In this document: piece after piece, positions 1-47,074 of the stretch | How the letters are laid out: each line of letters begins with the position of its first letter | How positions within the stretch are numbered: position 1 is the stretch's first letter | From: an uncultured archaeon | GTDB taxonomy: Archaea > Asgardarchaeota > Heimdallarchaeia > Heimdallarchaeales > Heimdallarchaeaceae | Length of the DNA stretch: 47,074 bases | Direction of reading: 5' to 3' | Assembly (NCBI GenBank): GCA_964534625.1 | Contig: CAZHRF010000021.1 | Location: 1-47,074 of the forward strand | Translations under genes and position numbers: made by a program | Notes under the pieces: model-generated | Told to the model about the DNA's origin: nothing | The model's database searches: none | What the model saw: the letters and a program-made list of their open reading frames with translations, nothing else

Positions 1-78
1 CCCACCCAAAGATATTGTGCTCAAAAGTGTAACCGATCTTAGTTGAGTTAACAGACGATATTTATTATCTTTATAAAA

Positions 79-756
79 TTAAGCTAGATGATAATGTAAA
101 TCAACGGTAAGTCCCAGTCGATTTGCTTCCCAATCGTGATCATATCCTGTTTTGCACTCACCAGTATAATAAAAATGAAGATAATCATTTTCGTAAGAGG
201 CTCCTAGTCCTACATCTATCCATATCCACTCTTCTTCGTAGTCAGAGTAATACCAATATGCATGTGCCCGAACTTCATAGAAAGTTTGGTCTGTGTAATC
301 TCCGCCTTTTATCTCTAGTTGTCCTTCATATAGTAAATCATCCTCTGATGAATCTTCATCCCATACTTGTATGGTTATTATTGTATCAATGTAAACATCA
401 TAAAAATAAACCATGAAATAGTCAGTAGGATTGCCTCCTCGATTCCACCCATCATATTCTAAGTTTACCCAGTTATCTTCTGGACCTAAAAGATTCTCTG
501 CAGTCACACTACAGGTGGAATCGCCAATTGGGGGAGAGCCATATTCTACAAGGAACCAGATATCTGCATTATCAAAAGTATCTGTATCATATTCTAACCA
601 TATCTCTTTAAGTGTAATAGTTACATCCGCTACATAAACATCTAGACCTGGATGAAGACTATTTGCCTTTGTGCTAAATTGGTTCTTTGAAAATGCTGAC
701 AATAATAGAACCAATGCTATTAATGAAATTTTCTTTGTGATTTTAATATTTATCAC
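79..756 (-). CDS. Secreted acidic protein with a C2-like Ca2+-binding motif
   Basis: Signal-peptide-like KITKKISLIALVLLLSAFS; very D/E/Y/W-rich; ITIQVWDEDSSEDDLL resembles the C2 VWDxD..DD loop. The ORF-track start (807) reads through an (AT)10 tract, so I moved the start to GTG 756 (uncertain). Confidence 0.55.
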   Translation of the reverse strand: MINIKITKKISLIALVLLLSAFSKNQFSTKANSLHPGLDVYVADVTITLKEIWLEYDTDTFDNADIWFLVEYGSPPIGDSTCSVTAENLLGPEDNWVNLEYDGWNRGGNPTDYFMVYFYDVYIDTIITIQVWDEDSSEDDLLYEGQLEIKGGDYTDQTFYEVRAHAYWYYSDYEEEWIWIDVGLGASYENDYLHFYYTGECKTGYDHDWEANRLGLTVDLHYHLA

Positions 757-770
757 CAATAATAACTTAA

Positions 771-790
771 ATATATATATATATATATAT
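771..790. repeat. (AT)10 dinucleotide microsatellite in a divergent promoter region
   Basis: atatatatatatatatatat read directly, between divergent genes. Confidence 0.9.
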
Positions 791-935
791 CGGTAAACTA
801 AACACATTAAACCATAAATTAAGTAAATATTTATTAAATTAATATAATTATGAATTATGTTATGCTGATTGTGTAATGGGACAAAGAGATAAATTAGTTT
901 TAAATATGATTATAGCCAAAATTACCTGATACATT

Positions 936-1598
936 ATGAGTGATGAGACACTAATTGACACAAATGATCCTACTATTGAGAGCATAAACATTATCAAACA
1001 ATTTGAACCAGAAAAAGACCTATTAGTGAAAAAAGAGCTAATAAAAACAACTATACTCTCCTTTTGTTTTGCTATTTTTTTAATATTGTGCTTTCTACCA
1101 TTTGCATTTGACTCGTTGAAAACCTTTTATGTTATCAGTTTAGTTATATTAGTGCTTATGGTAGTTTTTATGGGTGTTTCATGGTGGTTAATAAAATTGT
1201 ATGTAGATAGTATGAAGTTTTATCTAACAGAAAAAGAAATCATCAAAGATATTGGAATTATTACAAAAAGCAGAAAAATTGTACCGTACCGAACGATAAC
1301 TAATTTTAATCAAAAAATTGGCCCTTTTGATCGCATAATCGGAGGACCTAATTTTGGAACAATTATAATTGAAACAGCGGGCATAAGTGGTCAAACTCTA
1401 CCTGAACAAACATTGAAAGGTATAGCCGACGTATCTCAGTATATTGCAACAATCAGAGGTATAATTGGTAAAACGAAAGGACAAGCTGCTGTGGTAGCAG
1501 ATGAAGATGACGAAGTTCCATCTACTCCCAGCGAGGATGGGAAAATATTGAAAGAAATACTTAAAGTGTTAAAGGATATATCGAAAAAGATGAAATAG
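936..1598 (+). CDS. Membrane protein with bacterial-type PH domain (bPH_2/YdbS-like)
   Basis: Two TM helices, then FYLTEKEII..GIITKSRKIVPYRTITN..GPFDRIIG..GTIIIETAG, the typical bPH_2 pattern. Confidence 0.8.
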   Translation: MSDETLIDTNDPTIESINIIKQFEPEKDLLVKKELIKTTILSFCFAIFLILCFLPFAFDSLKTFYVISLVILVLMVVFMGVSWWLIKLYVDSMKFYLTEKEIIKDIGIITKSRKIVPYRTITNFNQKIGPFDRIIGGPNFGTIIIETAGISGQTLPEQTLKGIADVSQYIATIRGIIGKTKGQAAVVADEDDEVPSTPSEDGKILKEILKVLKDISKKMK

Positions 1599-1756
1599 GG
1601 TGAAGTTAGTTTTTATCTTTTTTCTATAAACTCTTTTTTGTCTTAATCCTGTAATATTTTTTTCGCTGTATGAATCACTTTTTGCATTTTCATCATTAGA
1701 ACCTATGAAATGTAAGTGACTATCAGTAAAGAGAAGAAAGGACATGAAGAAAGTGC

Positions 1757-3367
1757 CTAGTATTTTCTTGTTTGCCATTTCAATGAAATTAATCCAATAA
1801 ACATTATTGATAGACTAATACATGTTATAGACGTAAAAAATGTGCTCTCTGTTTCTTCATCTCCCTTTTCATCCGTATAAAGTTCAGTTAAAGGGTATAA
1901 ATCTTTTGAAACTGCTTTGCCATTTATTGCATATATCCCATCACCACTCCAGTCAGACCAATAATTGCCTAGTTGCAAGGTTTCATTATACCATACATTA
2001 TCGTTTCCATCATCATAGCCTTGAGATCTTTCTGCCTTGTTATCAATGATATTATTAAAGTAAATAGTAGTATTATTACCTGATTCAATGTATATAGCAT
2101 AATCCGTATTATTTGCAATTAAATTGGCATAAATCTTGTTTAAATCGGAATCAACTAACCCAATGCCATCAAAATTATATGTTATTCTATTATGAGTGAA
2201 GGTATTAGCATTAGAATAAGCTAAAGCGACCCCGAATTTTTTATTCTGTGTTATGTGATTGTTTATAACCGTATTTCCATTTGCATATGCAAAAGCTATT
2301 CCATGTTCTTCGCTCTCGGCTATAGTATTGTTGATAATCATATTTAAATTTGAATAGGCAAGAGCTATTTTAGCGGATGGAAATAGATCAGAAAAAGGTA
2401 AGAAGGGATTGCAATGAGAAATAAACATCTTAGTAGGATAGTAGTTTGTCTGTGTTGCTGTATTATTAATTATGTTATTATTACTAGAATACACTATGAG
2501 TATCTCGTACCTGTTTCTTCTTGCCGTATTATTAACAACTGTATTGAAAAAAGAACCATGTAAATAAATACCATTGCGCTGACTATCTGTAACAAAATTG
2601 TTAACAACAGTGGAAGAATAAGCATTGAATAACCGTATCCCTCTCTCATTATCTGTTACTAGATTATTGGCGACAGTAGATGAATTGGAATTCCATGCAT
2701 GTATGCCATGTTGATAATTTTGTGATACTGTGTTAGAATTAATCATATTAGAAATTGAAAGAAAAGAAAATATACCCACTTCACAATTTGATACTATATT
2801 ATTAGCTACAACAGAAAAATTTGAACGGTATAAATAAATCCCAGCATAACTATTGTTCATAATTGTATTATTCGAAACAAAAGAAGAATTAGATTTGTAA
2901 ATGTAAATGCCATTTTTGTTATTGATAATAATGTTGTCAGTTATTAATGCTGTACCTAAAGCGATAGAACTAACGTGGATACCGATATGATCTCCAGAGC
3001 TTCTTGTTTGAACATAACAATTAGTAATATGAAAATAGACGGTGGTGTTACTAATTGATATAGCTCTTTGAAAAGAGGTGGTAATATTATAACGCTCTAT
3101 TTTATATGGATTTAATTCAGTTCCAGTACCACTAAACCCATAATCAGTAAAGTTATCATTATGAGTAATTATGATTGGAGCATGGTTAATTAATGATAGT
3201 GAGAAGGCAGTAATAGAATAAGAAGCGTTTTTCTTCCCAAAGTCTTTATTTTTTTTCCAACCGTCGTTATGATCTAAGGGATTTGTTATCGTTCTATTAT
3301 TAATAGGTTGTAGGGCTATGTAAGCGCATATCGTGAGAAGAATTATAACTGCCGTTGTGACTTTCAT
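1757..3367 (-). CDS. Cell-surface right-handed beta-helix (NosD/CASH repeat) protein
   Basis: N-terminal signal, many GIYLxxSxxxxVxNNxI repeats, GNYWSD..DLYPL terminal motif, C-terminal TM anchor. Confidence 0.85.
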   Translation of the reverse strand: MKVTTAVIILLTICAYIALQPINNRTITNPLDHNDGWKKNKDFGKKNASYSITAFSLSLINHAPIIITHNDNFTDYGFSGTGTELNPYKIERYNITTSFQRAISISNTTVYFHITNCYVQTRSSGDHIGIHVSSIALGTALITDNIIINNKNGIYIYKSNSSFVSNNTIMNNSYAGIYLYRSNFSVVANNIVSNCEVGIFSFLSISNMINSNTVSQNYQHGIHAWNSNSSTVANNLVTDNERGIRLFNAYSSTVVNNFVTDSQRNGIYLHGSFFNTVVNNTARRNRYEILIVYSSNNNIINNTATQTNYYPTKMFISHCNPFLPFSDLFPSAKIALAYSNLNMIINNTIAESEEHGIAFAYANGNTVINNHITQNKKFGVALAYSNANTFTHNRITYNFDGIGLVDSDLNKIYANLIANNTDYAIYIESGNNTTIYFNNIIDNKAERSQGYDDGNDNVWYNETLQLGNYWSDWSGDGIYAINGKAVSKDLYPLTELYTDEKGDEETESTFFTSITCISLSIMFIGLISLKWQTRKY

Positions 3368-3477
3368 TACACGTATTTACTCAAAAGTTGTATTAAATGT
3401 TATTGAATTATTCAAAAATATCAATATAATCATAGCATTTTAAAGTGTTATAAATTAAATTGCGTAAGTTGGTAGCT

Positions 3478-4119
3478 ATGTTGGAAGAAGAAAAATTTTC
3501 AGTATGGTCACATGTGTTTGGAGCTTTCAGTAGTTTCTTTGGTTTAATTGCGCTTATTATCAATTATTGGCAGAATGTTACAGCAGTAATCTTATCGTTC
3601 ATTTATGGATTGTCTGCAATTTTTATTTTTAGCGCAAGTTCTGTTTGTCATAAGAACAAACATAAAGAAAATGAGGCAAATATATGGCGAAAGATTGATC
3701 ATATCGCTATCTTTTTTATGATAGCTGGATCTTATACTCCCTTTGCTTATGTTTTTTTCAAAGGATACTTAAGATGGCTTATAATAGGGCTGCAGTGGGG
3801 ACTAGTGGTTATAGGCGGTATTCTTAAATTGTTTTTCATAGACATACCCAAATGGGCACATGCTCTAATCTATCTGCTTATGGGATGGATGATTGTTTTT
3901 CCTATTAAACAACTTATTGCGATAGCGCCAACAGATATTTTTTCCTTGATAGTTCTTGGAGGTATTGTCTATTCAGTTGGAACTGTCTTTTATTCTTCAA
4001 AAAGAGATACACTTTTTTCAGCTAAAATACGTACTCATGATATTTTCCATGTTTGCATACTTGTTGCTGCTTTGTTACATTATATAGGGATATTTAGATC
4101 ATTGGCATTAATAATTTAA
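3478..4119 (+). CDS. Hemolysin III / PAQR family membrane protein
   Basis: EE..SVWSH, SSVCH, DHIAIFFMIAGSYTP, HDIFHVCIL..LH motifs; about 7 TM. Start placed at ATG 3478 (TTG 3460 possible). Confidence 0.9.
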   Translation: MLEEEKFSVWSHVFGAFSSFFGLIALIINYWQNVTAVILSFIYGLSAIFIFSASSVCHKNKHKENEANIWRKIDHIAIFFMIAGSYTPFAYVFFKGYLRWLIIGLQWGLVVIGGILKLFFIDIPKWAHALIYLLMGWMIVFPIKQLIAIAPTDIFSLIVLGGIVYSVGTVFYSSKRDTLFSAKIRTHDIFHVCILVAALLHYIGIFRSLALII

Positions 4120-4194
4120 GTTTTTTAAGTTGCAATCTGTTCACATAGAAGTATTTTTCAACAAGTGAATGGAAAAACTATCGTTAATCAAGGA

Positions 4195-5508
4195 TTAGAG
4201 GTAATCATCATCACCCTCATCAGCAGTTACGTCTGTTGAACCATTCTCCTTGTACTTTTTACTATTTGTATCATTATTTTTCAAAAACTTCTGAACAAGA
4301 AGTGGTATTAAGATAGCAACAGGATACCCTAACATCATAATTGGGAATGTCCATTTTCCTAGTAGTGGAAATATAATTGCTCCCACATTTGTTCCACCTG
4401 ATCTAGCTAGTCTTCTTCCGGCAGAAACTAACCCTGAGCTTCTCCCTCTGAATTCTGGTGGCAACCAAGAATAGAAGAAACTATTCCATGCAGGTCTACT
4501 CATATTTGCTGCTGATCCACGAAGTACATGGAAGGTTACTACTACAGGTAAAGCGTTTCCTAAAGCTATTCCTAGAGCTAATAAAGGTACAATGAAGTAA
4601 AGGAATCCCAAGGTTTTTTCGTTCCCCACTCTCTTTGACATTGGAACAATAGAGAGATTACCAAAAGCTATACCTAGGTTAAAAATAGCGCTGATTATCG
4701 CCCACGTCATATCAGAAACTGCAAAATAATCTATGATGTAAAAACGCAGAAAAGGTATAGCAACTCCACTTGTAAAGCCAAGTATCAGTTGACAGAGTAA
4801 GAATGCCCCAAGTTGTAAACCTATGGATTTCTTTTCTTTATCCTTCTCAAAGGTCGACCATTCTTCATCTGTCTTTAGTTTTCTCACTTCTTCTTTGTCC
4901 ATGATTGGTATGGGGAATTTAAAGGAAAAAAGAAATGTTAGAAAAAGTAAAACAGTAATAATAATCATCAAGGCCAAATAAGCTTCTTGTCTTATTCTAA
5001 ATTTAGTATAAACTGTTAAAAATATTCCTCCAATTAAAGGAGCCAGTACGCCACCAATATTCCTGAAAAATTCTAGGAGACTAAAACTTTGAATTTTCTT
5101 ATCTTTGGAGTGTGAGATGTCCGCTAATAGGGTATTTAGAGACATTTCGGTCAATGATCCTGCCAGTCCGAAAAAAGCATACGTTCCTATCATCCATATT
5201 TTCAATTCGGAAATAGTAGAAAAATAAAAACCAGCCATAGATAAAACAGATAGACCTATTCCTGCTATCAAGGTATTTCTCCGTTTTCTTATATCTGTGA
5301 TGTAGCCTAAAAAGAACACTGTAGCAGTAGAGGCATACCCTGCAACACTATAGATTAAACCATACCATAATTCATTCCATCCCATATAGATTAGCATTAG
5401 AGGGAGCATATAACTCAATAAACGGCTGGTAAAATCTACCATTATTCTGAAGAATATAATCGATTTAAGGTGTTCTTTATCTTTACTTTCAATTTTGAAT
5501 AAGTCCAT
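4195..5508 (-). CDS. MFS transporter
   Basis: About 12 TM; motif-A-like GYITDIRKRR and SKRVGNEK; PPEFRGRSSG. Confidence 0.85.
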   Translation of the reverse strand: MDLFKIESKDKEHLKSIIFFRIMVDFTSRLLSYMLPLMLIYMGWNELWYGLIYSVAGYASTATVFFLGYITDIRKRRNTLIAGIGLSVLSMAGFYFSTISELKIWMIGTYAFFGLAGSLTEMSLNTLLADISHSKDKKIQSFSLLEFFRNIGGVLAPLIGGIFLTVYTKFRIRQEAYLALMIIITVLLFLTFLFSFKFPIPIMDKEEVRKLKTDEEWSTFEKDKEKKSIGLQLGAFLLCQLILGFTSGVAIPFLRFYIIDYFAVSDMTWAIISAIFNLGIAFGNLSIVPMSKRVGNEKTLGFLYFIVPLLALGIALGNALPVVVTFHVLRGSAANMSRPAWNSFFYSWLPPEFRGRSSGLVSAGRRLARSGGTNVGAIIFPLLGKWTFPIMMLGYPVAILIPLLVQKFLKNNDTNSKKYKENGSTDVTADEGDDDYL

Positions 5509-5878
5509 CTGGTTTAAACGATTTTATTCGATTAAAAAATATTTTGAAAGGTTGGATGAAATCAATAAATTCTTACCTTATAATAAAGGAGTACTTTACA
5601 TTAATTGATGCTAGTATTATTTGTTGATGGTGAGAATGTACGCTTTTCACCCCTAGGGGTCAGTTGAAGGGAGAACTGTTGGTGGTATGTGTCATAAAAC
5701 GTGAGTTTTGTTTATTCTTGCTTATTATCCGTACATAACCGTGTCTCGGTTTCATTCCTAGTCTAATCTAAGTAGAGGATGAAACACTTACATAATCTAC
5801 GTGTATAATTGATTTCAAGTTTGTTAATCCGCAAGATAAAATTGCTGAGTCTGTATAGAAACATGTTTATATAGATAA

Positions 5879-6250
5879 ATTCAAATTATTTATCAAAATG
5901 CAGATTATCCTGCACATACTAAAAATAGTGGAAAATGGTTAATTTTCTGCCCTATAGAAAAAGTCGATGATATATGGTCTAAAATTAAACAAGCAGTGGA
6001 TGAGGAAAAACTCGGGAGCAGAGCAAAAGTTTCTACAGCGAAAAACCCCCCATTAGCTGTCAATTCGAACACAAAAGTAATTTGTGTCTATACTTATGAC
6101 TGGAAAGATAAAAATGATGTTATGAGAATAAGAAAAGAGCTAAGAGAGATAGGTATTGATTGGAAGATTCCTTATAAATCAGACGAAGATACTAGAAAGG
6201 GGAAGTATCAAAAGTATGGCAATAAAAGAATAAGTAAGTACTATGAATAA
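5879..6250 (+). pseudogene. N-terminally truncated DUF1917 (eIF4E-like fold, Bles03-like) gene
   Basis: The open frame from 5879 (after TAA 5876-5878) encodes SGKWLIF..VDDIWSKIK..AKVST..VICVYTYDW..YKSD. The conserved GKW motif lies upstream of the only canonical start (GTG 5996). Confidence 0.65.
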
Positions 6251-6293
6251 TTAACTCAACAAAACTGATTTGTTAATATGGGTCTAAAATTCT

Positions 6294-8036
6294 CTAGGAT
6301 TTAGAAAGATCAGATTTTGGAAATAGTTTAATTGCATTTATGTAATTTTGTTTTCCCTTATAATAAACTTTCAAGGTTTTCATATTGATTCTAGTTGGAT
6401 TAAAGCCAAGAGTGTTTAGAAGGTTTTTAACTTGGTAAAGTATGTCAATATTTTCAAATTGTAAAAAAAACCTTAAGGTTGTCCATCCACTTTTCTTATC
6501 TTGTGTTTTCCTTTTACATCTCGAATGTAAAGTAAAAAAGTTATTCTTATACAATTCTTGAATTTGTTTAAAAACATCACTAGGTTCATTATCTTTTGTT
6601 GAATCTAATTCAGGAAAGTATTCTTGACTATAAAGTGTTTTTAATAAGATATTTTTTACAGCTTTTACGTCATCGATATTATACGCGCGGAATTTTTCCT
6701 CTAAATCATTAGATAATCCTTCTTCTTTCTTTATTTCCCATTGTGTTCCTACCGTAAAGCCATCAACATCCTCAGAAGTATATTGAAATCCTAAATAACT
6801 ACTGACTGTTTTAAGATCATAACTTGATATGGGTAGGATAAAATAATCCCTAAATATTTCTCCAAAGTCAATTTCTAGAACTTTATGTAAGATTTCTTTT
6901 TGTTTATTCGTACTGCAATCTCTTAATACATTAAAGTCAAAAAATTTGCCAGACCAGCAACCAAGCACAATCCGTCCTTTTAAGCACACTTCTTTTTCTA
7001 ACCACTTAAAAAAGCTTTTTAACATTGCCTTCGTTTTTTCTAACGTACTCGCATACCACTGTTTATATTCTCCATTGGGACTTAAAATTGCAATCGCCCA
7101 AATATTTTTTCTGTCAATTGTAGTTTCAATATCTATAATATAAGTAAAATCTGGGTGAGGATAGTTAATCGTTCTTCTTCTTTGTATAATTTGTTTTTCA
7201 AGCATGGATTTTGCTTTGAGTATACTATTTTTTGCCCCCACCTTACTAAAACCAGGCAAAGAGGATATTTCTTTTATTGAAGCTTGAGAAAACTGTTCAA
7301 CGTCTTTAAAACCTGCTTCTTTTAAGATTTTAGCTTTTTTGTAACCTAAACCATGAACTTGTTCAAAGGGATTACCGATAGTATGCCATATTATTTTGAT
7401 ATCTTCCTTTATATTGATTTCAGCAATAAAAGCTTCAGATCCTATTGTATCATGACAAGCTACATTTACTACCTTTGTATCCCTATATATTATGTACTTT
7501 TTTCCTTGAATATGACAATGACCACAAATAACTAATTTTACTCGTTCGTCAATATCTAAATAATCTTTTAAAGCCTTATATCCCAAATTTTCTGCGCCAT
7601 ATCGACAAGATAGATCTAAGAGGTCTTTTGGAGGTACATGTGTTAAAATTATTATTTTTTGATTTTTATCGATTTTATTGCTATTTTCACTTAAGATGCT
7701 TCTTACTTTCTCTTCCTTTTGTATTCTTGCAATACCTAAAATGCTAAACCGATGATCAATCCTAATAATTCTATCATGTAGATTCTGAACATCAGAGGAA
7801 GAAAACAAAGTATCATCAATTGGATCATCATTTCCCATAGTTATATAACAGCCGTTTTTAGAATATTCAGCAAATGCTTGAAAATAATTTTTAGACAAAG
7901 TGTTTTTCTCACAAAATCTATATGTTGCATCACCACCATATACTATTACATCAATTTCTTTCTCAAATTCTTCTAGCCAATAAAAGAGCTCGCTAACAGG
8001 TTGCACATGCCAATCTGAAAAAGCTATTATCCGCAT
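6294..8036 (-). CDS. Metallophosphoesterase-HhH-RNase H-like (YprB/RNase_H_2) fusion with possible LAGLIDADG-like C-terminal domain
   Basis: Calcineurin-like motifs SDWH, GGD, GNDD, TH, GHCH; tandem HhH (VHGLGYKKA..LPGFS); DEDD-like IIDIET..FDF..DLKTV..YNIDDV. Confidence 0.75.
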   Translation of the reverse strand: MRIIAFSDWHVQPVSELFYWLEEFEKEIDVIVYGGDATYRFCEKNTLSKNYFQAFAEYSKNGCYITMGNDDPIDDTLFSSSDVQNLHDRIIRIDHRFSILGIARIQKEEKVRSILSENSNKIDKNQKIIILTHVPPKDLLDLSCRYGAENLGYKALKDYLDIDERVKLVICGHCHIQGKKYIIYRDTKVVNVACHDTIGSEAFIAEINIKEDIKIIWHTIGNPFEQVHGLGYKKAKILKEAGFKDVEQFSQASIKEISSLPGFSKVGAKNSILKAKSMLEKQIIQRRRTINYPHPDFTYIIDIETTIDRKNIWAIAILSPNGEYKQWYASTLEKTKAMLKSFFKWLEKEVCLKGRIVLGCWSGKFFDFNVLRDCSTNKQKEILHKVLEIDFGEIFRDYFILPISSYDLKTVSSYLGFQYTSEDVDGFTVGTQWEIKKEEGLSNDLEEKFRAYNIDDVKAVKNILLKTLYSQEYFPELDSTKDNEPSDVFKQIQELYKNNFFTLHSRCKRKTQDKKSGWTTLRFFLQFENIDILYQVKNLLNTLGFNPTRINMKTLKVYYKGKQNYINAIKLFPKSDLSKS

Positions 8037-8286
8037 ATTAACTAGCTTTAGGTTACAAATTTAAAACATTTGTGCACCTTTCTATTTCATTGCTTGAATA
8101 ATCGAAACGAGAAATTCAACATTTTTAACAAAAGAATTATTAATAATATTTTAAACACAAATGGATATCAGAATAAAAAATGAGAATCAAGATAAAGGTC
8201 AGATCCCTCAAATAACATGAAAGTTCACGAATAAAATAACTTGGTAAATTATTAATCTAAAAAATATTACAGATAACGTAACCAAA

Positions 8287-9687
8287 TTATGGTTCATAAT
8301 TGCTTTCTTGATGCAATAGATATCGTTTATAGTTTAGTTCAGATTTCTCAATAAAATCATTTAGAGAGATTTTTTCTTCTAATAGATCCTGAATAGCTAA
8401 AAGCATATTTTCACAGTATGTTGCAGTTGTGCTTACATTAATACCGAATTTTTTCTCAAATATCTTTTGGGATTTAAAAATATAATTTTGAGCTAATTGT
8501 AAGCATTCATATTCTAGCTTCTTCTTTTTTTCAAAGAATTTCAAAGATTCTTGATTTTTTCTTATTTCAGGGTCAATTATTTTGACAATTATTTTTCCAC
8601 AATTACATAAACCAATTGTAATTAATAGAACCCCTATGGGATCTTGTTGAATAAGAATATCCCCAATGTACTCTCTTTGATTTCTATTTAAATTTATATT
8701 GTGTCTTTTATGATGATCCTGACATTTTTTTATTTTGTAAGACTTAGCATCTATAATGAAAATGGGATAGGATAGGTTAATATTGAAACCAGTATCTTCT
8801 TTTGGAATTGCTAGATAATCTAGACACCATTCAAAAGCAGTTGTTCTTCGATGAATTAACTGTTCTAATTTTTCCTCTGGTAGTATTTCACTTAGGCCAC
8901 CTATTCGTGTTATTTGTGATAAGATGAAATCTAAAGCATAATACATTTTAAGCATGTCTTCTTCAAAATATTTTGTATCTTGAATAACACTTTCAATATC
9001 TACAAAGGTTCTCCATCCTAATTCTAATCTTTTTACAATATCTTCATAGATGGTTTCATCTATCTCGTAGACAATGTTTAACTCCCTTTCAAATTTTTGA
9101 TTTGGTTTAAGAAATCCTTGGTTAACGAGCAAAGTACTGTTTTCGGAAGTTGAATTTATTTTTGCTATTTGATTTATTGATATCTCTTTTGTTTCAATAT
9201 ATTCTGAACATCTATTACAAAACCACTTAGAACCTTCCTCATGAAAAATTAATGGCTCCCTGCAGTTAGAACATAATACTCGTAAATAGGTTGGTAGAGC
9301 AGTAAAATTATTCATCACGTTATGTATATTTTCTTTCTTTACTTCTTGATATTTTCTTATAGTTATAAAACTTAATTGAGACAAATAGTAAAAACTACAC
9401 AAAGACAGAATTTTTTTAGATTGAATTCGGATCATGTTACTACTAAGTATTTTTAAACCATCAAATATATTGAATCTTTCCTCAAGAATCCTTTTTCCTA
9501 TTCTTTCCCCCAAAATTGATAGATACCTACTTTGCTGATGTCGCTCATTTAAATTTTGCATCTTTGCAAAAGGATTATTCTCATCTGAATCTCTAAAATC
9601 TTTTATGTCTTCAAATTGAGTGTGATCATACTCCTTTTTCCATAGCACAGTCTTATAATCAAATTTGTAAGGAAACATGTTGTTCAC
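8287..9687 (-). CDS. Hypothetical protein, probable PD-(D/E)XK nuclease with Zn ribbon
   Basis: CSNC..CNRC Zn ribbon; LGERIG helix; LDYLAI...IFIIDAKS catalytic-like motif. Confidence 0.5.
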   Translation of the reverse strand: MNNMFPYKFDYKTVLWKKEYDHTQFEDIKDFRDSDENNPFAKMQNLNERHQQSRYLSILGERIGKRILEERFNIFDGLKILSSNMIRIQSKKILSLCSFYYLSQLSFITIRKYQEVKKENIHNVMNNFTALPTYLRVLCSNCREPLIFHEEGSKWFCNRCSEYIETKEISINQIAKINSTSENSTLLVNQGFLKPNQKFERELNIVYEIDETIYEDIVKRLELGWRTFVDIESVIQDTKYFEEDMLKMYYALDFILSQITRIGGLSEILPEEKLEQLIHRRTTAFEWCLDYLAIPKEDTGFNINLSYPIFIIDAKSYKIKKCQDHHKRHNINLNRNQREYIGDILIQQDPIGVLLITIGLCNCGKIIVKIIDPEIRKNQESLKFFEKKKKLEYECLQLAQNYIFKSQKIFEKKFGINVSTTATYCENMLLAIQDLLEEKISLNDFIEKSELNYKRYLLHQESNYEP

Positions 9688-9887
9688 TTCTTCGTAATTA
9701 ATTCATAGATCTTTCCAATAATTGTTTCCAATACTACCTTATCTATTTGTTTTCCTAATTGGACATTAGCTGGCCATTTCAAGTAAAATAATACGCGATT
9801 TCCTAAACGTACTGAAATCTTATTGTCTTTCAATAGATAAATATGATATGTATTATTATCAATTGGAAAGCTAATTATTTTTTCCAT
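9684..9887 (-). CDS. Small hypothetical protein coupled to the downstream nuclease-like gene
   Basis: 67 aa ORF with ATG start; 4-bp GTGA stop/start overlap with 8287..9687. Confidence 0.6.
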   Translation of the reverse strand: MEKIISFPIDNNTYHIYLLKDNKISVRLGNRVLFYLKWPANVQLGKQIDKVVLETIIGKIYELITKK

Positions 9888-10237
9888 AATATAATTTAGA
9901 ATTTATTTGTTTTTAATGTATGTATTGAAATATTTTAGATATTCAAGGATAAAAGTTACACCACCTCGATTATTTTAATTAGAAATCATTACCTAGTATT
10001 CTTCCAATAACGATTACAAAGACTATCACTTATTATTCCCATCTTCGCTTTATAGTAACTTTTATACACTCCTAGATAGTTTGTTTTTTTCCATGTTCCA
10101 TTTTTGATTCACCTTTCTAGTTTAAAAAATAGCCATGGAAGGGTCTAAATTGCCCAATTTTTTGTAGTTTATAATAAATAAAAAGAGATTAGAAAATAAA
10201 TATTTCTCTGTCAGAACTTAAGATATTGTTTAGAACG

Positions 10238-10429
10238 TCATTTATTCTCATATACTCTTTCATAAGTCAAAATTAAATTATCCTTAGTCCCTTTTATTTC
10301 AACTTTGAAAATATCTCCTGGTTTTATTTTGTATTTTCGAACTAGATCAGTTGGTATTGTTATATCTAAGCTATCGGATCCGTAATGTTCCCTAGCCTTT
10401 ACTGTATAGGTCTTATTCATTGTACTCAT
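10238..10429 (-). CDS. AbrB/MazE/SpoVT-family DNA-binding protein
   Basis: SLDITIPTDLVRKYKIKPGD matches the swapped-hairpin signature (xTIPxxxxxxxxIxxGD). Confidence 0.85.
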   Translation of the reverse strand: MSTMNKTYTVKAREHYGSDSLDITIPTDLVRKYKIKPGDIFKVEIKGTKDNLILTYERVYENK

Positions 10430-10470
10430 GAAAGCTCTTGCTGCATCACATTAATTACTTTCTGTAAATT

Positions 10471-11613
10471 ATGCACATAATGTATAATATGTATATAATT
10501 TACAAAAATAACATTTTATGCAGTTTAATTTATCACATGTCTATTTGTTCTTTTAATACTGAGGGTGTTATCATTAATAGAAATGAAGAAAATTTAGACA
10601 AATATATTCAAGCTCAAGGTGATGAAGCATCACAAGATAATTGTAATAAAATTAAAACAGAGCAATTTTACGACTATCTATATCAATTATTAGGTATTGT
10701 TAAGGAGTTGAATATGTCTCAACATATATATTTTCCTACAAATCCTCCTAAAAAAAGAGAATCTTGTGATAATGCAGTATTGTCAGCTGTACTTGCTGCC
10801 AAACTAAGTATTAGCAAACTGAGAAAGATTTACACTCTTATTCAAAACAAAAAAGCTTTAAACCTAAAATTCTTTTTCAACAATCAAAATAGTAAACTTT
10901 GGCCATTTATTCATGAAGAAGTAAGAGAATTTGCTAAATACCTATTCAAAAAAACACCTAAAGGTTTTCGTACCCCTAATGCAGCACCAGGTGAAGGCGA
11001 GCTGATGTTTTGTTTGCTTCATCCAGATATTAAAAAACCTGTAAGAGGCGATATATGTTTAAATTACGAGGGTGATAAAATAATCTTCGAATTAAAGGGT
11101 AAGTTCCCTAGAGTACAAACAAATCAACTTGGAAATGAGTTTAGACGTAAGACATTAGAAATAGCTGATAAATACGGTATCCAACCTAATGAATGTAGAG
11201 CACAAAAAGTTGATTTAGCAGTTGAATTAGAAAAAAGCACATACAAGGACCATTATGATAAACAATTAATAAAACTATCAAAGGAAGAAAGAAAAAAGTT
11301 CATTTGGGAGTGGTTATTAGCAACTAAAGGAATATTTAATGATAAAAAAAAGGTGCTTAGCAATATTTTGGAAAAAGATGGCTATAATCAACTTAACTTG
11401 CAGAAGGAAATAGTAAAATCATTTTTCAGATTCATGTGTGAAAATAATACTTTCACTTCTATGATAGTTTTTTCAGAAGAAGGATCTAAAGTTAAAATAG
11501 TTCCAAATATGCCAGAGAGATTTGATGAGATGATTGATAAAGAAATAATCAAACTTGATTCTGATTATTTCAGAGTTGGTCAAGACTATGTATTAGGTTG
11601 GTACTTTAAATAG
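10471..11613 (+). CDS. Putative type II restriction endonuclease (PD-(D/E)XK); true start probably downstream
   Basis: GEGELMF..RGDICL..IIFELKG motif; directly upstream of and co-oriented with a DNA methyltransferase. Confidence 0.6.
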   Translation: MHIMYNMYIIYKNNILCSLIYHMSICSFNTEGVIINRNEENLDKYIQAQGDEASQDNCNKIKTEQFYDYLYQLLGIVKELNMSQHIYFPTNPPKKRESCDNAVLSAVLAAKLSISKLRKIYTLIQNKKALNLKFFFNNQNSKLWPFIHEEVREFAKYLFKKTPKGFRTPNAAPGEGELMFCLLHPDIKKPVRGDICLNYEGDKIIFELKGKFPRVQTNQLGNEFRRKTLEIADKYGIQPNECRAQKVDLAVELEKSTYKDHYDKQLIKLSKEERKKFIWEWLLATKGIFNDKKKVLSNILEKDGYNQLNLQKEIVKSFFRFMCENNTFTSMIVFSEEGSKVKIVPNMPERFDEMIDKEIIKLDSDYFRVGQDYVLGWYFK

Positions 11614-11698
11614 GAAAATATAGTTAATTTCTATAAGCTAACAAAAGCATTTCAATACCAGAATGACCAAACTTAAATAAAATCAGTCTTCAAAATGA

Positions 11699-13285
11699 GT
11701 GAAAATTATGGGATCTGATCCAATATCCTTTGTTCCAACTCCAGAACCAATTACTAGATTAATGGTATCATTAATATCTAAAAATAAAAATTGTCAAATT
11801 TTAGATACAGGTTGTGGAAAGGGAGCATTTATACAAGCGTTACTTAACGAGAATTATGACAATATTACAGGTATAGAACTCAATCAGAAGTTATATGAGT
11901 ATTGTAATAATCAGTTCAAAAATTTAAAATTAGTCAATAGAGATTTCTTGGATTGGTATCCCTCATCTAAATTTGATTTGATCATTGGTAATCCACCCTA
12001 TTTACACATGAACTCACTACCTGAAAAGGTTCAAAATAAAGTTGAGAAAATAGTTGGAACACGAGAAAGCGACATATATTACGCATTTATTATGAAATCT
12101 ATTGATCTTCTTAAAGAAGGTGGAGAATTAATTTATATTGTCCCTTATGGGTTTATGTATGCTACTCATGCTAAAAATTTACGAGAAAAACTCCTACTTA
12201 ATGGCTATTTTGAATGGATAATTGACTTAGATGAATCTAGAATCTTCAAGAACGAAAATCCTGAAACACTTATTTTTAAATTTATCAAAACAAAAAGCAA
12301 CATAATACCTAAAACTAACATTCTAAGAATAAAAGCAAAAAACTTCTCTGTAGAAGAAATTGGTGAAAATGCCGCTATAGCTTTACTAAATCATAAAACA
12401 AACCAATTCTTTAGTTTCCATAAAAAAAGGTATCGAGATACAGATCTTGTCTGGTCCACTTTCCCAGATAAAGAAATCGAGTTATACTGCAAATTAAGCG
12501 ATATTGCTTATGTAGGCGTAGGTATGGTATCTGGTTATTCTAGAAGCTTCAAAGTAAATAATGGTTTCAAAGAAAAAGTTTCAGATATTGAAAGAGAGTT
12601 AATTGTACCTTTTATTAAGGGAGCTAATTGTAAAGGATATTGGACAGAAGGAACCCAAGATTATATTCTGATAAGTGACAATCTAAAATCTGAAGAAAAA
12701 CTCAGAGAGAGATATCCAAAAATCTATTTGAGAATTGTTGAAAATAAAGAAGAAATGAAAAACAGATATCTATCTAAATCAAAAAAATGGTTTAATTGGC
12801 AAGCACTAAGAAATTATGAAGATCATAAAAAATATTTGAATAGGAAAAAAATTTATGTACCAACACTAGATCGTAGTAAAAAGAATCGTTTTAGTATGAC
12901 TGATGAAGAAGTCATGCCATCAGGAGATGTTTTAGCTATCGTAGCTCTTAAAGAAGATCCTTATTTCTTATTGGGTTACTTGAACAGTTCTTTCTTTAGA
13001 GAATACTATCTTTCAGAAGGGGCAAGAAGGGGACATCGGATATCATATACACAAAAAATAATGTCAAATGTAAAAATTCCACTATTTAGTGATTCTGTGA
13101 AGAAGAACATCATAAATATTACAAAAAAGATACTGAAAGAAAAAAATAAATCCTATAGGGAAGAAATAGATATGATAATCGAAAATGCTTTCTTAGAAAA
13201 AGATTTTGTTAAAACAGAAGATCTAACTATTCAAAAAGAAAAAAATCCTAAAACTGAACAGAAAAAGCTAACTCAATTTTTCTGA
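11699..13285 (+). CDS. N6-adenine DNA methyltransferase, gamma class (TaqI/Eco57I-like), with C-terminal PIP box
   Basis: Motif I LDTGCGKGAF precedes motif IV IGNPPY; TaqI-like C-terminal region (LLGYLNSS); ends QKKLTQFF. Confidence 0.92.
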   Translation: MKIMGSDPISFVPTPEPITRLMVSLISKNKNCQILDTGCGKGAFIQALLNENYDNITGIELNQKLYEYCNNQFKNLKLVNRDFLDWYPSSKFDLIIGNPPYLHMNSLPEKVQNKVEKIVGTRESDIYYAFIMKSIDLLKEGGELIYIVPYGFMYATHAKNLREKLLLNGYFEWIIDLDESRIFKNENPETLIFKFIKTKSNIIPKTNILRIKAKNFSVEEIGENAAIALLNHKTNQFFSFHKKRYRDTDLVWSTFPDKEIELYCKLSDIAYVGVGMVSGYSRSFKVNNGFKEKVSDIERELIVPFIKGANCKGYWTEGTQDYILISDNLKSEEKLRERYPKIYLRIVENKEEMKNRYLSKSKKWFNWQALRNYEDHKKYLNRKKIYVPTLDRSKKNRFSMTDEEVMPSGDVLAIVALKEDPYFLLGYLNSSFFREYYLSEGARRGHRISYTQKIMSNVKIPLFSDSVKKNIINITKKILKEKNKSYREEIDMIIENAFLEKDFVKTEDLTIQKEKNPKTEQKKLTQFF

Positions 13286-13333
13286 AGGCATTTCAACCGT
13301 ATAAAGGAGATAGTTAAAAAAGAGCGAATAATT

Positions 13334-13810
13334 ATGGAAAATCTTGAACCAGCATTATTAATTTCAGCAAACGAAAAATCAGCAAAAGACCCAAAATTCG
13401 GAAATGTAAAAGCACATATTAAACATTTAAACGCCAATGGAATGGTTTTTTGGCAAATTCAACCAACTGGTGGTAAAAAATTAAATAAATTCAAATACCC
13501 AGAAATTAGACAAGGGTATATTTATACTGTAGAAAACCAGAAATTCAGTTATAAATTTAGTATAGACTTCATTAAAGTTTATAGCAATATAAACAATCCA
13601 GAGAGATATGAGTCCTATGTTCCCAGCTGGAGAAAAAGAAACTGGTATTATCAAGAACAAGAAGATTGGGGATATTGGATATTAATTAATAAAATTGAAA
13701 AGCTCAGAAAACTGTATACATATGATACATTCACCAAGTACAGAACAAAAAATAGCTTTGCATCACCGCCTCAAGCATATAGTATAGCAATTGATCCCAG
13801 ATTAGAATAG
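13334..13810 (+). CDS. Hypothetical protein, possible PUA/EVE-like modified-base-binding domain
   Basis: H..HLNANGMVFW, GYIY, YVPSWR, WILINKIEKL and PPQAY pattern; aromatic-rich; follows the MTase. Confidence 0.45.
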   Translation: MENLEPALLISANEKSAKDPKFGNVKAHIKHLNANGMVFWQIQPTGGKKLNKFKYPEIRQGYIYTVENQKFSYKFSIDFIKVYSNINNPERYESYVPSWRKRNWYYQEQEDWGYWILINKIEKLRKLYTYDTFTKYRTKNSFASPPQAYSIAIDPRLE

Positions 13811-13950
13811 ACTAATTCTTGTTCCAGATTCACATATCAGTAGGAAGAACTATTCAAGTGCATATTTCCTCTAGTTTAATAAGTAACACTTATTTAACAT
13901 CGAGACAATGTATATAATTTATATATATGTAAATTTATTTTATTAATTGA

Positions 13951-14763
13951 ATGAATAAGAAAGATAGGATTATTGATGATTTAATAGTTTTAGGAAAAGC
14001 AGCTCCTGACGAAATAAAAGATGGAAGAATCACAATATGTGTTGGTGGATGGTCTAATAAGCTGGGATTCATCCGGATATATCCAGCAAACTTCAAGTCC
14101 AATTTGAAAAGGTGGAATATGGTACGAATACCAGTTGAAAGGAATAGTAGAGATACAAGAAAAGAAAGCTGGAAAATACAAGGTTCAAAAAGCGAATGGC
14201 AATCACTACATGAAAAAATACAAGAAATAGCAATATTGACCAAAAAAGAACAAATAAAACTACTAGAGAACATACCTAAAGTTAATTGCATTGAGGACTT
14301 AAATGAACAAAAATTAAGTTTAGGCTTAATTAAGCCAGATGAAATTTTATCATGTAATTATCGAACTCGAGATAACTACAACAAATCAGTTCAAACCAGA
14401 TTATCTCAATATTTCTTGAATCATTATGATTTCCTTCCAAAAACTAAAAAGAATTATCCTATGATCCCGGTCATCAAATGGAAATGTCCAGGTCCTTGTA
14501 AACTGAAACAAGGATATCATACATCACAAGTAATAACATGGGAAATATATGAGTGGTTTAGAAAAAAAGAAGTCAATAAAAAAACAAAGAAACAATTATG
14601 GGATAATCTGCGAATTAATGATGAAGATTATAATACCTGGTTTTTTGTTGGTAATCAATTTCTGTATCCACGCTCATTTCTAATTATTAGTATTCTAAGA
14701 TTTAAAAAATCGAAAGAAGAATTAATGAAAAAGAGAAATTATAGTTTGGATTCATTCCTTTAA
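13951..14763 (+). CDS. Conserved hypothetical protein of the type found beside DUF488 genes (possible dual-OB-like fold)
   Basis: LGKAAPD..GRITICVGG..GFIRIYP, DTRKESWK, SLGLIKP, WE..WFR, FFVGNQ motifs; convergent with ParB-DUF488 (4-bp overlap). Confidence 0.55.
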   Translation: MNKKDRIIDDLIVLGKAAPDEIKDGRITICVGGWSNKLGFIRIYPANFKSNLKRWNMVRIPVERNSRDTRKESWKIQGSKSEWQSLHEKIQEIAILTKKEQIKLLENIPKVNCIEDLNEQKLSLGLIKPDEILSCNYRTRDNYNKSVQTRLSQYFLNHYDFLPKTKKNYPMIPVIKWKCPGPCKLKQGYHTSQVITWEIYEWFRKKEVNKKTKKQLWDNLRINDEDYNTWFFVGNQFLYPRSFLIISILRFKKSKEELMKKRNYSLDSFL

Positions 14764-16151
14764 AGATCCCAACAAAGAATATTTTCTTCTTTTTCTAACC
14801 AATCAGCTATAATATGACGATGACATCGTATTGGACTTATTTCTGTACAAAGAAATATAGGTGTTTTATCCTCTTTTAGTATATTTAATACTTGTTGCTT
14901 TAAAGGTTCTAATAAAATTTCATTTTTATAAAGATCCCACAATTCTTTTTCACTTATTTCTTCGGAGAACAACCTCTTTCTTAGATTTTTAGATATGCCC
15001 AGCTTTTTCATGTGTATATAATCAACACCTATTTCAGATAGCCCATTATTTAAGTTTGATTTGTTAAATTCTGGTTTATATCGTGAATAGGGGGTATCTC
15101 TCGCATCAACCACTACTAGATTCAGCTTTTGATTCTCCTTTTTCAATCTATTTAGAATATCAATCATGTCTTCTAAATGTTTTCCATCAGTACCAATTGT
15201 ATAAGCTTTAATCTGATCCACAAATTTTAGAACATTCCAAGTATTCTTCTCAATATATAATTGAGATCTGGTGATTTTATCGATATGTTTAACAGTTGAT
15301 TTTGTTTTCTGTTCCCTCTTTACTGGCGTTGTTAAAATTTGGTTGCTTATTTGTTCTTCATCTTCCATTACATTAATTGCATAACCTGTTTTTCTATCTC
15401 CTACTACTTCAATGGTAGATTTTGTTTGTAATATAGCCTCTCTTTGATTTTTATCAAGTTTTTTGATTTGAGAAATAAATTTACTTGCTTGTGTACTACC
15501 CATTTTATCTTGTTTAATCTTTTGATAAGTTTTCTTTTGTAATTCAGGTTCTTTTATTGTAGAAACTCTAGCAACTACTTGATCGGAAACCCTTTCATCC
15601 TTAGGGGTTTCTATATGTTCTTTTATAACCTCCTCATTAGCTGAAATAGACTCCAACCAAGATCTTATTGTGCGATAACTTTTATTTACTTCTGAACATA
15701 TATTAATTATTTTCTGGACATCAGAAGGAGCTACTCCTCCACTATACTTTACCTTATCATATTTGTGTATTGCACTTATAATCTCATTTATTGATTTAGT
15801 GATTCCTCTTGACTTGAATACCTCCATCATTCCTCTTCCCTTTTCTATCATTGATAAATCCGTTCTATGTACATTTTCAACCAATGATTGAATTCTTTGT
15901 TCCTCTAATGTGACTTTCTTAACAAAAGCTTGAATTTTCGTTAAACCTACTAATTGTGCAGCTCTCCATCTTCTTTCACCAGCAATAATCTCATAGGTAT
16001 CAGAACCATTTTTTATCACGTGAATGGGATTTAATAATCCATGATCCTTTATTGATTGTGCTAATTCTTCCAATTCATCCTTTGTGAATAACTCTCTTGG
16101 CTGGAATACACTAGGGTTGATTTTATTAATGGGTAATTCAACTAACTTCAT
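14760..16151 (-). CDS. ParB N-terminal domain-DUF488 fusion protein
   Basis: ParB: FQPR, SIKDHGLLNPI, IIAGERRWRAA, LVENVHRTDL. DUF488: YTIG, VVDARDTPYSR..EFNK..L, YIHMKKLG, LCTEISPIRCHRHIIA. Confidence 0.85.
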   Translation of the reverse strand: MKLVELPINKINPSVFQPRELFTKDELEELAQSIKDHGLLNPIHVIKNGSDTYEIIAGERRWRAAQLVGLTKIQAFVKKVTLEEQRIQSLVENVHRTDLSMIEKGRGMMEVFKSRGITKSINEIISAIHKYDKVKYSGGVAPSDVQKIINICSEVNKSYRTIRSWLESISANEEVIKEHIETPKDERVSDQVVARVSTIKEPELQKKTYQKIKQDKMGSTQASKFISQIKKLDKNQREAILQTKSTIEVVGDRKTGYAINVMEDEEQISNQILTTPVKREQKTKSTVKHIDKITRSQLYIEKNTWNVLKFVDQIKAYTIGTDGKHLEDMIDILNRLKKENQKLNLVVVDARDTPYSRYKPEFNKSNLNNGLSEIGVDYIHMKKLGISKNLRKRLFSEEISEKELWDLYKNEILLEPLKQQVLNILKEDKTPIFLCTEISPIRCHRHIIADWLEKEENILCWDL

Positions 16152-16160
16152 AATCTCACT

Positions 16161-16379
16161 TTAGGAATTTTTGATTAAATCAATGGCTATCTCTTGCCAA
16201 GGTACTTGTTTAATCTCCCATTGATCCTCAGTAGTATTTACACTTAAAAGTTTGGAATTATCACCAGTACCTGCCTTTACAATAGTTTTCATTTGCTCTA
16301 TAGCTTCTTCTTTATTGATGAAAATCCACTTTTCATCTCCACCATCTAAAACATAGAATTTATTACCTTCTAACTTCAT
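16161..16379 (-). CDS. Small hypothetical protein (72 aa) in the ParB-DUF488 operon
   Basis: ATG start overlaps the upstream stop (ATGA); ends 9 bp before the ParB-DUF488 start. Confidence 0.7.
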   Translation of the reverse strand: MKLEGNKFYVLDGGDEKWIFINKEEAIEQMKTIVKAGTGDNSKLLSVNTTEDQWEIKQVPWQEIAIDLIKNS

Positions 16380-16522
16380 TTTTTATCACTCGTCTTAAGG
16401 TTGTCATTATATTCTCTAAGTAAAAAACGTAATGTCTCATCAAAAGACCTATGACCTTTTTTAGCCCTTAATATATCTAATTCTTGATGAGTTTCAGGAT
16501 ATATTTTTAACGTCTTTTTCAT
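16376..16522 (-). CDS. Ribbon-helix-helix / antitoxin-like small DNA-binding protein (48 aa, below the ORF-track cutoff)
   Basis: Translated by hand: MKKTLKIYPETHQELDILRAKKGHRSFDETLRFLLREYNDNLKTSDKK; beta-strand/helix/SFDE-helix pattern; GTGA-type RBS upstream; ATGA overlap with the next gene. Confidence 0.75.
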   Translation of the reverse strand: MKKTLKIYPETHQELDILRAKKGHRSFDETLRFLLREYNDNLKTSDKK

Positions 16523-17374
16523 AACATCACTTGCACTTCAATTATTCTTTTTAATAACTTTACTACTTTTACTACATGGTATAATACGTATAGTATATAA
16601 AGTCACGGTATTTATGAAAAATACATTCTGAAAATTTTGTATCAGAAATACAGATTAATCAAACAAAAATACAAGATTCTCATATGGTTATGTATTCCCT
16701 CCCTCTTTTTATCTAGTGCCCGATATTGTTCAAATAGTATAATTCGATAATTTTTTCAAATAGTGTGATTAATTTACACACACAGACAAATTTAGATAAA
16801 GACTTTCATTTGTATTCTGCGAAATATAAAGAGGCTTAAGAAAGTATAAGTTTATTAGAACCACCTTATGAAGATTTTGCTAAGATGAGTTTTTCTTTAT
16901 AAAGGTGGTATTCTTGGAAGTAATTCTAAGTAGAATTAAAAACATATTAATAACATTTCCAGACTCGAATATATAAACTAGTGAAAAATGTACAGTTATT
17001 CTTAAGGGTTTAAATATAAAATGGTTTTTAACAGAAAAGTTGATAACAACCATCAAACGCAATGTGATTTATCTGATCTAAATATAATTACTGAAGAAAG
17101 GATATCGTAAAACATTTTAAAACATCAAAAATGGGTTTCAATCATTGTTATGTTTGCTACTATATAAAAAGAGTGAAAGAGGGATATGGGAGAAAAAAGC
17201 CACAAGGGTTGAAAATAAACAAGAAGAATCTTTAAAGAGAAGCAACAATTAATGAAGGATGACTATGACGTAGGTCTATCTTCATATATCCCAAGTGAAC
17301 GTAATCATTTGGGCGACAAATACTTTATTCGAACAAATAGTTCTTACCACATACATTTCTACAATTTTTTCATA

Positions 17375-19042
17375 CTATAAGGTCCCAAAACTTTTGATTG
17401 ATTGTTCAACTTTTTCTTCGAATTTTTCTATATCTTCTGTATTGTAGGTTCCCCCTATTTTTGCATGATCTAGTTTCGATAATTGACACTTCAATTGAAC
17501 AAAAAACTCCCCATCTGCTCTATGTGATTGAAACACATACTTGGAGATGAGTTTGCTTATTTCTTTTTGAATTTTGTCTGAGTGTTGAGCATACTTGAAA
17601 TATAGGTCAAAAACAATATTACTTATATATTGCTTAAAATTGGCAGGTATTGTTTCAGTAATTAGTACATAATAAAGTGATTGAATTATTGTTCTTGCAC
17701 ACTCTTTAGTTATTGGGGTTGTTGTTGGTTCTTCTGTTTCTTCGATAGGGTGTTTTTCATAATTTTGATATCTTGTTATTAAGCTTAGTAAAGATCTCAA
17801 ATTTGAAAATATTTCATATATTAGTAGAGAATATATATTGGGAAATTCATTTTTTCTATTATCCTCACTTACTCTTTTGTAATTTTTACAAATTTCTATT
17901 ATAAATAGAGCGTAATAGTATATCCACATGCCATTGGTTGTTTCCTGAACTATTGCTTTTTGTACCATAATATAGAAGAAACGAATACCAACAAAAAGGG
18001 GATCTGAGTATTTTTCATTATCGCTATAACAATAATTTTCACTATAATAATTGTACTGATATCTATCAATTTCTGAATCTTCAAGATAATGTATAATATA
18101 TTCGCCTACTGGTTTCCATATAGATAGAGACTTTGCTATTTTTATGTCTTCAAATAATACACTAAGCAAAGTGTTCTGGTTCTCAATGACGTATCTTTCT
18201 GGGTCTTCTTTTGATAAATATATATTACGTCTTATCTCTTTATATAGGATGCTATTTTCTATATCTATTAAATCCTCCAAGAAATAATGTACAAACTCTT
18301 CTCTTGTTTCGTGATTTAGGTGGCTGGGAATTATTTTAATACCTAAATCTGGTTTGTATTTTGCAACTTGTCTGATAAAACTTGGTTCTAATATGATATA
18401 TTCAAAATACATTATTATCTGATCGAATTGATTCTTTCTTTTTTTTATACAGTTGATAATCAGAGAATAGATCCATAGCTTCACTCTTGCACTTTTAGAT
18501 TCAACATCCGATTTATTTCTCCGCTCTAAATATCTAAATAATCCCCTTGTATTTGGGTCTATTCCATATATTTTGTCTATTTTTATTTGCAATTTGTATT
18601 TAATACTGTTACATTTTTTGGCTTTTCTTGAAACTACATTAAAATAATCCCAACTCTCATCAACAATGGTTAGTACAGTCAAAACATCTTTATAGTTTAA
18701 TAAATCAAGTACAATATTGTAATAATTATTTATGTTGCCTACCTTAACATGTTTTTTTAATAAGTAACAAGAAAGTATGATACTAGATATAATAGTTAGG
18801 GAAACACCAATGAACTCAATTAAAAACAATAATTCTATGTTGAAATTGGTTATAAGAATCGATTCATAATGATATTCTATATAGCTATGACTAACTGATA
18901 ATATAGTTAAAATGATTAAGGCACCAATGATTATTTTTGTCAGACAAGATGCAAACCTTAGTCTTATCCTGCGATATTTCGGAACAGCACTATATATTGC
19001 GATGATTGCACTTATTATCGTTATGGTAATAAAAGCATCCAT
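17375..19042 (-). CDS. Hypothetical protein with 3 N-terminal TM helices and a large helical soluble domain
   Basis: 555 aa ORF; hydrophobic segments within the first ~95 aa; motifs WKPVGE, DPLFVGIRFF, MWIYY. Confidence 0.7.
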   Translation of the reverse strand: MDAFITITIISAIIAIYSAVPKYRRIRLRFASCLTKIIIGALIILTILSVSHSYIEYHYESILITNFNIELLFLIEFIGVSLTIISSIILSCYLLKKHVKVGNINNYYNIVLDLLNYKDVLTVLTIVDESWDYFNVVSRKAKKCNSIKYKLQIKIDKIYGIDPNTRGLFRYLERRNKSDVESKSARVKLWIYSLIINCIKKRKNQFDQIIMYFEYIILEPSFIRQVAKYKPDLGIKIIPSHLNHETREEFVHYFLEDLIDIENSILYKEIRRNIYLSKEDPERYVIENQNTLLSVLFEDIKIAKSLSIWKPVGEYIIHYLEDSEIDRYQYNYYSENYCYSDNEKYSDPLFVGIRFFYIMVQKAIVQETTNGMWIYYYALFIIEICKNYKRVSEDNRKNEFPNIYSLLIYEIFSNLRSLLSLITRYQNYEKHPIEETEEPTTTPITKECARTIIQSLYYVLITETIPANFKQYISNIVFDLYFKYAQHSDKIQKEISKLISKYVFQSHRADGEFFVQLKCQLSKLDHAKIGGTYNTEDIEKFEEKVEQSIKSFGTL

Positions 19043-19381
19043 GTTTAATTCAATTCAAACTGGAAAATAATCTTTATAACTTTTTCATTTATATCATACC
19101 TTCTCAACTAGTATTTTGTATTATAGTAGAAAAAACATGTTGTATTTAACATTATATCATGTATCTGTTTACTTTTGCTTAGATAAAAAGTTCTTAAGAA
19201 GTTTTTAGTAATATGTTGCTAATACCCCATAAATGGAGCAAAAAGGGAAAATTCAATTTATAATATAGCATAAATAAATCTTATAGAGTCACATATCTTG
19301 AGTATAGTGATCATCCCTCAAAGATCGCATATGGAACTTTGTTAGAAGGATGAATTGTTGAGATAATCTATTATATCCCCT

Positions 19382-20020
19382 TTAAACCACGAAATAGTTC
19401 TTTTTTAATTGTTCCTTCATTGAATCCTTAAGCAATGTTCTCTTTTTGCCAATTATTTTATTCTCCCTATATTTTTTTTCCAAAAAATCTAAGAAGGATA
19501 TAAGCGTTATAACATTGGTGTTTGGTTCATTAAAGGAATAGCGCTTTTTTTCTTTGAGTGAGAAAATGAATGAGGTTCCATAGCTAAGTAAAAGATTATA
19601 GTCTGTTGTATCATATCGAATCCAGATATTCTGAATATTTTGTGTTTTAACAATTAAAGGTATTTTTTGGTTAATATCAATAGAATATGTAATGGGATGT
19701 TCTTGTTCCTTGGATTTTATTTCACCTGTTAATGTTGAACTTTCTTTCTTTGTTCTATACTCAAACCAGATGTTTCCAATACTATTTGTAATTTCTTCCA
19801 TCGTTCTTATCTCAATAGATTTTGCCAATTTCACTAGTGAATGATACTTTTTTTTATTATCTTGCTCTAGAAATGCATTAAAAAAAGCAATCATCTTTTT
19901 CTTAATTTTGCGTCTAGCATATACATTCCGTTTAATATCGTTAAAAAAAACTAAAATGACTGCAAAAGCGAAAGAAATGGCAGATCCAATTATAATATTC
20001 CAATCCCAAGTAAAGGACAT
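19382..20020 (-). CDS. Hypothetical single-pass membrane protein
   Basis: 212 aa ORF with N-terminal TM (IIIGSAISFAFAVILVFF) followed by a basic patch. Confidence 0.65.
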   Translation of the reverse strand: MSFTWDWNIIIGSAISFAFAVILVFFNDIKRNVYARRKIKKKMIAFFNAFLEQDNKKKYHSLVKLAKSIEIRTMEEITNSIGNIWFEYRTKKESSTLTGEIKSKEQEHPITYSIDINQKIPLIVKTQNIQNIWIRYDTTDYNLLLSYGTSFIFSLKEKKRYSFNEPNTNVITLISFLDFLEKKYRENKIIGKKRTLLKDSMKEQLKKNYFVV

Positions 20021-21108
20021 GTTACTTAGCTCTGGAAGAATATCTATTTGTGTATTTCTTATATTCCTTGATATAGAGTTTATTTTTTTCTTCTTTAAAG
20101 TTGATAGTATTTCTTTTTAAAAACCATGATTGAGATTTAAGCCCATAAATTATCCTATCTACAATAATAGAAAGTCAGGGACAGTTAGAAAGAATAGAAG
20201 AAGAATCAAAGAACAGATTGGGAGTGTGGAAAGGAAATCGAGGGATGCAGTTTTTTCACTTCTATTCACACTAATCCAATCGTAGCTATCAACGATAAAT
20301 CTTTTTCCTTACTTCTAGACTTACAACTACTTCCTAAAGAGATGAAATAATTACAGTCTATCTCTTGTTTTATCTCCTCAGTTTCTGCTTAGGAAGGTAG
20401 TATATTATTCATTGAAAGCTATTAAGTTTTAAAATATTTGTTAAAAAGAGGTTCTTGCAAGGTGAGTGCATTTAGATGATGTGCAAAAAAATAAAGATAT
20501 AACATAAACGGCAATAATATACCTTCTAATAACAAAGGTTTTAGATTATTTTTTTAAACTTCAAATATCTATTTAACTAAATAGATATATTATAATTGGA
20601 ATTAATCTCCAAAATGGGATAATTATTGATTTACCACCCCTATAATATACTATGATATCTTATTATAATGTGCCCCATATAAGAAGGTATGGAAAACGGG
20701 TGCAAAACAAAGAGAAAAAACAAAATGCGCTCAAATTATCTTTAAATATAATTCGGGGGATTCAATGCAAATTTTTAAAGATTTTTTTGGATCAGATAGT
20801 AATGTACTTCTAGATTAAAGATTAAGGATTAAGGAGTAAGCAATCAATATCCTCTTCAAATTGTTTAAGGCCAAAATTAAACCTTTTTGTTTCTTGATTT
20901 TGCTGTGTCCTCACACCTCACATTTTGGGAGTATTACTACACCAAGACTTTTTGATTTTGTCAAGAGCCCATTGATCAACTCTTCGATAGATTCAATTAA
21001 AGAATCTAAATCTAGCTGTGTTAGTTCACGAACATTCGTTTTTACTTTATTTTATTACTCTGTATTTTTCCGCCGAAAGATTGTTAAACAGCGTAATAAT
21101 ATTCCAAT

Positions 21109-21378
21109 ATGGCTTGTAAAATCATTCTAAAAGTTATTAAACAAGAAGGAACATGTGTTGCCAAACATAGCATTGGTGACGAAATTACAATAGATTTTGA
21201 CAAAAATGAGATCCAAGGAAAAATATGTCTTCATTCGCTTTATTCTATTCTACCAAAAGTTTTTGCTATGGCCTATGGTGCAAAGTTTCCGTGGTTAAAA
21301 GAGGAAAATATATCCACCCATCCTTGCCCTGATGTTGAGAACCCAGTAGTATACGAAGTTAGAAGAATCAAAGAATAG
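21109..21378 (+). CDS. TIGR04076-family small Cys protein
   Basis: GTC..H..GD, ICLHSL..ILP, CPD..NPVVYE motifs. Confidence 0.8.
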   Translation: MACKIILKVIKQEGTCVAKHSIGDEITIDFDKNEIQGKICLHSLYSILPKVFAMAYGAKFPWLKEENISTHPCPDVENPVVYEVRRIKE

Positions 21379-21533
21379 AAATAACACAATCTTGATTTAA
21401 TTCTTGATTTCGCCACTTAATTTCCAGTTTCATTTTTTCACTTTTATTCTACTCTCTTTGTTAATTTATATAGCATGATTAACTATTTAGTTATAGCCAT
21501 AAACTTCTAAGACAATTGAAAGAAAAAAGATAA

Positions 21534-21599
21534 AACAGTGAGATCTTACTGTTACTGTTCCTTATTAAATAAGGACCAGTAACCTTCCTTATTAAATAC
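21534..21599. promoter_or_regulatory. Overlapping near-perfect palindromes plus a direct repeat upstream of a longin-like gene
   Basis: aacagtgagatcttactgtt (21534-21553); gttactgttccttatt-a-aataaggaccagtaac (21551-21583, one mismatch); ttccttattaaata occurs twice. Confidence 0.45.
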
Positions 21600-21661
21600 A
21601 AGAATGTACTATTCTTAGATAGAAAAATGGCAGAAAATCGACAAAAAAAACGGTGATAATA

Positions 21662-22150
21662 ATGTCTAAATTAATTTCAATCAATAAAAGATTAAATCTA
21701 AATGACTTTTATATTTGTTTATTCAAAATGGGAAATCTAGGACCAACTCCCGTTTTTACAGATATTGATATTGATAGTCTCAATTCTGAGAATATGTTAA
21801 CAAAGATGGCCGTATATTATACAACTGCGCTAGGGCAAGGAGATTGTTGGCATCTCGGTCTTTATGGTCCCCTCCCCGTTCCGTCTAACCAAGATTTATT
21901 ATCCTTAAATTATGCATTTTTAATAGCTGATCCTTCTAATACTGACCTCAGAAATAATGGTAAGAGCTATTGCATCATAAGCATTATTTTTCCTCGGAAA
22001 ATAGAACTCTTGTGCAATAATCGCTTTATTATTGAAGCTCTTATCAAGGAGAAAATTGAAGGATTTACCAGTTTAATCGAGATAGATGAAGAAGTTTTAA
22101 GAGAAATTAAATGTGAATTGTTTTCTACCTTTAATGGTTTCAACCTTTAA
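21662..22150 (+). CDS. Stand-alone Asgard-type longin/uDENN-like domain protein
   Basis: ICLFKMGNLGP, GLYGPLPVP, YAFLIADP..DLR..YCIISIIF; visibly homologous to the N-terminal domain of 34972..35742. Confidence 0.55.
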   Translation: MSKLISINKRLNLNDFYICLFKMGNLGPTPVFTDIDIDSLNSENMLTKMAVYYTTALGQGDCWHLGLYGPLPVPSNQDLLSLNYAFLIADPSNTDLRNNGKSYCIISIIFPRKIELLCNNRFIIEALIKEKIEGFTSLIEIDEEVLREIKCELFSTFNGFNL

Positions 22151-22322
22151 TATTTTTATCTGATTTCCTCATTTCTGCTAATTTATGGCGAGTTGTTAAT
22201 TTTAATATTGATATTGTTTGGTTGGGGTTTAATAGGGTATCTTGAGTTCAGCTAAAACCTTTTTATCATAAAAAGATCAATATTTTTATTGTTTAAAAAA
22301 AGAAATATTCTCCCTCATAGTC

Positions 22323-22727
22323 TTATATCTTGTTTAGTTTGATATTCATAGGTATTTCAGCTTTCGAATAAAGAACTCCAACTGGACATTGTTGCATTGT
22401 TCTATCTAAAGCTTTTTGCAGTTTATCTTCTTTTTCAGGAGATTTTACTCTCACTTCTGCTTGTACAGATGTTATAGTTGGATCATCCGGTCCTTTATCT
22501 GCTTCTAAGATTACTTCTATTTTCTCTATATCTAAGTGCATCTTTTTACAGAAAAGTCTGAAAATAGTGGCGACACAACCTGAAAGCCCCATAACAGCTA
22601 GCTCTAAAGCTGTTGCTCCTTGATCATCTCCATCCTTGGCTTCAGGCAAATCAATGACAATTGAATGTTTTCTTCCATTGTCAACGACAGATTGCATGTT
22701 CTTAACCCATGTACATGTGGATTTCAT
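22323..22727 (-). CDS. OsmC-family protein
   Basis: IDLP...GDD.GATALEL..GLSGC and QCPV two-Cys motif. Confidence 0.88.
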   Translation of the reverse strand: MKSTCTWVKNMQSVVDNGRKHSIVIDLPEAKDGDDQGATALELAVMGLSGCVATIFRLFCKKMHLDIEKIEVILEADKGPDDPTITSVQAEVRVKSPEKEDKLQKALDRTMQQCPVGVLYSKAEIPMNIKLNKI

Positions 22728-23016
22728 AGTGTTTCAGTTTTTATCTAGTATTTAAAAAAGTTAACCTTGTGTATGTGTTTGCACATACCACATATTGTAA
22801 TTGCCTATTTATTATATTGCCTTTAATCAATAAATAGTTATAACCCATTATAAATTCGGAATACCGTAATTAAAATTACATTATTGCCTTACTAAAAAGA
22901 ATATTATAAAACTTCGCTGGTGACGCGGTCACCTATCCCAGAGTTGGCTTTTTTGATCACATGAAAATAAAAAAGTTATAAAACATAAAAAAGAAGATAG
23001 AAAATGGAATAATTAT

Positions 23017-23418
23017 TTACATTAGTTCTAGTTTAATCTCTTGGGGGATGTGTTTGAATATTTTACTAACTGGACACATTTCTTCGGTTTTTTCTAAGCA
23101 TTGTTCAAGTTTCTCTTTTGGGTCTGCAGATTTGACTTTCACAATACCTTTGAATCTCTCTATTTCAAGTCCCGTTGGATTTTCTGCTTCCATTTCAACA
23201 ATCAAGTCTTCAATAGTTAAACGCATTTTATTAGCTACTAATATATAAATAGTAGAAATACATCCTGCTAGGGACATAAAAGCAACTTCTAAGGCGGTAG
23301 CCGCCATATCGTCTCCGTCTTTGTCTTCTGGCAGGTCAACAATTATCGAATGTTTTCTACCATTATCTATTATGCTTTGATATTTAGAATTTTTAATCCA
23401 TTTTGAGGTTGTTTTCAT
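23017..23418 (-). CDS. OsmC-family protein (tandem paralog)
   Basis: VDLPEDKDGDDMAATALE..LAGC and MCPV; start set at MKTTSKW by alignment with the neighbouring paralog. Confidence 0.88.
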   Translation of the reverse strand: MKTTSKWIKNSKYQSIIDNGRKHSIIVDLPEDKDGDDMAATALEVAFMSLAGCISTIYILVANKMRLTIEDLIVEMEAENPTGLEIERFKGIVKVKSADPKEKLEQCLEKTEEMCPVSKIFKHIPQEIKLELM

Positions 23419-23521
23419 AGATTTCACCAAAGAAAAGTTAGAAACTGAATTTATTAACTCATTCATTGGACAAAAATTCAATAAAATTATATACTTTTTT
23501 ATGTATATATGTTAATATATC

Positions 23522-25150
23522 ATGAATGAAATCGCCTATGAAAACTTAAGAAAGTTGACTCTTTGGTGTTTAAAAGAACCAGAGAAACTGAATAAGGGGT
23601 TAATAGAGGAACTAAAAAAAATGGTATCCTCTTGGAATTATAGAAAGTTAATGGAAAGCAAAAAAAAATTTACTGTGGCTCCAAGTACCTTGAAGGAGAA
23701 AGATTTACACGAACTGAAAGAAATAGTGGGGAGTGAGAATGTTTCAATTTCTAATGAAGACAGAATTTTTTACTCGCATGGAGGGGCAGCTGAGGATATA
23801 GTTAGGATGCGATTGGGCCTATTCTCTAAACTTGCTGAAGCTGTTGTTTTCCCTAAAAATGAAACGGAGATTTTTTGTCTTTACAGTTTTTGTGAGAATA
23901 AAAAATTAAGTTTAATCCCTGTGGGAGGTAGAACAAGTGTAACTCGAGCTCTCCATTTTGAGAAAACGGGTATAGCTGTTGTCTTAACTAAACATTTCAA
24001 TAATGTTCTCTCTTTGGAAGAAGAAAACATGACGATAACTGTTCAGTCGGGTATTAAAGGACCTGAGTTGGAATCTTATTTGAATAAAAAGGGATTTACC
24101 CTTCACCATTTTCCTCAATCGTTTGCAGAATCTACTGTTGGGGGGTGGATAGCTTCAAGAAGTGCAGGACAAAATTCCACCTTATTTGGCAAAATAGAAG
24201 ACATGGTAATGGCTTTGAAAGTAATAACACCAACTGGATCTATTACTTCTCCTAAATCTCCTGCTTATGCCACGGGTCCATTTTATTTCCCCTATTTTAT
24301 TGGCTCAGAAGGAACATTGGGCATAATAACCGAAGCAACTTTACGTATTCATCCCTATAAACCAAACAACAGGAAATTCAGTGCATATATGTTTCCGTCT
24401 TTTGAAAAGGGAGTAGAAGCTCTAAAAAAAATCGGACAAAGTATGTTTTTACCTGCAGTAGCTCGTTTATCTGATGGATTAGAAACTCAGTCTTATTTAT
24501 TACTTGATAGAGAAGGTAAAATGTCTCTAAAAGATAAAATAATTGAATTTTTCTTAAAATTGTTAAAACTTCATCCAAAAAAAAGATGCGTTATGCTGCT
24601 TGTATTTGAAGGAGATAGAAAATACATTAAAAAAGGATTAAAAAATGCTAGAAAACAAGCAAAACAGAATAAAGGGTTATACATTGGAGAAAAGTATGGT
24701 TATAAATGGTTCAAAGATAGATTCGAGCATCCCCACCTTAGAGATATATTTATTGATCATAGCTTAATTACAGATACTTTAGAAACAGCCACAACATGGG
24801 ATAATATTCTTAGATTACATAAAGAAACTAGAAAAGCCTTAGACCCACATAGTCAGCTTGTCTTTGCGCATCTGTCACACATATATCGGGAAGGCTCTGC
24901 AATATATTTTACATACTTCTCACCTTTAGATAAAGAAAAGCCTATAGAACAATTACGTTCAATGCAAACAGTCGCTTTAGAGCAGTTTAAAAAAAACAGT
25001 GGTGTTACAAGTCATCATCATGGCGTAGGTAAAGCCTTTAGAAAATGGGCTAAAGAAGAATGGGGAGAAAATAGCTTGAAAATGGCACAAGGAATAAAAG
25101 ACAAATTGGATCCAAAACACATATTGAACCCAGGAAACTTTCCCGATTAA
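23522..25150 (+). CDS. FAD-binding oxidoreductase, alkyl-DHAP synthase-like (VAO/PCMH family)
   Basis: PVGGRTSV, HFPQSF..STVGGWIASRSAG, GSEGTLGIITE, HLSH.Y, SHHHGVG, LDPKHILNPG. Confidence 0.85.
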   Translation: MNEIAYENLRKLTLWCLKEPEKLNKGLIEELKKMVSSWNYRKLMESKKKFTVAPSTLKEKDLHELKEIVGSENVSISNEDRIFYSHGGAAEDIVRMRLGLFSKLAEAVVFPKNETEIFCLYSFCENKKLSLIPVGGRTSVTRALHFEKTGIAVVLTKHFNNVLSLEEENMTITVQSGIKGPELESYLNKKGFTLHHFPQSFAESTVGGWIASRSAGQNSTLFGKIEDMVMALKVITPTGSITSPKSPAYATGPFYFPYFIGSEGTLGIITEATLRIHPYKPNNRKFSAYMFPSFEKGVEALKKIGQSMFLPAVARLSDGLETQSYLLLDREGKMSLKDKIIEFFLKLLKLHPKKRCVMLLVFEGDRKYIKKGLKNARKQAKQNKGLYIGEKYGYKWFKDRFEHPHLRDIFIDHSLITDTLETATTWDNILRLHKETRKALDPHSQLVFAHLSHIYREGSAIYFTYFSPLDKEKPIEQLRSMQTVALEQFKKNSGVTSHHHGVGKAFRKWAKEEWGENSLKMAQGIKDKLDPKHILNPGNFPD

Positions 25151-25305
25151 TTTTTTTTAATAGTTTTAGTTCATTGAATAGATGCGAAAGGGCTGCTCCA
25201 CAATTGGGACGTTTTCTTTTTCTTTATAGCCATTTTAAAATGTGTTCGTAGTGGGAGTAGGTATGGCAATAAGGTGTTTCTATGACATTGTCTTTTTCAA
25301 GTGCT

Positions 25306-26661
25306 TTATTGAAATGGCCATTTTTCCAGTAATCTTAAATTTTTTTCTAGATTTGCATCCTGTAAAATACTTTTAATTTTATTTTTCTTTACTCTTACTG
25401 GTAACTTTGGACTGTCTGCGATAACTTTTAATAGACTCATAACAAAAATTGTTGATATTTTTGCATCTAGTTTAGAAATCTTATCGAAAGTGTCAGCTGA
25501 TGTGTGTCCATATCCTCTACCCATTGAAGGAATAGGATTTTGACTATATATGGCTATACAAGGAATGCCTTTAGTAAAAAATGGATAGTTATCGCTTGCT
25601 ACAACAATATTATTTGTAATTGATATTTCGAAGGGAAATTGTTCTTCTATTTGATGAAGAAATGTAAGCACTTCAACTAAACCATTACAAGCTACACATT
25701 TTGGGATATGCCCCACTATTCCATCTACATTAATCATAAATTTGACACCTGACAAATCCGCAGTATCTGCATATATTGTGCTTCCCACAACACCAAATTC
25801 TTCAACTCCAAACGCCACAAACCTTATACTGCGTTTTGGATTGATGTTTTTTTCTTTCATTAATTTAGTTATTTCTAATAGTATTGCAATGCTTCCTGCA
25901 TTATCAGTTGCTCCTTGAGCTAAATCATGCCCGTCATAATGCCCACCTATGAGTATATACTCGTCTTTGATTTCACCTTCTATTTCCCAAATAAGATGTC
26001 TAGATTTTTTAGTTGAGTACTGGTTTTTTATGGTAATAAAACCCTTTACTTGATTTTTTTTACTTAATTCTTTGATATATTCGTAATTCTCTTTTGAGAT
26101 ACCTATAGCTGGTATCTCGCCTATTCTATTAGGCCTGACTGATCCAGTGGGAAATAACTGACCTGGATTGTGATTAGCAAAAATGAATGCTTGCGCACCC
26201 ATTTCATATGCATTACCGTATTTTATTCTTCTGTGAAGCCACCCCTCCAATGTCTCACCTGAATGCACCATAAGTGCTTTCCCTTCAATTTTATTATCCA
26301 ATTGAGAAAGCTCTGTATTTGAACCACCCTCACCATCAATTATTTCTAATTGTAATCCCTCTTTAGGGGTAGATGGACCTAAAACAAGTGAAATAGCTGG
26401 GATAACCTTTTTAATTGGTTCGGTTAGTGAAAACGCACATCTCCCTCTCTTCCATCCTTGGTACTCAAAATCAAACTCCTTTATTGAAATATTGATACTT
26501 CTGAGATATTGTTTGATATACTCTTGAGCCATTCTTTCACTATCAGTACCTGCAAATCTACTACCCAATAAACAGATCTCTTTGGTAGTTTCCATAATTC
26601 TGTTTGTCAAAACAATTTCACCAAATGTTTTTTCCAATTTTTCACTCAAATCCATATTCAT
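25306..26661 (-). CDS. M28-family metallopeptidase with PA domain
   Basis: SRFAGT, GGHYD, GATDNAGS, EEFGVVGS, INVD, SDNYPF, HTSADT. Confidence 0.88.
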   Translation of the reverse strand: MNMDLSEKLEKTFGEIVLTNRIMETTKEICLLGSRFAGTDSERMAQEYIKQYLRSINISIKEFDFEYQGWKRGRCAFSLTEPIKKVIPAISLVLGPSTPKEGLQLEIIDGEGGSNTELSQLDNKIEGKALMVHSGETLEGWLHRRIKYGNAYEMGAQAFIFANHNPGQLFPTGSVRPNRIGEIPAIGISKENYEYIKELSKKNQVKGFITIKNQYSTKKSRHLIWEIEGEIKDEYILIGGHYDGHDLAQGATDNAGSIAILLEITKLMKEKNINPKRSIRFVAFGVEEFGVVGSTIYADTADLSGVKFMINVDGIVGHIPKCVACNGLVEVLTFLHQIEEQFPFEISITNNIVVASDNYPFFTKGIPCIAIYSQNPIPSMGRGYGHTSADTFDKISKLDAKISTIFVMSLLKVIADSPKLPVRVKKNKIKSILQDANLEKNLRLLEKWPFQ

Positions 26662-26664
26662 TTT

Positions 26665-26940
26665 CTACTCCATAAACTTGCTATAATACATGCTTAACCT
26701 ATCCTCGAAAATGTTTCTGTCTGCTGACCCAACAATTCTTTCATTACCCGGCAATATAACCGTTGGAAGCGCAATAATACTATACTCTTCCGCTTTATTT
26801 ATGTTCTCTGTTATATCATAGATTATTAGTTCAAGTTGGTCACAGTTTGTTAAGATTTCTTCTAATATTTTTTTAATCAAAGGACACCAATGACATGTTG
26901 GGCTTGTAAACAAAATTACCTCAAGGGCCATATTGATCAC
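26665..26940 (-). CDS. Thioredoxin-fold protein (CHWC), KaiB-like in its C-terminal half
   Basis: FTSPTCHWCP; DITENINKAEEYSIIALPT..RIVG; GTG 26940 overlaps the kaiC-like stop (alternative ATG at 26931). Confidence 0.8.
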   Translation of the reverse strand: MINMALEVILFTSPTCHWCPLIKKILEEILTNCDQLELIIYDITENINKAEEYSIIALPTVILPGNERIVGSADRNIFEDRLSMYYSKFME

Positions 26941-28349
26941 TCTATTATTTCTATCAAAGGTAGTTTATCGTTGAATTTAACCAGCTTGGGTAAAAACGTT
27001 GCTCCTGATGAACTTTTCAACCCTTCAAGGTAATTGTTATAGTTGACTTTTGTTAATCGCAAAATAATATCTGCATTTGTTCTCAGTCTTGATAAAACTT
27101 CTTTCTTAACAGCTTTATAGTTAATGAAAGAATAAGATAAGGCATTCTCGTTTTTAATGTTATAGGACTGGAGAGAGAAAAATCTCAAAAACTCCTTTTC
27201 TTCAAGAATGTTCATATCATCAGTCAAATCATTAAAAATTACAGAGATCTTATCTTGATCTTGATCAAATGCATGCATCATTTCCATGGTAATGGATAAC
27301 ATGTCTTCAATTGTGAATGTTTTGTAAATCTCTTGTGCTTCAACTGTTGTGACAGAACGATTATATTTATCAATAAAAATTACATCTCCTTCATTAATTT
27401 GTTCAGAAATGTCGATATTTCTTCTCTCAAATTCTTCTAGTACCCGCTCAGCACACATCTGCACATTAGAATGGATGATTATTCCTGCTTTCTCTCTCAA
27501 TTTCTTATAGAGTAAAGTCAAAAAAAGAGGATAATAATTGATTTCGTCATTTATCTCAATTAATATTACTGTTCCTTTTGGAAACCCTCCAATAAGTTCA
27601 TCTAGTTTTTTTAGACCTGTTTTTTGTCCTTCGATTTTTATTATTGGTTGTTGTTCAGAACGAAATATTTTTACTCCATTCTCGTCAATTATCAATCTAT
27701 TTTTGTATGTTGAGGGTTTTGAAGCCCTTAATTTTGGTACTGATATGTTTTTAACTATTTGATAATCTCTCATTTCAGTACTGATCTGTATAACTCCATC
27801 AACAAGAAAATCTTCTAAATCCGGTTTTATATCGTTTTGCTTACTCTCGACAGTAAGAATCAAAGCTGTATCCATTTCAGTAATCTCTTGAATAAATTCT
27901 ATGAATTTACTTCTGGCTATATCTCTATAGATAAATTCTGCGATGAAACTAGAAATTGAATCAAAAATCACGAGTTTGGCATCAATAGCTTCAACTCTTG
28001 CTTTTGTTCGTAGAATTATTCCTGACAAATCAAACTTGTCTGTCTGAATGGTGACTCCTCCTTTGACTTCCAGCTTCATTTTAACAATATCAAGTAATCC
28101 TTTTTCTTCGAATTGGTCTACATTAATATCGAAAGAGGAAAAATAGTCTTTGATTTTTTGAGTCTCAACTTCTGTGGTGATAAACACAACAGGTATATCC
28201 TGTTTTAATGCACCTAATGCAATATGCATAGACAAAACAGTTTTTCCAGCACCTGCCGTTCCTTTGATGGCATAACAATAGTTGGTTTTAATACCTGAAC
28301 CAATCATTCGATCTAGTTCTTCAATTCCAGTAGAGAAATACATATTCAT
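26937..28349 (-). CDS. Double-domain KaiC/RAD55-family ATPase with degenerate C-terminal domain
   Basis: N-domain STGIEELD, Walker A GTAGAGKT, Walker B VIFDS, DFLVDGVI, KLR; second repeat KTGLKKLDELIGGFPKG lacks the P-loop GKT. Confidence 0.88.
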   Translation of the reverse strand: MNMYFSTGIEELDRMIGSGIKTNYCYAIKGTAGAGKTVLSMHIALGALKQDIPVVFITTEVETQKIKDYFSSFDINVDQFEEKGLLDIVKMKLEVKGGVTIQTDKFDLSGIILRTKARVEAIDAKLVIFDSISSFIAEFIYRDIARSKFIEFIQEITEMDTALILTVESKQNDIKPDLEDFLVDGVIQISTEMRDYQIVKNISVPKLRASKPSTYKNRLIIDENGVKIFRSEQQPIIKIEGQKTGLKKLDELIGGFPKGTVILIEINDEINYYPLFLTLLYKKLREKAGIIIHSNVQMCAERVLEEFERRNIDISEQINEGDVIFIDKYNRSVTTVEAQEIYKTFTIEDMLSITMEMMHAFDQDQDKISVIFNDLTDDMNILEEKEFLRFFSLQSYNIKNENALSYSFINYKAVKKEVLSRLRTNADIILRLTKVNYNNYLEGLKSSSGATFLPKLVKFNDKLPLIEIIE

Positions 28350-28447
28350 TTAAAGATATTCTGTTTGTTTAATAAAAGTTTATCTAAACTGAGTTCTATT
28401 TCCAATATTGAATAACTGAAAACTTGATATAGCTCCTATAAAACGAT

Positions 28448-28999
28448 TTAAGGTTTGAATCTATTGAATACAAAGAAATGAAGCTCCCCTTTAATCTTTG
28501 ATGCTATAATATAATTCTTGCGTACTGTAGTTGCTAACCTTCCAGCACGTACAAGATCACTAGGATCAATTGTTCCCTCTCTATCAATTATCTGAATTAA
28601 ATATGGACTGTGTTCTAAACCTGGACCCTTTGTATACACCGCAAATTCAACGCCAAATTTCATTCCTGGTCTGACGACATAATTAAGATCCCTTAGGTGT
28701 GTATATACGTCCATTTTATCTTGAAAATCATGGTAATTATCTTTACAGTATTCGTTAAATTCTTCTAAATTAACACGTTCATCATTTTCATTAATTAAAA
28801 TAATTTTATTATTTTTTAAAAGATAAAGAGTTTCAAAAAGAGTCAATTCACAGGGATCTCTAAATTCATCATCAAGATCGGGTTTTCTAACACCTATAGG
28901 TTTACCAAAAAAATTAGATTTGTAAAGTTTTTCTCCCTGTTCAATATCCCAGATAATTACTTTTTTTCCAATAATTTGTGCGATGGGTAATTTAGACAT
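28448..28999 (-). CDS. endA: tRNA-intron lyase (splicing endonuclease)
   Basis: LTLFETLYL, VYTHLRDL.YVVRPGMKFG..F.VY..GPG..HS.YL, RAGRLATTVRK (Y/H/K catalytic triad). Confidence 0.93.
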   Translation of the reverse strand: MSKLPIAQIIGKKVIIWDIEQGEKLYKSNFFGKPIGVRKPDLDDEFRDPCELTLFETLYLLKNNKIILINENDERVNLEEFNEYCKDNYHDFQDKMDVYTHLRDLNYVVRPGMKFGVEFAVYTKGPGLEHSPYLIQIIDREGTIDPSDLVRAGRLATTVRKNYIIASKIKGELHFFVFNRFKP

Positions 29000-29114
29000 G
29001 ACAAAAAAACAATTCGCTCTCTCTTTATAACTCTATTTTTTTATGTTTCTTCTTTCTTATAGTAAAAAATAAGCAAAAGACATTAATATACTATTGAATA
29101 TCTAAATACGTTCA

Positions 29115-30278
29115 ATGTTGAAAGAGAAAACTTTAAGCCTAAAAGAGATTGTACAACAATGCATTAGTTGTGGATATTGTGGTATTTGTCCTACTTATAT
29201 GGAATTAGGATCTGAGCAGTATCATCCACGCGGAAGACTTAAACAAGTTGGGATGTATCTAGACAATCCTGATAATAATGAAATAAGTAGGTCATTATTT
29301 GATGCTGTGTTCGCTTGTACAATGTGTTCAGCTTGTCAAAATATTTGTATGGTAGACTTACCTTTAATTAGAGTTTGGGAAGATATCAGACAACAAGCAT
29401 TTCAGAGGGGGAGATGGGATAAAAAACTTATTTCTCTTTATAATTTAATTAAAAAAAGTAAAAATATATTTGGTAAAAAACCATCAGCTCGATTAGATTG
29501 GTCAAAAAGTCTAGATATTGATATCAGTCAATACCAACAAAAGAAATCAGATATTTTGTTTTTTGTGGGGTGTCAATCTTCTTACTCAAAAGAAATGCAA
29601 AATATAGCGCGTAGTATGGTAAAAATATTACATAGGGCTAATATTGATTTCACTATTATGAGTACAGACGAGTGGTGTTGCGGAGCTCCTTTAATTCTTG
29701 GTGGAGCTTATGATCTTGTAATTCCCTTTGCAGAGCATAATTATGAAAGAATAAAAGAAATGCAAGTTAAGACAATTATTACCACTTGTGCAAGTTGTTA
29801 TAGAGTATTAAAGAAGGATTATAGTAATATTCTTGATGAATGGGATATAGAAGTAATTCATTCTACAGAGTTTGTAAAAAAACTTTTGGATGAAGAAAAA
29901 TTATCTTTCTCTAAACCAATTAATGAGAAGGTAACCTACAAAGATCCTTGTGAATTAGCAAGATACTGTGGAACTATTAATGAACCTCGAGAGATTCTTA
30001 AACATATTACTGGACTAAGATATGAAGAATTACCTTCAAACAAAAATGAAGCGAAGTGTTGCGGTGGAGGGGGACTGTTGCAAATAGTTAATAGAGACCT
30101 TGTAAGTAAAGTAAATGAACGATTGTTCGATGATATTACTTATACAGAATGTGATATTGTTACAAGTTGTTGTCCGCTATGTATTAGTACAATCAATAAA
30201 GGAGCTCAAACCCATGATATTAGTGTAGAATCGATTGATTTAATTGAACTTGTTGTTAGATGTATGGAGGAAAAATAA
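29115..30278 (+). CDS. Fe-S oxidoreductase (GlcF/HdrD-like; 2x[4Fe-4S] plus CCG domains)
   Basis: CISCGYCGICP, PRGR, CTMCSACQNIC, WCCG, CASC, DPC.L.R, CCGGGG, CCPLC. Confidence 0.9.
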   Translation: MLKEKTLSLKEIVQQCISCGYCGICPTYMELGSEQYHPRGRLKQVGMYLDNPDNNEISRSLFDAVFACTMCSACQNICMVDLPLIRVWEDIRQQAFQRGRWDKKLISLYNLIKKSKNIFGKKPSARLDWSKSLDIDISQYQQKKSDILFFVGCQSSYSKEMQNIARSMVKILHRANIDFTIMSTDEWCCGAPLILGGAYDLVIPFAEHNYERIKEMQVKTIITTCASCYRVLKKDYSNILDEWDIEVIHSTEFVKKLLDEEKLSFSKPINEKVTYKDPCELARYCGTINEPREILKHITGLRYEELPSNKNEAKCCGGGGLLQIVNRDLVSKVNERLFDDITYTECDIVTSCCPLCISTINKGAQTHDISVESIDLIELVVRCMEEK

Positions 30279-30280
30279 TA

Positions 30281-31681
30281 ATGGGTATAAGTAACACAGC
30301 AAAAGCGAAACTAGTAAGACATTTTGATAAACGTTTTATTTATAGTAAACATCTCTGTACTCTTTACTCAAATGACTTTCTGAGAATACCTGAAAGTATA
30401 TCTAAATTATGTATAAATAATATAGCTGATGGAATCGTGATAATTGAAAATAGAGAAGACGTCTTAGCCATTGTAAGGATAGCAGCAGAAGAAAAATTTA
30501 CAATTATCCCTAGAGGCGGAAGCACTACTGATACGGGTGGTAGTGTGCCCTCAAATGGGGGCGTCATTGTAGATATGACAAAACTCCGGGGTCAATTTAT
30601 GATAAACCACGTGGAACAAACTATAACAATGAATAGTGGCACAGTATTTTCTGATATACAAAATTATTTAGAAATAAATGGGTACTCATTATATGTGTAT
30701 CCATCAAGTCTTTACTCAGGTACGGTAGGTGGATGGATAGCGAATGGTGGATATGGCATAAACAGTCTCAAACATGGGGGGATTATTGATCAGATTACAG
30801 AACTTGAAGTTGTTTTACCAAATGGAGAATCAAAAGTTTACAAAGAAAAAAAAGACTTCAAGATGTTTATAGGAGCAAATGGTGTTACGGGAATAATTAC
30901 TAGAGTTTGTTTACGAATTCAAGTTAGTTTTAAATATAATTATCTCGTTTGTTCATTTGATACGCAAAAAGATTTAATGAATGGTCTAAAAGAAATAAGC
31001 CAATTAGATTGCGAAAATATACATTTTTTCAATGCTTCGTACATGAAAAAATATAACCAGCAATATAAAAAGTATCTGCCAGAAAGTTTCATAGTCATTG
31101 TCTCAAAAGCTATAACATATAATGAAGAGTGGAAAACATTCCAAGATGAGTTCAATAAACTTGTAAGAATAGTAAGTGCAAAAATAATTGATCCTAAATC
31201 TGTTTCTTTTCTGTGGAAGAAACGGTACCATACTTTATCTATATTGAAGAATTATAAGAGTACGGTACATTCTAGTTTTGTTTTTGATGTAGAGCATGGT
31301 TATACTTTTCTTGAAAAATTTGCAAGCTATTTCAATAAAAACAAATTATATGAAGGTTATATGATCTCCAAGAATAAATGTGTTATACGTCTGATGTCGG
31401 TTAATAAAACACAAGAACATGAAAAGAAAGAATTTCTACAAATTTTCAAATGGGCAAGGAAATCAGTTAAAAATGAGGGTCATCCCTTATCCACCGGTCT
31501 GTGGTTTTCTGATTATTACGCAAAGATTTATTCTGTAGAAAAAGAGAAGAAAATAAAACAGTTTAAAAAAGAAGTTGATCCATCCAAAATTTGTAATAAA
31601 GGGAAACTATGGTCGTCTAAAGGAAAAATAATTCCAATAAAAATAAGTACTATATGTAAGATATTAAGTATATTTTCTTAA
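30281..31681 (+). CDS. FAD-binding oxidoreductase (GlcD/D-lactate dehydrogenase-like), partner of the upstream Fe-S protein
   Basis: PRGGST..GGSVP, YPSS..GTVGGWIANGG.G, GANGVTGII, VDPSKICN.GK; ATG 2 bp after the upstream stop. Confidence 0.85.
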   Translation: MGISNTAKAKLVRHFDKRFIYSKHLCTLYSNDFLRIPESISKLCINNIADGIVIIENREDVLAIVRIAAEEKFTIIPRGGSTTDTGGSVPSNGGVIVDMTKLRGQFMINHVEQTITMNSGTVFSDIQNYLEINGYSLYVYPSSLYSGTVGGWIANGGYGINSLKHGGIIDQITELEVVLPNGESKVYKEKKDFKMFIGANGVTGIITRVCLRIQVSFKYNYLVCSFDTQKDLMNGLKEISQLDCENIHFFNASYMKKYNQQYKKYLPESFIVIVSKAITYNEEWKTFQDEFNKLVRIVSAKIIDPKSVSFLWKKRYHTLSILKNYKSTVHSSFVFDVEHGYTFLEKFASYFNKNKLYEGYMISKNKCVIRLMSVNKTQEHEKKEFLQIFKWARKSVKNEGHPLSTGLWFSDYYAKIYSVEKEKKIKQFKKEVDPSKICNKGKLWSSKGKIIPIKISTICKILSIFS

Positions 31682-31827
31682 TTTGAGTACTCTGATACAG
31701 TACTAGCTTATATGTTGTTCTTGTTTATATTTGTTTTTTCTCTTTCCTTTTTTACATCTCTGTTTCATTTTTTTGCTTATTTTTATTCATGAATATCCTT
31801 TTAAACGAATATCATAGCATTTACAAG

Positions 31828-32649
31828 ATGAATATTTGGATATTATTGCTTTTTTCTATATTGCAAGGAGCTCTAGAATGGCTTCCAATTAGTTCTTCTG
31901 GGCAGATTATTAATTTATTAACTTGGTTAGACATTAATCCCTCTGTCGCTTTCTCTCTCTCTTTATGGCTTCATTTGGGAACTCTATTATCTGTTACCAT
32001 TGTATACCGAAATGAATTGTATAATTACATTAAATATACAAATAGAGATGAGAATATAGTTCAATGGCGATGGTTTATTGTAATTAGTACATTAGGAACA
32101 GCAATTACGGGTATACCTTGCTTCATAATAGTATATGTCTTTACAACATCAGCTTTAGTTGGTGATTATATTACACTGATGATTGGCATTGCTCTTTTAG
32201 TAACATCTGGTTTTTTGTATTATTCAGGAAAGCAGAAAAAAGAAGGAATAATTATTATTAATTTATCAAAAAAGAAAATGTTAATAGTTGGATTAATTCA
32301 GGGTTTTGCAATAATTCCAGGAATAAGCAGAGCGGGAATAACTATGGCAGGATTACTCTTTATGAATATTGATAAAAGAGATGCCATTAAAGGAAGTTTT
32401 TTGATGAGTATACCCGCTGTAATGGGGGGTTTCATACTAGAGTTGGGTATGGGACTTTTTAGGGGAATACCATTGCTGGTTGAAATTGAATGGTGGCATT
32501 TAATGATTGCAATTATTGTAACAGCAATAGTTGGTTTATTAACCATTGAATTTTTGTTGTATATTTCAAAGAATTATAACTTCGCAATTGTATGTTTTGC
32601 ATTAGGTGGAATAATTGTGCTCCTTTTCCTTGTTTTTTTGTTTATTTGA
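31828..32649 (+). CDS. uppP: Undecaprenyl-diphosphate phosphatase (BacA/UppP family)
   Basis: QGALEWLPISSSG, LHLGT, QGFAIIPGISRAG.T, SFLMSIPA. Confidence 0.88.
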   Translation: MNIWILLLFSILQGALEWLPISSSGQIINLLTWLDINPSVAFSLSLWLHLGTLLSVTIVYRNELYNYIKYTNRDENIVQWRWFIVISTLGTAITGIPCFIIVYVFTTSALVGDYITLMIGIALLVTSGFLYYSGKQKKEGIIIINLSKKKMLIVGLIQGFAIIPGISRAGITMAGLLFMNIDKRDAIKGSFLMSIPAVMGGFILELGMGLFRGIPLLVEIEWWHLMIAIIVTAIVGLLTIEFLLYISKNYNFAIVCFALGGIIVLLFLVFLFI

Positions 32650-32675
32650 GTTTTATTTGTTTATTTATTTTTTAT

Positions 32676-32720
32676 GTGAACGTCTTCTTGAAACCCCCTC
32701 CTTTAGGGTGGGGTAGTTCA
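32676..32720 (+). mobile_element. Isolated IS200/IS605-family end hairpin (miniature, REP-like remnant)
   Basis: gaaaccccctcc-ttta-gggtggggtagttca matches, from memory, the hairpin-plus-GTTCA terminus of tnpB-type elements; no transposase nearby. Confidence 0.65.
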
Positions 32721-32961
32721 TGTGTATCTAAAAATCTCCTAACAAGAGTGCAATTAAAATAGAACTATTTTTGATATCAATAATTGATTTGTCCACAACT
32801 TTAATATTTCATAAAAAATATTTTGTGATTATATCTTTAAAGTGCATTTCAAGAATTACGTACAAGCAAAAGTATTAAAAACAATAAAAATAATGGATAT
32901 AGGAGTACTAATAATATATTCAAACATTATTAACAACGGTTAGGATAAGGAAGGAAATAGA

Positions 32962-33972
32962 ATGTCATTCTTTGAATTTAGAAAAAAAATATTGGAAGAA
33001 AAAAAACGAAGGCAACGTACTCACACTACTACAGCAAGAGTAACGCCAAAAGAAGATACTGATGCTGTAAGAAAAAGCAAATATAATGTTGCACTATTAG
33101 GTTTAGAGAGAGCGGGTAAAACTTCTCTTGTAAAAAAACTCTTAAAACAAGATGACATTGTAACTAGGCCAACTTATGGAGTAAATATAGAAAATTACAA
33201 ATACAGGGATTTAAGCTTTAGTTGTTTTGATTTGGGTGGTCATAAACCTTTCAGAATGAGTCTATGGAAAAAGTTTATTGAACGATCTGACGCTATTATG
33301 TTTTTAGTAGATTCAGCTGATACTGCACGTTTTGAAGAATCCAAACAGACTTTTTGGCACTATTCAGATTATGTAAGGGATGAAGGCCCCGTGTTATTTT
33401 TAGCTAATAAATCTGATTTACGTACTTCAAAAGATCTAAATACAATTCATGAGTTCTTTGAATTAGATAAATTTTTACGAAATCTTCGACCATTTCATGT
33501 CGCTAGAATATCTGCCAAAACAGGTCAAGGAGTTTATGAGGCTTGGGATTGGTTGGTTGATGTGTTGGCGGGTGATAAAAAATGGAAAGTAAGAATATCT
33601 GGAACTGTTTTAGCTAATACAGATGGTAAAGTTGTCTCTGAAGTACTTTTTGGACGTCCAGATGAACAAGCCAAAAATGTTACAGATTTTCGAAAATTAA
33701 AGGAACAAATCAAACTTTTTGCCATTGAATCTAGGGAGAGTATTCAGTCAGTTAAATTAGAGAGTTTGTACAAGAAACATGCCAGTCATGTAAAAAGAGG
33801 GGGATATTGTTTATCTGTGATGATTGATCCAATAGATCCTGTTACAAGAGCTCAACAAATTCAACTGCGTATTCTTGAACATTTCAGTAGAAACACAAAT
33901 ATAACTGATAGAACTCTTGAAGAAGTATTACTATCAAAGTTTCCATTAGAAGTTAAAGGAGAGATACATTAA
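32962..33972 (+). CDS. Arf/Sar-like small GTPase fused to a C-terminal longin/roadblock-like domain
   Basis: G1 GLERAGKT, G2 PTYG, G3 DLGGH, G4 NKSD, G5 SAK; ~130 aa C-terminal alpha/beta domain. Confidence 0.88.
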   Translation: MSFFEFRKKILEEKKRRQRTHTTTARVTPKEDTDAVRKSKYNVALLGLERAGKTSLVKKLLKQDDIVTRPTYGVNIENYKYRDLSFSCFDLGGHKPFRMSLWKKFIERSDAIMFLVDSADTARFEESKQTFWHYSDYVRDEGPVLFLANKSDLRTSKDLNTIHEFFELDKFLRNLRPFHVARISAKTGQGVYEAWDWLVDVLAGDKKWKVRISGTVLANTDGKVVSEVLFGRPDEQAKNVTDFRKLKEQIKLFAIESRESIQSVKLESLYKKHASHVKRGGYCLSVMIDPIDPVTRAQQIQLRILEHFSRNTNITDRTLEEVLLSKFPLEVKGEIH

Positions 33973-34961
33973 TGAGTCATTATCTTTCCTTTTTAAGAGA
34001 TAGGTTGATAAGTACAAAAGAGGAAAAAATACCCAAATTGCTTATTCTTGGCTTAAGCAATTCAGGTAAATCATCTGTAGTTAACAGACTACTCTTTGGA
34101 ACTGTTTCCGAAGTTTATCCTGCTCAAAGCACCTGCTTTATGAATATCGCGTATGGTAAATCAGTTGTTAGTATATTGGAAGTTGATGAAGAAACATCAA
34201 GAGAGAGTCCATATTTTCAAGATATCTTGGTTAAAATAGATGGTATAATTTTTGTTTTAGATACGACAACAGAAAGACATGTTGAACCGTCTTTCGAGTA
34301 TCTTTATGGGCTATTAGATAAAATACCCCAAGAAACGCCTATTCTTCTTTTAGCTAACAAGATGGATGTTGAAGGACACGTGGAATTAGTTGATATCTTG
34401 CAAGATCCTGCATTTTCAGTCATAACTGATGATATTAATAGGTCTATATATATACAGGATGTAAGTATTAAAACGGGAGAAAATTTCTATTTGGCATTTG
34501 ATTGGATAATATCGCGAACAACGGGAAGAACACCATTACACGAAGAAGTTAATATAATGAGAATAATTATTTTAGAAGAGGGTGGCGTTCCCGCATTTGA
34601 TTATGCTTTTGATGACACGCTAGAAGAAACCGACAATACTTTATTGGGTGGGCTAATTCATGCCTTAAATATTATGGCTTCAACTATTTTTAATAGTGAA
34701 TCTGTCATGGATGTTATAAAATTAGGCGAAGTAAAGCTCGTTAATAGAAAAATGGCTGGATGGAGCATTATACTATTCATTGATCGTGAGGATAGTGAAT
34801 CAAAAGCTCAAGTTCTAGCAGAAGAAATATTAAATGCTTTTATTGAAGAAAAAGAACGTGATCCAACCAAAGAGCTACCTAAAGAGGCAAAATTTGAAAT
34901 ATTAAATAAAATACCAGAGATAGCTATGTTACTGGGACAAGAATTTAAGAGTGAAATGTGA
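33972..34961 (+). CDS. Degenerate Arf-like GTPase fused to a longin-like domain
   Basis: G1 GLSNSGKS, G4 NKMD, G5 SIK, with G2/G3 eroded; C-terminal IIILEEGGVP.F..F..D..LLGGLIHAL longin pattern; TAATG overlap with the upstream gene. Confidence 0.82.
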   Translation: MSHYLSFLRDRLISTKEEKIPKLLILGLSNSGKSSVVNRLLFGTVSEVYPAQSTCFMNIAYGKSVVSILEVDEETSRESPYFQDILVKIDGIIFVLDTTTERHVEPSFEYLYGLLDKIPQETPILLLANKMDVEGHVELVDILQDPAFSVITDDINRSIYIQDVSIKTGENFYLAFDWIISRTTGRTPLHEEVNIMRIIILEEGGVPAFDYAFDDTLEETDNTLLGGLIHALNIMASTIFNSESVMDVIKLGEVKLVNRKMAGWSIILFIDREDSESKAQVLAEEILNAFIEEKERDPTKELPKEAKFEILNKIPEIAMLLGQEFKSEM

Positions 34962-34971
34962 GGAGAAAAAA

Positions 34972-35742
34972 ATGTTTGTAAGTAATAAAAGAGAACCTAA
35001 ACTTGTTTTTAGTATATTCAAAGATTATGGCCCTGAAATAATATTCAACAATTCATCATTAGATGACGAAAACATTGCATTAACGTTGGTTATGTCAGGG
35101 ATGACCTTAGTAGAAATGAACCGTTCGTCTGTTGGACGCGTTGATGGTACAAAAACACCTCAAATGCTAGGACCAATTCCAGTCCCAGAAAATGAAACAC
35201 TTAAATCCATTGCTATTCCTTTTGAAACTGCGGTCGGAGAAACAACAGATGATAGAATTGCTGCTGCGGGATACCGATTGTGTGTTGCTTATTTTATTTT
35301 CGAAGGATCTAATGTGCGAGAAGTACTTGATAGTTATGGATTGATAGAACCTTATTTCTCTATGATAGCAAGACCTTTGGCTGAAGAAAACAATATAAAT
35401 GAGGGAAATATAAAATTAGTATATCAACGTATGATTGATATGTTCTCTGGGAAGATCCCACGAATATTTGGAATAGATGGGAAAGGTAAAGTGAAAGAAT
35501 TAATAGGAAAAAGATTAGAATACAGAAGCACTTATCTTGTTTGTGATTTACATAAAAAACAAATGCATGTGTTACTGTATAATCCAAATATGGATGTTTG
35601 GGAAAGAAGAGACATACAAAAAAGAGCTTCAGAGATTAATTCTAACATGTTTAAAAGTGCTCTGAGAATAAATATTGTAACAGATGTAAATGAAATAGCA
35701 CGTATCCTAGATTATCTAAACATAGAAATTGCACCTGTATAA
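34972..35742 (+). CDS. Longin/uDENN-like domain fused to a gelsolin-like domain
   Basis: N-terminal VFSIFKDYGP..LGPIPVP..DDR..CVAYFIF; C-terminal PRIFGI..LEYRSTYLVCD..MHV..VWERR..RASEI..INIV; GAGGAG RBS before ATG 34972. Confidence 0.6.
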   Translation: MFVSNKREPKLVFSIFKDYGPEIIFNNSSLDDENIALTLVMSGMTLVEMNRSSVGRVDGTKTPQMLGPIPVPENETLKSIAIPFETAVGETTDDRIAAAGYRLCVAYFIFEGSNVREVLDSYGLIEPYFSMIARPLAEENNINEGNIKLVYQRMIDMFSGKIPRIFGIDGKGKVKELIGKRLEYRSTYLVCDLHKKQMHVLLYNPNMDVWERRDIQKRASEINSNMFKSALRINIVTDVNEIARILDYLNIEIAPV

Positions 35743-35766
35743 TAAATCCATGTTTATGAAAAGAGG

Positions 35767-35800
35767 ATACACCTTCTCCCCCCAATTTGGGGTGTGTATG
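35767..35800. terminator. GC-rich hairpin between convergent genes
   Basis: ccccaa-t-ttgggg core flanked by atacac / gtgtat. Confidence 0.3.
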
Positions 35801-35831
35801 GAGTGAAATAGGTGTAGAAAAAATCGGTAGA

Positions 35832-36278
35832 TTATTTAGTAGCCTTTTTCATAAAATAATTGCTCCCTTCAGGAACATAACTCATCATTATTAGATCATC
35901 ACGTTTTTCCCATCCAATTTTTTTATAAAATTTTATTACTCCTAGGTTGTCTTTTTCGACAAATAAATGTACTTTGTGAACATTCATCTCGCTAAATCGA
36001 TTTTGCAATTCTTTCATCATTTTTGTACCCAAACCCTTTTTTTGAAATGAAGGATCAACAGATAAATGGTGGACATAACCTCTTCTTCCATCAAAACCCC
36101 CACATACTGCAGATACAATTTTATTGCCTTCTTTGCCAACAATAAATAGATTAGGATTATGATCAAGCATTCTTTTAATTTCTTTTTTACTCTCAGATGA
36201 AGTTATTGTAATTCCTGTTTTTTTCCATAATTCAATTATATCTTCATACATGTCCATTGTAAAAGGTTCTATATCCAT
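35832..36278 (-). CDS. GNAT-family N-acetyltransferase (YpeA-like)
   Basis: GFDGRRGYVHHLSVDPSFQKKGLG, N..VIKFYKKIGW. Confidence 0.9.
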   Translation of the reverse strand: MDIEPFTMDMYEDIIELWKKTGITITSSESKKEIKRMLDHNPNLFIVGKEGNKIVSAVCGGFDGRRGYVHHLSVDPSFQKKGLGTKMMKELQNRFSEMNVHKVHLFVEKDNLGVIKFYKKIGWEKRDDLIMMSYVPEGSNYFMKKATK

Positions 36279-36556
36279 GATAATGAAATTTAGGGAGTCA
36301 ATATTATTATTTCTATTGAATCATGATATAATTTGCATAATTGTATGGGTTTTTACTTTTGTGTGCAAACTGCATCAATTTGGTTGTTTGGTTCACCTTA
36401 ATCAGTTCAGTCCTTTGCACATATTTCACGTTATTCTAGTTTTTTATTCCTTTTTCTTATTTAAACTCCATACTTTTTACTTTCGTTGTACCTACTTTTT
36501 GTAAATATATTACCCATATTTTTTTAAGAAAGTAAAAATTGTATTAACATAAGAAA

Positions 36557-37204
36557 ATGAACAATATTAATAATAAAAAAGTGATTCTGCTATTCTCAGG
36601 GGGTTTTGATAGTACAGTAGCAGGAAAATTACTAGATGATTGCGGATATACTATTATACCCGTTCATCTTTCTAATGTTGATTTTGCTGGAGAGGAAACC
36701 ATTAATAAAACTTTAAAACTTGTAGAAAGGTTTGAGTGGTACCCATTCTATATCATAGATTATGCGGATGCATTGCAAACAATTGTCGATAAATGTAAGC
36801 ACTCGTATTATTTTGTTCTAATGAAGAGATTGATGTTAAGAATTGCTAATCAACTTGTACAGAAAGAAAATGCTCAATATATAGCAACAGGAGAGAGTTT
36901 AGGACAAGTATCGAGTCAGACATTAAATAACATTTCTGTTATTGAAGAAGCTGCAGAATATAGAGTCCTAAAACCTCTTATTACTTTTGATAAAGAGAAA
37001 ATAATTAGAATCGCAAGAAAGATTAATACCTATGAAATATCAACCGGACCTGAAATGTGTGATATATTGGGTCCTAAACACCCAATTGTAGAAGGAAAAC
37101 TAGAACTGGTATTAAAAGAAGAAGAAAATATGGATTTCTCAAGAATGGTTGAAAAATTGATAGAAAACAAGCGGATTCTTAAGAGTAGATCTGATTTATA
37201 TTAA
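36557..37204 (+). CDS. ThiI-like PP-loop domain protein lacking the N-terminal THUMP region
   Basis: LLFSGGFDS, KRLMLRIA, TGESLGQVSSQTL.N, PLITFDKE.II..A..I.TYEIS; only 215 aa. Confidence 0.8.
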   Translation: MNNINNKKVILLFSGGFDSTVAGKLLDDCGYTIIPVHLSNVDFAGEETINKTLKLVERFEWYPFYIIDYADALQTIVDKCKHSYYFVLMKRLMLRIANQLVQKENAQYIATGESLGQVSSQTLNNISVIEEAAEYRVLKPLITFDKEKIIRIARKINTYEISTGPEMCDILGPKHPIVEGKLELVLKEEENMDFSRMVEKLIENKRILKSRSDLY

Positions 37205-38110
37205 TTGTTTTTTAGTTTCCAATATCTGAGTTACTAACTCATCAACTCTTTTTTTAGGTTGTTTTGTAATTCCCAATGTTTTAACATGTTCAGAGGCAAG
37301 CGCACACCCAAAAGAAAGCGCAAAATCTAATTCTTGTGTTTGTATATATTTGAGGAGAAAAGCTGTCATAAAAACATCTCCCGCGCCAGTAGGGTCTAGT
37401 TCTTTTACATTAGGAGGAGTAAGCTTAAAATGTTTACCACGGTTTGAATAAATAAGATCTCTATTTCCCATTGTGATAATCTGTATATTGTTCTTAGGGA
37501 GCGAAGAAAGAATATCTTTTAAAGATGTCTTATGTGTAGCTCCTTTTACCTCATTTATAGAATATTTTACAATATCTAACTTTTTAATAAGGTCTTGCAA
37601 AAATGGGTCTTGAAAATTTTTGGATATTTTACCTTCTCTATCTTTATTACGTATGAAACCTTGGATATCACCAGCTACGATACCATCGTACTCGGATTTG
37701 GCCTTAAGAACAGTTTTTGGCTTAATTTCATGAAAAACAGGAGATATAAAACAATTTTTTGCTTTTTCTAAATCCATAAAAAAATTATCTAATGGATTTG
37801 CTAAAGAATTAACATACATAGTACGATATTCATGATGAATCTCATGATGAAATTTTGTTGTACACTTTGAGGGATTATTATGTATAGTATAATTATCGAA
37901 GCTGGTCAAAAAACTAACGTACTTTGTAGGGAGATCTGATCCATATGCAGTTATCCCTCGAACCATCGAAGAAAACAAGGGTATAGCAACAGTTGCATAA
38001 GCTACAGGACCACCCAGTTGTAATCCTAATTTCCTTTCTGACTGCTTTCTAAAAAGCGTTTTATCATCTAATACGATATGTGAAACTATGTCAAGATCAG
38101 CTTTTACCAC
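37196..38110 (-). CDS. PfkB-family carbohydrate kinase
   Basis: LGGP..Y, DIQGFIR, ITMG, DPTGAGDVF. Confidence 0.88.
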   Translation of the reverse strand: MVKADLDIVSHIVLDDKTLFRKQSERKLGLQLGGPVAYATVAIPLFSSMVRGITAYGSDLPTKYVSFLTSFDNYTIHNNPSKCTTKFHHEIHHEYRTMYVNSLANPLDNFFMDLEKAKNCFISPVFHEIKPKTVLKAKSEYDGIVAGDIQGFIRNKDREGKISKNFQDPFLQDLIKKLDIVKYSINEVKGATHKTSLKDILSSLPKNNIQIITMGNRDLIYSNRGKHFKLTPPNVKELDPTGAGDVFMTAFLLKYIQTQELDFALSFGCALASEHVKTLGITKQPKKRVDELVTQILETKKQLI

Positions 38111-38226
38111 AAGAGTTAGGTGATATATTCTATTAAAAATTTTAGTAACATAGAGAATAGAATCGCAAACATTTATTTACATGGCAGAGTTATATTTTCA
38201 TAATAAAAATAAGAGATGACTTTAAT

Positions 38227-39738
38227 ATGGTTAAAAATGATGATTTTAAAGTAAGAGATTTCGGACTAATGTTTTACATTTGGCTTTTACTGCTTATAGG
38301 TGCATATGTTTTAGGTATTTATGGGATCTATGATACTTATTCAAGCAGTGAAACAATTTCTAGTAATTTACTAAATTTACTAAATATTGCCACAACTATA
38401 CCCAGTAATTATATCCTATTTGTTCTAGTTATTGTACTCGGATTATTCCTTTTAGGGATCATTGTTTCCTTAATAGAAGTATGGGTTATGTCATACATAG
38501 GTGCAGAATTCATTTCAACAATAATCTTTGGAGGCACAATTGCATTAATTGGAGCTGGTGTGTATATTACATTTGTTATGAAACAAATGTTGGTAGGAAT
38601 AATAGTGCTTGGTTTATCGGTTTTTGTAGCCACAATCGTTCTACTTCTTGGAAGAAAAATAGTTTTGGGAGCAAAAATTTTTGAGATGAGTTGTGAAGCT
38701 GTAAATGAGAATAAAATTAGTTTAATCCCTGTTATGTTCCTTTCTTTTGTTTCTGCTGTTAATTTCATTCTTGGTCTCGCTGGATCGTTGTATACGGCAG
38801 TAGAATTACCAAAAACAGATTTGAACCAATGGCAACAATACTTGATTTTCTTTGGTCTGCTTTATGTGTATATCATGTTATATTGGACAATGCTTTACTT
38901 TAGTGATGCTATAAATATATGCATATTTAAAAGGTGGAATAATTACAAGAACTCAAGTTTAAGGGTAGCTATTAAAGAAGTGTTCAAAGTTAAGGGTTCA
39001 ATTGTTATGTTTGGTATGTTTATGGCTTTCTTTGACTGGATAATAAAAGTTATCCATTATTTCATGGAAAAGAAAATACGTGAGGGCACTAAATTTTACA
39101 AAGTTTGGAACGTAATAAAGAAAGTCTTGACAGTAATCTTCTTCTTGATAATTGTGTTATTTAGATGGTTATTTAGAATAATTAAGTTTTTGAATTATTA
39201 TACATTGGCAATTATTGTCGTAGACAAACAAGGGTTCTTTTATAGTATCCGTAAATCTGTGGAATTATCTACTACTAGTGCAGCAGATATCATCATAGGC
39301 AAAATTGGTGTGGGAATAGCTAAAGGTATGTTTAGCTTTATATCTTTCGCTTTCTTTGCTACGACAGGATATTTAATCGGATATCATTATATAGGACCTG
39401 AATTTGGAATAGATGTTTCTGGTACGGCTTCGGGAATATTTGGCTTCAATATGCTAACTGGTTTCTCACTTCTTTTAGCTGGAATATTTATCGCTTTTGG
39501 ATATTTCCCATCAACAGCCATTTTAAGACCAATATCAACAGCTTATAAAACCATTCTTTACTTCTACATAACAGATCCTTATAGAGGTAATCCTGGTAGA
39601 AGAAATAGGATAGATGATTCTGAAGATATTAAGCAAAGCTTATCTCGTGTCAAAGAAAATGTATTAAAAGATTATGACGAGAAATCAAGACCAACATGGT
39701 CTAAAAAAAGCAAAGAAAAATCTGAGAAAAGTTCTTAG
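38227..39738 (+). CDS. Choline transporter-like (CTL/SLC44/Pns1) multi-pass membrane protein
   Basis: About 10 TM; GSIVMFG..., FLNYYTLAIIVVDKQGFFYSIRKS.EL and STAYKTILYFY..DP resemble CTL C-terminal motifs. Confidence 0.6.
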   Translation: MVKNDDFKVRDFGLMFYIWLLLLIGAYVLGIYGIYDTYSSSETISSNLLNLLNIATTIPSNYILFVLVIVLGLFLLGIIVSLIEVWVMSYIGAEFISTIIFGGTIALIGAGVYITFVMKQMLVGIIVLGLSVFVATIVLLLGRKIVLGAKIFEMSCEAVNENKISLIPVMFLSFVSAVNFILGLAGSLYTAVELPKTDLNQWQQYLIFFGLLYVYIMLYWTMLYFSDAINICIFKRWNNYKNSSLRVAIKEVFKVKGSIVMFGMFMAFFDWIIKVIHYFMEKKIREGTKFYKVWNVIKKVLTVIFFLIIVLFRWLFRIIKFLNYYTLAIIVVDKQGFFYSIRKSVELSTTSAADIIIGKIGVGIAKGMFSFISFAFFATTGYLIGYHYIGPEFGIDVSGTASGIFGFNMLTGFSLLLAGIFIAFGYFPSTAILRPISTAYKTILYFYITDPYRGNPGRRNRIDDSEDIKQSLSRVKENVLKDYDEKSRPTWSKKSKEKSEKSS

Positions 39739-39848
39739 ATTCCCTTTTTTATATTTTCTTTTTTAATTTACATTATTTTTTAAGTTAATTTTTAATGTTA
39801 ACTAGTAACTTTTTTATGCTTGCTATTATTAGTATATATAGATATATC

Positions 39849-41102
39849 ATGTCAACAATAGGCCCAAAAAAAATAATTGGTAGTTCACGTTACAAAATTG
39901 AAATCATTCCAAAAGGAAATAAATTGACCGATAGTCTTACTGGCGAAGTGCTATTTTATGATGGTCGAAATGTTGAAAAGAAAGCACCCTTCAATACATT
40001 TGATGGACTTCTGCAAAACTTAACTTCGTATTGGGAAAGTAAGTTAGGCACAGACCTCAATACAAGACGTTTTTCATTTTGGTTAAGTGAATATTTTGAG
40101 GAAATTGGACTGGAAAACTCAAGCTATGATACAGTTAGAGCTGCAGTTTCAAATATAGGCAAAGGGATCTCCTTGGTATCTACTGGTCAAAAAATTAGAG
40201 AAGCTAAGGTTGTCTATGATTATAAGCAAGTAGTAGCTGAAAAACCAAGGAAACAAGAAAAACCCCTCCTCCCAACCATTGAACGAAGAAAGGTTGAACC
40301 TGTTGATGATACAGTAGTAAAACCGAGTCAATTATTTGAAAAGAAAGAAGAAACTGTTGTAAAAAAAGAACCTGAACCTGAACCTGAACCTATTCATGAA
40401 CGAACTACAAAAACAATTCCTAAACCATCTGTGGATAAATCCCAAAAACTGGTCAGACCTAGCGATTACAGAAAAGCAACAGAAGGTACTGAACCATTAG
40501 ATGATACACTCCTTAAGCCAAGTGAGTATCTAAAAAAGAGAGAAACAGTTTATTTTGCAGGACCACCTGAACAAGAACAAATGCAACCAACAGAAGTAGA
40601 AGAGAGTAGTAAAGATGAAACAGTTAAACCAAGCCAATTACCACCAGAAAAGAAAATTTCAACACTACTACCACCAGAAAAAATGGCAACAGTAGATCGT
40701 AAAAAAGTTACTACAGTATCAGTAAAAGAAGAGCCAAAGAAAGAAGAAAAACCGATTGTAAGGAGACTAGAAAAACCAAAGCAAGAAAAAGTAATCACTC
40801 AAGAACTACCAAAACCAACTATGCCAATCCCTTATGAAAAAGAAGTCTATGAAAAAGAGGAACCTGAGCCTGAACCCAAACCTGAACCTAAACCTGAACC
40901 TGAACCTAAAAAGGGAAAAACAAATGATCTAACTAAAATCTCTGGTATCGGTGAATCGACAGCAGAATCTCTCAAAGAGGCTGGTTTTAATACTGTAAAA
41001 GATATAGCACAAGCTAGTATTGCTGATTTAACTAAAATAAAGGGTATCGGAAAAGCTACTGCAACAAAATATATAGAAGCTGCGAAGAAAATACTAAAAT
41101 AG
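39849..41102 (+). CDS. Low-complexity P/E/K-rich protein with an N-terminal globular domain and a C-terminal tandem HhH domain
   Basis: DLTKISGIGESTAESLKEAGF..LTKIKGIGKATA; PEPK repeats; start set at MSTIGPKK. Confidence 0.75.
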   Translation: MSTIGPKKIIGSSRYKIEIIPKGNKLTDSLTGEVLFYDGRNVEKKAPFNTFDGLLQNLTSYWESKLGTDLNTRRFSFWLSEYFEEIGLENSSYDTVRAAVSNIGKGISLVSTGQKIREAKVVYDYKQVVAEKPRKQEKPLLPTIERRKVEPVDDTVVKPSQLFEKKEETVVKKEPEPEPEPIHERTTKTIPKPSVDKSQKLVRPSDYRKATEGTEPLDDTLLKPSEYLKKRETVYFAGPPEQEQMQPTEVEESSKDETVKPSQLPPEKKISTLLPPEKMATVDRKKVTTVSVKEEPKKEEKPIVRRLEKPKQEKVITQELPKPTMPIPYEKEVYEKEEPEPEPKPEPKPEPEPKKGKTNDLTKISGIGESTAESLKEAGFNTVKDIAQASIADLTKIKGIGKATATKYIEAAKKILK

Positions 41103-41172
41103 TTTCTTCTCTCAAATTTTTTTTTTAACCTGCATATTTAAATAACCTATTTTTGTATATCAATTGTTGTGT

Positions 41173-41718
41173 ATGAGTCAGGTACTGTTACAAGTGGTTG
41201 GTTTTGCCAATAGTGGTAAAACTACGCTCATAGGGAAAATTATTGATTCACTTAAAGCTAAATATACCATTAGCGTAATAAAATCTGCAAGAAATCATAG
41301 AAAGTTAGAGGAGGAAAAAGATTCATATCAACATTTAAAAAGAAGTGTCTGTGTTTCAACCGCCGTATTTTCTGATATGGTTGAATTTTCTATTAAGAAA
41401 AACCACTCGCTTACTGATATACTAAATATCCATAATACTATTTGTAATAGTGATGTTATTATAATTGAGGGATTTAAAAAAGAACACTATCCAAAAATTT
41501 TGTTATGGTCAAAAGAAGTTGACCAAAGTCTAAGTAAGTTTAATCTTGACAATCTTATAACTTGCTATCTAATGAATCCAGAACAGAATGGAGAATTAGA
41601 TGGGCAATATGATCAGTTTCTAAAAAAAACAAATTTACCTGGTTCAAAAGATTTTGAAGAGTTAATGACACATATTAAAAATAAAATTAATAAAGGTGAC
41701 CGGGGAAATGATGGATAG
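41173..41718 (+). CDS. mobB: Molybdopterin-guanine dinucleotide biosynthesis protein B-like
   Basis: QVVGFANSGKTTL, SVIK, DS..H, DVIIIEGFK..YPKI. Confidence 0.78.
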   Translation: MSQVLLQVVGFANSGKTTLIGKIIDSLKAKYTISVIKSARNHRKLEEEKDSYQHLKRSVCVSTAVFSDMVEFSIKKNHSLTDILNIHNTICNSDVIIIEGFKKEHYPKILLWSKEVDQSLSKFNLDNLITCYLMNPEQNGELDGQYDQFLKKTNLPGSKDFEELMTHIKNKINKGDRGNDG

Positions 41719-42787
41719 TCGACTTGTTAATTTATTATCTGTAGCTGAGAATAATGAGGATAAAAAAAATGTAAAGGATAAATATAGTGGAATAATTCTT
41801 GGTTGTGTTTCATTAAATGACAAAGAAATATTTCTAAATCAAACTTTGGATTTTATTTCTTATTATTGTGATGATATTGTTATATTATATAACAACGGAG
41901 ATGAACAGAAAGAAACATTACAAAATAGATATAAAAAAGTGAATTTTATAAAAAGGGAGCGAAACAAAAAAATCTATTCGTCTTTTTATTTTGACAAATT
42001 AGTCAAACTTTGTATAAATGATAAAATACTAGTCTTAGACTGTAATTATGATTACTCAAAAAATGACATTGAAATGTTAATAAATCATAATGCTTCCTTA
42101 GTGACATTGTTAGGGCAAAGTGGTAATGTAATAAGTTCTTTTATGTTGTTTGATAAATGGGCTCATAAATATTATGGCCAATTATTGAAAATTAATGCAA
42201 GAGAAAATATGGATGATTATTTGCGTCTTTCAAATGATATAGTCTATCTAAAATTGTTGGGATCTTCCAAAATCAAACCGAAAACAAATGATCAGCAACT
42301 AGATAGAAAAATGCGACAATATTTTGAGTTTAATCTAACAAGAACAAAAGACAATTTATCAATTGTAAAATATATTGCCCTATTAAACACATTAAAAGAG
42401 CAAATAGAAGACGAAGGACAAGTTTCCTCAACTTTCAAGCTACAGCAAATATTGTCGTTAAGTGAGAAATTTATCGAAACGAATAACTTGTTTCTTGCTT
42501 TTCAAGGCTTGAATTTTATTATTAAAAATCAAGGGAAAACAACAAAACTCCCACGTACAACTACTTATGATGAATTAAAAAAGAAAGCAAGAAGAATCTT
42601 GTTAGATGAATCTAGATATTACATGAAAAATAACTTGGAAAGGTTAAGATACAGAAGCTTGCAAGACGTTATTAGATATAATCTAATGAATAAACAAGAT
42701 GAACAGTGGATTAAAAATGAATTAATAAAAATAAGAGAAAATCTCAAAACAGACAATGTTATATTTCCTCTAAACGTTGTAGAGTAG
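41708..42787 (+). CDS. Hypothetical protein with a degenerate MobA/NTP-transferase-like N-terminal domain
   Basis: GIILG..., DDIVIL, KILVLDCNY pattern; overlaps mobB; lacks LAGG..RM. Confidence 0.45.
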   Translation: MMDSRLVNLLSVAENNEDKKNVKDKYSGIILGCVSLNDKEIFLNQTLDFISYYCDDIVILYNNGDEQKETLQNRYKKVNFIKRERNKKIYSSFYFDKLVKLCINDKILVLDCNYDYSKNDIEMLINHNASLVTLLGQSGNVISSFMLFDKWAHKYYGQLLKINARENMDDYLRLSNDIVYLKLLGSSKIKPKTNDQQLDRKMRQYFEFNLTRTKDNLSIVKYIALLNTLKEQIEDEGQVSSTFKLQQILSLSEKFIETNNLFLAFQGLNFIIKNQGKTTKLPRTTTYDELKKKARRILLDESRYYMKNNLERLRYRSLQDVIRYNLMNKQDEQWIKNELIKIRENLKTDNVIFPLNVVE

Positions 42788-42888
42788 TCGTCGATTGTTG
42801 AATATACTTACATCATTGTATAATATTGATGAATTGAAAATTTTCTTCCTACACAATGTTTTTTTAAATGGGTACTTATTGATATACA

Positions 42889-44322
42889 ATGCTTGAAGAA
42901 TCTAATTCCAGACTTAAAATAGCGGCAGCAAAAATTTTTATTGGTATTACTTTACCATTTTTGATAGAAGTTCTATTATATGTTACATATACTGGTCTAA
43001 GAACAAATAAAATCGATTTTTCAGTTTTTCTTATTTTTGCGTTTCTTATCATACCTATAATCTTTCTTTATCTATTGGGACCTCAAATAATATTTAAAAT
43101 AAGTTTTATTGGTATGTCAATAAGATCAAATCTCATAAAAAATTTTGATGAGTTGTTTCTTCAACCCAGATCTTTTAAGTTTAAACAAGAAGCCTTACCG
43201 CTCAATGAAATGCGCATAAAACTTTCAAAAGAGGAGAGAGGATTTTTAAAACAAAGAATCGAAGAAACGTTAATTCCTAGTGTTATAGAAGAAGCAAAAA
43301 AAGAGTATGCTGTAAAATACATTGATGGTTCACAAAAGTCTAGAAAAGAACGTATGGTTGTGTATAATGAGATTCTGTTCTTATTTAGTTTAATAAGTTC
43401 GATTTTGTTGTTTTTGAACTTTATTCTTGTGTTAATTGTCCATAAAACTTCTATAAGTTTGGATTTTATTTATATTGATCAAATCAGCAATATTGTCAAT
43501 GTAATTATTTTTAGTATCATATTCGTTATTTTATTTATCTTTACACTATTTTTACTGATATCGTCGATTAAAAAATTACGCTATTTAATACCGGCAACAG
43601 TGCCCATTATATTTTATGAACAAGAGGAAGAACGAGAAAAGAGACTCAAAAAAGTCCTAGCTATAGCTGAATTCCCTATATCCAACTTATTTGTTTATAA
43701 AACACAAAGAGAACTAGAAGATATCATAGAAGAGGCTAAGAAAACGTTACTTTTACCTCATTTAATCGATATTTTCTCGTGGCACCATAGAGATCAATTA
43801 GCAAAAGCCTTTACTTGGAATATCTATAGACAGATATTAGAAGAAACTGCTTTGTCTGAAAATAAAAAGAAATTAATCGAAAAACAGTTTAAATCCGATC
43901 CCTTTGAAGATATTGTTTCAAGTAAGATCTTAGCAGCGGATGAAGAACAAGCCATAAAAGCTGATTTAGATTATATTAGAGCGCAAATAATAGACTGGGG
44001 TTCAGTACGAAGTGAAGAACAAATATTGGCCTTTCTTCTCATCTATAGAACCATTGAAACAACATTCAGAAAAATTATTTTTGCATTATCTCCACAAAAA
44101 AGCATTGACGAGTTTAATTTTGGTATGGTAATTGATTATCTGAGAGATAAAAAATTATTAGAATACAATGAGCATTCATTCTTAAATGAAGTAAGATATA
44201 AGAGAAACGTATTATTTCATGAACCGGGAAAAAAAATAGATATTGGACAGAAAACAATGGCAAGTTTATTAGAATTAATACAGACAGTAATTGAAAGGGT
44301 TCAAAATAGGGGCTTACTATAA
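42889..44322 (+). CDS. 4-TM membrane protein with a C-terminal HEPN-like domain
   Basis: Two TM hairpins; YRTIETTFR..FGMVID.L..LL..LNEVRYKRNVLFH (Rx4H). Confidence 0.6.
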   Translation: MLEESNSRLKIAAAKIFIGITLPFLIEVLLYVTYTGLRTNKIDFSVFLIFAFLIIPIIFLYLLGPQIIFKISFIGMSIRSNLIKNFDELFLQPRSFKFKQEALPLNEMRIKLSKEERGFLKQRIEETLIPSVIEEAKKEYAVKYIDGSQKSRKERMVVYNEILFLFSLISSILLFLNFILVLIVHKTSISLDFIYIDQISNIVNVIIFSIIFVILFIFTLFLLISSIKKLRYLIPATVPIIFYEQEEEREKRLKKVLAIAEFPISNLFVYKTQRELEDIIEEAKKTLLLPHLIDIFSWHHRDQLAKAFTWNIYRQILEETALSENKKKLIEKQFKSDPFEDIVSSKILAADEEQAIKADLDYIRAQIIDWGSVRSEEQILAFLLIYRTIETTFRKIIFALSPQKSIDEFNFGMVIDYLRDKKLLEYNEHSFLNEVRYKRNVLFHEPGKKIDIGQKTMASLLELIQTVIERVQNRGLL

Positions 44323-44331
44323 GGTGAAAAA

Positions 44332-45150
44332 ATGGTTAAACCCATGTGGTCTTCAAGCAACATACCTTTTATACGAAATAATAGGCCACTTGTATTTGCT
44401 CATAGAGGAAATAGTTTTTTGTCACCGGAAAGTTCTATGTTAGCTTTTAAACAAGCATATAACCTTAAAGTTGACAGCTTAGAAGCTGATGTTAGATTAA
44501 CAAAAGATAATATACCGGTAATATTTCATGATGAGACTTTAGAACGAACTACAAATGGTGTTGGATCTGTTTATGATTATACCTATGAAGAATTACAAGA
44601 TTTTAATTTGGGATATAATCATAAAGATCCAGACACAGGACGATATGCTTTTAGGGATACAAATCTGTCAATAATAACTCTGAATGAGCTAATAAGTACT
44701 TTTAATAACATTAGAATTAATCTTGATATAAAAGACAAATTTAAACAAGCTCCAAAAATCATAGCACAGTCCATTAAGGCTCATGATTTAGAACAAAAGA
44801 TTATGGTAGGTTCATTCTATCAAAAACAAATTAATACATTTAGAGATTTATCAAACTGCCCCACTAGTGCTGGACCAAGAGAAGTATTGGCATTTTTAGC
44901 TGGTTTTGTCACAAAAAAGAAAAACTATCATGCACTTCAAGTTCCTTTAAAAGCTGGCATTGTACCTATTGTCACAAAAATGAAAATAAAAAGAGCTCAT
45001 AAGCTTCGGATAGCAGTTCACCCTTGGACAATTAACGACAGCAAAACCATGAGATATTTATTAGAAATGGGTGTTGATGGCATCTTTAGCGACTTTCCTA
45101 TTCGTTTACTAGAAATTGTTGAAGAATTTATGAAAAAAACTTCTTCTTAA
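44332..45150 (+). CDS. Glycerophosphodiester phosphodiesterase
   Basis: AHRG, PES, EADVRLTKD..VIFHD..L.RTTNG, WTIND, GVDGIFSDFP. Confidence 0.93.
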   Translation: MVKPMWSSSNIPFIRNNRPLVFAHRGNSFLSPESSMLAFKQAYNLKVDSLEADVRLTKDNIPVIFHDETLERTTNGVGSVYDYTYEELQDFNLGYNHKDPDTGRYAFRDTNLSIITLNELISTFNNIRINLDIKDKFKQAPKIIAQSIKAHDLEQKIMVGSFYQKQINTFRDLSNCPTSAGPREVLAFLAGFVTKKKNYHALQVPLKAGIVPIVTKMKIKRAHKLRIAVHPWTINDSKTMRYLLEMGVDGIFSDFPIRLLEIVEEFMKKTSS

Positions 45151-46003
45151 TCCCGTGGACAATGTCTTCTGGAATATAAACCGAACCTATCTGTCCTCTA
45201 TCCCCGTGGAAATCGCTTCCTCCAGTTATCAACAAATCCTTTTTTTTACAATAATCTAAAAGGAAATTTTTCCTCTCTTCAATTATTTTTGGTGGAATGT
45301 TTGGTTTCATATTTTTATAATCATAATATATTTCTATACCTTCTACTCCTGCCTGGATCATATCATCAAGCATTTCTTTCAGTTTATCTGTCTCTTCAGT
45401 TTCATAAATAAGTGGATGGGGCATGATGGGAGTACCATTGGCTTTTTTTATAATCTCAATAGTTTCTTTTATATTGAGTGCCTTTCTTTGTACATATCCT
45501 GGTCTTCCTCTTCCTAAGTATTTATCAAAAGCTTCTTGGATTGAATTAACATATCCCTTTTTCATTAGTGCTCTTGCAACATGTGGCCTTCCTGGGCTTT
45601 TAGTTTTTCCTAAAACAAGATTTATATCTTCATAATTGATAGACAGATCAACTTTATCTAAATTTTCTAGTATTTTACATATTCTCTCCTTACGACCTTT
45701 TTGTAAAGTATTCATTAAGTTGATAATTGATTGTGATGTCAAGTCAAAATTATATGCTAGTAATTCCATCTTTTTATTCTTATAATGAACAGTTAATTCG
45801 ATGCCTGTAAGAAATGAAAAAGGGTATCTCTCAATATGTTCAAGTACAATTTGATTGCCTTTTATAGTGTCATGATCAGTTATAGAGAAGAAATCTAAAG
45901 ATTTTTTTTTAGCCATATCTAATAATTCAATAGGTGTATTTATTCCGTCAGAATACACACTATGACTGTGTAAATCCATTTTAAGCATAGTCTGGCTCCT
46001 CAT
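45128..46003 (-). CDS. PHP-domain phosphoesterase (TrpH/YciV-like)
   Basis: DLHSHSVYSDG, ITDHDT, GIEL, GRPHVA, HP, TGGSDFHG. Confidence 0.92.
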   Translation of the reverse strand: MRSQTMLKMDLHSHSVYSDGINTPIELLDMAKKKSLDFFSITDHDTIKGNQIVLEHIERYPFSFLTGIELTVHYKNKKMELLAYNFDLTSQSIINLMNTLQKGRKERICKILENLDKVDLSINYEDINLVLGKTKSPGRPHVARALMKKGYVNSIQEAFDKYLGRGRPGYVQRKALNIKETIEIIKKANGTPIMPHPLIYETEETDKLKEMLDDMIQAGVEGIEIYYDYKNMKPNIPPKIIEERKNFLLDYCKKKDLLITGGSDFHGDRGQIGSVYIPEDIVHGIKKKFFS

Positions 46004-46611
46004 ATTTGGGTAATCGTTGTTTCAATAACTGTTTTTATAGCCTCTATAGTTAGGTCTAGACTCATAGAAGGAACCTCACTTTTCCCCATAGCTTGGTTAG
46101 GTGTAGGGGGAACGTGAATAAAACCAGCGGGGGTTGTTTTGTTTAGTTTCTCTAATCTATACATCATCTCATAAAATATTTGATTACACCCAAATGTACC
46201 TCCTGTATTGGAAATATGGGCTGGGATGTTTTTTTCGAATAGTTTTTCTAAGATATCATAGATAGGGAGAGAAGACCAATAAGCTACAGGTCCATCCTTT
46301 TCTAAAATCACATTTTCGGGTTTTGTACCACAATTGTATGCTATTCTAGCATCTGCAATATTGATGGCAACACGTTCAAGACTGATCCTATTGCGGTTTG
46401 ACTGTCCTGTACACACCATAATTTGTGGTTTTTCTTTTTCAATAATTGTTTGTATCATGGATGGAATTTTAATAAAAGACAAAGGAATTTCAAAGACTTG
46501 AATTGAATATTCATCAATTTTTACACTTTCTAAAGCTCTACAAGCTTCAATGGATGGATTTGTTTTCCATTTCCCAAATGGTTCAAATCCAGTTAATACT
46601 ACTTTATTCAT
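46000..46611 (-). CDS. pcp: Pyroglutamyl-peptidase I
   Basis: LTGFEPFG..NPS, ERVAIN, SNTGGTFGCN, GFIHVP (E/C/H triad). Confidence 0.93.
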   Translation of the reverse strand: MNKVVLTGFEPFGKWKTNPSIEACRALESVKIDEYSIQVFEIPLSFIKIPSMIQTIIEKEKPQIMVCTGQSNRNRISLERVAINIADARIAYNCGTKPENVILEKDGPVAYWSSLPIYDILEKLFEKNIPAHISNTGGTFGCNQIFYEMMYRLEKLNKTTPAGFIHVPPTPNQAMGKSEVPSMSLDLTIEAIKTVIETTITQI

Positions 46612-46743
46612 TTGTACTCAAATAAATGCACTGGTAATTTTAAAAGTTATGTAATCGGTGTTCATAAGACAATAACTAAAAGATTAACATCGAATTCTTT
46701 TTAAAATCAGAAAATGCAGTCAAATCAAGAAAGGTGTAAATAC

Positions 46744-47074
46744 ATGTCTGATAATGATATTACCAAGATAAAGGGCGTTGGCCCAAAAACAGCTGATGGT
46801 CTTAAAAAAGCTGGTTATAAAACCGTAGATCAAGTAGCAGCAGCAACTATTGATGATTTAGTTAAAATTGATGGTGTGGGTAGGGTAACTGCACGTAAAT
46901 TAATAGATAATGCAAAAGAAATTGTAGAAACAAGAGAAGAAAAAGAAGAAAAGGCTCCGATACCTTTTGAAGAAGAGGTGTATAAACCAGAGCCTAAGAA
47001 GGAACCCAAACCAGAGCCTAAACCAGAGCCTAAGAAGGAACCCAAACCAGAGCCTAAACCAGAGCCTAAGAAGG
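46744..47074 (+). CDS. Tandem-HhH protein with PEPK repeats (partial, runs off the window end)
   Basis: Translated by hand: MSDNDITKIKGVGPKTADGLKKAGYKTVDQVAAATIDDLVKIDGVGRVTARKLIDNAKEI..PIPFEEEVYKPEPKKEPKPEP; no stop before the end. Confidence 0.85.
   Translation, partial: MSDNDITKIKGVGPKTADGLKKAGYKTVDQVAAATIDDLVKIDGVGRVTARKLIDNAKEIVETREEKEEKAPIPFEEEVYKPEPKKEPKPEPKPEPKKEPKPEPKPEPKK
46984..47074 (+). repeat. Perfect 36-bp coding tandem repeat (about 2.5 copies, built from 12-bp subunits)
   Basis: aaaccagagcct-aagaaggaaccc-aaaccagagcct repeated up to the window end. Confidence 0.9.

Follow-up and report, generated by a model that had tools for sequence, protein, structure and literature searches.

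A conserved GTPase, pseudo-GTPase and longin-gelsolin operon of Heimdallarchaeia as a candidate Rag-like signalling module

Longin-regulated GTPases and their Asgard counterparts

RagA/B pairs with RagC/D, and Gtr1 with Gtr2, via C-terminal roadblock domains. The GAP-type longins (the class of FLCN, NPRL2 and SMCR8) carry an arginine finger (R78, R164 or R147). Asgard Sec23-like proteins reportedly contain no gelsolin-like domain.

In Sec23, the gelsolin-like domain supplies the catalytic residue for Sar1 (PMC11914678), and the same source describes the regulators of Asgard Arf GTPases as unidentified. PMC12290439 describes the GP motif as a feature of GAP longins alone, one that Heimdallarchaeial longins share, and leaves the client GTPases of the latter open. 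Many domain fusions of the GP-motif Asgard longin are known and the published set holds 15 sequences (PMC12290439; bioRxiv 10.1101/2020.10.19.343400); the available parts of these two accounts mention neither a gelsolin fusion nor a linkage to an ArfR or Rag pair. In Prometheoarchaeum MK-D1 a Rag-like pair is encoded in an operon and is predicted to form a Gtr1/Gtr2-like dimer, and the GTPase genes generally lie outside operons with longin genes (Tran et al. 2024, PMC10933270).

Each component of the locus described here has been published separately: the fusion of a G domain to a longin, an operon-encoded Rag-like pair, and Asgard longins with the GP motif. The first-pass annotation did not recognise their combination, and this was fair, as no published account of the operon or of the longin-gelsolin fusion was found in the literature.

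Gene layout and the two GTPase-like proteins

The window, the whole stretch of 47,074 nucleotides analysed, contains three consecutive genes on the + strand: gene 1 (P0001, 32962..33972, 336 amino acids), gene 2 (P0002, 33972..34961, 329 amino acids) and gene 3 (P0003, 34972..35742, 256 amino acids); all features below lie on the same strand. An AT-rich intergenic stretch of 312 bp (32650..32961) is the presumed promoter of gene 1, and a purine-rich AAGGAAGG is located ~8 nt 5' of its ATG. The stop codon of gene 1 and the start codon of gene 2 overlap by one nucleotide in TAATG, while the TGA of gene 2 is followed by a 10-nt spacer, GGAGAAAAAA (34962..34971), with a ribosome-binding-like GAGGAG straddling the gene 2 stop 5' of gene 3. 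The tight coupling claimed from this overlap and gap is thus borne out by the open reading frames and the sequence. Gene 3 starts at the ATG at 34972, which is used by 23 aligned homologues, and not at the GTG at 34951.

The genes flanking the trio (BacA/UppP and GNAT) are unrelated to it and vary between genomes, while the trio is constant and forms a conserved unit. The DNA occurs in four microbial-mat metagenome runs, which may be its source, and no RNA run is listed with it. Far from being unlinked in other genomes, an outcome that the annotation had named as fatal to its proposal, the three genes are syntenic in two families of Heimdallarchaeia, in 29/30 genomes of family f1 and in 10-12/12 of family f7, with the exceptions at contig ends. 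The C-terminal domain of gene 1 is confined to these families (29/30 and 12/12, respectively), always adjoins the rest of the trio and is present only where the ARF-linked clade of gene 3 is present. It is found 1.0-1.3 kb upstream of gene 3, on one contig and strand, in 28 other f1 genomes, in the genome analysed here and in 10 f7 genomes, a distance that equals the length of gene 2.

The gene 1 product contains an N-terminal helix (residues 3-20), a variable basic linker, a G domain (residues 38-204) and a longin-order domain (residues 212-326). It matches Pfam Arf PF00025 with an E-value of 7e-36 (123.7 bits, the cut-off being 22.3), and its G motifs are complete (GLERAGKT, T71, DLGGH, NKSD and SAK) and invariant in orthologues. 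The switch-II motif D90-L-G-G-H94 (33229..33243) is invariant in 19 orthologues, with His94 replacing the Gln of Arf, as in Sar1. The closest solved chains are the Asgard ArfR structures 8oun, 8oum and 8oul, and in a fold search the model of the G domain matches Arf1 with a Z-score of 23.2, HodArfR1 with 20.8 and Sar1 with 19.4. By family, motifs and model, gene 1 is an intact Arf-family (ArfR/Sar1-like, DLGGH) GTPase, for which activity is predicted.

The predicted N-terminal helix of gene 1 contains conserved aromatic residues, and its hydrophobic moment of 0.41 ranks 103 among 325 sequence windows. A membrane anchor formed by an N-terminal amphipathic helix was considered for genes 1 and 2 and was dropped because the hydrophobic moment is unexceptional.

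Gene 2 is a paralogue colinear with gene 1 across both domains (24% identity over 269 amino acids, E 5e-16), and it matches Pfam Arf at 3.5e-18. It retains G1 (GLSNSGKS) and G4 (NKMD), while the switch-I threonine is lost, A51 standing where gene 1 has T71, and its G3 motif is degenerate, E70-V-D-E-E74 (34179..34193) as opposed to D-L-G-G-H in gene 1. G3 reads E-A-D-E-E in the other f1 members and D-L-G-Q or D-I-G-N in f7, and both G2 and G3 are degenerate in the two families. Gene 2 thus lacks both the G2 threonine and the G3 DxxG by which a functional GTPase is recognised. It is a pseudo-GTPase, which, judging from the intact P-loop and NKxD, can probably still hold a nucleotide.

The C-terminal domain of gene 1 (residues 212-326; 33595..33939) is modelled with a pLDDT of 85-95. 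Its elements follow the last helix of the G domain in the order b-b-a-b-b-b-a-a, which is that of a longin and not of a roadblock domain (a-b-b-a-b-b-b-a). The corresponding domain of gene 2 (residues 188-329) is its homolog by sequence, with modest hhalign values (66%, E 5e-5). The proposal of two paralogous Arf-like G domains with C-terminal longin-like domains, one copy being degenerate, accordingly stands for the G domains and the degeneracy, as seen in Pfam and the alignment, and for the longin order in the gene 1 model, while for the C-terminal domain of gene 2 it extends by homology.

Other searches with these domains yielded little. Pfam returned sub-threshold noise alone, profiles of both domains run against PDB sequences found nothing meaningful, and hhalign detected no similarity between them and the longin of gene 3. 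In the fold search with the full model of gene 1 against the PDB and a protein atlas, the result list was filled by G-domain matches; the nearest atlas cluster covering two domains is an archaeal Arf/Gtr1_RagA cluster (TM 0.49/0.54). The nearest named clusters in a feature search of the atlas are archaeal Fuz_longin_1 or roadblock-labelled ones at 0.78-0.85, which are leads only. Two neighbours of distant relatives of gene 3 (P3-like genes) match Fuz_longin_1 at 22.7 bits, under the cut-off.

The longin-gelsolin protein and its relatives

Gene 3 matches no Pfam family, and neither do 26 members of its family; the Pfam longin, folliculin, NPR2 and Gelsolin models all fail to match it. The canonical two-domain gelsolin encoded elsewhere in the genome does match Pfam Gelsolin. 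The fold search and a match of the family profile to ProGel confirm the suggestion that the third protein joins a longin-like domain with a GP motif to a gelsolin-like domain.

The longin domain (residues 4-161; 34981..35454) shows the order b-b-a-b-b-b-a-a, and its nearest neighbours in fold are a Lokiarchaeal longin, Lst4 and the complexes of folliculin and of C9orf72-SMCR8. VIA-align gives a Z-score of 10.7 for 8yqg_B (137 residues aligned, rmsd 3.2), followed by 10.0 for Lst4 (4zy8_C), 9.0 for 6nzd_H and 8.8 for 7o2w_A. The GAP-type longins, with Z-scores of 6.7-10.0, exceed the GEF-type ones (TRAPP 7.1-7.2, Mon1-Ccz1 6.5-6.8) only modestly.

The GP motif of gene 3, G20-P21 (35029..35034), closes the loop that leads into strand 2 (residues 23-26 by DSSP of the model) and is conserved in 57/57 and 56/57 family representatives. 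The D93-x-R95 motif (35248..35256), located between strands 4 and 5, contains a candidate catalytic arginine; the aspartate is present in 59/59 and the arginine in 58/59 members of the family. Across the set of 60 representatives, GP, D93 and R95 are all regarded as invariant. A comparison of this family with NPRL2 gave an hhalign probability of 0.09% (E 0.59) with only a 25-column GP stretch aligned, the NPRL2 profile being shallow and confined to vertebrates. The longin of gene 3 shares the GP-motif class with folliculin, NPRL2 and SMCR8, with a putative GAP role.

The C-terminal domain of gene 3 (residues 162-256; 35455..35739) is built in the order b-b-b-b-a-b-a. Its best structural match is ProGel (7c2f_D, Z 10.2, 86 of 88 residues aligned, rmsd 2.7), and the profile of the gene 3 family matches the ProGel sequence over the whole domain with an E-value of 6.7e-4. 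Adseverin follows at Z 9.2, more than 15 gelsolin, villin or fragmin domains fall at 7.5-9.2, and the gelsolin domain of Sec23a is at 7.6.

More distant relatives of gene 3 have true Gtr1/RagA GTPase genes on one side or on both; these match Pfam Gtr1_RagA at E-values of 1e-32 to 1e-36. Eight loci of f5 have the order Rag, pseudo-Rag, P3-like, Rag, while in G079 the order is Rag, Rag, P3-like and in G397 it is P3-like, Rag. The longin-gelsolin family is thus linked repeatedly to pairs of two-domain GTPases, and in one family of genomes it lies beside a pseudo-Rag. In the tree of the family the ARF-linked and RAG-linked clades are distinct (SH-aLRT 99 each), and the gelsolin-like domain is retained in both. 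Neither a gene 3 paralogue present in f7 nor several further subfamilies lie beside a GTPase gene. The genome analysed here contains at least 25 further matches to small GTPases and about nine further matches to GP longins.

Possible function and comparison with known systems

The three proteins may form one signalling module, in which a Rag-like pair of GTPase and pseudo-GTPase is served by a longin regulator of its own that is most likely a GAP; this reading is given an even chance. Gene 1 would be the working switch and gene 2 a permanently "parked" partner, in which the sensors of the gamma-phosphate, the G2 threonine and DxxG, are gone, and the two would pair via both C-terminal longin-type domains. 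Gene 3 would be the cognate regulator, and a GAP for gene 1 is its most likely role because it combines a longin of the GP-motif class with the invariant arginine of D-x-R. With a histidine in the catalytic position, gene 1 would gain from an arginine given in trans. The gelsolin-like domain could touch the G domain at a further site, as happens in Sec23-Sar1, or it could couple the module to actin.

Heterodimerisation of genes 1 and 2 is not to be assumed, since the PDB titles of solved Asgard Rag-like GTPases describe them as monomeric (9m28) or homotetrameric (8yl2). Complex prediction with the three full-length chains, with gene 3 as the partner, gave ipSAE values of 0.07 and 0.04, where the mark is 0.32, a result that counts neither way on binding. 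The Rag-like logic proposed in the first-pass annotation is upheld in part: genes related to gene 3 sit with genuine Gtr1/RagA pairs elsewhere, while genes 1 and 2 fall outside the Rag family and their C-terminal order is longin and not roadblock.

Gene 3 might instead act as an exchange factor or a scaffold, in the manner of Mon1-Ccz1, TRAPP, DENN or Ragulator, its longin binding the pair and promoting exchange or localisation while D-x-R and GP serve in structure or binding. Most characterised longin platforms are indeed GEFs or scaffolds (PMC12290439), the model also resembles the longins of TRAPP, Mon1-Ccz1, CPLANE and DENND1A (Z 6.0-7.4), and the sequence link to NPRL2 is not significant. 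However, the GP motif is missing from non-GAP longins (PMC12290439) and is invariant here, accompanied by a near-invariant arginine, and the eukaryotic proteins nearest in fold belong to GAP complexes (Lst4, the FLCN complex and C9orf72-SMCR8); this role is considered unlikely. A role as effector or adaptor, recruited by the GTP-bound pair through longin-longin or G-longin contacts, would leave the invariant GP and D-x-R signature of the longin unexplained. The ProGel-like domain would then sequester, cap or sever archaeal actin under the control of the GTPase, which is consistent with the actin-binding single-domain ProGel being its best match (Z 10.2; profile E 6.7e-4), with the regulation of actin by Asgard gelsolins in vitro reported in PMC7444086, and with a gelsolin-like domain common to the ARF-linked and RAG-linked clades. 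Gene 3 has no match to Pfam Gelsolin, unlike the canonical gelsolin of the genome, and the effector role is considered improbable. An effector function and a GAP function of gene 3 can coexist.

It is very unlikely that the genes are merely co-expressed with no dedicated complex, in which case genes 1 and 2 would work as monomers or as homo-oligomers, in the manner of the solved Lokiarchaeal Rag-like GTPases, and other GTPases would be the clients of gene 3. The titles of 9m28 and 8yl2 and the further small GTPases and GP longins in the genome point in this direction, but the strict three-gene synteny at distances of translational coupling in two families, the restriction of the gene 1 C-terminal domain to the ARF-linked clade of gene 3 and the independent origin of a like linkage with Rag pairs speak against it.

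On the evolutionary side, the longin-gelsolin family could be the archaeal precursor of the longin GAPs of eukaryotes, or a sister lineage of theirs that has survived, although this is doubtful. It would represent a single-gene GAP for dimeric two-domain GTPases, with a split into Arf-serving and Rag-serving forms inside Heimdallarchaeia that would foreshadow the C9orf72-SMCR8-WDR41 complex (CSW) versus folliculin/GATOR1. Its gelsolin-like module, reportedly missing from Asgard Sec23-like proteins, would contact the Sar1-like (DLGGH) GTPase and might be wired to actin. Given such a contact, the forerunners of two schemes, Rag-GAP and Sar1-Sec23, would lie in one operon.

The operon and its Rag-linked counterpart represent a pairing of GTPases and longins, conserved across families, that fits the gaps described in PMC12290439 and PMC11914678. 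The trio provides a concrete and testable candidate for a small GTPase with a dedicated regulator in the archaea most closely related to eukaryotes, and it consists of three small soluble proteins open to expression and assay. If gene 3 is a GAP, the longin-based inactivation of Arf- and Rag-type switches would be older than eukaryotes; if it binds actin, a direct link from a GTPase to the cytoskeleton would exist in the archaeal lineage nearest to them.

Among the closest described systems are the Rag/Gtr GTPases with their longin GAPs (FLCN-FNIP or Lst7-Lst4, and GATOR1 NPRL2-NPRL3). Here, too, two paralogous two-domain GTPases are encoded together, and gene 3, which has a GP motif before strand 2 and a conserved arginine, resembles in fold Lst4 (Z 10.0), the FLCN complex (9.0 and 8.7) and GATOR1 (7.4). 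However, genes 1 and 2 belong to the Arf family, scoring 15.2 and 17.1 bits with PF04670 Gtr1_RagA, under the cut-off of 22, their C-terminal domains are of longin and not roadblock order, and one partner is a pseudo-GTPase. The Rag longin GAPs are two-subunit longin pairs with a DENN or NPRL C-terminal domain, whereas gene 3 is a single gene with a gelsolin-like domain. The operon contains no second stand-alone longin gene, its only other longin-type domains being those fused to genes 1 and 2, and shows no Ragulator or TOR context.

The CSW complex, a longin GAP for Arf GTPases, is similar in combining a GP-motif longin with an Arf-family GTPase, here a putative client, and is matched by gene 3 through 7o2w_A (Z 8.8) and 6lt0_B (Z 6.7). 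Gene 3 has no DENN region and no WD40 subunit, and its putative client is a two-domain GTPase pair. Sar1-Sec23 of COPII resembles the trio in the Sar1-type DLGGH of gene 1 and in the fold of the gene 3 C-terminal domain (Z 7.6 with the gelsolin-like domain of Sec23a), but gene 3 lacks the trunk, zinc-finger, beta-barrel and helical domains, is better matched by actin-binding gelsolins and has no equivalent arginine identified. A search of the genome for Sec23_trunk gave no match, and as the control was likewise silent, this result carries no weight.

ProGel of Thorarchaeota (PDB 7c2f) provides the best structural and the sole significant sequence-profile match of the gene 3 C-terminal domain; it is a stand-alone actin-binding protein, while in gene 3 the domain shares a chain with a longin and has a linkage to GTPases. 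The Heimdallarchaeial GP-motif "FLCN/SMCR8-type" longins (PMC12290439) and the Asgard NPRL2-like longins (bioRxiv 10.1101/2020.10.19.343400) share with gene 3 the GP and arginine class and the lineage. The Asgard two-domain Rag-like and Arf-like GTPases (PMC10933270; 9m28, 8yl2) have the same plan of a G domain followed by a C-terminal longin- or roadblock-type domain as genes 1 and 2. In contrast to the MK-D1 pair, the trio always includes the gene of a longin regulator, and one of its two GTPases is degenerate.

Gene structure and synteny

The operon contains three genes on the forward strand, delimited by an ORF scan: gene 1 (32962–33972, 336 residues), gene 2 (33972–34961, 329 residues) and gene 3 (34972–35742, 256 residues). 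The tight coupling described in the first-pass annotation was seen at both junctions: one base is common to the TAA stop of gene 1 and the ATG start of gene 2 (TAATG), and only the short gap GGAGAAAAAA lies between the TGA of gene 2 and the ATG of gene 3. A GTG at position 34951 was ruled out as the start of gene 3, as 23 of 23 aligned homologues start at the ATG position. On the 5' side of gene 1 is an AT-rich spacer of 312 bp, beyond which lies an unrelated gene, BacA/UppP, and a convergent GNAT gene lies 3' of gene 3. Hairpins made of a C-run and a G-run are located just past the upstream gene (32694–32713, CCCCCTCC-TTTA-GGGTGGGG) and just past gene 3 (35776–35792, CCCCCC-AATTT-GGGG) and may be terminators; a strict form of the pattern has only a single site in the window, where 0.27 matches would be expected. 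Judged by the source names of its closest homologues, the window belongs to a low-GC (about 31%) member of the Heimdallarchaeaceae, and its DNA is present in microbial-mat metagenome runs.

Close members of the gene 3 family are present in 30 of 30 other genomes of the window's own family and in 12 of 12 genomes of a second Heimdallarchaeia family, with distant members in further families and, outside the class, in few genomes. Only these two families have the gene 1 C-terminal domain (29 of 30 and 12 of 12 genomes). Its coding region lies upstream of gene 3 at a distance of 1.0–1.3 kb, with contig and strand shared, in 28 other genomes of the first family, in 10 genomes of the second and in the genome of the window itself; this distance matches the size of gene 2, the loci that deviate fall at contig ends, and inspection of the ORFs at 16 loci shows the three genes in the order seen in the window. 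The trio proposed from a single sequence is thus syntenic in both families. The complete Ca. Heimdallarchaeum endolithica genome (CP084167; trio at L001 3964–6768) has flanks that differ from those in the window, so that the trio itself is the conserved unit. In that genome a weakly Arf/Ras-like 255-residue gene and a 235-residue gene of unknown function (L001 2075–3567, minus strand) lie divergently upstream of the trio, which is not so in the window. In the second family a plain small GTPase of 173–175 residues is encoded 3' of gene 3 on the same strand (L015 5906–6433; L017 5934–6455).

Two Arf-type G-domain proteins and a longin-gelsolin-like protein

Gene 1 encodes an Arf-type GTPase (Pfam Arf, E 7e-36; for gene 2, E 3.5e-18), and matches of both proteins to Pfam Gtr1_RagA are below the cut-off of the model. 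All five G motifs are present in gene 1 and are invariant among 19 orthologues, including DLGGH of switch II. A histidine occupies the position of the catalytic glutamine, as in Sar1. Among solved chains, Asgard ArfR proteins are the nearest (E 2.8e-27 to 2e-24), and the G domain of the AlphaFold2 model (mean pLDDT 75.5) matches Arf1 (Z 23.2), HodArfR1 (20.8) and Sar1 (19.4). The C-terminal domain of this model (residues 212–326, pLDDT 85–95) has the order b-b-a-b-b-b-a-a, so that the predicted topology is that of a longin and not of a roadblock domain. The G domain filled the match lists of the fold search with this model, and no match in PDB or Pfam came from sequence profiles of the two C-terminal domains (gene 1 and gene 2). 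A predicted N-terminal helix is not notably amphipathic by its hydrophobic moment.

Gene 2 aligns colinearly with gene 1 across a stretch of 269 residues that takes in the C-terminal domains (24% identity, E 5e-16); the C-terminal profiles alone give a modest match (hhalign 66%, E 5e-5). It retains GxxxxGKS and NKxD, has alanine at the switch-I threonine position and reads E-V-D-E-E where gene 1 reads D-L-G-G-H. Orthologues in the second family read D-L-G-Q or D-I-G-N; the DxxG glycine is absent there too. The loss of these motifs is thus ancient and has been kept. The annotated pair of paralogous Arf-like G domains, one intact and one degenerate, is accordingly recovered, and the long-standing degeneracy of gene 2 fits a pseudo-GTPase that probably still binds nucleotide.

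No Pfam family was matched by gene 3 or by 25 relatives, and only 61 proteins were found when 1.84 billion representatives were searched exhaustively with a profile. The model (pLDDT 71) contains two domains. Residues 4–161 are predicted to form a longin domain, most similar to the Lokiarchaeal longin 8yqg_B (Z 10.7), with further matches to Lst4 (10.0), 6nzd_H of the folliculin complex (9.0), 7o2w_A of C9orf72-SMCR8 (8.8) and 6ulg_N (8.7), and weaker ones to GATOR1 (7.4), TRAPP (about 7.1), Mon1-Ccz1 (6.5–6.8) and DENND1A (6.0). Residues 162–256 are modelled as a gelsolin-like domain, which matches Thorarchaeal ProGel over 86 of 88 residues (Z 10.2), many gelsolin, villin and fragmin domains (7.5–9.2) and the gelsolin-like domain of Sec23a (7.6). 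The fold search thus bears out the longin and gelsolin-like domains first proposed for this protein; Foldseek gave the same picture with weaker statistics, and the family profile aligns with the whole ProGel domain (E 6.7e-4). The Pfam Gelsolin model finds an ordinary gelsolin in the same genome, yet misses the gene 3 domain. That canonical protein, at contig C28:265-780 (minus strand), has two Gelsolin matches in one 231-residue frame.

In the longin domain D18, G20-P21, N26, G67-P68-x-P70, D93 and G100 are invariant in 60 family representatives, and R95 and R102 occur in 58 and 51 of 59, respectively. G20-P21 ends the loop preceding strand 2, the position at which PMC12290439 places the "GP motif" of FLCN, NPRL2, SMCR8 and C9orf72, found also in some Heimdallarchaeial longins and, according to that paper, absent from non-GAP longins. 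A profile-profile comparison of the family with vertebrate NPRL2 was not significant, the GP stretch alone being aligned. R95 is an obvious candidate for an arginine finger.

Relatives of gene 3 and their GTPase neighbours

In another family, eight loci in eight genomes carry a cluster encoding a Rag-like protein, a degenerate Rag-like protein, a gene 3-like protein with longin and gelsolin-like domains and a further Rag-like protein (L028 2943–6729; also L031, L033–L036, L041 and L046). In the degenerate copy the P-loop reads GLSHSGKD, and neither DxxG nor NKxD is present. Genome G079 has the order Rag, Rag, gene 3-like (L048 2625–5502), and G397, from outside the class, has a gene 3-like gene and then Rag (L030 4983–7009). 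The intact Rag-like copies match Pfam Gtr1_RagA with E 1e-32 to 1e-36. Gene 3 proteins linked to Arf genes and those linked to Rag genes fall into separate clades (SH-aLRT 99 each) in a quick maximum-likelihood tree. Linkage to a GTPase is seen in at least three distinct gene 3 lineages and with two GTPase families, even though these relatives are not independent. In the other subfamilies a neighbouring GTPase gene is lacking, the neighbour is Fuz_longin-like, or the gelsolin-like domain is replaced by a TPR-like tail.

Other genes were noted at these loci. A Ras-family GTPase and a 327-residue protein of unknown function are encoded divergently upstream at L030. In a third family a protein of 197–200 residues lies 3' of the gene 3-like gene (L019 5051–5644; L020 3245–3847); its Fuz_longin_1 match is sub-threshold (22.7 bits), and it is weakly similar to the gene 2 C-terminal domain. 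Paralogues of 340–372 residues with a longin followed by a TPR-like region have no GTPase neighbour (L037–L040 and L045; e.g. L038 4986–6011).

The window also encodes a stand-alone GP-motif longin of the gene 3 longin family, P0252 (21653–22150, plus strand, about 162–165 residues), 13 kb upstream of the operon. It matches the gene 3 longin profile (E 3e-17) and has the motifs LGP, YGPLPVP and T-D-L-R but no gelsolin-like domain; it could be a second longin subunit. About nine further matches to the gene 3 family profile, mostly to its longin part and in open frames of 175–864 residues, occur in the same genome (contigs C26:5419-5826, C28:3218-3649, C95, C18, C43, C19, C22 and C34). The match at C34:14377-14631 spans profile positions 145–231, the gelsolin-like region. 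Judged by these matches, the longin class is expanded and fused to other domains in this genome.

Proposed mechanism and comparison with known systems

Gene structure, predicted folds, motifs and synteny are what the analysis shows, and the reading they best support is a Rag-like arrangement of Arf-type parts, to which we add by inference the pairing, the GAP activity and a connection to membrane or actin. Gene 1 would be the active switch, paired with the pseudo-GTPase gene 2 through the longin-type C-terminal domains of both. Gene 3 would be a GP-motif longin protein dedicated to this pair, additionally bearing the gelsolin-like domain, and would most likely act as a GAP by providing R95. 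As rivals, gene 3 might act as a GEF or a scaffold, to be weighed against its GP motif and R95, or its gelsolin-like domain might mark it as an actin effector; the effector and GAP readings are mutually compatible. The trio might also function without a dedicated complex, a view to be set beside its synteny in two families.

Neither a longin-gelsolin fusion nor the trio operon was found described in the limited full-text collection searched. According to PMC11914678, no regulator is known for the Arf GTPases of Asgard archaea, and the gelsolin domain is absent from Asgard Sec23-like proteins. Heimdallarchaeial GP-motif longins have been reported, with their client GTPases explicitly left open (PMC12290439), and a preprint reports NPRL2-like longins with many fusions (bioRxiv 10.1101/2020.10.19.343400). 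The paper that describes G domains joined to a longin or a roadblock domain in Asgard archaea (PMC10933270) notes that GTPase genes as a rule do not share an operon with longin genes, and it also describes one operonic Rag-like pair predicted to form a Gtr1/Gtr2-like dimer.
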